Shown in pieces: positions 1-52,747 of a stretch of DNA of 52,747 nt. Each line of letters begins with the position of its first letter. Position 1 is the first letter of the stretch. The position numbers and the translations under genes were made by a program. The stretch spans positions 1 through 52,747 of the forward strand of contig CAIZGN010000208.1 of NCBI GenBank assembly GCA_903932505.1, in the 5' to 3' direction. The DNA comes from Candidatus Hydrogenedentota bacterium (GTDB lineage Bacteria > Hydrogenedentota > Hydrogenedentia > Hydrogenedentales > CAIZGN01). A model generated the notes under the pieces. It ran no database searches. It had not been told where the DNA came from and was given only the letters and a program-made list of their open reading frames with translations.

Positions 1-288
1 GGAGATAATGGCGAACGCTGGATACCCTCATACACGCAAACCTCTCTTGGTAGCTCTGCACAAAGCGGATGCTGCAATCCTCAGGATGTCGCAAAGGCTT
101 TTCCTGATGTCTCCCGTGCCTGAAAGCATTATGCGCATTGGGGGGTTGCGATGCAATAAAGGGCTTGGAAAGCCATGGGAGGCGGAACGAAGTTGGATTT
201 CCTCTCAGGGGGCGGGGTAGGGTACTATCAGGCTATTCGAATAATGCCCTGTTCAATAATTTCGGTTTACAGTCAGGAGGAATACCCC

Positions 289-2772
289 ATGGCAAAGCGT
301 GTGGTGGTGGTTGGCGGTGTGGCTGGTGGGATGAGCTGCGCTGCGCGGCTCAAGAGGCTGGACGACTCCCTGGAAGTAACCGTCTTCGAGAAAGGTGCGG
401 ATGTTTCCTTTGCAAACTGCGGCATGCCGTATTTTATCGGGGGGGTGATATCCAATCGTTCGGCGTTGCATGTGCAATCCGCCCAGGGTCTGCGGGCCCG
501 CTACTCGCTGGATGTTCGTCCACGGCATGAGGTGGTGCGCATCGATCGGTCCGCCAAAGCCGTGCGTGTTCGCAATCTGGATACTGGCGAAGAACTTACC
601 CAGCCCTATGACACGCTGGTGCTGTCGCCGGGGGCGGCCCCCATCTTGCCGCCTCTGCCGGGTATCGACGGGGCTAATGTCTTTGTGCTCAGCAATCTGA
701 ATGACATGGACCGCATTGCCATGGCGGCGGCCAAGGGTGGTCACGCCTGCATCATCGGTGCGGGGTTTATCGGGCTGGAATTGACGGAGAATTTGCGGGC
801 GCGCAAGGTGAACGTATCCTTGGTCGAGCGACTTCCGCATGTGGTGCCAACGCTGGATCCGGAAATGGCCCAGCCTGTTCTGCAGGAATTGCGCCAGCAG
901 GGCGTACAGGTCTATCTGTCGGAAAGCGCCACGGCCATTGATGGCGCGCATGTCCTGCTCAAGAGTGGCGGGGTTATTGAAAGCGATTTTGTGTGCGTGT
1001 GCGTGGGGATGCGCCCGATGACCGGTATTGCGGGGGACGCCGGGCTTGAACTTAATGAGCGCGGCTATATCCGCGTTGACCAGCACCTGCGCACCAGTGA
1101 CCCTAACATCTACGCCTTGGGCGATGCGGTTGAAACCCTTGAATTGGTGACGGGCGCGCCCGCAGCCATTCCGCTTGCCGGGCCTGCCAATCGGCAGGGG
1201 CGCATCGCGGCGGATCATATCGCCGGGCGAGTCGAGGCGGCTTATCGCGGCACCCAGGGCACGGCCATCGTGCATGTTTTTAACGTGACGGCGGCCCACA
1301 CCGGGCTGAATGAGCGTCAGATCCGGGAAGCCGGTCACCCCTACCTTCGGGCGTATGTGCACCCCACTCAGCGGCCCCGATACTATCCGGGCTCACAGAT
1401 GCTTGATGTGAAGTTGCTGTTTTCGCAGGAAGGCAAAATCTATGGGGCGCAAGTGATCGGCGGTGAAGGCGTCGAACCCATGATTAACGCGCTGGCTCAG
1501 GCCATCCGGGCCGGATCCACTGTGGAAGATCTGGAATACCTGGAGTTGGCGTATGCGCCCCAGTGGGGTGGTGCGAAACACGGGGTCAATTTGGTGGGCT
1601 ATGTGGCCAACAATATTATAAAGGGCGACCTCGAAGTTGTCGAGGCGGACAATTTCCCTGAGGACGTCTACTGGCTTGATGTGCGCATGCACGCCGAGGC
1701 TGAAGCGGGCACCATTCCCGGTTCGACTGTGATACCGGTGGACGAACTGCGCAAGCGCGTCCAAGAATTACCCAAGGGTCGCGAGATTGCGGTGTTTTGC
1801 GCTGTTGGTCTGCGGGGACATATCGCGTACCGATTTCTCAAGCAAAAGGGCTTCAACGTGCGGAATCTCAACGGTGGATATCGCACTTGGGCCTGTTTCA
1901 ACCCCCGCGAAAAGGCAACGCCCCAATCTGGAGCTGCGGTGAAGTCCGTGCCTGCGGCGGCGCCCGCCACCAAGTCGCAATCCTCGGATGCGGACTCCAA
2001 GCCGTCGGCCCCCGCCGCAGCTCCGGCTCCGGCGCTTTCCTCCGGCCCTGCGATTAAACTCGATTGCACCGGCATGCAATGTCCCGGCCCGCTCGTGCGC
2101 CTGAAGTCTCAACTGGACGCCATGCCTTCCGGGGCCGTGCTGGAAATTACGGCGAGTGACCCCGGTTTTGCCATGGATCTTCCCGTGTGGTGCGAACAGA
2201 CCGGCCACACGCTGTCGGAAATGAAAAGTCAGCACGGTCGCTATACGGCCCGGGTCACCAAGGGTTCCGGGGCGGTGGTGCCTGCGACGGGCGGCAAGAC
2301 CAAGAACAAGAAAACGCTGCTGTGCTTTTCCCAAGATCTTGATCGCGCTCTCGCGACCTTCATGGTGGCCAATGGCGCGGCCTCCATGGGCAGTGAGGTC
2401 ACCATTTTCTTCACTTTCTGGGGCTTGAACCTGCTGCGCAGGCGACCGGCCCCCAAGACCACCAAGTCGCTGCTCGATCGCATGTTCGGGCTTATGATGC
2501 CATCCGGCATCGACAAACTGCGCTTGTCCCGACTGAACATGTTCGGCTTGGGTACCTGGCTCATGAAGTACGTCATGCGCACGAAAAACGTGATGACTCT
2601 GGATGAACTCGTGCGGACGGCTCAGGCTTCCGGCGTGAAATTCGTTGCGTGTTCCACCACCATGGATATTATGGGATTCAGCAAGCAGGAGCTGATTGAT
2701 GGCGTTGAAATCGGCGGTGCGGCCACTTTTCTCGCATCCGCCACCGAGTCAAACGCAACCTTGGTGTTTTAA
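289..2772 (+). CDS. Multidomain sulfur-trafficking flavoprotein: CoA-disulfide/persulfide reductase-like FAD oxidoreductase + rhodanese + TusA/SirA-like + DsrE/DrsE-like domain
   Basis: Start moved to the ATG at 289 (MAKRVVVVGGVAGG dinucleotide-binding motif), preceded by AGGAGG at 275-280. CoADR-type active-site SFANCGMPYF is present. Rhodanese loop CAVGLRG, TusA motif CTGMQCPGP and a C-terminal DsrE-like segment (LLCFSQDLDRALATFMVANGAA..FFTFWGLNLL) follow. Confidence 0.85.
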   Translation: MAKRVVVVGGVAGGMSCAARLKRLDDSLEVTVFEKGADVSFANCGMPYFIGGVISNRSALHVQSAQGLRARYSLDVRPRHEVVRIDRSAKAVRVRNLDTGEELTQPYDTLVLSPGAAPILPPLPGIDGANVFVLSNLNDMDRIAMAAAKGGHACIIGAGFIGLELTENLRARKVNVSLVERLPHVVPTLDPEMAQPVLQELRQQGVQVYLSESATAIDGAHVLLKSGGVIESDFVCVCVGMRPMTGIAGDAGLELNERGYIRVDQHLRTSDPNIYALGDAVETLELVTGAPAAIPLAGPANRQGRIAADHIAGRVEAAYRGTQGTAIVHVFNVTAAHTGLNERQIREAGHPYLRAYVHPTQRPRYYPGSQMLDVKLLFSQEGKIYGAQVIGGEGVEPMINALAQAIRAGSTVEDLEYLELAYAPQWGGAKHGVNLVGYVANNIIKGDLEVVEADNFPEDVYWLDVRMHAEAEAGTIPGSTVIPVDELRKRVQELPKGREIAVFCAVGLRGHIAYRFLKQKGFNVRNLNGGYRTWACFNPREKATPQSGAAVKSVPAAAPATKSQSSDADSKPSAPAAAPAPALSSGPAIKLDCTGMQCPGPLVRLKSQLDAMPSGAVLEITASDPGFAMDLPVWCEQTGHTLSEMKSQHGRYTARVTKGSGAVVPATGGKTKNKKTLLCFSQDLDRALATFMVANGAASMGSEVTIFFTFWGLNLLRRRPAPKTTKSLLDRMFGLMMPSGIDKLRLSRLNMFGLGTWLMKYVMRTKNVMTLDELVRTAQASGVKFVACSTTMDIMGFSKQELIDGVEIGGAATFLASATESNATLVF

Positions 2773-2862
2773 CCCGGCCATAGGGCTTCGGGTTGCTTGT
2801 CGATTCTTGGGCAGAGTGTCGCAGGGTGTCTGGGCGAAAAGCCCGGACACGGGGAGGAGTGA

Positions 2863-5097
2863 ATGACATCCACCGTGGCGTTGTCGTTGACCAAGTGGGC
2901 TTTGGACGTGCTTTCCAAGCTCATCAAGGCTGATGTGCGTCTGCACAACGCCGAGGTCGTGCGCGAGAACATGTCCATCATCTTCGCGCCCAATCATTTC
3001 ACCCGGCTGGAGACGATTCTCCTGCCCTATTTCCTCAACAAGCACACCGGCCGCATGATTATGGGTCTCGCCGCAGCCGAGTTGTTCCAGGGGCCGGTGG
3101 GGGATTTTCTGCAGGCCGCCGGGGCCGTTTCCACCCGCGATCCAGATCGCGACAAAATCATCGTCCGATCCCTGTTACAGGGAAAAGACCCCTGGATTAT
3201 TTATCCCGAGGGCATGATGATTAAGGACAAGAAAGTTATCGGGCCACAGGGTGAACTCGAGATCTACAGCAAGGACGGTCGACGAGCGCCACACACTGGG
3301 GCCGCGCTGCTGGCATTGCGCGCCGAATTCTACCGACACATGATTGAGTGCCTGCATGCGCGACCGCATCAGGAGGGGCTGGATGAAACGCTGCAACGAT
3401 TCGGCCTTCAGTCGGTGGAGGAGGTTTTACAACGACGGACGGTCATCATCCCCATCAACATTACCTATTTTCCCATTCGTGCCCACGAAAACATTCTCCT
3501 GCGGCTCGCCAATCGCCTCAGTGACGACCTCAGCAAGCGCGCCGTCGAAGAATTGTCCGTTGAGGGGACGGTCTTGTCCGAAGAGACCGATATCGACATC
3601 ACTCTGGGTGAACCCATCGATGTGCGGGCCTGTCTGGATGCTCCGCAATACGCTTCCATCATGGCTTGCGGCCTAGACTCTCTGGAGCGGCTGCGCGAAG
3701 ACCCTGCACCGCTGTTGCGGGGCGCGGCGGACGGGCTCATGCAGCGGCACATGCGCGCAAGCTACGAACTGACCACGATTAATCATGATCACCTCTTTGC
3801 CACGCTGACCCGGCATCAGGGTGCGCGACGCTGGAACGAACGCCAGTACCGGTATCGCCTGTATCTCTGCGCCCGCGAAATTCGAATGCTCAAGCGTTAC
3901 CGCATGCATTCCCTGCTGGAGCAGTACTACGGGGACGTTCTTTTTGACGAATCCAGTCGGCGTTTTTCCGACTTTCTTGAACTGTGCGTGCGCGAGGAGT
4001 TGCTGAAGCGCGAAGCAGGGCGGGAAGGCCCCCGGTATCGCTGGGAACCGACTCCTCGGATTGTGGAACCTGATTTCCACTCCATTCGGTCCGAAGAGGT
4101 CACGCAGGTTATTGCCAATGAGTTAGAACCCCTCGTCGAAGCGGCGCGTATCGTGAAGCATATCGCTCAGATGCCCGGTGCGCTGGTCGAAAAGCGGGTT
4201 CGAAAGGCGCTCGAACAGGAGGACATCGCCCGCTTCGAGGAGGATTATGCCCGGTATTACGATCCGGAACTGAGCAAGGATCCCAACGCGGGTCGGCCTT
4301 ATCTGCTGCGTCCCTGGCGCGTTCGCGGGGGGATTGTGCTGGCGCATGGTTACATGGCCGGGCCGCTCGAGGTACGGGCCATGGCGAATTACTTCTGCCG
4401 AAAGGGATACATCGTCTATGGCGTGCGAATGCCCGGCCATGGAACCTCCCCAGCGAATCTGGCGACCGCCCATTGGGAGGAGTGGTACACGGCTTTCAGC
4501 CGGGGCTACGCCATTGTGCGCAGCCTTACCCCGCTGGTACATCTCGGCGGGTTTTCAACCGGTGGCACCCTCGCGTTGCTGGCGGCGGCCCGTAAGGGGC
4601 TTCAGGTGCAGTCCGTTTTTGCGGTGTGCGCCCCGCTGAAGCTGCAGAACTACAAGGCACATTTTGCCGCCTCGCTGGGCACGATTAACGCCTTCATCCG
4701 TCGACTGGATGCCCAATGGACCAAGTGGGACTACGTGGACAATCATCCCGAAAACCCGCACATCAACTACACGAAGAACCCCGTGGCCGGGATCAACCAG
4801 CTCATGCGGGTCATTGAGGCCATGGAGGGCGCACTGCCGGATGTTCGTATTCCGGCACTGCTCGTGCAATCCTCCAAAGACCCGATTGTGAATCCGTCCA
4901 GCGCTTCCATGATCTTCGAGCGGCTCGGCAGCCCGGCCAAGGAACTCACCTTTTTCGAGCGTAATCGCCATGGGATCATCAATGGGCCTGGTGCCGAGGA
5001 GGTCTTTGAGCGCATTCACCATTTCCTGCTTCGTTCCGCGTCGCAGGCGCGTGGCCCCGCTCAACTTGCGCCTTCCGGCGGCAAAGCATTAGAGTAG
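2863..5097 (+). CDS. Fusion protein: N-terminal PlsC/LPLAT-like acyltransferase + helical middle region + C-terminal alpha/beta-hydrolase (esterase/lipase-like)
   Basis: GGAGGAG lies just upstream of the ATG. Acyltransferase block I-like NHFTRLE (HX4D/E) and block III-like IYPEGMM are present. C-terminal hydrolase signatures are HGYMAG, nucleophile elbow GGFSTGG, SSKDPIV and NRHGII. Confidence 0.75.
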   Translation: MTSTVALSLTKWALDVLSKLIKADVRLHNAEVVRENMSIIFAPNHFTRLETILLPYFLNKHTGRMIMGLAAAELFQGPVGDFLQAAGAVSTRDPDRDKIIVRSLLQGKDPWIIYPEGMMIKDKKVIGPQGELEIYSKDGRRAPHTGAALLALRAEFYRHMIECLHARPHQEGLDETLQRFGLQSVEEVLQRRTVIIPINITYFPIRAHENILLRLANRLSDDLSKRAVEELSVEGTVLSEETDIDITLGEPIDVRACLDAPQYASIMACGLDSLERLREDPAPLLRGAADGLMQRHMRASYELTTINHDHLFATLTRHQGARRWNERQYRYRLYLCAREIRMLKRYRMHSLLEQYYGDVLFDESSRRFSDFLELCVREELLKREAGREGPRYRWEPTPRIVEPDFHSIRSEEVTQVIANELEPLVEAARIVKHIAQMPGALVEKRVRKALEQEDIARFEEDYARYYDPELSKDPNAGRPYLLRPWRVRGGIVLAHGYMAGPLEVRAMANYFCRKGYIVYGVRMPGHGTSPANLATAHWEEWYTAFSRGYAIVRSLTPLVHLGGFSTGGTLALLAAARKGLQVQSVFAVCAPLKLQNYKAHFAASLGTINAFIRRLDAQWTKWDYVDNHPENPHINYTKNPVAGINQLMRVIEAMEGALPDVRIPALLVQSSKDPIVNPSSASMIFERLGSPAKELTFFERNRHGIINGPGAEEVFERIHHFLLRSASQARGPAQLAPSGGKALE

Positions 5098-5180
5098 ACG
5101 CGCATCCAGCCGCCTTCGCCGGGCCGGATGCCTCTTCACGAAAAACCGGGCGTGCCATCGCTTATATGGAGGATTGACGA

Positions 5181-6128
5181 ATGCGACAACTGAAGTGTCT
5201 GGCGACCTTGGTCGTGGTGATCGCCGCCGGGTGCGGGCCGACCGCAGCCCCGAAGAACGCCCCCGAAGGTGGTGCCCCCGCCAAGAAGGTCATCGGTGCG
5301 GCAATGCTCACCCAGACCCACATTTTCTTTCAGGATCTCGTCGCCGCGATGGACAAAGAGTCGCAGGCGCAGGGTCTCACCCTGCAGGTGAAGTACGCCG
5401 AGTTCGACAGTCGTACCCAGAACAACCAGATCGATATCTTCATCGCGCAGAAGGTGGACGCGATTATCATTGCGCCGACCGATTCCAGCGGGGTCGCCCC
5501 GGTCATCGCAGAGGCCCGCAAGCAGGGTATCCCGGTGTTCACCGCAGACATCGCCGCGAAGAATGCCGACGTGATCTGCCACGTGGCCTCCGACAACTTC
5601 AAGGCGGGGCAAATGGTGGGCGAATATCTCGCGAAGGCGATCGGGGAGCAAGGGAAGGTCGCCATTATTGACAGTCCGTCGGTGGAATCCGCACAGGAGC
5701 GCGTTCGCGGTTTTGAAGAGGTCATGGCGAAGTATCCAAACATCAAGATCGTGCAGAATCTGCCGGGCGAGGGGCAGCGCGACAAGGCGATGCGCGCGTG
5801 TCAGGATTTGTTGCAGGCGCAGCCCGAGCTTAACGGCATTTTCGGCATAAACGACGACTCTGCGCTGGGTGCGCTTGCTGCGGTTGAGGCGGCGAACCTG
5901 CAGGACAAGATCAAGATTGTGGGTGTGGACGGAACCCCGGAAGCGCGGCAGGCGATTTTGGCAGGCAAGGCACTGAAGGCTGATGCGGCGCAGTTCCCCG
6001 GGCAGATTGGCAAGCACACCATCGAGGTTGTGGCGGACTATCTGTTGCGCGGCAAGATTCCGCCGCTCAAGGCTCCGGTTGATGTCGCCCTGCTGGATCA
6101 GGAAAGCCTGAAAGCGGAGCAGAAGTAA
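5181..6128 (+). CDS. Sugar ABC transporter substrate-binding lipoprotein (RbsB/type-I periplasmic binding fold)
   Basis: GGAGGA RBS. Lipobox VIAAGC. RbsB-like blocks are IGAAMLTQTHIFFQDL, VDAIIIAPTDS, GIPVFTAD and VGVDGTPEA. Confidence 0.85.
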   Translation: MRQLKCLATLVVVIAAGCGPTAAPKNAPEGGAPAKKVIGAAMLTQTHIFFQDLVAAMDKESQAQGLTLQVKYAEFDSRTQNNQIDIFIAQKVDAIIIAPTDSSGVAPVIAEARKQGIPVFTADIAAKNADVICHVASDNFKAGQMVGEYLAKAIGEQGKVAIIDSPSVESAQERVRGFEEVMAKYPNIKIVQNLPGEGQRDKAMRACQDLLQAQPELNGIFGINDDSALGALAAVEAANLQDKIKIVGVDGTPEARQAILAGKALKADAAQFPGQIGKHTIEVVADYLLRGKIPPLKAPVDVALLDQESLKAEQK

Positions 6129-7630
6129 TGGGCGAATACTGTCTTGAAATGATCGGGATTACGAAGCAGTTTCCCGGTGTGCTGGCGCTGGACAATGCGC
6201 GTTTGGAACTGCGGCCCGGCGAGGTGCATTGCCTTCTGGGTGAAAACGGCGCGGGCAAGTCCACCATGATGAAGATACTGGCGGGCGCGCAACCCATGGA
6301 TACCGGGGAAATCCGTCTGGACGGTGAAGCGGTTCATATTCAGTCCCCATACCATGCGCAGCAGCTCGGCATCAGCATGATCTACCAGGAATTCAATCTC
6401 AGCCCGTATCTCAGCGTGGCGGAGAACATTTTCTTGGGTCGTGAACCTCGCATCGGTCGCACGCCCTTTGTCGACTGGCGGCGTATGCGCCAGGATGCCC
6501 GCGAGGTGCTCGCGCAGATTCGTGCGGACATCGATGTGACGCGGCCGGTGAACGAACTGAGTGTGGCGCAGCAGCAGATGGTAGAGGTCGCCAAGGCCTT
6601 GTCCGTCAACGCCAAAATCATTGTGATGGACGAACCCTCGGCCACTCTTACCGACCATGAGTTGACCGCCCTCTTCGATCTCATCAAGACCCTGCGACGC
6701 CAGAACATCGGTATCATCTATATCTCGCACCGACTGGAGGAGATTTTTCAGATCGGGTCGCGAGTTACCGTCATGCGCGACGGGCAGCATGTGGACACCC
6801 GCAATGTTTGCGATCTGACCCGCGAGGATATTATCCGGATGATGGTCGGTCGCGAATTGACTGAAGAATACCCGAAGGAGTATTTCGCGTTGGGTCGTGA
6901 ACGCCTTCGGCTTGATGGACTCAGTCGCAAGGGTGCCTTTGAAGACGTTTCCTTTGCGCTGCACGAGGGGGAAATAGTGGGGCTCACCGGCTTGGTGGGC
7001 GCGGGTCGCACCGAGGTCGCGCGCGCCATATTCGGGGCCGACAAGAAGACCAGTGGATCCATTCTGCTCGACAACGACTCGATTGAAGTTCGATCCCCCC
7101 GCGATGCCATCCGGCAGGGCATCGGCTTGCTCACTGAAGATCGCAAGGGGCAGGGGCTGGTGCTGGGCATGACCGTGCGCGAGAACACAACGCTGGCGAA
7201 TCTGTCCTCCCTGCTGAAAGGCCCGTTCATCGACCGCAAGAAAGAACGCGCCGCCGCCGAGCGATTCGTTCAGGATTTGCACATCAAGACCCCGTCGATC
7301 GAGCAGGTCGCGCAGAATCTCAGCGGCGGCAACCAGCAGAAGGTCGTGCTTGCGAAGTGGCTGTTCACCCAGTCCAAGGTGCTTATTTTTGACGAGCCGA
7401 CGCGGGGGATTGACGTGGGCGCGAAGGCCGAAATCTTCAAGCTGATGAACGAGCTGGTTCGCGAGGGCGTTGCGATTCTCATGATTTCGAGCGAGTTGCC
7501 CGAGGTGCTGGGGATGTGTGACCGCATTCTCGTCATGCATGAAGGCCGACTGGCGGGCGAACTCTCCGGCAAGGAAGCGACGCAGGAAGCCATTATGCGA
7601 TTGGCAACCGGTGCCGCCAACGCGGCATGA
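6128..7630 (+). CDS. Sugar ABC transporter ATP-binding protein, tandem NBDs (RbsA/MglA type)
   Basis: TAATG start/stop overlap with the upstream gene. NBD1 carries Walker A GENGAGKST and Walker B IIVMDEPSA. NBD2 carries GLVGAGRT, signature LSGGNQQK and Walker B LIFDEPTRGID. Confidence 0.9.
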   Translation: MGEYCLEMIGITKQFPGVLALDNARLELRPGEVHCLLGENGAGKSTMMKILAGAQPMDTGEIRLDGEAVHIQSPYHAQQLGISMIYQEFNLSPYLSVAENIFLGREPRIGRTPFVDWRRMRQDAREVLAQIRADIDVTRPVNELSVAQQQMVEVAKALSVNAKIIVMDEPSATLTDHELTALFDLIKTLRRQNIGIIYISHRLEEIFQIGSRVTVMRDGQHVDTRNVCDLTREDIIRMMVGRELTEEYPKEYFALGRERLRLDGLSRKGAFEDVSFALHEGEIVGLTGLVGAGRTEVARAIFGADKKTSGSILLDNDSIEVRSPRDAIRQGIGLLTEDRKGQGLVLGMTVRENTTLANLSSLLKGPFIDRKKERAAAERFVQDLHIKTPSIEQVAQNLSGGNQQKVVLAKWLFTQSKVLIFDEPTRGIDVGAKAEIFKLMNELVREGVAILMISSELPEVLGMCDRILVMHEGRLAGELSGKEATQEAIMRLATGAANAA

Positions 7631-9627
7631 AGCCCCGATACTACCTGCCTGTGATTCTGTCCTTTCTTGCTGTGACGTGTTTGGTCTGGGCGGAAGAGGC
7701 ACCCTCCGCCTTTGGCCTGAAGAAGAACCCGACGCCTGCGGAAACGGCCCCGGTTCCAGCGGTTCCCGCCGAGGGTACTGCGCAAAAGAAAGCCCTCGAC
7801 CTTGCGAAGGTATCGAGACTCTTGCTCGTTACCTTGGAAGGCGTCCAGCAACCCTCGGCCAAGGATGGTGCACTGCTGGCTGAATGTCCCCCCGCTGGCG
7901 TGGTCATCCCGAAGTTATTTCGTCCCGCCGGGGCCAAGACTTACATCGAAGGGTTGCGTGCCCGTGACCCAGAAATCCTCATAGGTGCGGACCTCTACGA
8001 AATTGCCCGGCCTGATGAGCGCGGTGGGGCGCCGTTTATGCCAATGCCTCCGCTGCTCGCCCTTGCGGCCGCCGATGACCCCGAGGGTGCGCGTAACCTC
8101 GCGCTGCTCTGGGGGGAACACCTGCGCGTGATGGGGTTCAATCTTTGTCTTGGCCCACGCCTGGGTCTTGCGCCGAATCACCCCGAGGCCAACGGCACCC
8201 TGCAGTGTCTTGGTGCCGACCCCGCGTTCGCTGCGGAAGCCGGAACCATCTTGTGTCAAAGCCTGGAGACGCAGGGCGTGGTGGCTATGCCCATGGATTT
8301 TCCCGGTGGGGGATTCAATCGCATCAAGCAGTCGCCCGCTGTGCTCTCCACGCCGAAATCCCTGTTGGTCGATACGGATCTGCGGCCCTACCTCGAAGCC
8401 ATTCGCGGCGGTGCGCGGGTGATACATGTGGGCCCCATTCTGGCACCCACCTTGGATGAAGAACGGCGACCGGCCTGCGTGTCGAAGACGGTTATCACTC
8501 AGGTATTGCGGGAAGCGCTAAAATTTGACGGCGTTATCGTGGCGGGGCCGGTGGATGCCCCGGAAATTCGGGGGCTGTATAGTGCCGACACGGCGGCCCT
8601 TATGGCCATTGATGCCGGGGCTGATCTGGTCTACGTTTCCGGTGGGCCCGTTGCTGCGCGGCGCATTGCGGAGCGACTGAGCGTCGCCGTCAGGGAGGGG
8701 CAGATTCCGAAAGAAACGGTTGATGCGGCATTGACCCGGGTGGCCGCGCTGCGGACTTCGGTGGCAGGCCGTGACCGTGAAAAACCGCAGGAATCCCGCA
8801 TGGCCGGTCTTGAAAACCGGCGTCCCTTGGAAGAGGCGATATTGTCGATTGAACGTCAGGCGATCACACTGGTGCAAAATCGCGGCAATGTCCTGCCGCT
8901 GCTGAAAAAGCTCAGTGGGCCTGTGGGCGTCACCGGCGTCACCGGGGTCGACGCATTGCAGGCGGCTTTGGAAAAGCATTTGAAGCATGTCTCGCGGCAA
9001 GACATCGTGACGGCCAGACACGTTGGGGAGATTGAGGACTTTGAAATCCGTCGTATCACGGCCAATCTGCACGGGGGCACGATCGTTTGCGTGCTGGATG
9101 CCAGCGTTCGCGCGGGTGGGGCTGCGCGGCTGATTCGCGAAATCAAGGCGTGTTCCACGCGCCTCATTGTTGTGTATCTCGGCTATCCCAAGCACCTCGA
9201 CACCTTTGCCGAGGCCGATGCGCTCTTGCTTGCGTATTCGGAAGGGGCCAATTCCGAGGAGACCTGGAAAGCGATTGCTGAGGCATTGACTGGACAAGGC
9301 GCGATTGGCATCATTCGGAGAAACACGCCGATAGAAATGCGCGTCGGGGAACGCCGCACTTTTGATACGCAGGAAATCTGCCGAACCCCGGCCGGTCAAC
9401 TTCCCGTTAAGGTTTCCGACCGATTCCCTGTGGGTATCTCGGTTTCCATGCCGCTTGGCGAGCGGGTGGATAGTGCCGAATGGGATTTTGGCAACGGAGA
9501 CAAGGCGCGTGGGGCAAAGACCGAATACGCCTATACCGCAGCCGGACAATACACCCTGACCCTGCACCTCAAAGACAATCGGGGAAAGCCTCTCACACGC
9601 GGGTTTAGCATCAACGTCAGCCAATGA
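7627..9627 (+). CDS. Secreted GH3 N-terminal-domain-like (NagZ-like) protein with C-terminal PKD domain, catalytic motifs apparently degenerate
   Basis: ATGA overlap with the ABC ATPase gene. Signal peptide MKPRYYLPVILSFLAVTCLVWA. GH3-like blocks are GFNLCLGPRLGL, MDFPGGG (in place of KHFPGHG) and GVIVAGPVD. The PKD-like C-terminus is DFGNGDKARGAKTEYAYTAAGQYTLTLHLKD. Confidence 0.6.
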   Translation: MKPRYYLPVILSFLAVTCLVWAEEAPSAFGLKKNPTPAETAPVPAVPAEGTAQKKALDLAKVSRLLLVTLEGVQQPSAKDGALLAECPPAGVVIPKLFRPAGAKTYIEGLRARDPEILIGADLYEIARPDERGGAPFMPMPPLLALAAADDPEGARNLALLWGEHLRVMGFNLCLGPRLGLAPNHPEANGTLQCLGADPAFAAEAGTILCQSLETQGVVAMPMDFPGGGFNRIKQSPAVLSTPKSLLVDTDLRPYLEAIRGGARVIHVGPILAPTLDEERRPACVSKTVITQVLREALKFDGVIVAGPVDAPEIRGLYSADTAALMAIDAGADLVYVSGGPVAARRIAERLSVAVREGQIPKETVDAALTRVAALRTSVAGRDREKPQESRMAGLENRRPLEEAILSIERQAITLVQNRGNVLPLLKKLSGPVGVTGVTGVDALQAALEKHLKHVSRQDIVTARHVGEIEDFEIRRITANLHGGTIVCVLDASVRAGGAARLIREIKACSTRLIVVYLGYPKHLDTFAEADALLLAYSEGANSEETWKAIAEALTGQGAIGIIRRNTPIEMRVGERRTFDTQEICRTPAGQLPVKVSDRFPVGISVSMPLGERVDSAEWDFGNGDKARGAKTEYAYTAAGQYTLTLHLKDNRGKPLTRGFSINVSQ

Positions 9628-9681
9628 GGTGAACCCGATTTGGCGTGTGGCGTGGTGATGCCCCGGATCTCCCACCAAGAC

Positions 9682-9713
9682 AAAAAAAAGAGGCGGGACC
9701 GTGAGGTCCCGCC
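9682..9713 (-). terminator. Rho-independent terminator of the pilin gene
   Basis: Perfect 9-bp stem GGCGGGACC / GGTCCCGCC (9692-9700 and 9705-9713) with a 4-nt loop. On the minus strand it is followed by an 8-T run (A-run 9682-9689 on plus). It sits 20 nt past the pilin stop. Confidence 0.8.
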
Positions 9714-9732
9714 GCAGTGTCTCTTGCAGAGA

Positions 9733-10137
9733 TTAGGTGGCCGTGATGAATCCGGTTTCATTGATGCTGAACGTCCGCACGCCGGTGCTGTTCGCCGTGA
9801 TGGGGGCCGCCGTGAAGGTGAAGCCGCCAACCGTCAACACGCCCGTGAAGGTGTAGCCACTCAGCTGACGTCCGTCAACCCACAGTGGATCCGCAAGCGC
9901 AGCCGGGCCGCCGCTCGGGTCGGTCGTCAGGTCGCCCCACGCCGCTGCATACGAATTGTGGGCGGAGTTGTACGCAACTTCAGCGCCGCAAAGGGCCTTC
10001 AGATTGCTTTGCGCCGACGCTTCGTTCGCGTTGATGCGGGCACGAGCCAAACTCGGGATGGCGATTGCCGCGATGATGGCAATGATCGCAACCACAATCA
10101 TCAGTTCAACCAGGGTAAAACCAGCATTCTTTTTCAT
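9733..10137 (-). CDS. Prepilin-type N-terminal cleavage/methylation domain protein (type IV pilin / T2SS pseudopilin-like)
   Basis: Start chosen at MKKNAGFTLVELMIVVAIIAIIAAIAIP, the classic G/FTLVE prepilin motif. GGAGG lies 8 nt upstream. The first two in-frame ATGs of the ORF lack usable spacing. Confidence 0.9.
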   Translation of the reverse strand: MKKNAGFTLVELMIVVAIIAIIAAIAIPSLARARINANEASAQSNLKALCGAEVAYNSAHNSYAAAWGDLTTDPSGGPAALADPLWVDGRQLSGYTFTGVLTVGGFTFTAAPITANSTGVRTFSINETGFITAT

Positions 10138-10210
10138 AGTCATTTCCTCCAAGTTTTCCACGGGCGACCATCGCTCGCGGCTTTTCTCTTCAACTAACGT
10201 CTACCGTAAG

Positions 10211-10226
10211 AGCAAGGTGCATGCCA
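10211..10226 (-). promoter_or_regulatory. Sigma-54 (-24/-12) type promoter upstream of the pilin gene
   Basis: The minus strand reads TGGCATGCACCTTGCT. This matches TGGCACG-N4-TTGCW at every fixed position except one, with correct GG/GC spacing. It lies about 75 nt upstream of the pilin ATG. Confidence 0.6.
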
Positions 10227-10320
10227 ATTCGCGTCAAGGCTGAATTTCGGCCAATATGGTTCATTTTACGGGGTGAGAGCCCTATGGGGGGCCCTGGAAA
10301 CGGGAATTTCGCAGTCTGGT

Positions 10321-10348
10321 TTTGTCACGAAGTGACAAAAAATGTCAC
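10321..10348. promoter_or_regulatory. Palindromic operator-like site in the pilin/XRE divergent intergenic region
   Basis: Perfect inverted repeat TTTGTCAC-gaa-GTGACAAA (10321-10339) plus an extra half-site TGTCAC (10343-10348). A related TTGACAAA overlaps the XRE -35 box at 10394-10401. Confidence 0.5.
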
Positions 10349-10393
10349 TTGGAGCCCTGGAATCGGGCGAGAAAAGATTCCTGAAGTTTATAC

Positions 10394-10422
10394 TTGACAA
10401 AACAGCGGAACAGGCATATAAT
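10394..10422 (+). promoter_or_regulatory. Consensus sigma-70 promoter giving a leaderless XRE transcript
   Basis: TTGACA (10394-10399), a 17-nt spacer, then TATAAT (10417-10422). The ATG at 10430 is 7 nt after the -10 box and there is no Shine-Dalgarno. Confidence 0.75.
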
Positions 10423-10429
10423 TAACACT

Positions 10430-10762
10430 ATGGAAACTCAATTCTGCCTCAAGAACCGGGTTAAAGAGCTGCGTGCCCGACTGCGTCTCCGGCAGTCGGA
10501 TCTGGCCCGGGAAGTGGATGTCACGCGGCAAACCATTCTGGCGATAGAGAAGGGACGGTTGAATCCATCGATCGCCGTCAGTCTTCGGATTTCTCGTGTA
10601 TTGCGAGAACCGGTGGACTACATCTTCTACCTAGAACGTGGCCAAGGTGAGGCCCTGTGGGAGTCCTTTGGCGAGGAGCCAAAGCGTCTTCCTGTACGGG
10701 AGCCGCTCTTGAGTCGCCCAGAGTCTTTTATGGAGCGGGCGGCACTGGCCGAGATGCGCTAG
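10430..10762 (+). CDS. XRE-family helix-turn-helix transcriptional regulator (leaderless mRNA predicted)
   Basis: HTH_3-like sequence LKNRVKELRARLRLRQSDLAREVDVTRQTILAIEKGRLNPSIAVSLRISRVL. The TTG start in the ORF track coincides with the -35 hexamer, so the ATG at 10430 is preferred. Confidence 0.85.
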   Translation: METQFCLKNRVKELRARLRLRQSDLAREVDVTRQTILAIEKGRLNPSIAVSLRISRVLREPVDYIFYLERGQGEALWESFGEEPKRLPVREPLLSRPESFMERAALAEMR

Positions 10763-10862
10763 GGCCAAGTTTTCTTGGCGCGTTTCGGTGAACCGCCCGA
10801 ATCCACGCCCCCCGGTGCGATGCGCCGGGGGGTGCTAGTGCGTTCGCCCCGCCTTGAGCGAG

Positions 10863-13800
10863 TCAAGGTTTTTTGAAGACCGATTCTTTTCCCGCATTCC
10901 TCGCACTGTCCATCGGTGTTTCACCGTTGGCTGCTTTCTGCGTGGTTGAGGCACCCGCCTCGACCAGACAGGCAACCACTTCCGCAAATCCATTGCGGGC
11001 CGCCTCGTGCAGCGGGGCGTATCCCTCCGGGGTGTGGGCGAGCCGGTTGACATCGGCCCCGGCCTTGATCAAGAGGCGCACCGCTTCGAGCCCACCCGCG
11101 CGCGCGGCCCGATGCAAGGGGGTTTCCCCGAGAAAACGTTGATTTGCGATCCACGGATAGAGGCTGACCAAGGCCTGCAGTCGGTCCGTTTTGCCCTGCA
11201 CGACAGCTCGGGCGACTTCCTCGGCCAAGGCGTCGCGCGAGAGGGTGATCAACGACACATAGCGTTGGTTGCGCTCTTTTTCGGTGTCGTTCAATGAGAA
11301 AAGAAGGGGGGCATAGGCGGTCAAGAATGACTTGAGCATGGTTATGGGGGTAGATCCCATAGCGTCGTGCGTGGCAAAGCTGGCCCCGCAGCGCAGCAGG
11401 TTTCGGGAAGCCATGAAGTACCCATTTTTTGCGGTGAAATAGAAGGGGGTTCGACCTTCCTGATCGGCTGTGTTCACATTGACGCCGCGAAGGAGTTGGA
11501 ACTGCATGCAACCCCAGTGACCGCTGTCGGCGGCAAAATGCAGCGGGAGCTGCCCGTGTAAATCAGTGATATCGAGACGGCCACCGCCCTCCACGAGGAT
11601 TCTAAGCAGCATGGGATTGCCCCGTTTTGCGGCGAGATGGACGGGTGTACGACCCCATTGATCCTGTTTATTGGGATTGGCACCGGCATCGAGAAGGCGC
11701 TTGGTGACGTGCAACCCGCCTTGCTCTGCGGCGGCAAAGAGGGGGGTCTGGCCGAAAATATCGACCCGATCGGCCATCACGCCGTGCGCGAGAAGGCATT
11801 CGACGGCATCGAGTTTCTCCGTCTGAAGGGCTAGAAAGAGGGGGGAACGCTCCTTGCGATTGAGGGCGTCCCAGGGTATACCCAAGGTCTCAAATTGCGG
11901 CAATAATTCAATCCACTGATGTTCCATGACCAGGTGCAGGGCCGTATTTCCCTCACGGTCAACCTGTAAACGATTGGCCCCGAGTTTGAGCAACGCATCG
12001 GCAGCGGGCCAGTTTCCGGCCGCGATGGCGCTCAAGAACGGGGTGAATCCTGATACTGCGACGACCTCGAGAGGTGCGCCATGCGTGACGAGGTCTTGCA
12101 GCAGGGGGACGTCGCCGATTCGCGCGGCGATGTGGAGCGCGGTTTCCCCCTTGGCGGTGGTCGCGTCGATGCGTGCGCCGTGATCCAGCAGCCAGTCGAC
12201 CATGGACTGATGGTCTTTCTCAGCGGCGCAGTGCAGCGGGGTTTGTCCTGCGCGGTTCGCCAACTGGATATCGGCTTTATAGCGGAAAAGGATTTCCGCC
12301 ATATCGATTTTGTTGAGTTCGGCGGCGAAGTGGATTGGGGTATATCCGTTGTCCGACTGAATGCTTGGGGATGCACCCCGCTCGAGGAGTAATGTGGCAA
12401 CGTCCCCGCTTCCGGCTATGACGGCGGTGTGGAGCGGGCGCTCACCTGCGAGGGTGCCGTCGTCGGGGAGGGCACCCAAATCGAGGAAGGTGGTGGCCAT
12501 CGCCATTTGGTTGCGCTTCGCGCACCAGTGCAGGGGGCGGATGCCGAACTTGCGATCCAGGTAGGAATTGGGGGGGAGCCCTGCGTTCACCAAGGCTTTT
12601 GCGGTGTTGAGATTTCCACTTTCGAGTGCTGCGCCCAGCACGCTCAGCCCTTCGAAGGTGGTGGTCTCCATGTCTGCGCCACGGGTGAGCAAGAACTCAA
12701 CGACTTCCGTTTGGCCTGCCAATGCAGCGCTCAGCAGCGGCGTGGCGTTGTTCAACTGCTCGGCCTCAATTGCGGGGGGCTCCTCGTCTAGCATGGTGCG
12801 AACCATCCCCAAATCGCCGGAGGATGCGGCATAATTAATGTCCTTGTACACGCCCAATTGATGCAGCACTGCGGACACATTCCAGCGCTTTGCGCGTATC
12901 GCGACTTCAATGGCGTTGCGCCCGCCTGCTGGGGCACTGCTGGCAAAGGGATCGGCACCCAGAGCATACAACGTCACCACGGATTCTGCACGGCCTTTCA
13001 TGGCAGCATACAACAGGGGCGTGTAGTTCTCGTTGTTCCGCGATTCTTTGTCCGCGCCATGGCGCAGCAGCCACTCGATGGTGCGGGTCTGTCCCTGCGC
13101 GGCGGCCAAATGGAGAGCGGTGTTGCCTGCGCTATCCTTGGATTCGAGCAGGTTGGTCGCCTTCAACACATAGGGCAGCATGGCGGTGAAACCGTTTTCA
13201 GCGGCGAGTAGAAAGGCGTCGCGACCCGATTCATCCCGCGCGTAGAGCTGTTGTCCTGCGGCCAGATGGCCCAGGGTGTCGTACAGGTCGCCCGCGACCA
13301 CGGCTTTGAGAAGACTGTCATACACCAGCACGCGGGTCGGGTCGGGGGCCGGTAGCAGAATCTCGGGCTCCCCCTCTTTTTGCAGGCCGGGCAGGGCGTT
13401 GGTTGCTTGTGGTTCGGGATTGGCCGGGGTGTCCGCTTGCGCGAGGCCGGCAGGTGGGGCGGGCTCTTCGGTGGCTGTATCCGTGGGCATCGGATCCGCG
13501 CTGCTTTTCTCAGCGGTTCCCGGGGCATCGGTGGTGACTGCGATGTCCACAAAGCCCATCATTGTCACGCACTTGAGCGGGGATTGAAGAATAGAGGGGT
13601 CGTATCCTTGATTCAAGTAGATTACAAATGCTGCGTTGGGGTTGGTGGCGTATACCTGCGTGAGTTTTTCCTTCAGTTGGGATTCGTTCACCGTTAGGCC
13701 ATCATAGGTCATCGTGTCAGGGGTGCGCAGGTCGATTTGGTGTGGTTTTTCGGCTGCTTGCGCGGGGGCTTGTCCCGCAGGAGGGGCGGCGGTTTCCGCA

Positions 13801-14147
13801 GGGGATGCGGGAATGGCCGGAAGGGCGGGATTCACCGTGGACTTCACCTCGTCGGTGGTGGGCACGATGTTATCCGAAAATCCGGCCTTTAGTGCGGCTT
13901 GAAGCGCGGGCTGCAAAATCGCCGGTTCGTACTCCTTCGGCAGACGAATAACGACCGTCGCTTCGGGATTCTGTTTGAAAGCGTCATTGAGCGCGGACTG
14001 AAGGGCAGCCTCGTCCACGGTTTTCCCGAGATAGGTTATGCCACCCGAAGTGTCGATCAGGATTTCATAGGTCGGGGGGGGGGCCGCCGCCAGTGCGGCA
14101 GTGGCCATCCCAAGCATAACCGCCCATCGGGCCGCGAGTCTCAACAT
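10863..14147 (-). CDS. Secreted protein with two N-terminal ExbD/TolR-like periplasmic domains followed by a long ankyrin-repeat array
   Basis: Signal peptide MLRLAARWAVMLGMATAALAA and GGAGAA RBS. Two paralogous modules (YEILIDTSGGITYLGKTVDEAALQSALNDAFKQNPEATVVIRLPKEYEPAILQPALQAALKAGF and IDLRTPDTMTYDGLTVNESQLKEKLTQVYATNPNAAFVIYLNQGYDPSILQSPLKCVTMMGF) fit the ExbD pattern. More than 20 repeats of the G.T.LH.A...G......LL..GA type follow. Confidence 0.8.
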   Translation of the reverse strand: MLRLAARWAVMLGMATAALAAAPPPTYEILIDTSGGITYLGKTVDEAALQSALNDAFKQNPEATVVIRLPKEYEPAILQPALQAALKAGFSDNIVPTTDEVKSTVNPALPAIPASPAETAAPPAGQAPAQAAEKPHQIDLRTPDTMTYDGLTVNESQLKEKLTQVYATNPNAAFVIYLNQGYDPSILQSPLKCVTMMGFVDIAVTTDAPGTAEKSSADPMPTDTATEEPAPPAGLAQADTPANPEPQATNALPGLQKEGEPEILLPAPDPTRVLVYDSLLKAVVAGDLYDTLGHLAAGQQLYARDESGRDAFLLAAENGFTAMLPYVLKATNLLESKDSAGNTALHLAAAQGQTRTIEWLLRHGADKESRNNENYTPLLYAAMKGRAESVVTLYALGADPFASSAPAGGRNAIEVAIRAKRWNVSAVLHQLGVYKDINYAASSGDLGMVRTMLDEEPPAIEAEQLNNATPLLSAALAGQTEVVEFLLTRGADMETTTFEGLSVLGAALESGNLNTAKALVNAGLPPNSYLDRKFGIRPLHWCAKRNQMAMATTFLDLGALPDDGTLAGERPLHTAVIAGSGDVATLLLERGASPSIQSDNGYTPIHFAAELNKIDMAEILFRYKADIQLANRAGQTPLHCAAEKDHQSMVDWLLDHGARIDATTAKGETALHIAARIGDVPLLQDLVTHGAPLEVVAVSGFTPFLSAIAAGNWPAADALLKLGANRLQVDREGNTALHLVMEHQWIELLPQFETLGIPWDALNRKERSPLFLALQTEKLDAVECLLAHGVMADRVDIFGQTPLFAAAEQGGLHVTKRLLDAGANPNKQDQWGRTPVHLAAKRGNPMLLRILVEGGGRLDITDLHGQLPLHFAADSGHWGCMQFQLLRGVNVNTADQEGRTPFYFTAKNGYFMASRNLLRCGASFATHDAMGSTPITMLKSFLTAYAPLLFSLNDTEKERNQRYVSLITLSRDALAEEVARAVVQGKTDRLQALVSLYPWIANQRFLGETPLHRAARAGGLEAVRLLIKAGADVNRLAHTPEGYAPLHEAARNGFAEVVACLVEAGASTTQKAANGETPMDSARNAGKESVFKKP

Positions 14148-14190
14148 GCCGTGATTTCTCCGTCAAAGGGACGCGTGGTCGGGCTCATGC

Positions 14191-15147
14191 CTACGATGTC
14201 GCGCCCTGTTCGAGTTCATATTGCTCTTGGGGACTCAATTGGATATCCAGCGCGGCCGTGCTCGCCTGAAATTCCCCGGGCGTGTAGGCGGCCACCAAGG
14301 GGAATACTTCGTAAGGCTGATTGAGCACATAGGCCAGCGCGATTTGGGCGGCAGAGTATCCTCGTCTTTTTCCCATGGCCTCGGCTCGTTCGAGGCGCTG
14401 CCAGTTTTCCTCGCAGCCGTAGCAGCGCATGTACAGTTCGTCCACATGTTCTGCCTGATTCGCGCGGGTCAAGCGCCCGGAAAACCAACCGCCTGCAAGC
14501 GCGGACCAGCAGAACAAGGGGAATTTGGTCTCGGCAAACCACGCGCGATCCGCTGCGTTCTCATCCCCGGTGATGGTGATGCAATCATCCCACGGCGCGT
14601 CAATTTGCCGGGCCAGACTGAAATGCGGACTGCTTACGGCAAATGGAATCAGACCGTGCGCCTCGGCATAGGCGTTGGCTTCGCGAACCCGCGCTACGGT
14701 CCAATTCGAGCCACCGAAGGCGCGGATACGCCCGGCGGCGCGGTGCTCGTTCAGGATCTCGACAATCGGGCCCACCGGCACATTGGGATCGTCGCGGTGC
14801 AAGAGGTAGAGGTCTATGTAGGAGGTTTGAAGGCGTGCTAGCGAGTCGTGGATGTCGGCCGTGATGTCGAAGGGAGTGACCCGGCGACGATCCTCGCTGT
14901 GATGCGCACCCTTGTCCAGGATGACGACCTTTTCGCGGATATTGCGTGAACGAATCCATCCGCCAAGCACCCGTTCGCATGCGCCATTGCCGTAGACATG
15001 CGCGGTGTCGAAGGTGTTGCAACCGGCCTCGAAAATGGCGTCAAAGAGCGCCCAGTTCTGTTCCTGCGTGGCCGGGCTGAGCATGACTGTACCTTGCACG
15101 AGGCGGGAAACGGGCTTGTCCAGCCCGGCGATGGCACCATATTTCAT
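14191..15147 (-). CDS. Aldo/keto reductase family oxidoreductase
   Basis: AKR blocks are NTFDTAHVYGNG, VILDKGAH, DLYLLHRDDP and IRAFGGSNW. RBS AGAGGAA. Confidence 0.85.
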   Translation of the reverse strand: MKYGAIAGLDKPVSRLVQGTVMLSPATQEQNWALFDAIFEAGCNTFDTAHVYGNGACERVLGGWIRSRNIREKVVILDKGAHHSEDRRRVTPFDITADIHDSLARLQTSYIDLYLLHRDDPNVPVGPIVEILNEHRAAGRIRAFGGSNWTVARVREANAYAEAHGLIPFAVSSPHFSLARQIDAPWDDCITITGDENAADRAWFAETKFPLFCWSALAGGWFSGRLTRANQAEHVDELYMRCYGCEENWQRLERAEAMGKRRGYSAAQIALAYVLNQPYEVFPLVAAYTPGEFQASTAALDIQLSPQEQYELEQGATS

Positions 15148-15169
15148 TGGGGTATTCCTCTTCTTGGTT

Positions 15170-16159
15170 CTAGGGTTCCATGGGGTAGCGAAGACCCCAT
15201 TGCGCGCGAATACGATCCATCGTGTCCATGATGCTCAGGGTTTCATCCAGCGGCATGACCTCGTGTTCGAGACGGCCATCCCGCAGGCAGTCGCCCGCAG
15301 CGGCGGCTTCATAATTGTAGCCGTTGCCCTCATAGGGCAGCTCAACTTCCTGCGGGTCTTTCCCGTTCAGCGCGAGCACGACTTTGGGACTGCGCCAGAA
15401 GGGGGAGGGCACATGAATGAGACCCTCAGTGCCGATCACCCGTGCTTCCTGCGAGGTGTTGGCCCGTACGGCGGAGGCAAGCAGGGCCAGCGCCCCGCCC
15501 GAATAGCCGAGCACCATCGCGGCGTGTTCGTCGACTTTGGTCACGCCGATATGCGCGAGACTTTGAATTTCTGTGGGTGGCCCGCCGAAGACCATTGAGG
15601 CGAAGGACACCGCATAGACTCCCACATCCAGCAGGCTGCCGCCACCGAAGTTGGGATCGAACAAGCGGCTTTCCGGATCCAGCTGGGCGCAGAATCCAAA
15701 ATCAGCCTGCACCATCCGCACTTCGCCGATCACGCCTTCCTTCAGCCAGGCGCGCACCTGGGCGATCGCCGGAAGAAAACGCGTCCACATGGCTTCCATG
15801 AGAAAGCGTTTTTCGGTGCGGGCGGTATCGACCATGGTCTGCGCCTCGGCGCGATTGATGGCGAAAGGCTTTTCGCACAGCACGCCCTTGCCGGACTTCA
15901 AGCAAAGGATGGAATCATCCTTGTGGGCTTGATGCGGACTTGAGACGTAGATGATATCCACGGCGTCATCCTGCGCCAGCGCGGCATAGGTGGCATGACG
16001 GCGGGGGACATTGAATTCATCCGCAAAAGCGGTGGCCGTGTCCGCGTTTCGCGAACCGACCGCAACGAGTTCTGCATCGGGAAGCGCCTGCAAGCCTCTG
16101 GCGAACTGCTTGGCAATGTTGCCTGTCCCCAAAATGCCCCAACGTATTTTATCCGGCAT
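15170..16159 (-). CDS. Gfo/Idh/MocA family NAD(P)-dependent oxidoreductase
   Basis: N-terminal Rossmann motif IRWGILGTGNIA and the EKP motif VLCEKPFA. RBS AAAGGAGA. Confidence 0.85.
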   Translation of the reverse strand: MPDKIRWGILGTGNIAKQFARGLQALPDAELVAVGSRNADTATAFADEFNVPRRHATYAALAQDDAVDIIYVSSPHQAHKDDSILCLKSGKGVLCEKPFAINRAEAQTMVDTARTEKRFLMEAMWTRFLPAIAQVRAWLKEGVIGEVRMVQADFGFCAQLDPESRLFDPNFGGGSLLDVGVYAVSFASMVFGGPPTEIQSLAHIGVTKVDEHAAMVLGYSGGALALLASAVRANTSQEARVIGTEGLIHVPSPFWRSPKVVLALNGKDPQEVELPYEGNGYNYEAAAAGDCLRDGRLEHEVMPLDETLSIMDTMDRIRAQWGLRYPMEP

Positions 16160-16439
16160 ACCGGCTCTCCTTTCGTGTGTTTACCCGTGCGCGCCGAACG
16201 CGCGCCGGACGTATACCATACCTTCCCGGGGCACTATATTGTCAAGAACAACACAGCAGGGATCCGGAACAGCAGGTGGTGTTGGCCCTTGGGTGGGCAG
16301 GCAAGAGGCCTGCGTGACGGGGAGGGGCAGAGGTGTTTGGGTGGTTCTGGTGATTTAGCCAAAGCGCCGACTTGGGTCGGCGTAGTCCATATGGCGGATT
16401 GGCCTATTGGGGACGTTGTTTTACAGACTGGGTTATTTG

Positions 16440-16468
16440 TTGACAAATGCGGAGAAAGACCTTAGACT
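16440..16468 (+). promoter_or_regulatory. Sigma-70-like promoter for the hybrid histidine kinase gene
   Basis: TTGACA (16440-16445), a 17-nt spacer, then TAGACT (16463-16468), about 50 nt upstream of the ATG at 16518. Confidence 0.55.
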
Positions 16469-16517
16469 TCATGTCGGAGTCCCTTGTCTTCGGGGCGCCG
16501 CATGAGGTGTTGGGTTG

Positions 16518-19055
16518 ATGGCTCTGCAGGAAATAAAACGGCATGTGCTGACTTCATCGGTGCTGCCTGCCTTGTCGCAGGCGGCCTGGGAGGCTTTGCG
16601 CACGACTTCTGCGCCGGATGCGGCACAGGAGCTTGCCGCCATTGTTTCTTTTGATCCTGTTTTATCTTCGCGAGTGGTGCAGGAGGCACGCAAGAGTTTT
16701 GGTGATCCGCGCATTTCGAATGCCGAGCAGGCGATGGAGCGGTTGGGTGTGACTGCGGCGCGTACGGCGGTGTTGCGGCATGCGTTGACGGCGCTGTTTC
16801 CTCCGGTGCGGGCACGCAAGCTTGATCGTCACGCTTTCTGGCGCGAGGCGTTTGCTTCGGCGGCTGCGGCGGAATGGCTGGCGGTGCGGGTGACGGTTCC
16901 TTTTGCCCATGACGCGTATGCAGCGGGTTTGCTGCATGATATTGGTCTTCTGGTGATCGATCTGATTGCGGAGGATGGATACAGCAAGCCTTTGGAGACG
17001 GCGCACGGGCAGGGGCTGTTTGTGCTGGAGGCGGAGCGCCAGGAATTCGGGGTGGACCATACGTTGGCGGGGAAGTGGCTGGCGGAGCGTTGGGGATTGC
17101 CCGCACCGCTGGCGGCCGCGCTTTGGTTGCATCATCATCCGCCGGGCACGCTTGACCAGACGAATTATCCGATTGCCCTGATTGACTTGACGGCGGTGGC
17201 TGACACTTTGGGGCGTCGGCGCTTGAGTGATTCATCGGGCAGCACTTCGCGGGATCCGGTGCTGGAGGAGCGGTTGAGCCGTCTCGGGCTTTCGCCGTCT
17301 ATTCTTGAGGAGTTCGGCCGAAAACGTTCGCCGGTTCATGCGGTGTCTTTTGAGGGCGCGGAACCTTCTTTGGTTCAGGCGGCCAGTCCGACGGATAGTG
17401 CGCGCCTGCGGCAGGCCGAGAAGGACAGCCAGCGTTATCGTGCGCTGTATGAGGCGATGCGGCAATGCTTGGCGGAAACGAACAGTAGCGGCATTCTTCG
17501 TTGCGCGGCGGAGGCGTTGCGTGGTGGCTTGGGTATTCCGGCGGGGCTTTGTTATCGGGTGGATTCGACGCATCATTGGACGGAGGCGGCGGTGTGGCGT
17601 CCCGGCACGGACGAGGTCTTGATGATGACCTTGCCGCTGGAGGACGCGGCCGGTCGCGAGGGGCACCCGGCGGAAACGCATTTGCTGCGGTTGTTGCGGG
17701 AGTTGGCCCCGGACGCGGTGGAGCGGCAGGGACTGATGGCGATGCCGATGTCCGCCTCGAAGCGCGACTGGGCGCAAATGATTTTTGATACGAATGCGCC
17801 GGGGACCCGGTTCTCGCCGGAGGACATGATGGCCCTGATGTCCTTTGCGAATGCGTGCGGTCAGGCGCTGGAGGCCTGCGAGACACGGGAGGCCCTCGCC
17901 GCGCAGGCCGAGTCACTGGGCGAATCCCTGTGGATGCGGGAGTTCGACCAGGAAAAGAAGAGCCGCGCCGATCGCCTAGATTCCGTGGCCCGGATGGCGG
18001 CAGGTGCCGCGCATGAAATCAACAATCCGCTGGCCATCATATCGGGTCGGGCGCAGATTCTGTTGCATCGCGCGACGGAACCGAATGACGCGCAGGCGTT
18101 GCGCACGATCGTGGAGCAGAGCCAGCGCGCGAGCAAGGTGCTTGGTGACCTTATCCAATTTGCGCGGCCTCCGAAACCCCGGTTTGAGGAGGCGCGGATT
18201 GAGGAGCTGATTCGTCGTGTGCTCGCGTCGTTCAGCGCGGTATTGTCGAGGGAGGGCATGACCCTTCAGGAGTCCTATGCGACGGATCTTCCGGCGGTGC
18301 CGGTGGATCGTCACCAGATGGAACAGGTTTTGAGCCATCTGGTCGGGAACTCGATCGACGCGATGTCTCCCGCCGGGGGCGTACTTTCGGTATCTGCAAA
18401 ATCCAGCCGCGATCGGCGATCCGTGATCATTCAAATTACGGACACGGGGCATGGTATCCCTGGCGATATCGTGGCCCATGTCTTCGACCCCTTCTTCACT
18501 ACGCGGGAAGGCGGGGGACACACGGGGCTGGGACTCTCGGTTTGTCATGGCGTGATCGAGAGCCATCGGGGGAGCATCACCATCCACAGCCAGCCACGCA
18601 AGGAAACATCGGTCACCGTCACGCTTCCCTCCGCGCTACTGAACACGTCGAGCGCGGCGGTGCCTCCGCTGTCGCGGGCATCGAACCCCATGGTTCTGCT
18701 GGCCGACGCGGACGACGAACTTTGCGAGGTGCTGGCCTCCGCCCTCACGAACCGGGGCTATGCGGTTCGCTTTACGAGCGATCCCCTCGAGGCGATGGCG
18801 GCGCTGATTGCGCACCCCATCGGGCTGGTGCTGATTGACCTGCATCTGAACGCGATCGACGGTGCACCCCTGTGGCATCGAATCCGTCAACGCTACCCCA
18901 ACGTCCCGCTGATCGGTTTGGCGGCTCAGGGGCATGCGGAAGATATCGCGGCGGCGACCCGGATCGGTGCGCGGTCCTGTATCGAGAAGCCCTTCGGCAT
19001 CGAGGCTCTCTTACACGAACTGCGGGCGGTGCTGGGCTCTCGCGGGGCGGCCTGA
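16518..19055 (+). CDS. Hybrid sensor histidine kinase: HDOD domain + sensory region + HisKA/HATPase_c + C-terminal receiver
   Basis: HDOD-like N-terminus (HDIGLLVID, LHHHPP). H-box MAAGAAHEINNPLAII. N/G boxes LVGNSIDAM, DTGHGIP and GTGLGLS. The receiver is VLLADADDE...LVLIDLHL. Confidence 0.85.
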   Translation: MALQEIKRHVLTSSVLPALSQAAWEALRTTSAPDAAQELAAIVSFDPVLSSRVVQEARKSFGDPRISNAEQAMERLGVTAARTAVLRHALTALFPPVRARKLDRHAFWREAFASAAAAEWLAVRVTVPFAHDAYAAGLLHDIGLLVIDLIAEDGYSKPLETAHGQGLFVLEAERQEFGVDHTLAGKWLAERWGLPAPLAAALWLHHHPPGTLDQTNYPIALIDLTAVADTLGRRRLSDSSGSTSRDPVLEERLSRLGLSPSILEEFGRKRSPVHAVSFEGAEPSLVQAASPTDSARLRQAEKDSQRYRALYEAMRQCLAETNSSGILRCAAEALRGGLGIPAGLCYRVDSTHHWTEAAVWRPGTDEVLMMTLPLEDAAGREGHPAETHLLRLLRELAPDAVERQGLMAMPMSASKRDWAQMIFDTNAPGTRFSPEDMMALMSFANACGQALEACETREALAAQAESLGESLWMREFDQEKKSRADRLDSVARMAAGAAHEINNPLAIISGRAQILLHRATEPNDAQALRTIVEQSQRASKVLGDLIQFARPPKPRFEEARIEELIRRVLASFSAVLSREGMTLQESYATDLPAVPVDRHQMEQVLSHLVGNSIDAMSPAGGVLSVSAKSSRDRRSVIIQITDTGHGIPGDIVAHVFDPFFTTREGGGHTGLGLSVCHGVIESHRGSITIHSQPRKETSVTVTLPSALLNTSSAAVPPLSRASNPMVLLADADDELCEVLASALTNRGYAVRFTSDPLEAMAALIAHPIGLVLIDLHLNAIDGAPLWHRIRQRYPNVPLIGLAAQGHAEDIAAATRIGARSCIEKPFGIEALLHELRAVLGSRGAA

Positions 19056-19059
19056 GCCC

Positions 19060-20685
19060 TCAGTCGGCGAGAATCCGGTACAGATCCCTGGATAGGGCTT
19101 CGTACAGGCCCGCGAGGTCTTCCAACATCACGACAAGCCAATCCGCGAAGGGTTGAGGGAGCGGTTCTGGGGGTTCATTCACCGGCATGAGTGCCTGCGT
19201 GTCGGCCCACACCTTTCCGTGCAGGTTGGCACCCCATCGCGCGTCCAAATCCCGGAGAGACCGCAGCAGGGCGTGCTGGAGGGATGCGCGGACGGGTGTG
19301 GACAGCAAACCTCGTTCTTCCCCATGGCGCAGGTTGTGGAAGGTGTCGTGGAAGAGGAAGAGGAAGTCCACGTAGACCGCCTGCGGATGTCCTGCGGCGA
19401 GATCGGCATTGATGAGCTTTACGGCTTCGTCGATATTGGCGCGACCCATGGCCGCGATGTGTTCCCACGAGTCCAGCAGACCGCGTCGGCGCTTTTCGTG
19501 GTAGGACCAGCCCCACAAGGTGCGGAGGACACTGGCGGGGGTGTCTCGTCGCTGGTGACGGGCCACCAGCAGGGGGGAGAAGACAAACGAGTGTCCCGCA
19601 TCGCGCAGCTTGCGACCGATGTCGTGATCTTCGGCGTTGGTTCGGAATTCTTCCCCGTAACCGCCAACGTCCAGAACCACCGTGCGGCGATAGAGCGTGT
19701 TGGAGCCGAAAAGGAATCCCGGGTCGGTGTTTCGGTGCAGCCCCAAGTCCTGTCCGAGGTGCAGCGCGCGAAATAGGTCGGCGGGGGTATCCTGATGCGC
19801 TTCTATTAATCGGCCGCCCACCCCTGCGACATTCGGGGCGGCGTTTTCGAGTTCCATCCATGCACACTGGAGGTAGTTCGGGTCGGGGTGGGCATCGGTA
19901 TCGATTGCGCCGACCCATTCGCCGATGGCTTCACGGAACGCGGTGTTGCGGGCGGCGGCCAGGCCCCGATTTTCTTGGTGGGAGATGATGCGCACGGGAT
20001 AATTTCTCGCGAGGTCAATTGTTACATCGCTGCCACAATCATCGACCACCAGCACTTCGGCGATGGGACAGGTTTGGCGGGCGAGCCCTTCGATGGCACC
20101 CCGGATGTAGGTTTCGACGTTGTAGGCGGGGATGTAGAAGGTGACCGGGGCTGGACAGGGTTGGGTGTCCAGATAGAAGGCGCGGGGCGTTTCCGCGCCT
20201 GTGTTGTCTCGCAAGGCAAGCATGTCGGTTTGTTCGGGATGCAGTTGCAGGGAGATTTCGGCGAGGTCTCTGGCTGCGTCTGCTTCGCCATGCGCCTTGA
20301 AGAATCGGGCGATGAGGTTAAGCGCCCACAAACCGGCGGCTGGGGATTCGGGGGCGTTCATGGCCAGCGCGATGGTTTCCTTGCCGCGTCTTTCACGCAG
20401 GAAGGCCTTGGCGGCGGTGTAGTGCAGCCAAGGGTTGGTGGAGGCGCACAGAACCTCCAGGGTGTCGGGAGGCACTTCGCCGAGCAGGAGGCGCTGCGCC
20501 AGCCGGATGTCTGGCGAGGCGCCAACGAGTACGGGCGTGAGTGCCTCCATTGCGGCGCGATTTCGTAGGGTGGCGTGGAACACGAGCAGTCCAAAGAAAT
20601 CGCGCTCCGCGAACGCGTGTTCGCGGAGCGTGTTTTCCTGGAACTGGAGCCAAAGCGGGTTCACATCCGAATCCGACGCCATCAA
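19060..20685 (-). CDS. Family 2 glycosyltransferase with N-terminal helical repeat region
   Basis: GT2 core is FYIPAYNVETYIRGAIEGLARQTCPIAEVLVVDDCGSD, NRGLAAARN and AIDTDA. ATGA overlap (20682-20685) with the upstream binding-protein gene. Confidence 0.8.
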   Translation of the reverse strand: MMASDSDVNPLWLQFQENTLREHAFAERDFFGLLVFHATLRNRAAMEALTPVLVGASPDIRLAQRLLLGEVPPDTLEVLCASTNPWLHYTAAKAFLRERRGKETIALAMNAPESPAAGLWALNLIARFFKAHGEADAARDLAEISLQLHPEQTDMLALRDNTGAETPRAFYLDTQPCPAPVTFYIPAYNVETYIRGAIEGLARQTCPIAEVLVVDDCGSDVTIDLARNYPVRIISHQENRGLAAARNTAFREAIGEWVGAIDTDAHPDPNYLQCAWMELENAAPNVAGVGGRLIEAHQDTPADLFRALHLGQDLGLHRNTDPGFLFGSNTLYRRTVVLDVGGYGEEFRTNAEDHDIGRKLRDAGHSFVFSPLLVARHQRRDTPASVLRTLWGWSYHEKRRRGLLDSWEHIAAMGRANIDEAVKLINADLAAGHPQAVYVDFLFLFHDTFHNLRHGEERGLLSTPVRASLQHALLRSLRDLDARWGANLHGKVWADTQALMPVNEPPEPLPQPFADWLVVMLEDLAGLYEALSRDLYRILAD

Positions 20686-21710
20686 CTGGGGTTGAGCAGC
20701 TTTTGAACTTCGGGGGTGTTCAGATTTTCCAGCGTGACCACGGTGACGCCGGTGTCGATGCGCTTTTCGACCGGTTTCTTGGCGATGGCGTCCATGGCGG
20801 CCTTTACGCCGAGATAGCCCATGGTGAAGGGCTTCTGCACGATGAGCGCCTGGATAACGCCTTCTTTGAGTGCCTCGATTTCGGCGGGGGCGGCGTCAAA
20901 GGCGACGAGCTTGACCTGTCCGGCTTTTCCGGCGGCACGCAGGGCTTGGGCGGCCCCGAGGGCACTGCCTTCATTCGCGCCGAAGATACCCTTGAGATCG
21001 GGATTGGCGGTGAGCATATCTTGGGTGACGTTCATGCCGAGTGCGACGTCGCTCTGGCTGTAGAGGGTGGCAACGAGCTTGACGTTGGGATGGGCGGCGA
21101 GGCCCTCCTTGAATCCCTTCTCGCGCAGTTCTGAGGTGGCCGCGCCGGAGACAAAGGGAATGCTGCCCACATTGCCTTCCTCACCGATGAGCTTGGCGAG
21201 GACGTCTGCGGCGGTCTTGGCTCCGGCAATGTTATCGGTGGCGACGAACGACAGGGGCGCCTCAGAATTCACCCCGGAATCAATGGTGATGACGGGGATG
21301 CCGGCTTGTATCGCCTGTTCGACCTTGGGGACGAGGGCGGTTTCGTTGGTGGCGGCCATGACAATGGCGTCGACCTTGCTGCTGATCATGTCCTGCACGA
21401 TGTCCATCTGTTTCGTGACATCGGTTTCCTTGGCGGTACCCTGCCAGACGATGTCGGCACCGAATTCCTTGCCTGCGGCTTCGGCACCGGTCTTGACGGT
21501 GACCCAGAATTGATGGGAGACGGACTTGGGAATTACTGCAATGCGCTTTTTCGCTCCTGTGGGCGCGGGCGCGTCCGTGGGCTTCACGGCAGCAGTGTCT
21601 GCGGGCTTCGGGGCTTGGGGATCGGCGGGCTTTGCACTCGGGGCGGCAGTGGGTCCACAACCGGTAACCAGTGCGGCCAAGGCGATGGAACACAAAAATC
21701 GTTTCAACAT
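20682..21710 (-). CDS. Sugar-type ABC substrate-binding lipoprotein (type-I PBP fold), no cognate permease or ATPase adjacent
   Basis: Start set at MLKRFLCSIALAALVTGC (lipobox), with GGAAGGAG 5 nt upstream. RbsB-like blocks are IAVIPKSVSHQFW, VDAIVMAATN, GIPVITIDSG and VKLVAFDAAP. Confidence 0.8.
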   Translation of the reverse strand: MLKRFLCSIALAALVTGCGPTAAPSAKPADPQAPKPADTAAVKPTDAPAPTGAKKRIAVIPKSVSHQFWVTVKTGAEAAGKEFGADIVWQGTAKETDVTKQMDIVQDMISSKVDAIVMAATNETALVPKVEQAIQAGIPVITIDSGVNSEAPLSFVATDNIAGAKTAADVLAKLIGEEGNVGSIPFVSGAATSELREKGFKEGLAAHPNVKLVATLYSQSDVALGMNVTQDMLTANPDLKGIFGANEGSALGAAQALRAAGKAGQVKLVAFDAAPAEIEALKEGVIQALIVQKPFTMGYLGVKAAMDAIAKKPVEKRIDTGVTVVTLENLNTPEVQKLLNPS

Positions 21711-21781
21711 GATTGCTCCTTCCTGTTCATTCACAAACTGATGGGCCTCTAAGGTGGACGACGCGATTACGACGCACCTGT

Positions 21782-22819
21782 TTACTGCTCGATAAAAAAC
21801 CGTTCCCCGGTTCCCGTGTCCTGTATACCAATACCGTTTCTGCGCACGCCAATCAGTTTGGCCTGTGTGCCGGGAACCATGTCGCCCACATAGACACTTG
21901 CCAGATTGATGATCGCGACGGCATAGGGGCGATCAGGGCCGGCTTCGCGCAAGACGTTGATGTGCATGTTTTCGAGTCCATAGCGCCCGAGGTCGCCCCC
22001 GCGCAATACGGGCAGGGTGTCGAGATTCACAGGGGCATTTGCATCGGGCGTGGCCTTCGCGGGGTTGGCCATTGGTGTGCCGATGCTGGGGGCTTTGGAG
22101 ATTGGGAAGCGAGGATTTTCTCGGCGGGAAGTCGCGGGGGGATCGGTCGCTTCCGGCGCTTTCGCGGTCTCAATCGGTGCGTCCGGTTCGGTGGCCGGTT
22201 CAAGGTTCTCGGTCTTTTTGGGAGCTTTGGGCTTTGGCGCTGCTTCGCGTTCCTCTTTCTTCTCAACAGGTTTGGTGACTGCAGGTACCTTCTCAGGGAG
22301 CGGAGGCAGAACAACGGGATCCGGCGTTTTTTCCTCGACGGTTTCCTTGGGTACGGCTTCGGGCTTGGGAGTCGGCGCGGTTTCTTTTTCCGGTTTTGCT
22401 GGTGCTGGCGCAGGTGCTTCCACCACTGGTGCGGGCGGGGGGACGGGCTCTACAGCAGGCGTCACCGCTTTTTCAGGAGCCTTGGGGACACTGGCGGTCT
22501 CCATCTTGGGTTCTGGTGCGGGAGCGGCCGGATTTTCGATTTTCGGGGTGACGGCCACTGCGGGTACGGCGGTCATGGAGCGAATGACGAGAATTGATAC
22601 CACGGAGGAGACCACGGTAAACAGCAGGACGACTAGCACCCCGACCCCGATCCACAAGGCGGAAAAGCGTCGTCCATCGCGGGGTGTATCGTCGGGGCTG
22701 TCTGCCAGCAACTCCATCTTGGCGGATTGCGGCTCGAATACACGCACACCACCCTCGGCGGCGTTTTTGGCAGCCTTATCGGCCTCGAGTTTTTTGAGGG
22801 CTTCAAGAATGCTGCTCAT
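21782..22819 (-). CDS. GspB/ExeB-like protein (partner of ExeA/GspA), proline-rich
   Basis: Start set at MSSILEALKKLEADKA, a GspB-type N-terminus, with GGTGGAG RBS. It has a single TM segment and a long P/A/E/K-rich linker. It lies immediately downstream of the ExeA-like gene. Confidence 0.6.
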   Translation of the reverse strand: MSSILEALKKLEADKAAKNAAEGGVRVFEPQSAKMELLADSPDDTPRDGRRFSALWIGVGVLVVLLFTVVSSVVSILVIRSMTAVPAVAVTPKIENPAAPAPEPKMETASVPKAPEKAVTPAVEPVPPPAPVVEAPAPAPAKPEKETAPTPKPEAVPKETVEEKTPDPVVLPPLPEKVPAVTKPVEKKEEREAAPKPKAPKKTENLEPATEPDAPIETAKAPEATDPPATSRRENPRFPISKAPSIGTPMANPAKATPDANAPVNLDTLPVLRGGDLGRYGLENMHINVLREAGPDRPYAVAIINLASVYVGDMVPGTQAKLIGVRRNGIGIQDTGTGERFFIEQ

Positions 22820-22871
22820 CGGCCATTCTCCACCCCGCGTGTGTTGGTGATGACTTTTTGAATGTGTCCAC

Positions 22872-25115
22872 TCATTTGGGCGGCGCTCCTGCACCGCCGG
22901 GGAATGCGCCAGGCGGTGGGCCTACCGGCATTAAGTTGGAGGCCGCCGGCGTCTCCCCTTCCGCAGGGGCCGGGGCGGGCTGTTTGTCGGCGGTATCAGG
23001 CGCGAGCAAGGGGTTCTCTCCCTCCTTGGGTGCATCTGCGGGGGGAACTACCGGTTCCTTCGCGGGTTCAACTACGGGGCTTGGCGCGGGTTCCGCAGGC
23101 GGTGTGACTTGCGCCGGTGGGGCGACCTCGCCTTCGGCGGGCTTTTCCGGTTCGGCTATGACAGGCACAGGAGGTGCTGGTGGCGGTGGCGGATCGACAG
23201 GCGCTTTCGTCTCGGCTGGGAGCTTTTCATTCGGGTCGGCGGTCGGCGTTTTCTTGGGCTCTTTGCGGGGAGTCGCGACCTTGGGTAAAGGAGGGACATC
23301 AATGAGGGCTGGACGGTCGGCTAGCTTTGGCACGGATTCGTTGCCAAGCCAGCTCGCCAACACCATGCGCACTTGGTGGCCAGCCAGCCCGTCAATGGGA
23401 AGTCCGGTATCGACCTGCAATTTGGCGACGGCCTGCCGGGTGGTGGCATCGTACTCGTCGGAGACGGCGTCCAAACCCAGACGGCCGAGACGGCGCAGGG
23501 CGTGCTTGAGTGCGGTGACTTCGGGCCCGCGCTGTCCAAAGCGGCAGAAACGAGCTTCTTCGCCGGAATCTTTCCACAAGGCCATGGCGCGACCCGCGTA
23601 GAGCTTTTCCAAGTTAGGGATTTCAACGTCGAAGGTCGTGGCACCCGGGGCGGCGAGTTGGGCTGTGGTTCCTTTGCATGCGAGCAGAGCCGCCCAGCAC
23701 GGCGTGCCGTCCCTGTTCAGCGAAAGAAAGACGGGAAGATTGATCGCGGTTATGGCCGCGAGCGAACTCTCAAGCGAATCAGTTGCCAAGCCATGGGTTG
23801 CAGCGAACTTTTCGAAATCGGCTGGGGCATCCCCCTTTGGTGCATCTTGGGCGTCAGTTTGACCCCACGCGCGCAAGAGGGCTTCGCCAGAGGCTTGGCG
23901 GAGTGCAGCGGGATCGATGGAAGTCATCCAGGCGGCGAGTGGGTTGGCCCCGGTTGTCGGGGGCGGCTGCATAGGTGCCGGGGGCGCAGGCGTGGGTGGT
24001 GTTTCCGGCGCAGGAGTCGGCGTGGGCGGTGTCGTAAGGGGGGCCGCAGGTGCGGGCGGTGGCGGCACCACGGCCGATGTTTCACCCTCAGGTTTAGGTG
24101 CGGGCGTGGGTGGCGTATCGGGTGTCTTGGCGGTAACAATGGGCTTCGAGAATTCCCGTTCCATATAATCGCCCACCCAGACTCCGGCCGCAACACCAAC
24201 GGCAAGCAGGATGGTGAACCCGGCGGCGGTACGTATCCAAGCCCAGGAGCGGGATGGGGTGGATTTGTTGGTTCGGTGAATGGGGGCATACAGCGAATCG
24301 CCCCGCACTTCCTCGGCGGCCTGCTGCACGATTTTTTTTGTGATAACATGCGAGCTTTGCGCGTAGCCGATGAGAAGCGCGCGATCGCAAATGGCATTGA
24401 TGAGTCGTGGTGTTCCCTGCGAATAGGTCTGAATTAGGTGTACTGCGTTTTTTTCGAATCGAACCCCACCTTTGCTGCCTGCAATATGGAGGCGGTAGGC
24501 AATGTACTCGAGCGTCTCCTGCTCGTCGAGGGGGGTGATGTGGTATCGGGCAGAGATGCGCTGGTTGAGCTGACGAAGTTCGTCGAGCCGCAATTTGTCG
24601 TTGAGCTCGGGTTGCCCGAGGAGAATAATTTGAAGCAGTTTCTCTGTGTCCGTTTCGAGGTTGGAGAGCAGGCGGATTTGCTCGAGGACTTCTGGGGAGA
24701 GATTCTGCGCTTCATCGATGACGAGGACGCAGGTCTTTCCGTTTGCGGCTGCGTTCAACAGGTAGATATTGAGGGTTTCGACGAGGTCGAGGATGGTTTC
24801 AGCGGAGGAGGGGAGTCCAAACTCGCGATTGATCTTGCGCAGAAGTTCAATGGCGGTCAACTTGGGATTAAAGACTAGTGCGAGTTCGACGTGTCCCGCG
24901 AGCCCATTGGCAAACGAGCGGCAGATGGTGGTCTTTCCGGCACCGGCCTCCCCGGTGATTAGTACGAATCCCGAGCGGTTTTCGATGCCATACTGCATGT
25001 GGGCGAGGGCGTCCCCGTGCTTCCCCCCGTTGCGCGCTTCCGGCATATACAGGAATTTTGGCGCAGGGGTGAGATTGAAGGGTTTCTCCGTCAGTCCGTA
25101 AAACTCAATATACAT
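22872..25115 (-). CDS. ExeA/GspA-like AAA ATPase with peptidoglycan-binding domain and long proline-rich tail
   Basis: Start set at MYIEFYGLTEKPF, the typical ExeA N-terminus. Walker A ITGEAGAGKTT and Walker B VLVIDEAQ. One TM segment. The PG_binding_1-like segment is GPEVTALKHALRRLGRLGLDAVSDEYDATTRQAVAKLQVDTGLPIDG. Confidence 0.8.
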   Translation of the reverse strand: MYIEFYGLTEKPFNLTPAPKFLYMPEARNGGKHGDALAHMQYGIENRSGFVLITGEAGAGKTTICRSFANGLAGHVELALVFNPKLTAIELLRKINREFGLPSSAETILDLVETLNIYLLNAAANGKTCVLVIDEAQNLSPEVLEQIRLLSNLETDTEKLLQIILLGQPELNDKLRLDELRQLNQRISARYHITPLDEQETLEYIAYRLHIAGSKGGVRFEKNAVHLIQTYSQGTPRLINAICDRALLIGYAQSSHVITKKIVQQAAEEVRGDSLYAPIHRTNKSTPSRSWAWIRTAAGFTILLAVGVAAGVWVGDYMEREFSKPIVTAKTPDTPPTPAPKPEGETSAVVPPPPAPAAPLTTPPTPTPAPETPPTPAPPAPMQPPPTTGANPLAAWMTSIDPAALRQASGEALLRAWGQTDAQDAPKGDAPADFEKFAATHGLATDSLESSLAAITAINLPVFLSLNRDGTPCWAALLACKGTTAQLAAPGATTFDVEIPNLEKLYAGRAMALWKDSGEEARFCRFGQRGPEVTALKHALRRLGRLGLDAVSDEYDATTRQAVAKLQVDTGLPIDGLAGHQVRMVLASWLGNESVPKLADRPALIDVPPLPKVATPRKEPKKTPTADPNEKLPAETKAPVDPPPPPAPPVPVIAEPEKPAEGEVAPPAQVTPPAEPAPSPVVEPAKEPVVPPADAPKEGENPLLAPDTADKQPAPAPAEGETPAASNLMPVGPPPGAFPGGAGAPPK

Positions 25116-25223
25116 GCCATCCTTTTCCCCGTGTGCCCGTGCTTGATTGTTCGCCGCCCGTAGGGCGTTTAAGCCTATCATTTGACGGGCGTATAGTCAA
25201 CCCGGAGCACATTGCGCCCTGCG

Positions 25224-25262
25224 ATAAACAAACAAGCGGCCGGTCCGGGATGGACCAGCCGC
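25224..25262 (-). terminator. Rho-independent terminator after the tandem pilin-like gene
   Basis: 11-bp stem GCGGCCGGTCC / GGACCAGCCGC with one mismatch and a 5-nt loop. On the minus strand it is followed by TTGTTTGTTTAT. It sits 29 nt past the stop at 25291. Confidence 0.6.
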
Positions 25263-25290
25263 CTGTCACATGCACTTAACCGTCAAGGGT

Positions 25291-26319
25291 TCAGGAGTTC
25301 GCAGCACCGTGCTTACGGCGCAGAACGAAACCGCCTGCCGCGAGACTCGCCATCACCGCGACCAAAGCGTACCAAGAGGCCGCCGGAAGGGCTGCAGAGT
25401 CCGTGGGGTTGGTGGGGTCATAGCCAAAAGTGACTTCATCGCCATCGCTCATGCCATCAAGATCGGTGTCCGCCAACTGGAAGCTGGTAAACATCGCGGC
25501 TTCTTCTTCGTTGTTCAGTCCATCGTGATCCGAGTCACACTGCGCGGCAAACACGGGCGATGCGCCACCGGCCGAAGCACCTGCTTCAGCATGAACAATT
25601 CCGGTGATGGAGTCGAAATAGAATCCGTAAAGACCGGATGCGGCATTCACGGGATCGGCGGTGACCATGTAGGCACTGCCGTCACTCACCATCAAGAAGT
25701 TATAACCGTTGCGCGGCGCGGAGAAATCACCAATGCCTAAGTCGGCCAAGGTCAATGTGTAGGTGCTTAGGTTAGCACGCCAGTACGCTGCTTGGGCCGA
25801 GGCGATTGCGCACAGATCCGTGGTGGCGGCGGCTTGATTCGCGGCAATGGTTGCGCCATCCGTTTGGTAGCAGGAACCCAAGCCCAAGTTAATGGCCATC
25901 ACGGAGGATGCTGCGGTGGCAGTGGCACCATAGGCGCTATAGATGGCGTTCTCATTGGCGTAAAGGTGAACCCAAGCAACATCGCTGGGCTCTGCGGTTA
26001 CGGAGTACCCTGCGCCGGAGAGGGCGAGGGTGAAAGTGTATCCGCCGACTGCTGCACTGAAATCGCACGCCAAGTAAACGGGCGTGGAGGAGGCTAGATC
26101 CGCAAACGTGGCCGCATACTCGTATTGAATCTGCGAGTAATCGGTTTGCGCTTGTCGGATAGCACTTATGTTCTTGATGGCCTCAAATTCCTGAGGAGCC
26201 AACTGTGGAGCAGGCGGCGCGCCCCAAGCACTCGCTGCCAAACCCAGGGTCAACACCAATCCCGCCAACAGGCCACGACGTCCGCACGTTTGCGTTGAAG
26301 AAAAGAAACTGTAAAGCAT
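25291..26319 (-). CDS. Secreted protein with two pilin-like globular domains (no prepilin helix), TSP3-type Ca-binding repeats and a C-terminal TM/basic anchor
   Basis: Start set at MLYSFF, with AAGGGG RBS and a signal peptide ending ASAWG. Two repeats (ISAIRQAQTDYSQIQYEYAATFADLA..GGYTFTL..YSVTAEP and LCAIASAQAAYWRANLSTYTLTLADLG..NGYNFLM..YMVTADP) resemble the head domain of the pilin at 9733-10137. DSDHDGLNNEEE and DTDLDGMSDGDE are also present. The C-terminus is LPAASWYALVAVMASLAAGGFVLRRK. Confidence 0.7.
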   Translation of the reverse strand: MLYSFFSSTQTCGRRGLLAGLVLTLGLAASAWGAPPAPQLAPQEFEAIKNISAIRQAQTDYSQIQYEYAATFADLASSTPVYLACDFSAAVGGYTFTLALSGAGYSVTAEPSDVAWVHLYANENAIYSAYGATATAASSVMAINLGLGSCYQTDGATIAANQAAATTDLCAIASAQAAYWRANLSTYTLTLADLGIGDFSAPRNGYNFLMVSDGSAYMVTADPVNAASGLYGFYFDSITGIVHAEAGASAGGASPVFAAQCDSDHDGLNNEEEAAMFTSFQLADTDLDGMSDGDEVTFGYDPTNPTDSAALPAASWYALVAVMASLAAGGFVLRRKHGAANS

Positions 26320-26383
26320 TAGTTCCCCTTTCTTTCTTTCTTGGTTTCGTTGCGATTTCCTACCCAATACGTAACTCTCTACA

Positions 26384-26412
26384 AGAGTAGCGCGAAATCA
26401 TTCATTTGTCAA
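26384..26412 (-). promoter_or_regulatory. Sigma-70-like promoter for the tandem pilin-like gene
   Basis: The minus strand reads TTGACA, a 17-nt spacer, then TACTCT. It lies in a relatively AT-rich 317-nt intergenic region. Confidence 0.5.
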
Positions 26413-26636
26413 GTTTTTGGTGCATAAAAATACGGGCATTTATTTTGCGGCTTCATCGTAGCCTTCCTTGTTGGTCGAAAAAGATACGTAAGTCATTTAT
26501 AGGCAAATACATGCGAGGAACGGCGAGCATGCGCGGGGAACCCAAGCTGGAGGGACTCTGCAGGGCGGTTTCGTCTCCATTGGAGGCCAAAATTTGGCTT
26601 GCCGCGCAACTCGATGCTATTTTTTTGCGACCCTTA

Positions 26637-28808
26637 TCATTTTGGGGCTCCATCCGGGAGTACCTCGACAGCAATGTCGCGGGCTTGATGGGGAAACTCC
26701 ATCCATGCGGTGGACGATGCGGCATCCCATTCCCACGCCAGGTCGGGGCCTTCCGACAATCGAATTTGTCGTGGTTTTGCGGTCAACGCGATGCGCATCC
26801 GCGCCATTGCGTTGACCGGTCCGCGCACCGAGAAACGGAAGACCCCATCCTCCATACGCTCATTGCGTACGCGTCCCGATGCGGCCACAACTTTGGTCGT
26901 TGTCTTTTGTCTCCTAAGCCAATCGATATCGTAGAGCAAAGCGCGTTCATCGGGTTGGATGGTCTTGTGGTTCACAATGGCAAGCTGCGGGTCGAAAAGG
27001 TCAACAAAATGGCCGTCGAGTTCAAGAGGTGCCTCACTGACCGATTCATTCAAAGCCGCAGCGATGACATAGCCGCCACGCTGAATCTTGAGGTAGTTCT
27101 GCAGTTTCAGGGGAGTCCCCTTCGCGCTTGTGGTGGCCTTTACCGCATCCACAATCCGCGTTGCGCCGTCGGCCTTTTCAGTGAGTGCTGCGGGGTTCGC
27201 GGGCAATACAAGCACCTGTCCTTTTTCGACGGGGGTGGGGGCGGTGCAGTTTTCGGGATTCACCCCGAGCTGCTGAAAAAGATGATCCTCCGGTTTTGCG
27301 GCATTGGCGCCCTGCTGGTTCCACCATTCGCGCACGTGGTTGTAGGGGTCGGAACCATCGCCGACGTAAATCAATGTGCCGCCGGTTTTCACCCATGCGG
27401 CCAGTGCCTCGTGATAACGCGGGTCAAGCGGCTTCTGTCCTTCGTAGCTAAGCAAGAGCGTGTGATATGGCTCCAGCGTCTTGGGGTTCAGCACATTCTC
27501 GAGTTGAACCACTTCTACCGGGATGCCCGATTTGAGCAGTGGCATGGCTAGACCGAAAAACGCGCCCAACTCAGGGTCGCTCGGCTGTGGTGCCGCTCGC
27601 TGGAACATCATGGTGTCGGAAGCCAGCACGCCAAAGCCCCGGGTTCCCGTGTCATAGGTTGCTTCGCCCGCATCCATTTCGTTAAGTGCATTGATCAGTG
27701 TGAGGATCTCGGTGGCATAGTCGGCAGGTATTCCTTCGCGTGCGCTCGTCTTCGCGTCGAGATCCACCTTCGGGTATTGACCCTGAAAAATACGATCCGG
27801 CCACGGCATGACCTCGAAGCGGTCGACCTCTGGCCACATCAACGAGGCGAGCAGCGTGCATTCATAATTACGCTTGTAGTCGTTCCAACTGTGGTTGGGG
27901 TCGTCCTCGACCGGGTCGGCAAGAAACCACACCTTGCGTCCGGTGGGGCGCACCATGCTCAGCGCCTGCCCGTATTCGAGAAAGGCGGCTTCAAAGGTGC
28001 GCGACTTGCGCACCCCGGCATAGCGGTTGGGGGTTCGTGCCGTGCCTGTCCACACCTGCGCGATATAGCCATCCATGTCGGGGATGTCCATGAGGTGGGA
28101 TTCGGGACTCACGATGCGCCACTGCGCGTAGTTGATGAGGGTGTGGGTGGGGACATGGCATTCGATGGTGCGTCCGAGGACTTTTGCGCGCTCTTTGATG
28201 TAGTGGGTGACCTCGCGCAGGGCCTCGAAATACAGGGTGTATTTCAATTTGCTTGCGCGATACTGCGCGTCCACGCTGGAGTCCGGTGCCTGCCAGGGTT
28301 CGTTGTAGAGACGCTCCCATTCCTTCTTGAAGGCGGGACTCCATCCGGTTTGTGCCCAATATTCGGGTTCTTCAAAGTAGATGGCCTGTACGCCTGCATC
28401 GATGGCAGGGTCAATTTTCTTCTTCATGTATTCGACATAGGCGGGCGTTGGGACGTTATAGCCCACGGTGGTGCTGTTGCCGTGCATGAAGAGCTTGCCG
28501 TCCTTGTCCGTCTGCACCTCGTCCTTGCGGAAGCCGTTGGGTGTGGCGTAATAGTCGTCGTAGTTGCCCCAGGCGATACCGGTCATCATACCCACGGCAT
28601 AGCCCTTCTCGTGCCAATGCGCCACGCGATCGGTGAAAGTGTCATCGACCCCATAGACCACGGCCATGTCGGAACCGATGTCTACCGCCTCGTTGTACGG
28701 CGCAAAAATCTGGAAACAGGTTTTGTCGCGGGAGGGATCCCCGCCGAAGGCCTGCGTTGAGAGGGCCAATACCACGCCAATGACAAAGCCGGATACGCCG
28801 AGTTTCAT
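26637..28808 (-). CDS. Secreted hypothetical protein, glycoside-hydrolase-like (TIM-barrel-like N-terminal half, GH42-trimerisation/GATase-like middle)
   Basis: Signal peptide MKLGVSGFVIGVVLALSTQAFG. It is a long ORF with ordinary composition, unlike the R/G/H-rich antisense ORFs. The motifs YFEEPEYW and LLLSYEGQKP...GGTLIYVGD are only suggestive. Confidence 0.45.
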   Translation of the reverse strand: MKLGVSGFVIGVVLALSTQAFGGDPSRDKTCFQIFAPYNEAVDIGSDMAVVYGVDDTFTDRVAHWHEKGYAVGMMTGIAWGNYDDYYATPNGFRKDEVQTDKDGKLFMHGNSTTVGYNVPTPAYVEYMKKKIDPAIDAGVQAIYFEEPEYWAQTGWSPAFKKEWERLYNEPWQAPDSSVDAQYRASKLKYTLYFEALREVTHYIKERAKVLGRTIECHVPTHTLINYAQWRIVSPESHLMDIPDMDGYIAQVWTGTARTPNRYAGVRKSRTFEAAFLEYGQALSMVRPTGRKVWFLADPVEDDPNHSWNDYKRNYECTLLASLMWPEVDRFEVMPWPDRIFQGQYPKVDLDAKTSAREGIPADYATEILTLINALNEMDAGEATYDTGTRGFGVLASDTMMFQRAAPQPSDPELGAFFGLAMPLLKSGIPVEVVQLENVLNPKTLEPYHTLLLSYEGQKPLDPRYHEALAAWVKTGGTLIYVGDGSDPYNHVREWWNQQGANAAKPEDHLFQQLGVNPENCTAPTPVEKGQVLVLPANPAALTEKADGATRIVDAVKATTSAKGTPLKLQNYLKIQRGGYVIAAALNESVSEAPLELDGHFVDLFDPQLAIVNHKTIQPDERALLYDIDWLRRQKTTTKVVAASGRVRNERMEDGVFRFSVRGPVNAMARMRIALTAKPRQIRLSEGPDLAWEWDAASSTAWMEFPHQARDIAVEVLPDGAPK

Positions 28809-29047
28809 GGAACAATCTCCTGATGGGAAGGGTTGCGACTGTGGGGCTTCCTTGGGGCATTATAGCGTTGCAGGGTTTGAGAAACACAAGACGGGGCGGC
28901 GGCAATTCCTTCGGGATTGGGCAGGCGAGCTGCCTGCAGGCGTGTTGGTAAGGCAGGCATCCCCTTGCCACCACCCCAATAGTGCAAAACCCGGCGCTAG
29001 AGGGTGAGAGAGCGGCGTACAAACAGGCTCCACGGGGAGGAGAGGGG

Positions 29048-29485
29048 ATGGGATTAAGAGAACTGGCGCTCGGCGCGCCTTGGATGTCCGACAAAGAACA
29101 CATCGTCGCGAAGAAATTCGTTGCGGGCCTGCGAAGATTCTTCAAACAGCGCGGGGTCGCAGAGAACCCGCTAATCGTCTTACGGGTGGAAGACCTGTGC
29201 TTCTCGCTCCTCCTCGCTCGTCGCGCGGAAGAAGCGCTCCCAACGGAGAACGAAATCACCAAGAAAACCAGCGAAAGGACGCCATCTGCGATCGAAGTCG
29301 CCGGACGCGCCCGGGAAAGGTTAAGGAAGGCCATGAAAGAACTCGAAGAGGCATGCGCAAAACTCGGAACCCCAGTCGACACCGGTCTTGCCGACCGCAT
29401 GAAATCCATTATGCAGCGTTCCGTCGGCGTCATTGAAGAAATTACCGCGACGAGAAATGCCCCCCCGGACTCGGATGCTGAGTAG
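29048..29485 (+). CDS. Hypothetical small helical protein, possibly terminase small-subunit-like
   Basis: Start chosen at the ATG at 29048, preceded by GGAGGAGAGGGG. The protein is charged and helical and lies two genes upstream of a terminase large subunit. The function is a guess from context. Confidence 0.35.
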   Translation: MGLRELALGAPWMSDKEHIVAKKFVAGLRRFFKQRGVAENPLIVLRVEDLCFSLLLARRAEEALPTENEITKKTSERTPSAIEVAGRARERLRKAMKELEEACAKLGTPVDTGLADRMKSIMQRSVGVIEEITATRNAPPDSDAE

Positions 29486-29522
29486 CGCCCGTGGCGGTTG
29501 TTTCCGTGCAAAAGACGGTAGT

Positions 29523-29975
29523 ATGCTGAGCACCATGACGAGACCCTTCTACATCGCTTGGCTCGTGATTCTGCCCGTCGTACTGCTCGGCGGCTGCGCC
29601 ACCGTGCGCCCCCCTGCCCATGCGCAGGCTAGCGACCGCACCATGATGGTCACCGCCTACTGCAAGTGCAAGAAGTGCTGCGGATGGAAGCGCACCTGGT
29701 ACGGAAAACCGGTCGATGTCCGCACGGGCAAAACCAAAAAAATCGGCCGCACCGCCAGCGGGACAAGGGCCAAAGAAGGCCGCACCATCGCCGCCGACAC
29801 GTCCAAGTATCCCTTTGGAACCGTCATGTATGTCAAAGGCTACGGCTACGGACGCGTCGAGGATCGGGGATCCAAAATCACCCAGGAAAAGATAGACCTC
29901 TTTTTCCGAAGCCACAACCGGGCGCTGCAATGGGGGCGACGCACCATGACCGTACGGGTCTGGACGCGCCAATAG
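29523..29975 (+). CDS. 3D-domain (RlpA/MltA-like double-psi beta-barrel) lipoprotein
   Basis: Lipobox VVLLGGC. The 3D-domain pattern is MVTAYCKCKKCCGW..TASGTRAKEGRTIAAD..YPFGTVMYVKGYGYGRVEDRGSKI..KIDLFF. The start may be 29523 or 29535. Confidence 0.75.
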   Translation: MLSTMTRPFYIAWLVILPVVLLGGCATVRPPAHAQASDRTMMVTAYCKCKKCCGWKRTWYGKPVDVRTGKTKKIGRTASGTRAKEGRTIAADTSKYPFGTVMYVKGYGYGRVEDRGSKITQEKIDLFFRSHNRALQWGRRTMTVRVWTRQ

Positions 29976-30007
29976 CCACGCCCATTCCACAAGAACAAGG
30001 AACGACC

Positions 30008-31489
30008 ATGTCCATAGCACCACAAGTCTGTCCGTGGGATGCCACACACGCCCGCCAAGTCCTGGGGGTCCGGGGCCTGAGCGAAAGCGAGATCAACGAC
30101 TGGATGCAAATCCAGATCCGCGAAAACTTCGCCCGCGACCATATGCGCGCCCGCGATGGACAGCCCTGGCAGCCCCGTCCCTACCAGCGGGTTTCCCTGG
30201 AGTCGCGCGCCAAGCGCAAAGTCCATTGCGATGGCCGCGACGTGGGAAAGACCTGCGAAATCGAATTGATCACCGCTTGGGCCATGGTTGCCTGCCCGAA
30301 CACCGAAATGCTCATCGCCTGCCAAACCGAAAACCATCTCTTTCCCCTCATGGCACGCATCGCACGCCGTTTTGAAACCACGCCCGAGTTCGCACCCTCC
30401 CTCCTCGAGATGCGCCGTTCCCCCTCGTGGTTGCTACGCTTCTCCAACGGCTTCGTGCTCTGGGGCCGCATCGCCGGACCGCGTGGCACCAATTTTCAGG
30501 GCATGCACGTCGATTGGCAGATGGTCGACGAGGCGCAAGAGATGACGGAGACCAGTTGGGGCGAACTCTATCAGGCACTCAATGGCGATGGACGGCGCTG
30601 GGTCTATGGTGTGCCCAATGGCCTGCGCAACACCTTCTATCGCATGACCCAAATGACACAGGCCGAACAATACCAATGGCCCAGCACCCTCAATCCGGAA
30701 TTCACCCCCGAAAAAGACGCCGAACTGGCCCTGCTTTACGGCGGACGCACCGCCCCGGGTTACATTCACCGCGTCTTGGGCCAGCACGGCGAACCCGCCC
30801 ATGCGGTATTCGCGCTCGACGACTATCTCGATTGCATAGACCACTCGCTCACCGCCGCAGATATCACCCTGCGCGAAGATGACCCCTTCGAGGCACCAAG
30901 CGGTGTTCCCGGTGGCGACTACTATCTTGGTTGCGATCTCGGCTATGCCCGTGACCCTTCGGAGTTTGTCGTCTACCGAAACGAAGCCCCGCACTGGATC
31001 AATGTCCTCCGTCTGCATCTCGAGGGCGTCAACTACGCCAAGCAACAGCGCATCATCGAAGAACTCGATCGCGCCTACCAGTTTCAAGGTATCGGCATCG
31101 ATTGCGGAAACAACGGTCGTGCCGTCGCCCACCAACTCATGGCCCAAGGCGAGGATTGGTGCGAAAAAGTGCGGGCCTTCGAATTCGGAGCCACGCTGGA
31201 AACCGAACCCCTGGCCGATGGCACCCCCGTGCGTCGCCGCGTCAAAGAGTTCATGACCGAACTACTGCAGCGCCGTCTCCATGAGCGTACGATTCTCTTC
31301 CCGCCCATCCCCGATCGCGAATCCCAATACGCCTCGCACACCTACGCCGTCAACGCCACCGGGCAAATCGTCTACGAAAAAGGAAATGACCACATCATCG
31401 ACGCCGACCGCTGCGCCATCCTGAGACACTACCTCGACACGCAGGAAATCCACCCCGTCCCCCTTGGCATCAAAGTGCTTACCTTCTGA
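30008..31489 (+). CDS. Phage terminase large subunit-like ATPase/nuclease
   Basis: Start set at MSIAPQV (AAGGAA RBS, after the 3D gene stop). The PYQ motif, Walker A-like DGRDVGKT and Walker B WQMVDEAQE are present. Nuclease-domain acidic motifs are LGCDLGYARD, GIDCGNNG and NDHIIDADRC. Confidence 0.8.
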   Translation: MSIAPQVCPWDATHARQVLGVRGLSESEINDWMQIQIRENFARDHMRARDGQPWQPRPYQRVSLESRAKRKVHCDGRDVGKTCEIELITAWAMVACPNTEMLIACQTENHLFPLMARIARRFETTPEFAPSLLEMRRSPSWLLRFSNGFVLWGRIAGPRGTNFQGMHVDWQMVDEAQEMTETSWGELYQALNGDGRRWVYGVPNGLRNTFYRMTQMTQAEQYQWPSTLNPEFTPEKDAELALLYGGRTAPGYIHRVLGQHGEPAHAVFALDDYLDCIDHSLTAADITLREDDPFEAPSGVPGGDYYLGCDLGYARDPSEFVVYRNEAPHWINVLRLHLEGVNYAKQQRIIEELDRAYQFQGIGIDCGNNGRAVAHQLMAQGEDWCEKVRAFEFGATLETEPLADGTPVRRRVKEFMTELLQRRLHERTILFPPIPDRESQYASHTYAVNATGQIVYEKGNDHIIDADRCAILRHYLDTQEIHPVPLGIKVLTF

Positions 31490-31508
31490 ACCCGCCCCAA
31501 TATCCCCG

Positions 31509-31551
31509 AAAAAAGCAAACCCTCACTCCGCGAAAACCGCAGGAGTGAGGG
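31509..31551 (-). terminator. Rho-independent terminator of the giant adhesin gene (possibly bidirectional)
   Basis: Perfect 10-bp stem CCCTCACTCC / GGAGTGAGGG (31520-31529 and 31542-31551). On the minus strand it is followed by TTTGCTTTTTTC. It lies between convergent genes. Confidence 0.8.
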
Positions 31552-31589
31552 CCGCATAACTCAAACAGCGCATCCGCGCGCGTTCACGC

Positions 31590-34500
31590 TCAAAGCGGTA
31601 TCACTTCCCCTTCCATGGGCATCTCACCCTCCATCGACCAGTTACAAGTCTCCACCATGGCACCCCGCGCTTCAATCGCCGGAATATCCACGGTCAGGGC
31701 CTGCGAACTCAGCGGGTTGTCACACAGGTTCACCGAATCACTCCAATCGTACTCATCCAGACCAATACCAAGGTTGTTTACCAAGGCCGTCACATCGACG
31801 ATCAGGTTCGACTCCAATCCAACATAGTTCAGCTCAATCAGGCCCTCCAGCGGTGCCAGATCCACGATCTGATTATTACCCAACTGAAGATCAAACAGCC
31901 CCGTGAGGTTGGCCAGTGGGCTGATATCGGTCACCATATTCCAGGCGGCCGAAAGACGATACAAGTTCACCAAACCCGCCAGCGGCGTCAGGTCACTGAC
32001 CTCGTTGCTATCTAGATCTAGCGAGGTCAACTGCGGAAGGTTCGCAACTCCGGAAATATCCGTCAGCCCGTTGCTGCCGATGCCCAGATGCTCTAATTGC
32101 TCCAGACCTGCCAGTGGTGACAAATCCGCGATACGGTTGTGCGCCAGTTCCAGCCAGTGAAGACGTTTGCACCACTCAATACCGGAGAGGTCCGTAATGC
32201 CATCGTAATCGGCATACAAATCACCCAACCGGAGCAGGTCGACAATCGGAATTGGTCCCTGACTCAGAGGGATATCCCCGCACGGGGCCGTGAACAGGTC
32301 GCCGGTGAATTCAGGAACCAGATCGGCCGCACCGATATACTGCACCGCATCAATAACGAATGTGCCCGGGTTGCTGCCGTCGCTATACAACATGAAATAC
32401 AGGTTGTCCGCATAGGCTTGATTCGTGGTCACATCCGTATACACGATCTCCCCCCACCAGTCACCGGACGACGAGGACATCTGGTCACCATAGCCAAGTT
32501 CGATCGTGCTGAAATGAACCCGAACATCCGTCGCCCCGGGCACGGTCACCGTACCGGTGCAACTGGTGCCGTTCCCATACGCCACCAATTGATTCACCGG
32601 CACTGATATCCACTCGCCTTCCACGATGTTCGAGGCCACGCCCAAGGGGATCACCTCGCCTTCAGGCGGAGTCACCTCACCCTCAGTCGGCACCACCTCG
32701 CCCTCGCCATACCAGTACATCGCATCACGGATCGCGAGTTCCAGCGCCACATCCGGAAAGGTCACACTTTCCGGCATCTCGCCCATATCTGAAAGCGAGA
32801 AGAAATACACCGGCAGGATGTTCAGGCCTTCTCCGCCACCGGAATACTGCGTGCGCACATAGACTTCTCCGTCCGAAGGCGCGTACCAAAGGATTTCATC
32901 ACCCGTCATGTAATCTATCACGGGAACCGCCAATTCCGTGCCGTCAGCGGATACCAAGGTGATATCACAACCGCCGCCCACCGGAATCGAGTACACATGG
33001 CCTGCTGTCGCCGTGAACTTGTACCAGTCACTCGGGTCGTTCGGGTCGTCCACCATCCCGTAAACCTGCGAACCATCAAGCGGTATCGACTCCGCCGTGG
33101 CCGCATCCCCCCCCACGTCCGGAACTTCCGGCACATAACCGACATTGAACGAAAGCTCGGCACGCACAAGATTCACCGTGCCATTACCGCCACCCGTCAA
33201 CGGCACACTCGTCTCACCGCGATAAACCCGCCCAAAGCCCAGCGCGCCGATCAGCGGCTTGTTCGCAGCCCAGCGAGGGATGTTCCGTTTCAACAGGGCC
33301 AGCGGCACATTGAATTCGCCATCGTCCTCAACCGCGCAAGTCAGCACGAACACCTCATCCGAAGGCTGCTGTAACAGTTTCCCCACACTGCCCATACCCA
33401 GTTCGCCCGCAGCTTCCAGCGAGATGAACGCGCCCACGAGAACCACCAGATCGCCCGGCGTCGAGGGAACCGTCCAAGTCAGGTTCAGTCCGTTGGAAAA
33501 ATCAAAACGGGTGAGACCGTTCGCGTTCGTGTCCAGCGAGGTGAACGTCACCGGCTCGCCCGGATTTACGGTGCAGTCAAAAGCACCGATGTCCAGTCCG
33601 CCCGGCCACGAAAAAGCAAGTGGAGCGGTGTTCGAAATCCGGCCCTGAGGCAATTGCTTCATCGGTTGCGGCCCACCCCCCCAAATCATGTCCAGCAGGC
33701 TGTAGGTATCAAGGAAGGTACCCGACATGAACGGCAGCAGGGATTCATCAAACAACCCGAACTCCTTCGCCATCAGCTGCTTCACGATTGAGTCTGGCGT
33801 TTCCGACTTCTGCCAATAATTCAGGTTGTTCATAAAGTCCGAAAGACTGACCATGGCGTTCTCCGAGACCCCGTCCGAAATGCTGCCCGTGGCTCCCGGA
33901 TCGAGCGGGCCCGTCGGCACCAGGTCACCGATCGAAGTCAGACTTTTCCCTGCAAAGTACCCAAGACTGCCCAGAATGCCTTCAAGCTCCGCCATCGTGT
34001 ACACGTTATAGCTGTCACCCGGGGTTGCGCGGTCAATGCCATACGGCAGGTCGGCAAAGAACTGCGCCACATTCACCTGCGCAGAAAAACTCTTCGCAGG
34101 AAGATCAGGCAGCAGTCCGGTCTGATCCACCAGATTCACCGACATGATCTGCCCCACGACATCGCCATCGCTCGGCAACTCCACATCAAAATTCGCCTGC
34201 ACCCAGGGATCGCCCGAAAGACCCGTCATCACCACGATCGAGGGACGACCCACCACATACACCGTCACCGGAGCCTCCTCCGGCGCGTTCATCATGTAAT
34301 ACCCCGTCGCATCCGTCACCGCCGTCACCCCCGACGAACTGTAGACCGTGATTCCCTCCAGTGGCGCGCCTGTCGCCCCGTTGCGCACGTAGCCCTCGAT
34401 CCCCGACGGGAAATACCCCTGCAAGTCGCGCGCCGTCGTGCCGCCTTCCATGCCGCACGTCACCCCGCAATTCGCGGACACCGTCACGAGTTCACTGTCC

Positions 34501-36119
34501 ACCGTTTGCGATGCGCCCGGCAGCAATACGCTTACGTTCACCGTCGAGTCGCACTTCACATCCATGCAATACTGGCCATCAGCGTCCGTCATGCCATAGC
34601 TCGTCCCACTGTATGACGTGCCTTCGCCAAAGACCATCGCCCCCGAAATCGGGCCTCCGGTTACATCCAGCACCCGACCCGAGATCGACTGCTTCGTGTC
34701 TATCGGCTTGTCACAATTCCACCACGAGAAATGGGGGATGTTGGCCTCCCAATACAGGCCCTCCAAATCCGACTGAACCAGACCGTTCCCGACCTCTTCC
34801 CACAAGCCCGTCGATTCGTTGAAGTACCACAGCGGAACGTTCTCATCCACGGCAAGCCGATCATCGTTCAACCGCAATCGAATGGTGGCCCCGGCACTCT
34901 TAGCAAGGCTCAGTTGGACTTCCTCGCCATTTTGGCGCACATCGTACTCGGCCAGCGCGAAAGTCTCCAGCTGCACGGTGCCACCCGTCTTCCGGGCAAG
35001 TGCCAGACCGTTGAAGCTGCCCGGAAACGCCTTCAGCTCACTCGGGTTGGTAACGTCCAGCGCCGTGATGCTCACATCGACATCGCCCGTCACCGACTTG
35101 CCCGACTTCGTCACCAGCGACTTCGCCGCCAGGGTCAAAGAATTCCCCGACCCGTCTTCCACCGTGCCGCCCGTGTCGATGTTCAGCGGAGAGGCCAGCA
35201 CGCGACGCTTCAATACAAAATTCGCCGTCGGCGAATCGCTTGCTGTCGTGTCGATTGCCCGGCTGTTCGCCGTGAAACCGTCCGCCTGCACCGCCACCAG
35301 CAGATCCGGGGCCTCATCCACCTGCTCAAAGCGGTACAGCCCCACACCGTCCGTATTGCCCACTTGCGAACCCGCCGTGACCGCCGCGAAAGCAACCGGC
35401 ATCCCCTCCGTGTCATGCACCCAACCCACCAACGCCTTCTTTACGGGCGGCGTGTCCTTGTCCTGTTCAGTGGCGGTCACGTTCTTGTTCACAAACCCCG
35501 GCGCGCTGCACCGGATCGTCGCCTGTCCGTAAATCGCGTCCGCATCCACCGCCGCATACAACGTCACCGCCTTGAACACATTCCACAAGGCCGACGAAAA
35601 CGTCAGGCTCGCACCCGACTGCACCGAAATGCTGCTGTCACCGGCGACATTGGCCACCGAAACCGTCACGTCCGTGGCCGGGCGCGCGCTCAGCTTCACC
35701 CGGAACTGGGCCGTGCCGCCTTCCGGCACATTCACTGAGTTCGTGTCCGTCACGATCGTGTTCGCCTCGACGGCTTCACCTTCACCCTCGCTCGTGGACT
35801 CCACCGTCACCACGCACGTCCCGAACTTCCCGCTCGTCGTGCCTGTTGCGGTAATCGTGGCGACTCCCGCCGAAACACCGCTCACGATCCCCGAGGTGAC
35901 CGTCGCAATAGCGGCGTTACTGGTCGTCCAGACAAAATCGTCCCCCCGGTTCGTGGAACTGGCCGTAAGGGAAATGCTACCCCCCACCGCGATCGTCGCG
36001 GTTCCAGGGATAACCGTCACGACCGCTGTGGGTGGAAAAAGAAGCGGACAACCCGTAAGGGTCAGAAGCCCTGCCAATAAGACCATCGTCGACACGGTAA
36101 AACGGAACAGACTGCGCAT
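31590..36119 (-). CDS. Giant surface lipoprotein/adhesin: Big_2 + Calx-beta-like + several CarboxypepD_reg-like + PPC-like domains + C-terminal internalin-type LRR array
   Basis: Start set at MRSLFRFTVSTMVLLAGLLTLTGC (lipobox), with GGAGGA 7 nt upstream. The Big_2 segment is IAVGGSISLTASS...ATVTSGIVSGVSAGVATITA. CarboxypepD_reg-like segments include ISGRVLDVTGGPISGAMV. The PPC-like segment is DWYKFTATAGHVYS. About 7 LRRs of the L..L.L..N.I.D.SPLA type are present. Confidence 0.8.
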   Translation of the reverse strand: MRSLFRFTVSTMVLLAGLLTLTGCPLLFPPTAVVTVIPGTATIAVGGSISLTASSTNRGDDFVWTTSNAAIATVTSGIVSGVSAGVATITATGTTSGKFGTCVVTVESTSEGEGEAVEANTIVTDTNSVNVPEGGTAQFRVKLSARPATDVTVSVANVAGDSSISVQSGASLTFSSALWNVFKAVTLYAAVDADAIYGQATIRCSAPGFVNKNVTATEQDKDTPPVKKALVGWVHDTEGMPVAFAAVTAGSQVGNTDGVGLYRFEQVDEAPDLLVAVQADGFTANSRAIDTTASDSPTANFVLKRRVLASPLNIDTGGTVEDGSGNSLTLAAKSLVTKSGKSVTGDVDVSITALDVTNPSELKAFPGSFNGLALARKTGGTVQLETFALAEYDVRQNGEEVQLSLAKSAGATIRLRLNDDRLAVDENVPLWYFNESTGLWEEVGNGLVQSDLEGLYWEANIPHFSWWNCDKPIDTKQSISGRVLDVTGGPISGAMVFGEGTSYSGTSYGMTDADGQYCMDVKCDSTVNVSVLLPGASQTVDSELVTVSANCGVTCGMEGGTTARDLQGYFPSGIEGYVRNGATGAPLEGITVYSSSGVTAVTDATGYYMMNAPEEAPVTVYVVGRPSIVVMTGLSGDPWVQANFDVELPSDGDVVGQIMSVNLVDQTGLLPDLPAKSFSAQVNVAQFFADLPYGIDRATPGDSYNVYTMAELEGILGSLGYFAGKSLTSIGDLVPTGPLDPGATGSISDGVSENAMVSLSDFMNNLNYWQKSETPDSIVKQLMAKEFGLFDESLLPFMSGTFLDTYSLLDMIWGGGPQPMKQLPQGRISNTAPLAFSWPGGLDIGAFDCTVNPGEPVTFTSLDTNANGLTRFDFSNGLNLTWTVPSTPGDLVVLVGAFISLEAAGELGMGSVGKLLQQPSDEVFVLTCAVEDDGEFNVPLALLKRNIPRWAANKPLIGALGFGRVYRGETSVPLTGGGNGTVNLVRAELSFNVGYVPEVPDVGGDAATAESIPLDGSQVYGMVDDPNDPSDWYKFTATAGHVYSIPVGGGCDITLVSADGTELAVPVIDYMTGDEILWYAPSDGEVYVRTQYSGGGEGLNILPVYFFSLSDMGEMPESVTFPDVALELAIRDAMYWYGEGEVVPTEGEVTPPEGEVIPLGVASNIVEGEWISVPVNQLVAYGNGTSCTGTVTVPGATDVRVHFSTIELGYGDQMSSSSGDWWGEIVYTDVTTNQAYADNLYFMLYSDGSNPGTFVIDAVQYIGAADLVPEFTGDLFTAPCGDIPLSQGPIPIVDLLRLGDLYADYDGITDLSGIEWCKRLHWLELAHNRIADLSPLAGLEQLEHLGIGSNGLTDISGVANLPQLTSLDLDSNEVSDLTPLAGLVNLYRLSAAWNMVTDISPLANLTGLFDLQLGNNQIVDLAPLEGLIELNYVGLESNLIVDVTALVNNLGIGLDEYDWSDSVNLCDNPLSSQALTVDIPAIEARGAMVETCNWSMEGEMPMEGEVIPL

Positions 36120-36248
36120 GGGAACATCCTCCACTTTGATTTTACGGGGACACCCGCCCCTCCAAGAACGCTGGAACCGGACAACATGAAGCCGATCCCT
36201 CTGCTCACACACAATGCTACCATCGAAGTTGAAAAATGTCAACGTAAA

Positions 36249-36278
36249 TTTACAATCTCGGCAACTTTAGTGTAGAAT
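36249..36278 (+). promoter_or_regulatory. Sigma-70-like promoter for the sulfotransferase gene
   Basis: TTTACA (36249-36254), an 18-nt spacer, then TAGAAT (36273-36278), about 50 nt upstream of the ATG at 36327. Confidence 0.5.
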
Positions 36279-36326
36279 TGGGTAAAGTTGAGCCCCTCGG
36301 CAGAATTTCCCCGCAGGAGAACCGGT

Positions 36327-37349
36327 ATGAACCCCAAAGTACTCTTTGTGATTGGCTCCCCCCGCTCTGGAACCACCATGCTTGAGCGCATGCTCTCCTC
36401 CCATACCATGATTCAGGGCGGGCCGGAACCCCATCTCCTCACCCCGCTGGCCCATCTTGGCGTCTGGGACAAGGTGAACCACGCCCCTTACGACCACATT
36501 CTCGCCGCCGAGGCCCAGCAACTCTTTGTGTCGCAATTGCCAGGCGGGGAACAGGACTATTGGGACGCCTGCCGCGCCTATTGTGATGTCCTATACGGGC
36601 GATTCATGGAAGGGAAGGGCGAAAAGACTTTCTGCTTGGACAAAACACCGGCCTACGGGCTTATCCTCCCCTTCATGATGAAGGTTTTCCCGGACGCCAA
36701 GTACGTGGTGCTCACCCGCAACCCCCTCGCGCTGTTCTCCTCGTTCGCAAATTCCTTTTTCGAGGGCGATTACGAGGCCGCCGAGAAACACAACCCCATT
36801 CTCGACCGCTATGTGCCTGCCTTGGCCGCTTTTCTGCGCCAGAAAGAGGTTCCCTTCATCCACGTGCGCTACGAAGACCTCGTCAAGGATCCGGAAACCT
36901 GGTTCAAGAACATCTGCGATTACCTCGGCGTGCCCTTTGAGCAGGAAGCCATCGACTACGGCAAGCGCAAGGGCGCGGAAGATCGCCCCAAAGGCTTGGG
37001 TGATCCCATTGGCGTGGCCAAGCACAGCCGTCCCACCACAGGCTCAGTGAAAAAATGGGCGCAGGAACTGGCGGACGACCCCGCCAAACTCAAGCGCATG
37101 AAAGCGGCCATCACCCGGCTTGCGCCGGAAGATCTCGAAACGCTCGGCTATCCTGTCCAAGGCATCTGGAAACCGCTGGAGCAGGTCTCGGGTAAGAGCA
37201 TCAAGGGTTCACCCGCAAAGCTCACCAAATACCGTCTTCAGCGTCTCATGATCATGCGACTGCGCGAACGCGCCAGAAAAGGCGGTCCTTTCCGGGCCAT
37301 ACTCAACCGCACCAGGCTGGTTTGCGACGTGTTACTGAGGGAAGAATAG
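36327..37349 (+). CDS. Sulfotransferase family protein
   Basis: Start set at MNPKVLFVIGSPRSGTTML, a PAPS 5'-phosphosulfate-binding loop, with AGGAGA RBS. A 3'-PB-like segment YVVLTRNPLALFSS is present. Confidence 0.75.
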   Translation: MNPKVLFVIGSPRSGTTMLERMLSSHTMIQGGPEPHLLTPLAHLGVWDKVNHAPYDHILAAEAQQLFVSQLPGGEQDYWDACRAYCDVLYGRFMEGKGEKTFCLDKTPAYGLILPFMMKVFPDAKYVVLTRNPLALFSSFANSFFEGDYEAAEKHNPILDRYVPALAAFLRQKEVPFIHVRYEDLVKDPETWFKNICDYLGVPFEQEAIDYGKRKGAEDRPKGLGDPIGVAKHSRPTTGSVKKWAQELADDPAKLKRMKAAITRLAPEDLETLGYPVQGIWKPLEQVSGKSIKGSPAKLTKYRLQRLMIMRLRERARKGGPFRAILNRTRLVCDVLLREE

Positions 37350-37362
37350 GCCGACCCCCTCC

Positions 37363-38514
37363 TTAGGGCTGCGAACCTGCTAGATCGAGCGACCCTTCTT
37401 TGACCGCGCCCTTCACAAACTGCGACCCGGCAATGCGCGCCTTCAATGCAGCTTCGTAGCTGTCGGCATCCAGCGGTAGGCTCACCTCGCGGTTCTCGAA
37501 GGTCGAGTACAGCATTGCGTTTGCCAGCTCAATGGAGGCCATCCCCTCCTCCGCAGGCGCGACCAGCGGTTCACCGTCCAATATCGCATTCACGAAGTTC
37601 TGCACGATATTCGCATGGCTCGTTAGCGCCGCTGAAAACGGCACATCGACATTCCATACCTCCGGTGGCATAAACCGCTCGTCCGTCGTGTCGCTGTACT
37701 CCCGCGCGTTCACCTCGTTCCGCGTGAAGGTGATGCGGTTGTTTTCGCAAACAACTTTGCCCCGGTCGCCCGCAATCTCGAAACGGTTCGTCCCCGGTGC
37801 CTCGGCGGTGGTGGTCGAAAAGAGCCCCGTGGCCCCGTTGGCGTATTCAAAATAGGCGTTCGCCTCGTCCTCCACCTCGATAGTGTGATACTTCCCGAAA
37901 TTACACCACGCGCGGAGCTTAACCGGCATGCCGCATATCCACTGAAGCAGATCCAAGGTGTGCGGACACTGATTGAGCAGCACCCCGCCACCTTCCCCCT
38001 TCCAGGTCGCCCGCCATCCGCCCGAGGCGTAATAAGCTTCCGTGCGATACCACGTTGTGATTATCCAGTTCACCCGACGGATTTCGCCCAGATCCCCGTC
38101 CTGCACCAATTTGCGCAGCTTGCGGTACATCGGCATCGTTCGCATCTGGTACATCACCGAAAACACCCGGCTTTTGTCCGTGTGGGCCGCCAGCAAGCGC
38201 TGCGCGTCCGCCTTGTGCGCGGAAATCGGCTTTTCTGTGAGCACATGCAGCCCCTGCTGAAGCGCGTCGATACCGATTAGCGTGTGGTCATAGTGCGGCG
38301 TGGCAATCAACACCGCATCCACCGCGCCCGAGCGAATCAGGGTCGCGCTGTCGTCAAACGTCTTCACCGTGTCTCGATACGGAACCAGACGTTCCGGCAC
38401 CACATCACACACGGCAGCCAGCACGCACCGCTTCACATCGCCCGCACGCAGGTAACGCACGTGCTCCGTGCCCATGCCGCCCACCCCGATAACGCCCAAG
38501 CGCACTTCGTCCAT
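37363..38514 (-). CDS. Gfo/Idh/MocA family oxidoreductase
   Basis: Rossmann motif VRLGVIGVGGMG and the EKP motif VLTEKPIS. GGGAG RBS. It lies 14 nt downstream of the mtlD-like stop. Confidence 0.85.
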   Translation of the reverse strand: MDEVRLGVIGVGGMGTEHVRYLRAGDVKRCVLAAVCDVVPERLVPYRDTVKTFDDSATLIRSGAVDAVLIATPHYDHTLIGIDALQQGLHVLTEKPISAHKADAQRLLAAHTDKSRVFSVMYQMRTMPMYRKLRKLVQDGDLGEIRRVNWIITTWYRTEAYYASGGWRATWKGEGGGVLLNQCPHTLDLLQWICGMPVKLRAWCNFGKYHTIEVEDEANAYFEYANGATGLFSTTTAEAPGTNRFEIAGDRGKVVCENNRITFTRNEVNAREYSDTTDERFMPPEVWNVDVPFSAALTSHANIVQNFVNAILDGEPLVAPAEEGMASIELANAMLYSTFENREVSLPLDADSYEAALKARIAGSQFVKGAVKEGSLDLAGSQP

Positions 38515-38528
38515 GTCCGCACTCCCGG

Positions 38529-39704
38529 TTAGGCCAACCCGTGTTCCACCAGCCGTTTCGCGGCTTCCAATACCGCCGCGCTCAACACAGACCCCGGCTC
38601 CACCCCCGAAAACTCCGCCAGCGCGCCCTCGTCGCCATGCTCGGTCCGCACCGCCTGCAGTTGCGCTGAGGCGGGGTCATCCGGCGCGGCATACCGCAGA
38701 GCCGCAGCTATGGCCACCGCAATATGTTCCAGCGGGAGCGATTGTTCCAGACACAAGCGTGCCGCGCCAATCAGTCGGTCGTTCGCGCTCAGTTTCCGAA
38801 GGGGATCGCGCGCCACCCGCGCCACTTGGTCGCCCAAGGCTCGGTTGTGGTAGCGACGAAGGAGGTCTTGGCGGTGCGCCTCCAGGGTTTCCGTGTCCAG
38901 TCCATGCTTGCGCGCCAGCGCCGCGCAGCTTTCCTGGCCCGCGCCTTCCACCAGCGCCAGCACCTTCTCATCGCGAATCGCCTGCCAGATGAATTCATGC
39001 CCGCGAAGATATCCCGCATAGGCGGTCACGGCGTGGGTCATGTTGTGCACAAAGAGCTTGCGCTCGACATACGCTTTGAACTTCGGCAGCGCCTTCATGT
39101 GCGCAATCTCGGGAATTGCCCCTTTGAAGCCCTGACCGTCAACCGGCAGTTCGCAGTACGGCTCAACGCATACCAGAAGCAGGTCTTCGGCCTTCTGCGC
39201 CTCGGTCATCACCGGAACCATGCGTCCGATGGACGCCTCCACCAGCCCGACCGAGGTTTCCAAGATGTCATGAAACGCCGGATCAAGATGCTTGCGGATT
39301 TCGTTGCGGAGGTACGGCCCCGCGTCAATCAAGTTCTCGCACACGATAATATTGAGTGGTGCCGCATTTTCATCCGCGAAGCGCCGCTCGATGCCTTTTG
39401 CCAGGGCGGGCGCAATGCGCGGCAATATTGGCACACCCACGGCCGTCGAAACGATATCCGCCCGGGCCACCGCCCCAGCCACCGCCTCCACATCCCGTCC
39501 GTGTACCGCGCCTACATTCTCAATCGTCAACGTTTCCTCGGTGTCTTCCACCAGCCGCAAAGGATATGATCCGCGACGCTGCAATGCTTCGACCACCTCA
39601 TCCACCACATCCACGAACGTGGTGCGATAACCGGACTCGAAATACAATTGCCCGAGAAACCCGCGCCCGATGTTGCCCGCACCAAAATGGACGGCCTCAT
39701 TCAT
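38529..39704 (-). CDS. mtlD: Mannitol-1-phosphate 5-dehydrogenase-like (mannitol dehydrogenase family)
   Basis: The N-terminus AVHFGAGNIGRGFLGQLYFESGY closely matches the MtlD signature. The second ATG (39704) is preferred because AAGGAG lies 7 nt upstream. Confidence 0.65.
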   Translation of the reverse strand: MNEAVHFGAGNIGRGFLGQLYFESGYRTTFVDVVDEVVEALQRRGSYPLRLVEDTEETLTIENVGAVHGRDVEAVAGAVARADIVSTAVGVPILPRIAPALAKGIERRFADENAAPLNIIVCENLIDAGPYLRNEIRKHLDPAFHDILETSVGLVEASIGRMVPVMTEAQKAEDLLLVCVEPYCELPVDGQGFKGAIPEIAHMKALPKFKAYVERKLFVHNMTHAVTAYAGYLRGHEFIWQAIRDEKVLALVEGAGQESCAALARKHGLDTETLEAHRQDLLRRYHNRALGDQVARVARDPLRKLSANDRLIGAARLCLEQSLPLEHIAVAIAAALRYAAPDDPASAQLQAVRTEHGDEGALAEFSGVEPGSVLSAAVLEAAKRLVEHGLA

Positions 39705-39853
39705 GTTCATTCTCCTTCTGCGTTGAGCCGCATTATAACAAGCAAGCCCCCCTCGCTCCACCCGAGCGGCCCAGCTGGATAGAAGGCCCCAGAACGGGGG
39801 TAACCACTACTTTCGAACAGCAAATACATCCCCACAATATGCGGGATCTTGGC

Positions 39854-39882
39854 TTGACTTCCCACAAGATGTAGGATAGACT
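39854..39882 (+). promoter_or_regulatory. Sigma-70-like promoter roughly 300 nt upstream of the LysM transglycosylase gene
   Basis: TTGACT (39854-39859), a 17-nt spacer, then TAGACT (39877-39882). Confidence 0.45.
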
Positions 39883-40191
39883 ATTACAGGGTTCTTCGGG
39901 TCCCCGGATCGGTCTCTGTTGAGGCCAGCGTATTTGGGCGTGTCACCCCCGTGGACAGGTTCAGCCGTCCGACGTGGCACTAAAAATATGAGGAAGCAAC
40001 CGGCCACCTCTCGTGGGTGGCTGTGTAAAACACCGTGGATGCCGGCCTCGCCGGAGAATTCCCTGCACCCATAGCCAGTTTGGTTGAAAGGGTGTCGCTC
40101 TGTCCGGCGGATTCGCCGGGGTGACAGTGATGTGGGAACGACTCCAGGCGCTTTTCTGTTCTACATCCGGCATGCACGCATGGGAGCGGTC

Positions 40192-42486
40192 ATGTTCAAG
40201 CGAACAACGATGGATAAGTTCAGTATTGGAATGCGCTGGGCACTGCCGGGGGGATTACTTTTCTCCTTGATGGCTGCCTTGCTGACCGGTGGCTGCGCCA
40301 CCACCAGGCCTACGGAAACCCACCAGTTTGATCCCGCCCCGCGTGCCAATGTGAAGACCGATGACCTCGATCCTGTCAATAATCGGCCTGTCGTTGAACT
40401 TTTGCGGGAGGCCGCCAAGGCCTTCGAAGATGGCAACAAGGCCGAAGAGGCCGGTGATCATAAGAAATCCGTCGAGTGCTACGCCCTCATGCTCAAGCGC
40501 ATGACCGAGGCAGACATGGATCCTTCGGTGTTCTATTCCATGCGCAAGGAATTCGGGAAGATCCTCAATTCCACCAATCACCACTCCAAAACCCATCCCA
40601 ACCAGTTGGACTCCGCAGCCGGAGAAAAGGGCGACCTCCGGGTTCCGTTTCCCCTGCCGGAGCCGGTTCTGGCCGAAATCGAGTTCTGGCAACACACCAT
40701 TCCCGGGAAATTCCAGACCTTCCTCAATCGCAGCCCCCGCTACATGCCCTATATGCGAAGGGAATTTGAAAAAGCCGGTCTGCCCCCCGATGTGGCTTGG
40801 CTCGCCCTAATCGAAAGCGGCTTCAGCACCTCCGCGACCTCGCCTGCAGGGGCGGGCGGGATGTGGCAGTTCATGCGCCCCACGGCCACTCGGTACGGTC
40901 TGCAGCAGGATACTTATGTCGATGAGCGCAATGACTGGAAGTCTGCCACCCGAGCGGCCATTGAATACCTCAAGTACCTGCGTGATGAGTTTGATGGTGA
41001 TTGGGCTCTCGCGCTCAGCGCCTACAACATGGGCGAGGGCGGTCTGCAGCGCTCCATTGACGCCAACGGGGGCGACCACGATTTCTGGAGCCTCATCCAG
41101 ACGCCTCCGGCCTCGGACCGCATTCGCCTCGAAACCAAACGCTACTATCCGCTGTTTCTCGCGGCCATGATTATCGCCAACAGTCCCGAGCGCTACGGAT
41201 TCACCATTACCCCTCAGCCGGAAGAAAGTACGGCGGAGGTGCGCGTCAAGGGTATGTATGCGCTTTCCGATTTGGATAAGGCCATGGGCTATAGCTCTGG
41301 AACCCTTTCCAAGCTCAACCCTGAACTCATCAAGGAAGTCACCCCGCCCAACCGCGAATTCCGGGTCGCTGTGCCTGCTGCGGATGAAGAAAAGTTTGCC
41401 GCCGCCATCAAAGACATGCCTCAGGTCGAAATATACGCCAAATATCAGGTGCGAAAGGGCGACACGCTTGCCAAGGTCGCCCAGCAATACGGCATGGATC
41501 CGCGCGATCTGGCCCAGTGCAACAAACTGCGTCCGGGCAGCTCCATTCGCAAAGGGCAGGTGCTTCGTGTACCCAATGCACCGGAAGGTCGCGGAGGCAG
41601 CACTGAAACCAAGGATGCGGACGACGACAAGAAAGACGCCCCCAGCGAAGAATCCAAGCTGGCCACCTCGGGCGACACGAACGGCTATACCGTCCGTCCC
41701 GGGGATACCCTTAACGAAATAGCCAAGTCCAACGGCCTGGAATTGCGGCAGTTGAAAGAGTGGAATCAGATTGACGAGGCGGCTGTCATCCGGCCCGGCG
41801 ACCGGCTGCATATTTCTGACCCGGCCCAACCCGCCAAGAAGGACACCGCCGCCGAGGCTGCTTCTGGCCAGTCGTATTCCGTGCAATCGGGCGACACGCT
41901 GAACAAAATCGCGCTGAAATACAAGGTTAGCGTCGATAATCTGCGCGCGTGGAATGGGCTTTCCGGCGACACGCTGCTGCACGTGGGCGACTCCCTGCGG
42001 CTCGCCGCCAAAGGGAAAGCAGCCCCGACCGCCTCCCCGGCCCCGGCCGCCGCAAAAACAGCCAAGACGGCCCCGACCATCAAGCACATAGTCGCCAAGG
42101 GCGACACGGCCAGCACCATTGCCTCCAAGTATGGCGTCAAGGTCAGTGACGTGCTTACCTGGAATTCCCTGACGCCGGCATCGGTGCTGAAACTTGGGCA
42201 GGTCTGCGTGATTCATCCCAGCGAAAAATCGGCGGCACCTGAAGTCGTGGCCAAGGAAGTAAAGGAAGCCCCTGCTGAGCGAACACAACTCGCCGAGGCC
42301 AAGGACCCCGCCCCCAAGGCGGCCAAAGCGGCGGAGCCCATCGTGCATGTGGTGTCCAAGGGCAACAACCCGTCCGGGATTGCCCGCCAATACGGTGTGC
42401 GCGTTAGTGATTTGTTCAAGTGGAATAATTGGCCCCAAACGCCCGTCCTCAAAGTGGGTGATGAGGTTAAGGTGTTTAAGAAGTAA
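40192..42486 (+). CDS. Membrane-bound lytic murein transglycosylase (MltD-like) lipoprotein with five LysM domains
   Basis: Start set at MFKRTT (GGGAG RBS), with lipobox LLTGGC. The SLT catalytic block is LIESGFSTSATSPAGAGGMWQFM...AYNMGEG. The five LysM repeats are YQVRKGDTLAKVA, YTVRPGDTLNEIA, YSVQSGDTLNKIA, HIVAKGDTASTIA and HVVSKGNNPSGIA. Confidence 0.85.
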   Translation: MFKRTTMDKFSIGMRWALPGGLLFSLMAALLTGGCATTRPTETHQFDPAPRANVKTDDLDPVNNRPVVELLREAAKAFEDGNKAEEAGDHKKSVECYALMLKRMTEADMDPSVFYSMRKEFGKILNSTNHHSKTHPNQLDSAAGEKGDLRVPFPLPEPVLAEIEFWQHTIPGKFQTFLNRSPRYMPYMRREFEKAGLPPDVAWLALIESGFSTSATSPAGAGGMWQFMRPTATRYGLQQDTYVDERNDWKSATRAAIEYLKYLRDEFDGDWALALSAYNMGEGGLQRSIDANGGDHDFWSLIQTPPASDRIRLETKRYYPLFLAAMIIANSPERYGFTITPQPEESTAEVRVKGMYALSDLDKAMGYSSGTLSKLNPELIKEVTPPNREFRVAVPAADEEKFAAAIKDMPQVEIYAKYQVRKGDTLAKVAQQYGMDPRDLAQCNKLRPGSSIRKGQVLRVPNAPEGRGGSTETKDADDDKKDAPSEESKLATSGDTNGYTVRPGDTLNEIAKSNGLELRQLKEWNQIDEAAVIRPGDRLHISDPAQPAKKDTAAEAASGQSYSVQSGDTLNKIALKYKVSVDNLRAWNGLSGDTLLHVGDSLRLAAKGKAAPTASPAPAAAKTAKTAPTIKHIVAKGDTASTIASKYGVKVSDVLTWNSLTPASVLKLGQVCVIHPSEKSAAPEVVAKEVKEAPAERTQLAEAKDPAPKAAKAAEPIVHVVSKGNNPSGIARQYGVRVSDLFKWNNWPQTPVLKVGDEVKVFKK

Positions 42487-42647
42487 ATCCAGAGGAGCGG
42501 GACAGCATTCTCCCGCCCCCCGTAAACCGTAAGGCGCATTGCTTCGTTTTCAATGAGTAAACCGGTGTAGCGGGTCGCTGTGAATGGCTCGCTCGGCGAT
42601 TGTAGGTTTTTTGCCGTTGCAATGTGCCGAATGTTCCGCACTGGGGT

Positions 42648-42676
42648 TTGAAGAAGCCGGGTACAGGTGGTATACT
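42648..42676 (+). promoter_or_regulatory. Extended -10 sigma-70-like promoter in front of the small-peptide array
   Basis: TTGAAG (42648-42653), a 17-nt spacer ending in TGG, then TATACT (42671-42676), giving TGnTATACT. It lies about 70 nt upstream of the first small ORF. Confidence 0.55.
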
Positions 42677-42744
42677 GCCATACGTGCCCAAGAGGCCGGG
42701 CGCATGGAATGTAGCCCATCAAAGGGCCGAGAGGGATATAGATA

Positions 42745-42894
42745 ATGAAGCATATACGAACAGTTTCAAAGAGCCGGGATAGGGCACCTCAAGCTGCGGC
42801 ATCCACATCGATCGGGCTATTTCTGGAGTTCTTCACAAATCTCTTGAGCGCGGTAGCCACCTTTTTCACAGGCAAGGAATCCGCTTCCGCCTGA
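42745..42894 (+). CDS. Small ORF P1 (49 aa), candidate precursor or bacteriocin-like peptide
   Basis: Hand translation: MKHIRTVSKSRDRAPQAAASTSIGLFLEFFTNLLSAVATFFTGKESASA. GAGGGA lies 8 nt upstream. It shares the MKHI(R/K)..S N-terminus and the FTNL and T..T.K....SA blocks with its paralogs. It is not in the supplied ORF track. Confidence 0.65.
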   Translation: MKHIRTVSKSRDRAPQAAASTSIGLFLEFFTNLLSAVATFFTGKESASA

Positions 42895-42948
42895 GGATAT
42901 CTGGTTCCCCGCGTTCGTCGGGGTCTTTATAAGGAGGGAAAAGCAACC

Positions 42949-43089
42949 ATGGTTCACATACGCGCGATCAGTAAACGGCCTTCCGTTGCGGCAGACCGGG
43001 CGACCTTGGGTCAGGTACTCACGGTAGTCGCCGAAATGTTCAGAGTATTGGTGACCGCCCTCACCGCGAAAAACGCCACATCGGCATAA
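42949..43089 (+). CDS. Small ORF P2 (46 aa), paralog of P1
   Basis: Hand translation: MVHIRAISKRPSVAADRATLGQVLTVVAEMFRVLVTALTAKNATSA. A strong AAGGAGGG RBS is at 42931-42938. The C-terminal TALTAKNATSA parallels TFFTGKESASA of P1. Confidence 0.7.
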   Translation: MVHIRAISKRPSVAADRATLGQVLTVVAEMFRVLVTALTAKNATSA

Positions 43090-43146
43090 ACTGCGGGTCG
43101 GGTTCACTCAAGAAACCGTTCCCCGGTTAGGAAAGAGGAGAAGGAC

Positions 43147-43335
43147 ATGCGGCATACACGAATGCTTACCTTGGTGCCTGCAAAGGCCGAGAGTGCCATT
43201 TGCACTGGGATTACCAGCGATTTTCAGGCGCAGCTCTGCTTCCTGTCCACGGCATTGACTTCGTTCTTTCTGCCAGTCATCCAACTGAAGCAGCCGGTGA
43301 CCCCCACGGACACGAACCAGACCGCTACCGCCTGA
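43147..43335 (+). CDS. Small ORF P3 (62 aa), divergent paralog with two Cys and a Thr/Pro-rich tail
   Basis: Present in the ORF track: MRHTRMLTLVPAKAESAICTGITSDFQAQLCFLSTALTSFFLPVIQLKQPVTPTDTNQTATA. An AGAGGAGAAGGA RBS is present. TALTSFF parallels SAVATFF of P1. Confidence 0.6.
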   Translation: MRHTRMLTLVPAKAESAICTGITSDFQAQLCFLSTALTSFFLPVIQLKQPVTPTDTNQTATA

Positions 43336-43390
43336 CCGGGCTGCGGGGGGCATCCTTTTTCGGGACGCCCTCAGCCAGAAGGATTTACAC

Positions 43391-43528
43391 ATGAAACGTT
43401 TGAAACCGTTGACTCAGGCGCCTGTTCGCGCCGCCTCGATTCCCGTGGAAGTGAAGATGACCTTTATTTCGCAGTTCATCGGTATCACCACCCCACTGGT
43501 TCAAGGGAAAGATCAGGTCAACGCATAA
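43391..43528 (+). CDS. Small ORF P4 (45 aa), divergent paralog
   Basis: Hand translation: MKRLKPLTQAPVRAASIPVEVKMTFISQFIGITTPLVQGKDQVNA. GAAGGA lies 7 nt upstream. It has the same basic N-terminus and hydrophobic core layout as the others. Confidence 0.55.
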   Translation: MKRLKPLTQAPVRAASIPVEVKMTFISQFIGITTPLVQGKDQVNA

Positions 43529-43589
43529 TCGAAGTCAATTGGGGTGTCATGCCGGCCGGCATGTCCGAAGTGTTGGACGGAGTCATGCA

Positions 43590-43712
43590 ATGAAACATAT
43601 CAAACGGATTTCCACCGTTGCCCGCGCGGAAGCCTTCACCAACCTGTTCAACGCCGCCTACAGGGCTTGGCGGGACTTCCAGTACAACAAGAAATACGAG
43701 ATGGGCATCTAG
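43590..43712 (+). CDS. Small ORF P5 (40 aa), paralog of P1
   Basis: Hand translation: MKHIKRISTVARAEAFTNLFNAAYRAWRDFQYNKKYEMGI. GGAG lies 7 nt upstream. MKHIKRIS matches MKHIRTVS of P1, and AFTNLF matches FFTNLL of P1. Confidence 0.65.
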   Translation: MKHIKRISTVARAEAFTNLFNAAYRAWRDFQYNKKYEMGI

Positions 43713-43826
43713 GCAACGTACCCGGGCAGATCAGCTCGGGTTTCGCTGACCTGCGCGATGTGCATCGGTCGCCGAGCAACAATCCGGCGACCTGGTGGAC
43801 GCTAAGCGTGGCGTTTGTTCTTGCCT

Positions 43827-43849
43827 CCCGGCGACTGGGTTTCGCCGGG
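43827..43849 (+). terminator. Hairpin (possible leaky terminator or processing site) between the peptide array and the enzyme genes
   Basis: Perfect 8-bp stem CCCGGCGA / TCGCCGGG with a 7-nt loop, followed by CTTCTTCTG. A second hairpin, GCAGATCAGC / GCTGACCTGC (9 of 10 bp), lies at 43726-43754. Confidence 0.4.
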
Positions 43850-43879
43850 CTTCTTCTGCACTGTTATCAAGGAGGCCCG

Positions 43880-44428
43880 ATGATTTCCGGCGCTCATGGA
43901 CATATCCGGCAGGCCGACGCCGATGACGCTGCGGCCCTTTGCGCCTGTTATCGATCCGGCGATCTGCGCGCCTCGGTGCTTGATGGAAAGCGTGAGCCGC
44001 TGGAACCCTCCTTGGATGAGCTGCGCGAAACCCTCGGCAGGCCCGAGGTCGGCCCGGGGCTCTTCTATGCCGCCGAAGATCTACAGGGATGCGTGCGGCT
44101 CTTCTGCGCCTTGCGTCGCGCTCCCTTCGAGGCGCGTTTCGGTGAATTTGTGGTCTTCTATGGAGAGGAATCCGAATTGGAACAGCCCATTGCCGGGGAA
44201 ATGATGGCGTTTATCCACCGCAGGGCATTTACAGAAATGAATCTCCGCAAGCTTACTGCGCACTGTCTCACGATTGAGGAACGCCTGGCTCAATTCCTGC
44301 GTTCCCACGGATTCGTGGGGCAGGGCATCATGCGCGAAGCCTACTACGCACGGGGCCGGTGGCACGATTTTGAGGCTCTGGCCCTTTTGGCTTCGGATGC
44401 ATTGGAAAGGCCAGCATGCCCATCGTGA
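43880..44428 (+). CDS. GNAT family N-acyl/acetyltransferase (RimJ/RimL-like)
   Basis: Start set at MISGAHGHIRQADADD, with AAGGAGG at 43869-43875. The GNAT C-terminal pattern is LRKLTAHCLTIEERLAQFLRSHGFVGQGIMREAYYARGRWHDFEALALL. The longer ORF-track N-terminus overlaps P5 and the hairpin spacer. Confidence 0.8.
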   Translation: MISGAHGHIRQADADDAAALCACYRSGDLRASVLDGKREPLEPSLDELRETLGRPEVGPGLFYAAEDLQGCVRLFCALRRAPFEARFGEFVVFYGEESELEQPIAGEMMAFIHRRAFTEMNLRKLTAHCLTIEERLAQFLRSHGFVGQGIMREAYYARGRWHDFEALALLASDALERPACPS

Positions 44429-45048
44429 CGGATACCTTTCTGCGCCGCGCCGAGCGTGGCGACTTGGACACCGTGGCCGCATGGATGGAGCGGCCCGACT
44501 TCCAGCATTTTCTCTATGGCGACCCGGCCCGCGCGCCCAAGCAGGTGCGCGCCCAGATTGTGGCCATGCTGGGTCGCGCCGCCGGACACACCATGCCGGG
44601 CGGCATCTATCTCATCATTGATTCAAAATCCAGTGGGCCACTTGGCCTGCTATCGCTCCAGAACATCAGTTGGCGCAATCGCTCCTGCACGGTCGATGTG
44701 TACCTTGGTGAAGAATCCCGACGCAGCCGCATGACCTCCGCCATCGCCGTGTATCGTGCCCTCGAATATGGCTTTGACGAGTTGAACCTCCACCGCATCG
44801 GAGCCTTTATTTACGCATTCAACACCGCGTCCTGGCGCATCATGGAATTGAGCGGCGCCCGCCGCGAGCTTACCCTGCAGGCCCATGTGCCCCGCGATGG
44901 AAAACTGCACGACATGTACGGCTACGGCCTTCTCAAACCGGAATTCGACGCCCTGCGTGACCGATATCGTCGGCATGCGGATGGCGGGTTTTCACTGCGT
45001 GCCATGATCGAGGCCATGGCCGGAGACGCGGCAGAGGGCGACACGTGA
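44416..45048 (+). CDS. GNAT family N-acyl/acetyltransferase (RimJ/RimL-like), second copy
   Basis: 13-nt overlap with the previous gene. GNAT blocks are LRRAERGDLDTVAAWM, RNRSCTVDVYLGEE and LNLHRIGAFIYAFNTASWRIMELSGARRELTLQAHVPRDGKLHDMYGYGLL. Confidence 0.8.
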   Translation: MPIVTDTFLRRAERGDLDTVAAWMERPDFQHFLYGDPARAPKQVRAQIVAMLGRAAGHTMPGGIYLIIDSKSSGPLGLLSLQNISWRNRSCTVDVYLGEESRRSRMTSAIAVYRALEYGFDELNLHRIGAFIYAFNTASWRIMELSGARRELTLQAHVPRDGKLHDMYGYGLLKPEFDALRDRYRRHADGGFSLRAMIEAMAGDAAEGDT

Positions 45049-45776
45049 GGGCCATCCTCGACACGACATGGGCGCGCGGACTCATCGTGCCGTTCCTTGT
45101 CCTGTTCTTTCTGCTCGCCGTTGGCACCCTCTGGCACAACCGGCGGGGAAGCACGCCTTCGCGATACTTACCTGCCGCTGCACTCGGTCTGCAGACCGCC
45201 CTGTTTCTCCTCGCCGTCTATTACGCAGCCCGTCTGGGTGCCTTTTCACGTGATCTGGCGTCGCCCGGTTACATCCTGCTGGGGCTCCTGCTGGGCCACC
45301 TGCTCTTCGCGATTTCCTTGCTGGTCACCCACAACGTGTGGCGCGACGCGATCGTGCATTTCTTCGACCTCGGGGGATTCGTCCGCTTTCTCGCGGAAAC
45401 CCCCACGCTCATCGGTCGTTTCATCGCGGTGAGCTTTGCGGAGGAATTGATTTACCGGGTGGCGGCCCAACCCCTGCTTGTGACGCTGACCGGACAGGCG
45501 TGGCTCGCCATTCTTCTCGTGGCGGCCGTTTTCTCCATCGTCCACAAGCACTTCTTTGAAAACGAGCTGTTGCAATCGGTGGAGTTTGCCGGTTTCTCCA
45601 TCGTGCTGGGCGTGTTGTACCATTGTTTCGGTAGCCTCAGCCTTGTGCTGGTGGTGCATACTGTGCGCAATCTTGAAAGTGTGTTCCTGGAGTATCTGCT
45701 CAAGGCGGGTGAACTGGGGGATGAAGCCCTTGCCCTCGCCGAACTCGAACAAGCCTACATGAAGAAGTCGGTGTAA
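45045..45776 (+). CDS. CPBP family intramembrane glutamic endopeptidase (CAAX protease/Abi-like, bacteriocin-immunity-type)
   Basis: GTG start inside a GTGA overlap. The protein is polytopic. The three CPBP motifs are EELIYR, FSIVHK and VVHTVRN. Confidence 0.8.
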   Translation: MRAILDTTWARGLIVPFLVLFFLLAVGTLWHNRRGSTPSRYLPAAALGLQTALFLLAVYYAARLGAFSRDLASPGYILLGLLLGHLLFAISLLVTHNVWRDAIVHFFDLGGFVRFLAETPTLIGRFIAVSFAEELIYRVAAQPLLVTLTGQAWLAILLVAAVFSIVHKHFFENELLQSVEFAGFSIVLGVLYHCFGSLSLVLVVHTVRNLESVFLEYLLKAGELGDEALALAELEQAYMKKSV

Positions 45777-46801
45777 TGACTATGAACGATTCCTATCTCG
45801 TGGAAGCCGAAGACATCAACAAGACCTTCTACACGCGCCATTTCCTGCAATTGGACGAGGACACAAGGCAACGGCGCTGGTACAAGATGAACACCGTGCA
45901 TGCCGCCGAATCCATTTCGTTTGGCATCCGTCCTGGCGAGGTCTTTGGCCTGCTCGGGCCCAATGGTGCGGGCAAGACCACCGCGGTCAAAATGATCTCC
46001 GGCCTCATCCGACCCGACAGCGGTCGGGTGCTGGTCGACGGAATGGATGTCGAGAAAAAACGAAAACAAATCCTCCGAAAAATTGGCGTGGTGCTCGAAG
46101 GAACCCGCACCAGCATCTGGCCCCTGACCCCGCTCGAAAATCTCGTCTACTATGGCAATCTCCGCAATGTGCGCGGAAAAATCCTCAAGGATCGCTCGCA
46201 CGAACTTCTCGATTTCATCGGCCTCAAAGAGAAAAAAAACGTGGAGGTGCGAAAGCTGTCCCGGGGACAGAAACAGAAGCTGGCTATCTGCATCGCCATG
46301 ATTTCGGATCCCATGGTGCTCCTTTTAGACGAGCCCACCACCGGTCTCGACGTGCAAAGTGCCCGCGCCATCAAGGACAAAATCATCGAGATGACCCGGG
46401 GGCAGGGACGCTGTGTTCTGGTGACCACCCACGACATGCACGTGGCGCAGGAATTGTGCGACCGCATCGGGATCATCGACAAGGGCAAGCTGGTCGCCTG
46501 TCAGCCCACCCCGGATTTGTTGGGACTCTTCTCCGAAGAAATGTATCTCTACCGTCTGGATCGCCAGCCCGAACCCGGGGAATTCTCCGGCATCAACGGT
46601 GTGCTGTCTGTCGAAATCGATCCCGAGGCGGAAGGCCCCAATATTCTTGTCCAACTGGATCTGTCGCCCGCCGCGCGGTCAGAGGCCTTCTATGGCCTCG
46701 CCGAACGCCTACGGGGTTTGGGTTGCGAGTTGCGTGCCATTGAGCACCGCCAGCAGAATCTTGAACGGGTATTCTTGAAGCTCACCACGAGCACCATATA
46801 A
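45776..46801 (+). CDS. ABC transporter ATP-binding protein (ABC-2/DrrA-like exporter subunit)
   Basis: TAATG overlap with the upstream gene. Walker A GLLGPNGAGKTT, signature LSRGQKQKLAI and Walker B LLLDEPTTGLD. Confidence 0.9.
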   Translation: MTMNDSYLVEAEDINKTFYTRHFLQLDEDTRQRRWYKMNTVHAAESISFGIRPGEVFGLLGPNGAGKTTAVKMISGLIRPDSGRVLVDGMDVEKKRKQILRKIGVVLEGTRTSIWPLTPLENLVYYGNLRNVRGKILKDRSHELLDFIGLKEKKNVEVRKLSRGQKQKLAICIAMISDPMVLLLDEPTTGLDVQSARAIKDKIIEMTRGQGRCVLVTTHDMHVAQELCDRIGIIDKGKLVACQPTPDLLGLFSEEMYLYRLDRQPEPGEFSGINGVLSVEIDPEAEGPNILVQLDLSPAARSEAFYGLAERLRGLGCELRAIEHRQQNLERVFLKLTTSTI

Positions 46802-46820
46802 TCGAACGGGAAGGATCACC

Positions 46821-47705
46821 ATGGGTTTTTTCTTGGTCATGAAAGCGGAGATTGTCCGCTCCTGGATCATCACGCGGCGGTATTGGTTCCGCACCGTCAC
46901 CGGGCTCGTCCTCAGCTACGGCATGCTGCTCGTGCTGGTTCTGGGCTTTCTCTTCAGTCAGGGCGACCCGTCGGGTGCGCCTCAGATTGCCGGGGTTCCA
47001 TCGCCCGTCAGTCTTATGCCTGCCCAGCAGGGGGAGGGTATCCTGGGCATTGTCAGCCAGGACAGTGAAAAGGCCACAAACTATATTCTGGGCTTCATCA
47101 TCGGCATCTTCGCCTTCGGCGTGGTCGGTATGTTCAGTCAGGGGCTGCAGGACATGGCGGGTTCCGGCGTTCTTGAACAGTTGTGCATGAGTCCCCACGG
47201 ACTCATCACCAATTTCCTCGCCCGATGTTTCGTCGGCTCGATCATGAGCATCTTTTCCTCAAGCATCATGGTGTGGATGGTGACCAAGACGGTTGGCGGC
47301 ATTCTGCACTTCAGCTTCGTTCCCGTGTTTACCCTGCTCTTCCTCACCTTCTGCAATCTGCTCGGATTCGGCTTCGTGGTTGGCGGGTTGGTGCTTGTCT
47401 TCAAACAGGTGGGTCAGGTCGCCATCATCCTCCGGATTGTCCTGTTCGCGCTTGCGGTGCTGGCGAAGGAGGAGCTGCTGGCCCGTGGTTGGGCCATTGC
47501 GGCCATCATGCATGCCATGCCCATCACGGACGCCGCCATTTGCCTCAAGAAGGTCCTCATACAGGACGTGGGCTTTGCGATTTTTGTGCACCCCTGTTTC
47601 TACTGGCTGATCGCGAGCTGCATATTCTGGACCACGCTCGGCATGGGGCTGTTCCGGTATTTCGAGGACTGGAGTCGCTCCAAGGGAACGCTGGGAGCCT
47701 ATTAA
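46821..47705 (+). CDS. ABC-2 type transporter permease
   Basis: GGAAGGA RBS. About six predicted TM segments. It lies directly after the ATPase gene. Confidence 0.75.
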   Translation: MGFFLVMKAEIVRSWIITRRYWFRTVTGLVLSYGMLLVLVLGFLFSQGDPSGAPQIAGVPSPVSLMPAQQGEGILGIVSQDSEKATNYILGFIIGIFAFGVVGMFSQGLQDMAGSGVLEQLCMSPHGLITNFLARCFVGSIMSIFSSSIMVWMVTKTVGGILHFSFVPVFTLLFLTFCNLLGFGFVVGGLVLVFKQVGQVAIILRIVLFALAVLAKEELLARGWAIAAIMHAMPITDAAICLKKVLIQDVGFAIFVHPCFYWLIASCIFWTTLGMGLFRYFEDWSRSKGTLGAY

Positions 47706-47706
47706 C

Positions 47707-49539
47707 ATGAAAACTGCCGGGTTGCATCGCTTTGAAGAAGAGGGAAAACGGTTTGCGGTGGACACCGAAACCTGCTTCTGCTTCGAATGCGACGCGGTCT
47801 CCTGGGATGTGCTTGAACATTACCCAGAGGCCAGCGTAGCCCGGTTGGCGCACCTGCTCGAGGGGCGGTACTCGCAGCGGGAGATCGAAGAGGTCGTCGG
47901 CGAGCTCGAATGGCTGCGATCCTGCAACTCCATCCTGCCCGCCCTTTCGCAGGAAGTGCTTCAGAAACAGTTTGACGTTGAAACCGGACTCCACACCTTC
48001 TCGCTGGACTGGCCCCTCGGTTCCATACGGCAAGTGCTTCCCCAGGCCCTGTCAATGTTCCTTGGTCGCTCAGGATTGCAGAAAAACCTGCGTTTCCAGC
48101 TCCGGCTTCCTGCGGATTTCAGTCCGTCCCCGGAACTGCTCTGGGCCTGTGCGGAAATCTTTCGCGCCGCACGCCTTGCCTCGAAAAACATGGGCCTGGT
48201 GCTGCATACCAAGGTTTCCGCCATCCGTGGAATCCCCGCCGCCCTAGCCGGGCAGGGTCTCGCCATCGAGTGGACGGTCAAGGAGGGCGAGGGCGAAACT
48301 GCGGTCTCCGGCATGGCCGCCTGCCTGAACGTTGTTTGGGGGAAGCTCGCGAAGACGCTGCAGGGCACGGTGGTTCTGTGTCCGCGCACCGGTTCGTTTC
48401 TTGAGGGGGTTCGCGAATTGGCGAAAGCCGGGTTCCCGCACATTCGCCTGGACATGGAAGGGGCTTATGCGGGATCGCCGGGCATCGATCCTGCAGACTT
48501 CACCGCAGGACTGCGCGCGACCGCACGCTTCTATGCGGAGGAGTTGCGATGCCAGCACTATTTCCGCCTCGACCCCATCGCCGAACTGTTCCACCAGATT
48601 TATGTGGGCCAGCCGGTTCGCCGCCGCGACCCGGCGGGGACCAACGAACTCGCCGTCGATGCGCGGGGCCACGTCTATCCATCGCGCGCCCTCTGCGGGA
48701 TTGACGCCTTCGACGCCGGCGGTCTCACCGAAAGTCCCCTCGATGAACGCGTACTCGACCCCTTCGAGGATCTCGGCAGCGTGACCACCCCGGCCTGCAT
48801 ACGCTGCTGGGCACGCAATCTCTGCGGTGGCGGTGCTGCAGCCGTGCACCACGCCTATACCGGATCGTTTCGGCATCCCCACGGCCCTTGGTGCGATGCG
48901 CAGCGTGCCTGGCTCGCGAATGCGGTGGCCGCCTTCAGTCTATTGTCCGCCGAGGGTATCAATTTCTCGCGCATGATTCAGGGACTCACCCCCGCCGAAA
49001 AGCCATCTTGGCGACTGCTCATGCGGGCCGCCTTCCGCATGCACATTGGTCTGCGCCCCATCGAGGAGGCCGACGCCGAATGGCTCACCCGCTGGGAAAA
49101 CTGGAACGAGGCGGCCTATTTCCTCCTGCACGAAAGCGGTCTTTTTCTTGCCACCCAATACGACCGCGAAATGGACTCCCTGCATCCCCCGGCCTATGAG
49201 AGCGAATTCGTGTTGGTGCACAAGAACAGCAAGCCCTTCGGACTGATCAAAATACGGCCCGACCGCGTACCCGGCGTCGCCCTGCTATGGCTTTACTTCC
49301 GCAATGAAGCGGACTACGCCTCCAAATCCGTCCGCGAATCGTTTCGCTTTCTCCTCGGCGAGACCGCCGGTCAGCAGCAGCTCCGACGGCTGCTGTGTCC
49401 CGCAGGGCCCGGCGATACGGGACTGGCGCAATTCTTGACCGCCGTGGGATTTCGCGAGGAGGGTGTCCTGCGTGAAGCGCTCTTCCTGCACGGCAAGCAC
49501 CACGACATCACGCTCTTCTCGTACACCGTTCCCGCTTGA
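47707..49539 (+). CDS. Fusion protein: PqqD-like RiPP recognition element + Cys-depleted radical-SAM/SPASM-like body + C-terminal GNAT domain
   Basis: The N-terminus RFAVDTETCFCFECDAVSWDVLEHYPEASVARLAHLLEGRYSQREIEEVVGELEWL fits the PqqD/RRE pattern. The SPASM-like segment is GTNELAVDARGHVYPS...TPACIRCWARNLCGGG...GPWC. No CX3CX2C occurs anywhere in the protein. The C-terminal GNAT is LRPIEEADAEWLTRWEN...LRRLLCPAGPGDTGLAQFLTAVGFREEGVLREALFLHGKHHDITLFSY. Confidence 0.7.
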   Translation: MKTAGLHRFEEEGKRFAVDTETCFCFECDAVSWDVLEHYPEASVARLAHLLEGRYSQREIEEVVGELEWLRSCNSILPALSQEVLQKQFDVETGLHTFSLDWPLGSIRQVLPQALSMFLGRSGLQKNLRFQLRLPADFSPSPELLWACAEIFRAARLASKNMGLVLHTKVSAIRGIPAALAGQGLAIEWTVKEGEGETAVSGMAACLNVVWGKLAKTLQGTVVLCPRTGSFLEGVRELAKAGFPHIRLDMEGAYAGSPGIDPADFTAGLRATARFYAEELRCQHYFRLDPIAELFHQIYVGQPVRRRDPAGTNELAVDARGHVYPSRALCGIDAFDAGGLTESPLDERVLDPFEDLGSVTTPACIRCWARNLCGGGAAAVHHAYTGSFRHPHGPWCDAQRAWLANAVAAFSLLSAEGINFSRMIQGLTPAEKPSWRLLMRAAFRMHIGLRPIEEADAEWLTRWENWNEAAYFLLHESGLFLATQYDREMDSLHPPAYESEFVLVHKNSKPFGLIKIRPDRVPGVALLWLYFRNEADYASKSVRESFRFLLGETAGQQQLRRLLCPAGPGDTGLAQFLTAVGFREEGVLREALFLHGKHHDITLFSYTVPA

Positions 49540-49558
49540 TGGCGTCGGGATCGCCGCA

Positions 49559-50098
49559 TCAACCGCCCGGCGCGGACTCCAGTATTTTCACCACCTCGGT
49601 CTGCCGCTCTTTTCTGGCAAGATCCAGCGGGGTGCGCCCGGCGCTGTTCTTCTCCGCACAATCCGCGCCGCGTGACCGTAATAAAGCCACCATGCCAGTC
49701 TGGCCGAAGAGCGCAGCCGTGTGCAGCGGTGTATCGCCGAACTCATCCTTGGCGGCAAGTGCCACACCGTGCGCCAGCAACCACACCGCCTCCGCATCCC
49801 GCCCCATCATCGCTGCGACATGCAGCGGCGTCATCCCGGTGCGGTCCCGGGTCTCAAGCGTGCCCCCGTGCTGCAACAAGAGTTCCATGAGGTCAACGCG
49901 CCCCATCGTCACGGCATAGTGCATGGACGTCTTGCCCAAGCTGTTCACGGTGTTCACACACGAAGGATCCTGTGTCAGCAGTGCTTCCAGCGCCTGTTTG
50001 TCGCCCCGGGCCACGAGGTCGTGCGGTCGATCCGCGCAACCCGCGAGGGCCAGCAACGCAACGCCCCAGACCAGCAGTTGACTATTCCTTCTTTTCAT
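49559..50098 (-). CDS. Ankyrin-repeat lipoprotein
   Basis: Start set at MKRRNSQLLVWGVALLALAGC (lipobox). Four ANK repeats are present (GKTSMHYAVTMGRVDLMELLLQHG, GMTPLHVAAMMG, GDTPLHTAALFG, GRTPLDLA). It overlaps the upstream gene by 17 nt. Confidence 0.8.
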   Translation of the reverse strand: MKRRNSQLLVWGVALLALAGCADRPHDLVARGDKQALEALLTQDPSCVNTVNSLGKTSMHYAVTMGRVDLMELLLQHGGTLETRDRTGMTPLHVAAMMGRDAEAVWLLAHGVALAAKDEFGDTPLHTAALFGQTGMVALLRSRGADCAEKNSAGRTPLDLARKERQTEVVKILESAPGG

Positions 50099-50987
50099 CC
50101 GCCGGTTCCTTCTCCGTTTTTTCGGGCTTCTCTTCCTTGATCGTTCCCCGGTGCACAAATTCCCACGATTCTGTAAACACGAGCGGGGCACCCAGCGAAA
50201 CATCCTGCGACGCGCTTTGCAGCGCGGCCCCGTAACTCCGCGTGGCATCGTCCAGCACACAGAAGAACGGCGTGGCATTGTCCGGGGTGGCATCTTCTGC
50301 GGTTGCTTTCTCAATCGTCCGTTTCCAGAATCCGGATCGATTTTCGAGGGAGAAACTGAGGACGGCGGCACCCAGCACCGCCTTGTTCACTGAACTCGTG
50401 GGGGGGACGGGGATCAGCCAGTAGTTCATGGAGCGAACCACCACCGGGGCCAATTTTTCTAACCCGGCCAACGGGAGAATCTCGGTTTTTTCCTTCTCCA
50501 CGCGGATGGTGCTGCGCAGCGGAACCCGCACCGTGTTGCGTACCGAATATCGCTTACTCTCCTGCGACTGCGCCAGCAAAGTCACCGTGTAGCGGGCTTT
50601 GGCCTCGTCGCCCTCAAGGCGCAGCTCCTTTTTCATGCGCACCCCGAGCTTTTCCGAAACCGGCCCCAGCAGGATAACGGAGTGGGCATCCTGAAACTCC
50701 ACCGAGGCGGGTCCGCGACGCAAGACCGCCTCGCGTTCTGGCGCGGGAAAGACATCCGTCACTAGACCGCCGGGATCCACCCAGCCACTACCCGCGCGGG
50801 CCTCCTCCTCAACCAGCAGCCGCTCCATGAAATTCGCGCCGCCGGGAAACCCCGCAAATTGCACAGAGAACAGCTGCGGGTCGACTTCGATCCGAATTGC
50901 GCTGTTTTCGAGAATGATCGGGCCTGCGCAAAAGCAGGCGTACATGGCAATCCACACTCCAGACACGTTTTCTCCTCCGCAGGCCAT
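50082..50987 (-). CDS. Hypothetical protein (beta-rich, lysine/glutamate-rich tail)
   Basis: A long ORF with ordinary composition. The start is uncertain, at 50987 (MACGG, GGAGGGG upstream) or 50945 (MYAC). The upstream part of the ORF track entry would run into the divergent mqnA-like gene. Confidence 0.5.
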   Translation of the reverse strand: MACGGENVSGVWIAMYACFCAGPIILENSAIRIEVDPQLFSVQFAGFPGGANFMERLLVEEEARAGSGWVDPGGLVTDVFPAPEREAVLRRGPASVEFQDAHSVILLGPVSEKLGVRMKKELRLEGDEAKARYTVTLLAQSQESKRYSVRNTVRVPLRSTIRVEKEKTEILPLAGLEKLAPVVVRSMNYWLIPVPPTSSVNKAVLGAAVLSFSLENRSGFWKRTIEKATAEDATPDNATPFFCVLDDATRSYGAALQSASQDVSLGAPLVFTESWEFVHRGTIKEEKPEKTEKEPADEKKE

Positions 50988-51062
50988 TGACTTTGAATCC
51001 CCTCCACTATACCATGCTCCGGGAAGGGCGACGCCACACGCGCCCCGGAAGAGCGAGGATCG

Positions 51063-51863
51063 ATGCGTCTGGATATCATGGAAAACGAAATCCGAATGGG
51101 TGTTGCGCCGGAGCCGTGCGCCGCGTTGTTTGCCTGCGGCATAGAGGCGCAGCCCCGCGTCGTGCTTGTGCGAGCCGAGGCGGAAACCCTTGCACAGGGG
51201 CTTGCGGAGGGTTCGATCGACTGTGCGCTGATTCCGCCGCTCGCCGCTTTCCGCATTCCCTTCTGTCGGCTCGTGCCCGGGCAGGGGGTCTGCGCGGAGT
51301 TGAAAACGCAAAGCGAACGGCTCATCGCGCGGGAGCCACAGCGGTCACTGACCCGCTTACAGGTTGCCCCGTCCGCCCGCGCGATGATCGACTGGGCGCG
51401 ACTCCTGCTCGCCGAGGAAAGCGGTTTTCTGATGGAGTGGGGTGAGTACGAGGGAGGCCCCTCAGACGACCTTCCGTCGGGAACCGGGCTGCTCTTGGGT
51501 GGCGCGGAAGGGTTGGGCTATAGCGGCACAGAAAGCTCCGCACATGACCTCGGAACCATGTGGCGAGAAAGCACAGGATTGCCCGCCGTGCTGCGGGTAT
51601 GGGCTTGCCGGTTCCGCGCTCCCTATCCCGGCATTCGCGCGTGCCTGTGGCGGGCTCGTCAGCATGGGGAAGACCACTTCGACGCCTGCGTGAAGCAATC
51701 GGCTGAAACCTTCGGAATCCCAGACGCACTTCTGCGCGACTATCTTGCGCAAACCCTGTCTTATTCCGTCGGTAGCTTGGAAGCGGACAGCCTGCGCCAC
51801 CTCGTGGCGATGGCACACCGCCACGGCCTCTTCCCCGAGCCCCCGGGCCTACAATTCTGCTGA
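51063..51863 (+). CDS. mqnA: Chorismate dehydratase MqnA-like (futalosine menaquinone pathway)
   Basis: HDLGTMWRESTGLPAVLRVWACR closely parallels the MqnA block HDLG..W...TGLPFVFAVWA.R as I remember it. The size and N-terminal IRMGV fit. The start may be 51063 or 51078. Confidence 0.65.
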   Translation: MRLDIMENEIRMGVAPEPCAALFACGIEAQPRVVLVRAEAETLAQGLAEGSIDCALIPPLAAFRIPFCRLVPGQGVCAELKTQSERLIAREPQRSLTRLQVAPSARAMIDWARLLLAEESGFLMEWGEYEGGPSDDLPSGTGLLLGGAEGLGYSGTESSAHDLGTMWRESTGLPAVLRVWACRFRAPYPGIRACLWRARQHGEDHFDACVKQSAETFGIPDALLRDYLAQTLSYSVGSLEADSLRHLVAMAHRHGLFPEPPGLQFC

Positions 51864-51869
51864 CTCCGA

Positions 51870-52523
51870 CTATACCGCTAGTCCCCAGATATCGAGATGC
51901 CGATCCGTGGCAGCCGCCACACGAAGTGTGCCCAAACCACTGTCCACCAGTTGCTGCCACACTTCCTTCACGGTGTACGCGGCGAGAAAGGAGCGATAGA
52001 ACTCCTCCTGCAACAAGGCGGATTCCTTCCCGGCATATTGTTGCACGAGCCGATGGGCCTCAGCCTCCGAAGCGGGCCGCATGAGATCCCGAAAGAAGAT
52101 GGGCGTGCCCGGTTTGGCCAGACGCCGCACCTCGCTCCATAGCTCGGCGGGTTCGGCCACATGATGCAGTATGCTGTTTGAGAACACGAGAGAGAAGGTG
52201 TGATCTGGAAACGGAACGCCCCGCGCATCGGCAATCACCCAATGCGGCGCGATATCAGGCCCTGCGTTTTTTCGGGCATGTCGCAGCATGGCCGCAGAAG
52301 CGTCCAGACCCACCACATCCCAGCCCGGTCGCGCCTGACGCACCCGCAGCGCAATGTCCCCGGGCCCGCAGCCCAAATCCAGCGTGCGAATAGCCGAAGG
52401 TCCTGGTGCCACCTCCAGCAAACGCGTCACAAACGCAGCGTTTACCTCCGCAAAATCAGCCTCGGCATAAGCCCGCGCTTCCTCCGGGTCATCCATCCAT
52501 TCGGGTTCCGGTTTGCGATCCAT
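51870..52523 (-). CDS. Class I SAM-dependent methyltransferase
   Basis: SAM-binding motif I is TLDLGCGPGDIAL. Post-I/II-like blocks are VVGLDAS and LVFSNSILHHV. Confidence 0.8.
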   Translation of the reverse strand: MDRKPEPEWMDDPEEARAYAEADFAEVNAAFVTRLLEVAPGPSAIRTLDLGCGPGDIALRVRQARPGWDVVGLDASAAMLRHARKNAGPDIAPHWVIADARGVPFPDHTFSLVFSNSILHHVAEPAELWSEVRRLAKPGTPIFFRDLMRPASEAEAHRLVQQYAGKESALLQEEFYRSFLAAYTVKEVWQQLVDSGLGTLRVAAATDRHLDIWGLAV

Positions 52524-52572
52524 ATAATTCCTCCTGTTTCTTTCGTCTAGTGCAACGATGCTGCTGCGGGGT

Positions 52573-52725
52573 CAACATCCCCGGGTGCTCCGCACCACCC
52601 CCTTCGAAGGGGGATTTTTTGCCGTGCTTCGCTCGGCCTTACTTTGTTCAACGGGGCATTTCTGTGCGCAAAGCGCAATCAAATCCCCCTTTGAAGGGGG
52701 TGGTGCGGAGCACCGGGGGATGTTG
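52573..52725. repeat. 45-bp imperfect terminal inverted repeats flanking a 63-bp core (MITE/REP-like or large hairpin)
   Basis: The left arm is 52573-52617 (CAACATCCCCGGGTGCTCCGCACCACCCCCTTCGAAGGGGGATTT). The right arm is 52681-52725 and is its reverse complement with 2 mismatches. Each arm contains its own palindrome, such as CCCCCTTCGAAGGGGG at 52598-52613. Confidence 0.7.
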
Positions 52726-52747
52726 TTCCCCGCCTTAAAACATGCCA

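Follow-up and report, generated by a model that had tools for sequence, protein, structure and literature searches.

The DNA analysed here, a window of 52,747 nucleotides from a Candidatus Hydrogenedentota bacterium, contains five ORFs of 40–62 aa arranged in tandem on the + strand, as the original prediction had claimed, and all five hand translations were reproduced exactly by the ORF listing. Four of these ORFs had been noted as missing from the ORF track, which fits a cut-off of 60 aa, since P3 alone reaches that length. The ORFs and the non-coding elements that accompany them are given below.

42648..42676, + strand: sigma-70-like promoter candidate from a consensus scan (TTGAAG, 17 nt, TG-extended TATACT), ~68 nt upstream of P1
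42745-42894, + strand: P1, ORF of 49 aa; leader MKHIRTVS..., hydrophobic helix IGLFLEFFTNLLSAVATFF, then GKE and the tail SASA
42949-43089, + strand: P2, ORF of 46 aa; leader MVHIRAIS..., hydrophobic/amphipathic helix, then AKN and the tail ATSA
43147-43335, + strand: P3, ORF of 62 aa; leader MRHTRMLT..., two-Cys core (C..I..DFQAQLCF), hydrophobic helix, LKQP and a long polar tail
43391-43528, + strand: P4, ORF of 45 aa; leader MKRLKPLT..., core AASIPVEVKMTFISQFI, then GKD and the tail QVNA
43545..43589, + strand: conserved element of ~45 nt directly upstream of P5, from a three-way alignment
43590-43712, + strand: P5, ORF of 40 aa; leader MKHIKRIS..., aromatic amphipathic helix AEAFTNLFNAAYRAWRDFQY, then NKKYE and a tail

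The gaps between consecutive ORFs from P1 to P5 measure 54, 57, 55 and 61 nt, in agreement with the proposed regular spacing of 54–61 nt. A Shine-Dalgarno-like site read from the window sequence precedes each ATG (GAGAGGGA, AAGGAGG, AGAGGAGAAGGA, AGAAGGA and GGAG for P1 to P5, respectively); the purine-rich sites of the original prediction are thus present, while their range needs correction from 7–10 to 7–11 nt, the P2 site lying 11 nt upstream. The blocks said to be shared among the peptides were also found, namely FTNL in P1 and P5, SAVATFF in P1 with TALTSFF in P3, and T..T.K...SA at the ends of P1 and P2. P2 is present in a protein database as the unnamed entry P0122. For P5, an alternative TTG start at 43539 would give a reading of 57 aa. 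This longer form was ruled out because a 1-nt indel between the window and one orthologous locus (L001) falls inside the extension and breaks the TTG-extended frame, which makes the ATG at 43590 the conserved start.

The hexamers of the promoter candidate are identical and at the same relative position in two orthologous loci, L001 and L082, and they sit within a block of conserved bases amid otherwise diverged intergenic DNA, which is consistent with promoter function. The ~45-nt element upstream of P5 contains a 16-nt palindrome, CATGCCGGCCGGCATG (43548-43563), together with the GGAG site of P5 (43579-43582). In the three-way alignment it is far better conserved than the P4-P5 spacer sequence just upstream, and the 1-nt indel indicates that this conservation is not due to coding. 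The predicted RNA fold upstream of P5 was no better than that of shuffled sequence (z=0.5). Hairpins after P1 and P5 in the window were considered as intrinsic terminators; since the same places in L001 and L082 lack them, they are not claimed as such.

Selection on the small ORFs

All five small ORFs have homologues in L001 and L082, at syntenic positions. Compared with the window, both arrays show in-frame indels and diverged spacers, and the differences within the ORFs are in-frame and mostly synonymous, with substitutions mainly at third positions. The dN/dS ratio was 0.125–0.20 for the concatenated genes and 0.03–0.16 per gene when the window was compared with either ortholog: 0.08–0.15 for P1, 0.13 against each ortholog for P2 (0.45 between L001 and L082), 0.10–0.16 for P3, 0.11–0.16 for P4 and 0.03–0.13 for P5. 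Judged by this record of selection, the five tandem ORFs are real, selected protein-coding genes, whose translation may be presumed.

The opposite possibility, that the + strand ORFs arose by chance and that the true feature is either the pair of minus-strand ORFs 42817-43107 and 43108-43392 or a non-coding RNA, is extremely improbable in the light of the same comparison. The minus-strand ORFs are longer than those of the array (96 and 94 aa), and antisense ORFs are present in the orthologous loci too, but their lengths and ends vary among relatives (96 vs 104 and 87 aa; 94 vs 134 and 147 aa). Their products are 25–58% identical, with a dN/dS of 0.3–0.75 and no concentration of substitutions at third positions, whereas the + strand ORFs combine a dN/dS of ~0.13 with a third-position excess. 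Being conserved in neither length, extent nor sequence, the minus-strand ORFs were rejected as genes. A profile HMM of the peptide family gave no match on the minus strand, and an Rfam scan of 42300-44000 gave no match either.

A peptide family with a common leader and diverse cores

The profile HMM matched 143 six-frame segments in 82 sequences, all on the operon strand (0 on the opposite strand) and all directly upstream of the first GNAT gene; it also matched 121 ATG ORFs, all of which share this strand and position. In the whole 52.7-kb window it found these five peptides only, with E=2.5e-13 for P1 and E=1.7e-11 for P2. A loose regular expression for the N-terminal motif gave 85 matches on the operon strand vs 15 on the other strand of the 82 sequences, and on such counts the N-terminal motif pattern is far beyond chance.

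Among 51 Hydrogenedentota loci with upstream DNA, 44 carry peptide genes, with 1–6 per locus. The other 7 have no peptide genes adjoining the operon, which means either that array and operon need not lie side by side or that these peptides have their genes at another place. In L011 and L077 the absence of an adjacent array is real, since GNAT2 of L011 directly adjoins a gene for an RND pump and GNAT1 of L077 directly adjoins mnmE. The order of the array is conserved as (P1/P2)n-P3-P4-P5. The P5 subtype is the most conserved one; it occurs in most loci, often as the sole peptide, and is always the last gene before GNAT1. Many loci also have the two-Cys P3 subtype, which is seen in database proteins P0127-P0155 as well, and the P4 subtype (..APEVKLTF..PLF.NKDP) recurs throughout the phylum.

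In a set of 1.84 billion proteins, 44 cluster representatives belong to the family. Gene callers overlook most of its members on account of their small size, and the sources that name any member say only hypothetical protein. Scans of the five peptides against Pfam and NCBIfam (the latter at E<=1) gave no match. We regard the family, for which neither collection has a model, as new and uncurated. PDB searches with the family profile and with P5 alone returned chance matches only, and the 21-residue CteA chain was not retrieved.

The peptides share a three-part architecture. The leader of ~14 residues is basic and follows the consensus M-K-H-(I/L/V)-(R/K)-x-(I/V/L)-(S/T)-x-x-(P/R/K)-x-x-A. The core of 20–30 residues is hydrophobic or amphipathic, predicted to be helical, and different between paralogues; the C-terminal part consists of a Lys-(Asn/Glu/Asp) motif and a short polar tail. 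The 14-residue consensus is conserved in ~135 peptides of all subtypes, whose start reads M-K(82%)-H(91%)-I/L/V-R/K-x-I/V/L-S/T, while the cores fall into at least four subtypes. The original prediction, which took the paralogues for precursor peptides that join a conserved leader to a diversified core, is supported, and none of the refuting conditions set with it came true. The CteB homologue in the operon adds to this support; the genomic evidence as a whole strongly suggests that the peptides are precursors.

A Lys 3–12 residues from the C-terminus is conserved in 112/135 peptides, vs 52 in shuffled cores. Apart from the leader, Ala14 and this C-terminal Lys are the only residues common to all subtypes, and any assignment of the modification site is therefore a guess. 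Cores free of Cys make up 115/135, and two Cys occur in the P3 subtype only. In general the cores form predicted hydrophobic or amphipathic helices near transmembrane hydrophobicity: the best 18-residue Kyte-Doolittle mean of P1 is 1.62, and P5, with a hydrophobic moment of 0.67, has no hydrophobic segment.

Enzymes encoded downstream of the array

The array stands at the head of an operon with the order GNAT1-GNAT2-CPBP-ABC-ABC2-SPASM/GNAT:

43880..44428, + strand: GNAT1, 182 aa, acetyltransferase fold; Pfam Acetyltransf_4, E=2e-7
44416..45048, + strand: GNAT2, 210 aa; Pfam Acetyltransf_3, E=1.6e-15
45045..45776, + strand: CPBP (Rce1/CAAX-like) glutamic intramembrane protease, 243 aa; Pfam Rce1-like, E=6e-11, 42.9 bits vs a cut-off of 22.4
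45776..46801, + strand: ABC transporter ATPase, 341 aa; Pfam ABC_tran, E=1.4e-30; syntenic in all loci
46821..47705, + strand: ABC-2-type permease, 294 aa; weak match to Pfam ABC2_membrane_3, E=8.5e-4, under the family cut-off; syntenic in all loci
47707..49539, + strand: CteB-like protein, 610 aa; RRE, radical-SAM-like barrel without CX3CX2C, SPASM and a fused C-terminal RimL/RimJ-like GNAT

Where a locus extends far enough upstream, the operon is almost always syntenic; 110 species-level Hydrogenedentota genomes encode its marker enzyme, and the gene order is conserved in the loci examined. A PADLOC scan of the operon for defence systems returned generic ABC-ATPase similarity only. GNAT1, whose best PDB matches are weak and of the SpeG type, is syntenic at all peptide-carrying loci and has disappeared together with the peptides in L011, L017, L026 and L028. 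GNAT2 is the best-conserved enzyme of the operon (53–88% identity among loci); its CoA-binding loop keeps the Arg, and the GxG/A part is not conserved. With the GNAT domain of the 610-aa protein there are three such domains in the window; a fourth is present in certain clades, and free GNATs thus number two or three. A well-conserved Q/RxxGxG/A loop is missing in all three, which counts against the SCIFF-derived reading proposed below. The catalytic motifs of the CPBP protease are intact (EExxxR as EELIYR, FxxxH as FSIVH and HxxxN as HTVRN), and the ABC-2-type permease looks like a multi-pass membrane protein from its long hydrophobic stretches, judged by eye.

The 610-aa protein is homologous end to end, through RRE, barrel and SPASM, with CteB (5WGG), the maturase of the SCIFF/ranthipeptide system. 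Its family profile matched CteB with E=1e-35 over residues 4-435, the SPASM model TIGR04085 scored 29.9 bits vs a cut-off of 27, and a Foldseek comparison of its AF2 model with 5WGG gave E=5e-15 and a target TM-score of 0.64. The SPASM protein P0003 is 60% identical. The N-terminus aligns to the CteB RRE, where the AF2 model has the topology b1-b2-b3-a1-a2-a3, and the C-terminus matches RimJ, RimL and SpeG in Foldseek. The SCIFF maturase model TIGR03974, in contrast, gave 51.5 bits vs a cut-off of 425. The CX3CX2C radical SAM [4Fe-4S] motif of the SCIFF maturase aligns to a variable, Cys-free insert in the 610-aa family and was found nowhere in the full-length homologues (0/71). In the SCIFF maturase, the SPASM domain has seven Cys for two auxiliary clusters. 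All 71 homologues have an N-terminal CxCxxC and a CX2CX5C; within the CX2CX5CX3C of the maturase, the CX2CX5C and a distal Cys are invariant, whereas the fourth Cys, that of CX3C, has been lost by replacement. The CxCxxC supplies three more invariant Cys as part of an extra invariant N-terminal motif, HRFE...CFCFEC, which, like the C-terminal GNAT domain, sets the family apart from CteB. Lacking CX3CX2C, the protein would be incapable of radical SAM chemistry. By these sequence criteria, the last gene of the operon encodes a new enzyme architecture, a radical-SAM-dead homologue of the SCIFF maturase fused to a GNAT.

Relation to SCIFF and other peptide systems

The likeness to SCIFF extends to the substrate. 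SCIFF precursors (CteA or Tte1186a) are ~45 aa long, as are the peptides described here, and they start with MKHIKT(I/L)N, against MKHI(K/R)x(I/V/L)(S/T) in Hydrogenedentota. We fetched 46 distinct SCIFF precursors from metagenome contigs near CteB homologues, and their start reads M-K(95%)-H(100%)-I/V-K(93%)-T-I/L-N. When a PSSM of residues 2-9 of the Hydrogenedentota peptides was used to rank 3199 small-ORF starts, SCIFF ORFs accounted for 61 of the top 70. The shared motif is short, ~7 residues, and convergence is formally possible. There are clear differences as well. The six-Cys core of SCIFF precursors (TIGR03973), CGECQTSCQSACKTSC, contrasts with the helical, mostly Cys-free cores of the array, its single precursor with 1–6 tandem ones, and its occurrence in Clostridia with that in Hydrogenedentota; the 2–3 free GNATs, the CPBP protease and the ABC-2 exporter are additions that the SCIFF cluster does not have.

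Taken together, these data favour, at a probability of roughly 0.6, the reading that the five ORFs are tandem paralogous precursors of a RiPP-like pathway descended from SCIFF/ranthipeptide, with GNAT chemistry replacing radical chemistry. We infer that the peptides are modified. The conserved promoter upstream of P1 would drive transcription of the array, and translation would yield each of the five peptides. In the SCIFF system, the CteA leader binds the CteB RRE as a beta-strand (PMC8326336), and the homology of both partners suggests that the leader may bind the RRE of the 610-aa protein in the same manner. That protein could then act, speculatively, as a leader-binding scaffold that offers the core to three GNATs, its own fused domain and the two free enzymes, which might acylate or acetylate the peptide, with the conserved C-terminal Lys or a new N-terminus as candidate sites. 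With its catalytic motifs intact, the CPBP protease probably removes the leader and/or the tail, and the ABC-2 transporter may export the products and/or protect the producer.

Precedent for GNAT maturases comes from selidamides, which are GNAT-dependent acylated RiPPs (PMC10849128). As there, GNAT-fold enzymes here stand in a RiPP-type cluster and are likely responsible for tailoring, and the Lys near the C-terminus is by this analogy a plausible acyl acceptor. Selidamide precursors have an NHLP/Nif11 leader, whereas the peptides here match no such NCBIfam or Pfam model and carry the ~14-residue SCIFF-like leader instead; their GNATs are RimL/RimJ/SpeG-like, one of them is fused to the CteB-like scaffold, and acylation of the peptides is putative. 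A second precedent, for the association of an rSAM enzyme, a protease and ABC export, is the skf cluster of Bacillus subtilis (PMC8172795). Like the present cluster it combines a small precursor, an RRE-containing SPASM/twitch-type enzyme, the membrane protease SkfC and the two-gene ABC module SkfEF for export/resistance (PMC8172795). SkfB, unlike the 610-aa protein, is an active radical SAM sactisynthase, and the skf cluster differs from the array in its single precursor, the absence of GNATs, a thioredoxin-like gene and a cyclic peptide product that contains Cys. The protease SkfC is a member of the CAAX/CPBP family.

A more specific form of the SCIFF-derived reading, which we consider tentative and somewhat unlikely as a whole, is that the cluster defines a new RiPP class that arose from SCIFF by a chemistry swap: an Fe-S/metal-stabilised RRE scaffold has permanently lost radical SAM activity, the GNATs acylate the C-terminal Lys, and the CPBP protease trims the tail and/or leader. 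If true, bacteria would have a counterpart to the CAAX processing of eukaryotes, in which clipping of the tail follows lipidation of a residue, and a fixed set of acylated helical peptides would have a core physiological role (signalling/envelope) across much of Hydrogenedentota.

Genes for CPBP/Abi proteins and ABC transporters typically serve unmodified bacteriocins in immunity and export. The peptides could accordingly be real but carry no modification, being helical peptides that are secreted or inserted into the membrane in the manner of class II bacteriocins or phenol-soluble modulins, with the ABC-2 transporter and CPBP protein providing export, leader removal and immunity, and the GNATs and SPASM protein serving something else. 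Class II bacteriocin loci with Abi/CPBP immunity and an ABC transporter do encode tandem small helical peptides that are amphipathic or hydrophobic, as here, and the near-transmembrane hydrophobicity of the cores, the lack of the radical SAM motif in the 71 homologues, the atypical CoA loops of the GNATs and the few universally conserved core residues all agree with this. Nevertheless, we judge it unlikely. An RRE-bearing CteB homologue and a SCIFF-like leader, both strongly conserved, are hard to explain without leader-enzyme recognition; 3–4 GNAT domains are strictly syntenic with the array, and GNAT1 and the peptides are lost together. Neither the double-glycine leader nor the C39-peptidase ABC transporter of class II bacteriocins is present, the leader consensus having no GG and the ABC system consisting of a separate ATPase and ABC-2 permease with no peptidase domain. 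Class II bacteriocins are, in addition, strain-specific, whereas this cluster is conserved across the phylum.

Such conservation would also suit small housekeeping membrane or regulatory proteins, either subunits/regulators of the ABC-2 system or envelope components of Hydrogenedentota, whose N-terminus is a targeting/translation signal that is not removed. Besides the 110 species-level genomes encoding the marker enzyme and the conserved gene order in the loci examined, this explanation draws on the strong purifying selection on orthologous cores (P5, dN/dS 0.03–0.13) and on P1-P3, in which a basic leader precedes a hydrophobic helix in agreement with the positive-inside rule. We regard it as quite unlikely, given that a hydrophobic segment is lacking in P5, the subtype with the highest conservation and the widest distribution, that a copy number of 1–6 with subtype turnover is typical of precursor arrays and not of stoichiometric subunits, and that the likeness of leader and enzyme to SCIFF/CteB points to substrate-enzyme recognition.

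With regard to the function of the SCIFF-derived pathway, each of the two systems is widespread within one lineage and not patchy. The wide spread of SCIFF has been held to argue against an antibiotic role, and a quorum-sensing role has been cited (PMC8326336). Conservation of the cluster extends over a large part of the phylum, like that of SCIFF in Clostridia, and this distribution points to a physiological role, e.g. signalling or an envelope/membrane-active function, over a strain-specific antibiotic. Phylum-wide conservation is unusual for secondary-metabolite RiPPs, an observation that runs against the SCIFF-derived reading. This uncultured phylum is known almost only from metagenomes, and the conservation of the cluster across it means that the peptides probably matter for the basic biology of Hydrogenedentota. 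The cluster would also be a natural case of a RiPP pathway that retains its recognition module (leader and RRE) while swapping its chemistry, which bears on the origin of RiPP classes and on the engineering of leader-guided acyltransferases. A literature search on Hydrogenedentes, SPASM and GNAT gave no description of this system, and it has no Pfam/NCBIfam model. Several contigs labelled Nitrospirales or Bathyarchaeia carry the cluster, which offers a simple sequence marker for Hydrogenedentota contigs.

Coding status and conservation of the five small ORFs

The ORF listing of the window reproduced exactly the five plus-strand translations of the original prediction, which had proposed a tandem array of precursor peptides:

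42745-42894, +, P1, 49 aa
42949-43089, +, P2, 46 aa
43147-43335, +, P3, 62 aa
43391-43528, +, P4, 45 aa
43590-43712, +, P5, 40 aa

The regular spacing of 54-61 nt claimed for the array agrees with the measured spacers (54, 57, 55 and 61 nt, in order), and the sequence blocks listed as common to the paralogues were found. A purine-rich, Shine-Dalgarno-like site precedes each ATG, as described, with the distance corrected from 7-10 nt to 7-11 nt. Four of the ORFs (P1, P2, P4 and P5) are indeed missing from the ORF track, because only P3 attains 60 aa.

All five orthologues are present in unchanged order at two syntenic loci, L001 (whose 610-aa marker protein is 79% identical to that of the window) and L082. 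In the DNA alignment the ORFs are conserved and the spacers diverged, and the indels within ORFs are multiples of three, so the frame-disrupting differences named earlier as a counterargument were not seen. Purifying selection, proposed as a check, was evident from Nei-Gojobori dN/dS, with per-gene values of 0.03-0.16 between the window and either ortholog, a top single value of 0.45 (P2, L001 vs L082) and 0.125-0.20 for the five genes concatenated. Substitutions between the window and L001 were distributed 50/31/112 over the codon positions, third positions predominating. The minus-strand ORFs, considered as the genuine genes instead, vary in length and ends among relatives; their identity is 25-58%, their dN/dS is 0.3-0.75, and third positions show no excess of substitutions. 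No Rfam match was obtained for the array region. Given the selection on the plus strand, the unconserved minus-strand ORFs and the lack of an Rfam match, the plus-strand ORFs are the coding features; the five genes are real, selected and paralogous.

A conserved operon headed by the peptide genes

Directly 3' of the array, six genes are tightly packed on the same strand:

43880-44428, +, GNAT1
44416-45048, +, GNAT2
45045-45776, +, CPBP/Rce1-like intramembrane protease with intact EExxxR, FxxxH and HxxxN motifs
45776-46801, +, ABC ATPase
46821-47705, +, ABC-2 permease
47707-49539, +, 610-aa (SPASM/GNAT) protein

Homologues of the 610-aa protein number more than 320, and almost all of those with a name come from Candidatus Hydrogenedentes/Hydrogenedentota MAGs. 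A one-genome-per-species scan with this protein gave 110 relatives, from which 80 loci were retrieved. The order GNAT1-GNAT2-CPBP-ABC-ABC2-SPASM is kept at loci with sufficient upstream DNA, except for four without GNAT1. The gene 5' of the array (40084-42486, +), whose 800-aa product is a lytic transglycosylase (SLT) that carries several LysM repeats, is not conserved across loci; since it is kept only in the closest relative, L001, it is probably outside the system. Because the operon order is conserved and this upstream gene is not, the array forms the 5' edge of the cluster, and the peptide genes head a conserved operon. The 3' flank encodes a 270-aa ankyrin-repeat protein on the strand opposite to the array (49559-50371, -).

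A sigma-70-like promoter (TTGAAG, 17 nt, TGxTATACT) is predicted about 68 nt 5' of P1 and is shared by the three close loci (window, L001 and L082), although the DNA around it has otherwise diverged. An element of about 45 nt just 5' of P5 (43545-43589) is almost invariant in the same loci and contains the perfect palindrome CATGCCGGCCGGCATG (43548-43563); the P4-P5 spacer just 5' of it has diverged. Its conservation does not come from coding, as a 1-nt indel shows, and its RNA fold was not significant. It is a candidate operator or, for P5 as the most conserved peptide, a candidate internal promoter or processing site.

The family was searched with an N-terminal motif regex and then with an HMM built from the regex matches. 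The HMM matched 121 ATG ORFs (143 six-frame segments), all on the operon strand and just 5' of GNAT1, with zero matches on the opposite strand of the loci. Peptide genes occur at 44 of the 51 loci with upstream DNA, one to six at each, in the recurrent order (P1/P2-type)n, P3-type, P4-type, P5-type, GNAT1. At seven loci no adjacent array was found, and the peptides of such loci may be encoded elsewhere or lost. Both the array and GNAT1 are missing from L011, L017, L026 and L028 (upstream of about 4580-4800), and GNAT1 seems to travel together with the array. GNAT2 of L011 lies directly next to an RND efflux pump gene. L077, where mnmE abuts GNAT1, has GNAT1 and no peptide genes were found there; the same holds for L081 by HMM. 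One clade (L006, L007, L014, L020, L022, L023, L035 and L061) carries an extra GNAT2 paralogue between GNAT1 and GNAT2 (L006 3948-4658), giving four GNAT domains, and has one or two HMM-detected peptides per locus, mostly P5-type; the second peptide of L006 starts with GTG. The 97-aa database protein P0156 joins a P2-like and a P3-like (MQHVRVVT...) unit in a single frame; it is either a natural fusion or read-through product of two members of the array, or results from the loss of a stop codon.

The family is tiny in public protein sets: one of 5.8 billion sequences yielded 31 matches, and one of 1.84 billion yielded 44 cluster representatives, with members called "hypothetical protein" where named at all. 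No Pfam or NCBIfam model matched the five peptides.

A CteB-like protein and a SCIFF-like leader

Searched against solved structures, the 610-aa family profile hit CteB, the SCIFF (ranthipeptide) maturase (5WGG), far above all others (E=1e-35, residues 4-435). The AF2 model (pLDDT 75) also matched CteB (Foldseek E=5e-15, target TM-score 0.64), and its N-terminus has the b1-b2-b3-a1-a2-a3 topology of the leader-binding RRE. Profile search and Foldseek both relate the last 170 residues to RimL, RimJ and SpeG-type GNATs. Whereas CteB has a CX3CX2C motif, the aligned region of the 610-aa family is a variable, Cys-free insert, and the motif occurs nowhere in the 71 full-length homologues; CX2CX5C and a distal Cys are invariant, and the CX3C Cys is lost. 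CteB homology without CX3CX2C makes the protein a SCIFF-maturase descendant that has kept its leader-binding domain and gained a GNAT, and for which canonical radical SAM chemistry is out of reach.

The family also differs from CteB in an invariant HRFE...DPE(T/S)CFCFECD on RRE strands b1-b3. With residue numbers, this is H7-R-F-E ... D19-P-E-(T/S)-C23-F-C25-F-E-C28-D inside the RRE beta-sheet (residues 1-30, window 47707-47800). Its CxCxxC is present in all 71 homologues, and the matching CteB region has no Cys. Together with one His, these three Cys could bind Zn or an Fe-S cluster, or they might stand in for the ligands of the lost radical SAM cluster. The CoA-binding loop of GNAT2 is not well conserved in canonical form, only Arg being kept, and the other two GNAT domains have no obvious canonical loop by inspection.

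For the leader, we read the SCIFF genes adjacent to CteB homologues at 80 metagenome loci; these precursors start MKHIKT(I/L)N.... The Hydrogenedentota consensus is M-K(76%)-H(90%)-[I/L/V]-[R/K]-x-[I/V/L]-[S/T]-x-x-[P/R/K]-x-x-A(72%).

Table. Leader positions in SCIFF and Hydrogenedentota peptides
Position 1: SCIFF M; Hydrogenedentota M
Position 2: SCIFF K 95%; Hydrogenedentota K 82%
Position 3: SCIFF H 100%; Hydrogenedentota H 91%
Position 4: SCIFF I/V; Hydrogenedentota I/L/V
Position 5: SCIFF K 93%; Hydrogenedentota R/K 78%
Position 6: SCIFF T; Hydrogenedentota variable
Position 7: SCIFF I/L; Hydrogenedentota I/V/L

When a PSSM of the Hydrogenedentota peptides (residues 2-9) was used to rank 3199 small-ORF starts in the SCIFF loci, 61 of the best 70 belonged to SCIFF ORFs. 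The best-scoring non-SCIFF starts in these loci (L083-L162), e.g. MKEIKPLSVFPA and MKKVKPISIFSS, are leader-like (M-K-x-I/V-K-P-L/I-S) and may be another unannotated peptide family of Clostridial SCIFF loci, or chance.

When CteA is bound to CteB, its leader lies on the RRE as a beta-strand between b3 and a3 (PMC8326336). Because a SCIFF-like leader and a CteB-like RRE are both present in the Hydrogenedentota cluster, the two partners of this recognition pair are conserved and homologous to the SCIFF pair, the shared leader motif being short. Of the arguments for the five ORFs being substrates of the operon, this one is the strongest.

Putative pathway and related systems

The P1-P3 cores are hydrophobic (18-residue Kyte-Doolittle mean 1.6-1.8), and that of P5 is strongly amphipathic (hydrophobic moment 0.67). 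In 112 of 135 peptides, compared with 52 in shuffled cores, a Lys occurs 3-12 residues before the C-terminus. The residue after this Lys is N, E or D in 71% of cases, and a short tail enriched in T, E, G and S comes next. P3-type peptides have two conserved Cys, and 115 of the 135 cores have none.

We rate the cluster as a RiPP-like peptide pathway. The leader would dock on the RRE of the 610-aa protein, the core would be modified by the GNAT domains (three in the window, a fourth in the L006 clade), the CPBP protease would remove leader and/or tail, and the ABC-2 system would export the products and/or protect the cell. More speculatively, the conserved C-terminal Lys might be the acyl acceptor, with the tail clipped after acylation by the Rce1-like protease in a CAAX-like logic.

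The closest known system is SCIFF/CteAB. Because three features defining its membership fail here (six-Cys core, radical SAM motif and curated model cut-offs), the cluster is a SCIFF derivative and not a SCIFF system. It also resembles selidamides in the GNAT chemistry proposed here (PMC10849128), the skf cluster in gene inventory (PMC8172795), and Abi/ABC bacteriocin loci, but differs from each in defining features. No description of the Hydrogenedentota system was found in the literature searched. The system is widely conserved in Hydrogenedentota, much as SCIFF is widespread in Clostridia, and the spread of SCIFF has been read as favouring a role in physiology or signalling rather than as an antibiotic (PMC8326336). 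The cluster, otherwise seen in Hydrogenedentota, also occurs on contigs (L002, L008, L011, L015-L018, L033, L034, L060 and others) titled as uncultured Nitrospiraceae/Nitrospirales, Candidatus Bathyarchaeia or Robiginitomaculum, likely through errors in the binning or labelling of MAG contigs, and it could be of use as a taxonomic marker.

Follow-up and report, generated by a model that had tools for sequence, protein, structure and literature searches.

A SCIFF-type RRE-SPASM maturase homologue and probable scaffold without radical-SAM motifs, fused to a GNAT domain, in a precursor peptide cassette of Hydrogenedentota

What becomes of a radical-SAM peptide maturase when the residues for its radical chemistry are gone and an acyltransferase-like domain is attached to it? 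This question is raised by an open reading frame on contig CAIZGN010000208.1 of a Candidatus Hydrogenedentota bacterium, from which a stretch of 52,747 nucleotides (the window) was analysed. The original prediction had read the encoded protein as an RRE followed by a cysteine-depleted radical-SAM/SPASM-like body and a GNAT, a likely repurposed scaffold that would deliver bound peptides to an acyltransferase. The following features were assigned to this reading frame:

47707..49539, + strand: fusion protein consisting of RRE, degenerate radical-SAM (rSAM) barrel, SPASM domain with the AuxII site only, and GNAT (610 aa ORF)
47707..47931, + strand: RRE, a winged helix-turn-helix leader-binding domain, aa 1-75 (CteB alignment, AlphaFold2)
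47773..47790, + strand: C23-F-C25-F-E-C28 triad in RRE strand β3, each cysteine present in 146-147 of 150 family members
47992..48606, + strand: degenerate radical-SAM partial TIM barrel, aa 96-300, with the CX3CX2C loop deleted and GGE lost
48607..48951, + strand: SPASM-derived domain, aa 301-415, in which only the AuxII ligands C364, C367, C373, and C396 are kept
48796-48894, + strand: AuxII ligand stretch C364-C396, the cysteines conserved in 149-150 of 150 members
49042..49539, + strand: RimL/RimJ-like GNAT, aa 446-610 (family profile, Foldseek, Pfam)

A sequence search recovered more than 300 full-length homologues of the fusion, which excludes chance as the source of the features of this ORF. 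Relatives were found in about 108 species genomes, nearly all of them from Hydrogenedentota. Cysteines and motifs were surveyed in a sample of 150 full-length family members, whereas the Pfam survey and alignment A1 comprised 33 members. The approximately 435 N-terminal residues of the fusion align throughout with the SCIFF/ranthipeptide maturase CteB (family profile E=1.7e-37), with profile positions 4-435 and residues 5-445 of the CteB chain forming one unbroken alignment. CteB is also the first Foldseek match of the AlphaFold2 (AF2) model of the fusion (mean pLDDT 79), with E=1.4e-15 over 472 columns and a target-normalised TM-score of 0.64, and the comparison with SPASM-type structures proposed together with the original prediction thereby supports it. 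Intact RRE-rSAM-SPASM maturases of 450-490 aa cover positions 1-445 of the fusion profile, and the closest of these relatives, which have CNLRCxYC, GGEP, and seven SPASM cysteines, can be aligned with the fusion from end to end. With the SCIFF maturase equivalog TIGR03974, the fusion scores 51.5 bits, which is under the cut-off of 425 bits. The possibility that the middle region is unrelated to radical-SAM enzymes was ruled out by profile, Foldseek structure, and family alignments; judged by sequence and by the predicted model, it is a true homologue of the radical-SAM core. Columns that are conserved to at least 95% account for 20 of 75 in the RRE, 24 of 115 in the SPASM domain, 21 of 165 in the GNAT, and 0 of 100 in the N-terminal, SAM-binding half of the barrel.

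The partial (β/α)6 TIM-barrel fold is recognizable by β/α repeats in the AF2 model at residues 97-300 (pLDDT 85-95) and by matches of this region to the CteB core in Foldseek and in the family profile. The motif CX3CX2C, which had been reported to be absent from the protein, was found neither in the 610 aa nor in the six frames of the ORF with 300 nt on each side, nor in any of the 150 family members. Thus, its absence is not a sequencing error, and a frameshift hiding the motif was ruled out on the same grounds. In alignment A2, a gap in the window sequence falls exactly on CNLRCxYC of the intact relatives, and the CteB radical-SAM ligands C104, C108, and C111 are located in the loop that is deleted from the fusion. 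The GGE motif is lost as well, GGEP being changed into LPAD in the window sequence of this alignment, and no SAM-binding motif such as GGE after β2 could be recognized, with FFGGEPLLNF of the intact relatives lying opposite LRLPADFSPSPE. Pfam Radical_SAM (PF04055) matches 0 of 33 family members.

The SPASM-type segment with replaced ligands that had been recognized earlier was found with the motifs as described, AGTNELAVDARGHVYPS and CIRCWARNLCGGGA, and GPWC downstream. NCBIfam TIGR04085 matches residues 310-394 with 29.9 bits (cut-off 27) and thereby meets the HMM requirement for a SPASM domain; Pfam PF13186 (SPASM) matches only one of 33 members (E=0.092). Ligands were mapped by an ungapped fusion-CteB chain alignment together with the published CteB ligand list, which comprises C104/C108/C111 for the radical-SAM cluster, C344/C362/C413 for AC1, and C400/C403/C409/C432 for AC2 (PMC10177961). 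The AC2 ligands C400, C403, C409, and C432 correspond to C364, C367, C373, and C396 of the fusion, whereas for the AC1 ligands C344, C362, and C413 there is no residue, S326, and A377, respectively; D308/P309, S326, and A377 occupy the AuxI positions. The seven-cysteine motif CX9-15GX4C...CX2CX5CX3C...C of two auxiliary clusters is not complete, with the AuxII set only being present. The multiple alignment of Fe-S ligand positions that had been suggested as a check revealed this pattern of loss and retention to be family-wide among the 150 members. The earlier estimate of at most one auxiliary-cluster-like site can, thus, be refined to the exact four-ligand AuxII set, with the ligands for AuxI and for the radical-SAM cluster gone. 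This four-cysteine site probably holds a structural [4Fe-4S] cluster. In CteB-type enzymes, AuxI is the cluster that binds the substrate cysteine. All seven SPASM cysteines are kept in a divergent clade of the family (P0156/P0158/P0161). As far as ligands and motifs can reveal it, the loss of the SAM cluster, the SAM-binding motif, and AuxI in the fusion has been demonstrated.

The RRE proposed for the N-terminus is supported by a phmmer match of residues 4-72 to residues 5-73 of the CteB chain and by the family profile, which also covers this region. In the AF2 model, strands at residues 7-11, 14-19, and 24-28 are followed by three helices; together with the alignment to the CteB RRE, this fulfils the definition of an RRE by a three-stranded sheet, three helices, and homology to a validated RRE. 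Pfam PqqD is marginal for the fusion family, with a weak match in two of 33 members, which is a common outcome with fused RREs (PMC7470986). Pairing of the leader in CteB involves β3 and α3 of the RRE (PMC8326336). Leader binding by the RRE of the fusion is an inference with indirect support only, namely the leader motif shared with SCIFF peptides and the conserved precursor positions 7 and 8 (see below). The motif CFCFEC, which had been pointed out within the RRE, is present at residues 23-28. This CxCxxC triad belongs to the 10-residue block with the highest conservation in the fusion, and neither intact rSAM relatives nor the divergent clade P0156/P0158/P0161 have it; the triad on the putative leader-binding strand is a lineage-specific gain. 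Its role is unexplained.

A RimJ/L-type GNAT at the C-terminus had been predicted as well, and a domain of about 165 residues was confirmed by Pfam matches of the relatives, the RimL profile, and Foldseek. The window copy has only a weak match to Acetyltransf_4 (E=0.11; 13 bits, under the cut-off of 24.3). Pfam Acetyltransf_4 (PF13420) matches 30 of 33 relatives with a best E=3.2e-8, the family profile matches RimL 1s7k with E=6.9e-6, and Foldseek finds SpeG, RimJ, RimL, and YdaF at E ~1e-8 with probability 1.0; a GNAT fold together with a family HMM match is, thus, given at the family level. The fused GNAT is a paralogue (BLASTP E=7e-7) of the stand-alone protein GNAT1 encoded upstream. In both proteins, the canonical pyrophosphate loop Q/R-x-x-G-x-G/A is absent, and D-Y-A-x-x-x-V/I is found instead. 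In the family profile alignment, FQGQGIM of RimL lies opposite D-Y-A-S-x-S-V of the fused GNAT, and alignment A1 of 33 sequences shows D536 and Y537 to be invariant and the motif A glycines to be missing. Because binding of the acyl-CoA pyrophosphate goes through main-chain amides, loss of motif A is no proof of lost binding. Given the non-canonical CoA loop and the Pfam score under the cut-off, the fused GNAT itself could be non-catalytic or could use a donor other than acetyl-CoA.

The fusion is encoded by the last gene of a cassette in which 2-5 precursor genes are followed by two GNATs, a CPBP protease, an ABC ATPase, an ABC-2 permease, and the fusion. The same six-gene order was found in 48 loci with enough flanking sequence. 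In the window, the cassette upstream of the fusion consists of:

42648..42676, + strand: promoter-like site upstream of P1, TTGAAG-17-TATACT with TG extension (consensus match only)
42745..42894, + strand: precursor P1 with MKHIRTVSK leader, amphipathic core, and ...TGKESASA tail (features common to 88 related-locus precursors)
42949..43089, + strand: precursor P2 (MVHIRAISK...TAKNATSA; orthologous type in L002, L033, and L086)
43147..43335, + strand: precursor P3 of a two-cysteine type (MRHTRMLTL...C-x11-C...LKQP...; type also in L033, L035, L042, L086, and others)
43391..43528, + strand: precursor P4 (MKRLKPLTQ...IPVEVK...QGKDQVNA; ORF)
43590..43712, + strand: precursor P5 (MKHIKRIS..AEAFTNLFNAAYRAWRDFQYNKKYEMGI), the most conserved type
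43827..43849, + strand: terminator-like hairpin in the gap between precursors and GNAT1, 8-pair stem with 7 GC pairs and T-rich tail (consensus only)
43880..44428, + strand: GNAT1, stand-alone paralogue of the fused GNAT (Acetyltransf_4 E=7.7e-7; position conserved in 48 loci)
44416..45048, + strand: GNAT2 of the Acetyltransf_3 type (Pfam Acetyltransf_3 E=1.6e-15)
45045..45776, + strand: CPBP (Rce1-like) intramembrane glutamic protease (PF02517 E=6.3e-11)
45776..46801, + strand: ABC transporter ATPase, DrrA-like (ABC_tran E=1.4e-30; TIGR01188 E=8e-69)
46821..47705, + strand: ABC-2 type permease (ABC2_membrane_3 E=8.5e-4; syntenic in all related loci)

GNAT2 is the most canonical of the three GNATs, strongly conserved and with N-x-x-S retained. 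The translation of the CPBP protease has the motifs EExxxR, FxxxH, and HxxxN. The terminator-like hairpin is a possible attenuator, as far as its sequence allows such a reading. The cassette combines precursors of conserved leader and variable core with co-located genes for an RRE protein, a protease, and an exporter, and thereby has the components by which a RiPP cluster was defined here. A known defence system was ruled out, as a PADLOC scan returned generic ABC ATPase similarity only. Neither Rfam families nor tRNAs were found in the window, and in the related loci examined there is no second maturase inside the cassette.

Precursor statistics are based on 88 distinct precursors from related loci. 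These share the SCIFF-type leader MKHI(K/R)x(I/V)(S/T). At position 7, all 88 precursors have I, V, L, or M, and at position 8, all 88 have S or T; both positions lie outside the search pattern. Most precursors are free of cysteine (71 of 88), and 83 of 88 have a lysine within the last 16 residues; the lysine frequency is 0.090 in this 16-residue tail versus 0.017 earlier in the core. About 34 orthologues of P5 have ...ADAFTNFMNAVWRAWQDFRYEKKNE... in common. A protein database search with P5 returned only four close relatives, because small ORFs are rarely called, and the precursors had no match among curated NCBIfam families at E up to 10. Judging from these shared sequence features, P1-P5 are considered genuine precursors with a SCIFF-type leader. 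SCIFF and SCIFF-like precursors beside intact relatives begin with (M)KHIKTV... and MKHIKLLN....

Among known systems, the SCIFF maturases (TIGR03974; CteB, PDB 5WGG) are the closest. CteB has the same order of RRE, partial TIM barrel, and SPASM domain and an identical AuxII ligand set, it is the best match of the fusion by sequence, profile, and structure, and SCIFF peptides share with the precursors of the cassette leaders that begin with MKHI(K/R). In contrast to CteB, the fusion has no CX3CX2C, GGE motif, or AuxI ligands, and it has an additional C-terminal GNAT and the CxCxxC triad on β3 of the RRE. In contrast to SCIFF peptides, the precursors are mostly cysteine-free. The cluster of the intact relative P0168 (locus L090, metagenomic and uncharacterised) comprises MKHIK-leader precursors, an RRE-rSAM-SPASM maturase, a CPBP protease, an ABC ATPase, and an ABC-2 permease, each homologous to its counterpart in the window; the two CPBP proteases are 34% identical. 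Unlike the fusion, the P0168 maturase is intact, with Radical_SAM and Fer4_12 Pfam matches, CNLRCKYC, and seven SPASM cysteines, and its cluster differs from the window by cysteine-rich cores, the lack of GNATs, and a second rSAM gene downstream. At the level of sequence comparison, a shared ancestry of the fusion cassette and SCIFF systems is supported.

Other systems resemble single aspects of the fusion. In terms of the BtrN and anSME structures, Twitch domains are shortened and keep the AuxI-equivalent cluster, whereas the fusion retains a full-length SPASM fold in which AuxII is kept and AuxI is lost; in contrast to the fusion, Twitch enzymes are also active radical-SAM enzymes. Twitch domains, which occur in BtrN, MoaA, and SkfB, have been described as truncated SPASM domains with one auxiliary cluster and are, thus, similar to the fusion in being SPASM-derived with a single auxiliary-cluster site (PMC10114670). 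The Ocin-ThiF-like RRE proteins (TIGR03693) of thiopeptide and heterocycloanthracin pathways are non-catalytic and hand the leader-bound peptide to a catalytic partner (PMC7470986). They resemble the fusion as an RRE joined to a non-catalytic homologue of an enzyme fold and follow the delivery logic proposed for it, but their fold is E1/ThiF-like, they lack an Fe-S site, and their catalytic partner is unfused. Selidamide GNAT maturases are fatty-acyl transferases whose targets are side chains of Lys or Orn in precursors with a leader (PMC10849128). They share with the fusion cassette the presence of a GNAT in a RiPP cluster, and the conserved core lysine of the cassette is a candidate acceptor; unlike in the cassette, selidamide precursors have NHLP/Nif11 leaders, and no RRE-rSAM-SPASM body is attached to the GNAT. 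The N-alpha-acetyltransferases RimL, RimJ, and YdaF of ribosomal proteins (Acetyltransf_3/4) provide the best profile and fold matches of the fused GNAT, which differs from them by the lack of the conserved pyrophosphate loop and of N-x-x-S, by its substrate context, and by not being a stand-alone protein.

The explanation considered best, which is held with moderate confidence, is that the fusion descends from a SCIFF/ranthipeptide-type RRE-rSAM-SPASM maturase and became a pseudoenzyme docking scaffold for one or more GNATs, with the acylation chemistry being inferred. In this process, strand β3 of the RRE would capture the leader of each precursor as a β-strand, and the dead barrel, together with the SPASM body, would hold the core in position, either as a spacer or as a channel. 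The fused GNAT would transfer an acyl group to the core and may form a heterodimer for this purpose, either with GNAT1 as its paralogue or with GNAT2 as the more canonical protein; the most likely acceptor would be the ε-amine of the conserved lysine after the amphipathic helix. After cleavage of the leader by the CPBP protease at the membrane, the product would be exported through the ABC-2 transporter. Delivery of the bound peptide to an acyltransferase is inferred from the fusion itself, from synteny, and from the precursor features; acyl transfer, acceptor residue, and acyl donor are likewise inferred, and no chemistry has been observed. The CxCxxC triad has no part in this docking-scaffold model.

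The triad is at the center of a different explanation, according to which redox or radical catalysis persists in the fusion. The triad would bind a new [4Fe-4S] cluster in place of a lost one, with an open site as in the SAM cluster or as a substitute for AuxI; together with AuxII, it would act on the peptide by non-canonical Fe-S chemistry, and the GNAT would be a tailoring addition. Its extreme conservation in the family, the strict retention of AuxII, and the number of three cysteines without a fourth ligand, as in an open-site cluster, would fit such a role, as would the fact that the triad occurs where AuxI ligands are lost and is missing from P0156/P0158/P0161 with their seven SPASM cysteines. 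This explanation is nevertheless regarded as improbable, since GGE and the cluster loop are gone and no strongly conserved column remains in the SAM-binding half of the barrel. Furthermore, the triad is located in a different domain on an edge β-strand, on which, according to the model, residues 23 and 25 should point to the opposite side from residue 28, and in the members P0151 and P0152 one of the three cysteines is missing, yet both keep the whole cassette and the P5-type peptide.

It is also conceivable, although unlikely, that the fusion is a doubly dead adaptor, in which the RRE docks the precursors and dimerisation between GNATs recruits GNAT2 and/or GNAT1, with GNAT2 performing the chemistry. 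RimL-type GNATs work as dimers, the paralogous fused GNAT and GNAT1 both have the non-canonical CoA loop and no N-x-x-S, and GNAT2 combines N-x-x-S with its strong Acetyltransf_3 match. A dead fused GNAT is difficult to reconcile with a constraint equal to that of the RRE and SPASM domains, with the invariant WENWNEAAYF...YDREMDSLHP at the position of the acceptor-substrate site in GNATs, and with the recognition of the domain in nearly all members of the Pfam survey. An explanation of the cassette as an immunity or detoxification and export system, in which GNATs inactivate peptides by acetylation inside the cell and the CPBP protein is a bacteriocin immunity protein, appears very improbable. 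RimL-type GNATs such as the RimL-like domain of MccE detoxify microcin C, CPBP/Abi proteins act as bacteriocin immunity factors, and the cassette has an ABC-2 exporter. However, the precursors are encoded directly upstream in the same operon with leaders matched to the fused RRE, in the intact relative this CPBP and ABC module stands beside a working maturase and its precursors, and the cassette is without another maturase.

Besides the lack of observed chemistry, the non-canonical loop of the fused GNAT, and the triad without a part in the model, two further points count against the docking-scaffold explanation itself. For an antimicrobial RiPP, conservation throughout the phylum and near-invariance of the P5-type core would be uncommon, and no precursors were found in the available flanks of the clade P0156/P0158/P0161, in which the ligands for both auxiliary clusters are kept. 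A more far-reaching idea, offered as a speculation that is rather unlikely to hold as a whole, is that the cassette represents an unknown phylum-wide class of ribosomal peptides. The fusion would then be an Fe-S docking platform made from a fossil radical-SAM maturase, and the invariant triad on the leader-binding strand would form a new site for a metal or a cluster, by which peptide binding or acyl transfer is gated. The non-canonical GNATs would use some donor different from acetyl-CoA, for example fatty acyl or aminoacyl, and the resulting amphipathic peptides would be lipidated or extended; the P5-type peptide (…AFTNFMNAVWRAWQDFRYEKKNE…) would act in the physiology of Hydrogenedentota as a conserved factor, for instance a signal or a part of the envelope, and not as an antibiotic.

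In the literature searched, there was no account of an rSAM-less SPASM-GNAT fusion or of RiPPs from Hydrogenedentota, an absence that does not prove novelty. The fusion is likely to represent a new route to modified ribosomal peptides. It is apparently a natural experiment, a radical-SAM/SPASM RiPP maturase without radical chemistry that is still under strong selection. The retention of AuxII alone bears on the long-standing question of the function of the second auxiliary cluster, as it points to a structural or docking function, which this protein makes accessible to study in the absence of the other two clusters. The fusion would be a further example of the reuse of pseudoenzymes, with an RRE scaffold serving an unrelated catalytic domain, and may be a template for the engineering of leader-directed acyltransferases. 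For the uncultured phylum Hydrogenedentota, it reveals an unannotated cassette that is near-universal, and with one of its peptides being almost invariant across the phylum, it provides a concrete target for heterologous expression.

The 610-aa fusion protein (RRE, degenerate rSAM barrel, SPASM-derived domain, C-terminal GNAT) is encoded by the last of a co-directional set of genes in the window (47707-49539, +), and all sequence features that the original prediction quoted for this ORF were found. Its 14 Cys residues are located at positions 23, 25, 28, 73, 148, 206, 225, 282, 330, 364, 367, 373, 396, and 564. According to NCBIfam, residues 310-394 form a SPASM domain (TIGR04085, 29.9 bits vs. 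a cut-off of 27), which is only partial. Further partial NCBIfam matches to SCIFF, QhpD, Nif11, PapB, and other rSAM/SPASM maturases span only the C-terminal ~100 positions of the models, and RumMC gives a weak N-terminal match. The fusion protein is not a SCIFF maturase, since it reaches just 51.5 of the 425 bits that the respective model requires. With Pfam, only a sub-threshold GNAT match was obtained for the window's own copy; among 33 relatives, Acetyltransf_4 was found in 30 and Radical_SAM in none.

In a single-sequence PDB search, the SCIFF/ranthipeptide maturase CteB (5WGG) was matched at both ends of the fusion protein, with residues 4-72 (RRE) corresponding to chain residues 5-73 and residues 310-396 (SPASM domain) to 349-435. 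A profile of 33 family members gave one unbroken alignment with CteB (profile 4-435 to chain 5-445, E=1.7e-37). The AlphaFold2 model (mean pLDDT 79.2, pTM 0.66) comprises an N-terminal domain with three strands and three helices, beta/alpha repeats at residues 97-300 (pLDDT 85-95), a helical SPASM region, and the GNAT. With this model, Foldseek ranked CteB first (E=1.4e-15, 472 aligned columns, target-normalized TM-score 0.64), followed by the GNATs SpeG, RimJ, RimL, and YdaF (E ~1e-8). Among 1.84 billion representative proteins searched, the hits next to the fused family are ordinary proteins of 450-490 aa (E ~1e-45 to 1e-23, profile 1-445); the fetched ones, intact relatives, have CNLRCxYC, FFGGEPLLNF, and all seven SPASM Cys. 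Accordingly, what lies in the middle is a true, if degenerate, radical-SAM core. The middle region had been predicted to be rSAM/SPASM-like, with a Foldseek search of an AlphaFold model as a suggested check, and both the profile alignment and the structural ranking bear this out.

In CteB, the radical-SAM cluster is ligated by C104, C108, and C111, the auxiliary cluster AC1 (AuxI) by C344, C362, and C413, and AC2 (AuxII) by C400, C403, C409, and C432 (PMC10177961). The PDB chain numbering is this ligand numbering + 3, and in the ungapped alignment the chain number is the fusion residue number + 39. The AC2 ligands correspond, in the order given, to C364, C367, C373, and C396 of the fusion protein, which are Cys in 149-150 of 150 full-length members. 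Of the AC1 ligands, C362 is replaced by S326 (Ser in 99/150, Cys in 24/150 members) and C413 by A377, a variable position, while C344, which falls in an insertion between P309 and A310, has no counterpart; MAFFT places it on D308, which is Asp in 145/150 members. The loop with the radical-SAM ligands is deleted in the window's fusion protein and is a variable insert without Cys in relatives. CX3CX2C was found neither in the 150 full-length members nor in six frames of the fusion locus, in agreement with its predicted absence. The proposal of at most one auxiliary-cluster-like site also holds, as only the AC2 Cys are kept. By ligand mapping and conservation, exactly the AuxII ligand set is retained.

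Twitch domains keep the AuxI-equivalent cluster, whereas AuxII is left in the fusion protein, so that its anatomy is the reverse of the Twitch truncation. We are highly confident in this pseudo-rSAM, AuxII-only anatomy. Functionally, the fusion protein does not belong to the radical-SAM superfamily, as it failed the tests for both cluster and SAM motifs.

Columns conserved to at least 95% amount to 20/75 in the RRE, 24/115 in the SPASM domain, 21/165 in the GNAT, 7/105 in the C-terminal half of the barrel, and 0/100 in its N-terminal half, the would-be site of SAM and cluster. This pattern is as expected for a scaffold and not for an active site. The most conserved 10-residue block, residues 21-30, forms RRE strand beta3 in the AlphaFold2 model and contains C23-F-C25-F-E-C28-D with the Cys triad (CxCxxC, window 47773-47790). 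In CteB, the leader is held as a beta-strand by RRE beta3 and helix alpha3 (PMC8326336). E27 and D29 are common to intact relatives, but the triad Cys are not. No fourth invariant Cys accompanies the triad anywhere in the fusion protein. A divergent fused clade (P0156 at L085, P0158 at L087 8001-9923, and P0161 at L089; ~25% identity) has neither triad nor CX3CX2C and keeps all seven SPASM Cys, whereas P0151 and P0152 have two of three triad Cys and have lost AuxI. Triad gain thus tracks AuxI loss, and the triad was gained only in lineages that had lost the AuxI ligands. The divergent clade looks like an evolutionary intermediate. Downstream of the fusion gene at L087 lies a gene for a TolC-like OEP; the flanks there show no MKH-type precursor.

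The fusion gene is preceded by the following genes:

42745-42894, +, small ORF, precursor P1
42949-43089, +, small ORF, precursor P2
43147-43335, +, small ORF, precursor P3
43391-43528, +, small ORF, precursor P4
43590-43712, +, small ORF, precursor P5
43880-44428, +, stand-alone GNAT1
44416-45048, +, stand-alone GNAT2
45045-45776, +, CPBP/Rce1-like protease with EExxxR, FxxxH, and HxxxN motifs
45776-46801, +, DrrA-like ABC ATPase
46821-47705, +, ABC-2 permease

A promoter-like site lies upstream of P1. Terminator-like hairpins after P1 (42907-42923) and between P5 and GNAT1 (43827-43849) are consensus matches only; they would fit attenuation yielding surplus precursor transcript.

This gene order is repeated on every homologue contig of sufficient length, while the flanking genes differ from locus to locus. 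A genome scan gave 48 loci with all six genes and a relative in 108 species-representative genomes, nearly all labelled Hydrogenedentota, Hydrogenedentes, or Hydrogenedentales. Several cassette genomes (loci L005, L011, L014, L018-L021, and L061) are titled Nitrospiraceae/Nitrospirales, Bathyarchaeia, or Robiginitomaculum; given the otherwise exclusive Hydrogenedentota distribution, mistakes in binning or taxonomy may lie behind these titles. Directly upstream of the cassette, 40084-42486 encodes a protein of 800 aa that combines five LysM repeats with an SLT lytic transglycosylase domain and is not a conserved neighbor elsewhere. Downstream and outside the conserved cassette are a convergent ankyrin-repeat protein (49559-50371, -), a Pfam VitK2_biosynth match (menaquinone biosynthesis, MqnA-like; 51063-51863, +), and a class I methyltransferase (51870-52523, -). 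Cumulative GC skew rises up to ~29 kb and then falls, coinciding with a switch of the dominant coding strand. Neither tRNAs nor Rfam families were found in the 52.7-kb window.

The 88 distinct precursors from the window and related loci start with M-(K/R)-H-(I/V/L)-(K/R)-x-(I/V/L/M)-(S/T), and positions 7 and 8, which were outside the search pattern, fit in 88/88. Cys is absent from 71/88. In 83/88, the last 16 residues include a Lys, and the residue after it is mostly N, E, or D; the Lys frequency is 0.090 in this tail vs. 0.017 in the preceding part of the core. About five core types can be distinguished, of which the P5 type (...ADAFTNFMNAVWRAWQDFRYEKKNE...) is nearly invariant, even at a locus with a fusion protein just 30% identical to that of the window. 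P3 (43147-43335) and its orthologues (L033, L035, L042, L047, L057, L058, L074, L076, L086) have two conserved Cys with ~11-12 residues between them (C...SDYQALLCF). This pair is kept although the fusion protein's thioether machinery is lost, and may be a disulfide or a leftover of the ancestral system.

The predicted RimJ/L-type GNAT at the C-terminus is corroborated by matches to RimL, RimJ, and YdaF in sequence, profile, and Foldseek searches and by the Acetyltransf_4 matches of its relatives. GNAT1 is a paralogue (E=7e-7). Both have D-Y-A-x-x-x-V/I (or equivalent) in the beta4-alpha3 loop, in contrast to F-Q-G-Q-G-I-M in RimL, and both lack the N-x-x-S motif. The segment W463-P494 (WENWNEAAYF...YDREMDSLHP; aa 465-494 at window 49099-49188) is nearly invariant, yet has a pLDDT <50. 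It occupies the acceptor-binding place of GNATs and, going by the model, may be an acceptor-binding loop ordering only on a specific conserved substrate or partner.

Homology, ligand losses and retention, fusion, synteny, and precursor features are observed; the steps of an acylation mechanism with RRE, scaffold, and GNAT, including leader binding, catalysis, acyl donor, and export, are inferred, and we lean towards this mechanism overall. The MKHI leader would be captured by the RRE, and the core would be positioned by the dead barrel and SPASM body, with the AuxII cluster stabilizing. The fused GNAT, perhaps paired with GNAT1 or GNAT2 in a heterodimer, would then acylate the core, and the conserved Lys is the most likely acceptor. 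Finally, the CPBP protease would remove the leader before export by the ABC-2 transporter. In mode of working, this resembles the RRE-fused delivery of ocin-ThiF-like proteins (PMC7470986) and the GNAT tailoring of selidamide pathways (PMC10849128).

Alternatively, the fusion protein could be a doubly dead adaptor recruiting GNAT2, which has N-x-x-S and is the most canonical of the three GNATs (Acetyltransf_3, E=1.6e-15); we regard this as unlikely. New Fe-S chemistry built on the Cys triad is still more doubtful. That the cassette is an immunity or detoxification system seems very improbable.

Relatives have generic database names ("SPASM domain-containing protein", "GNAT family N-acetyltransferase", "hypothetical protein"), and no published description of the fusion architecture or of RiPPs in Hydrogenedentota was found in the literature searched.

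The intact relative P0175 adjoins a SCIFF precursor (...LKHIKTVVAPRLRESMKYATCVDCQTSCQSACKTSCTVGNQVC). The closest intact relative, P0168 (L090 2423-9437), is encoded with three precursors that start with MKHIKLLN and are rich in Cys and aromatic residues, followed by the RRE-rSAM-SPASM protein, a CPBP protease, an ABC ATPase, an ABC-2 permease, and a second radical-SAM gene. This cluster looks like an uncharacterized ranthipeptide-like family. Its components are each homologous to the window counterparts: CPBP protease (34% identity, E=3e-17), ATPase (34%, E=4e-47), permease (26%, E=6e-7), and maturase body (20% over 434 aa, E=7e-18). AuxI is the cluster that binds the substrate Cys (PMC10177961, PMC8326336). 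Due to these homologous components and the SCIFF and MKHIK precursors beside intact relatives, the Hydrogenedentota cassette is best read as the descendant of a SCIFF-like thioether system, which kept the leader-RRE pair and the protease/exporter module of its ancestor, lost the SAM cluster, AuxI, and, along with them, the core Cys, and acquired three GNAT domains.
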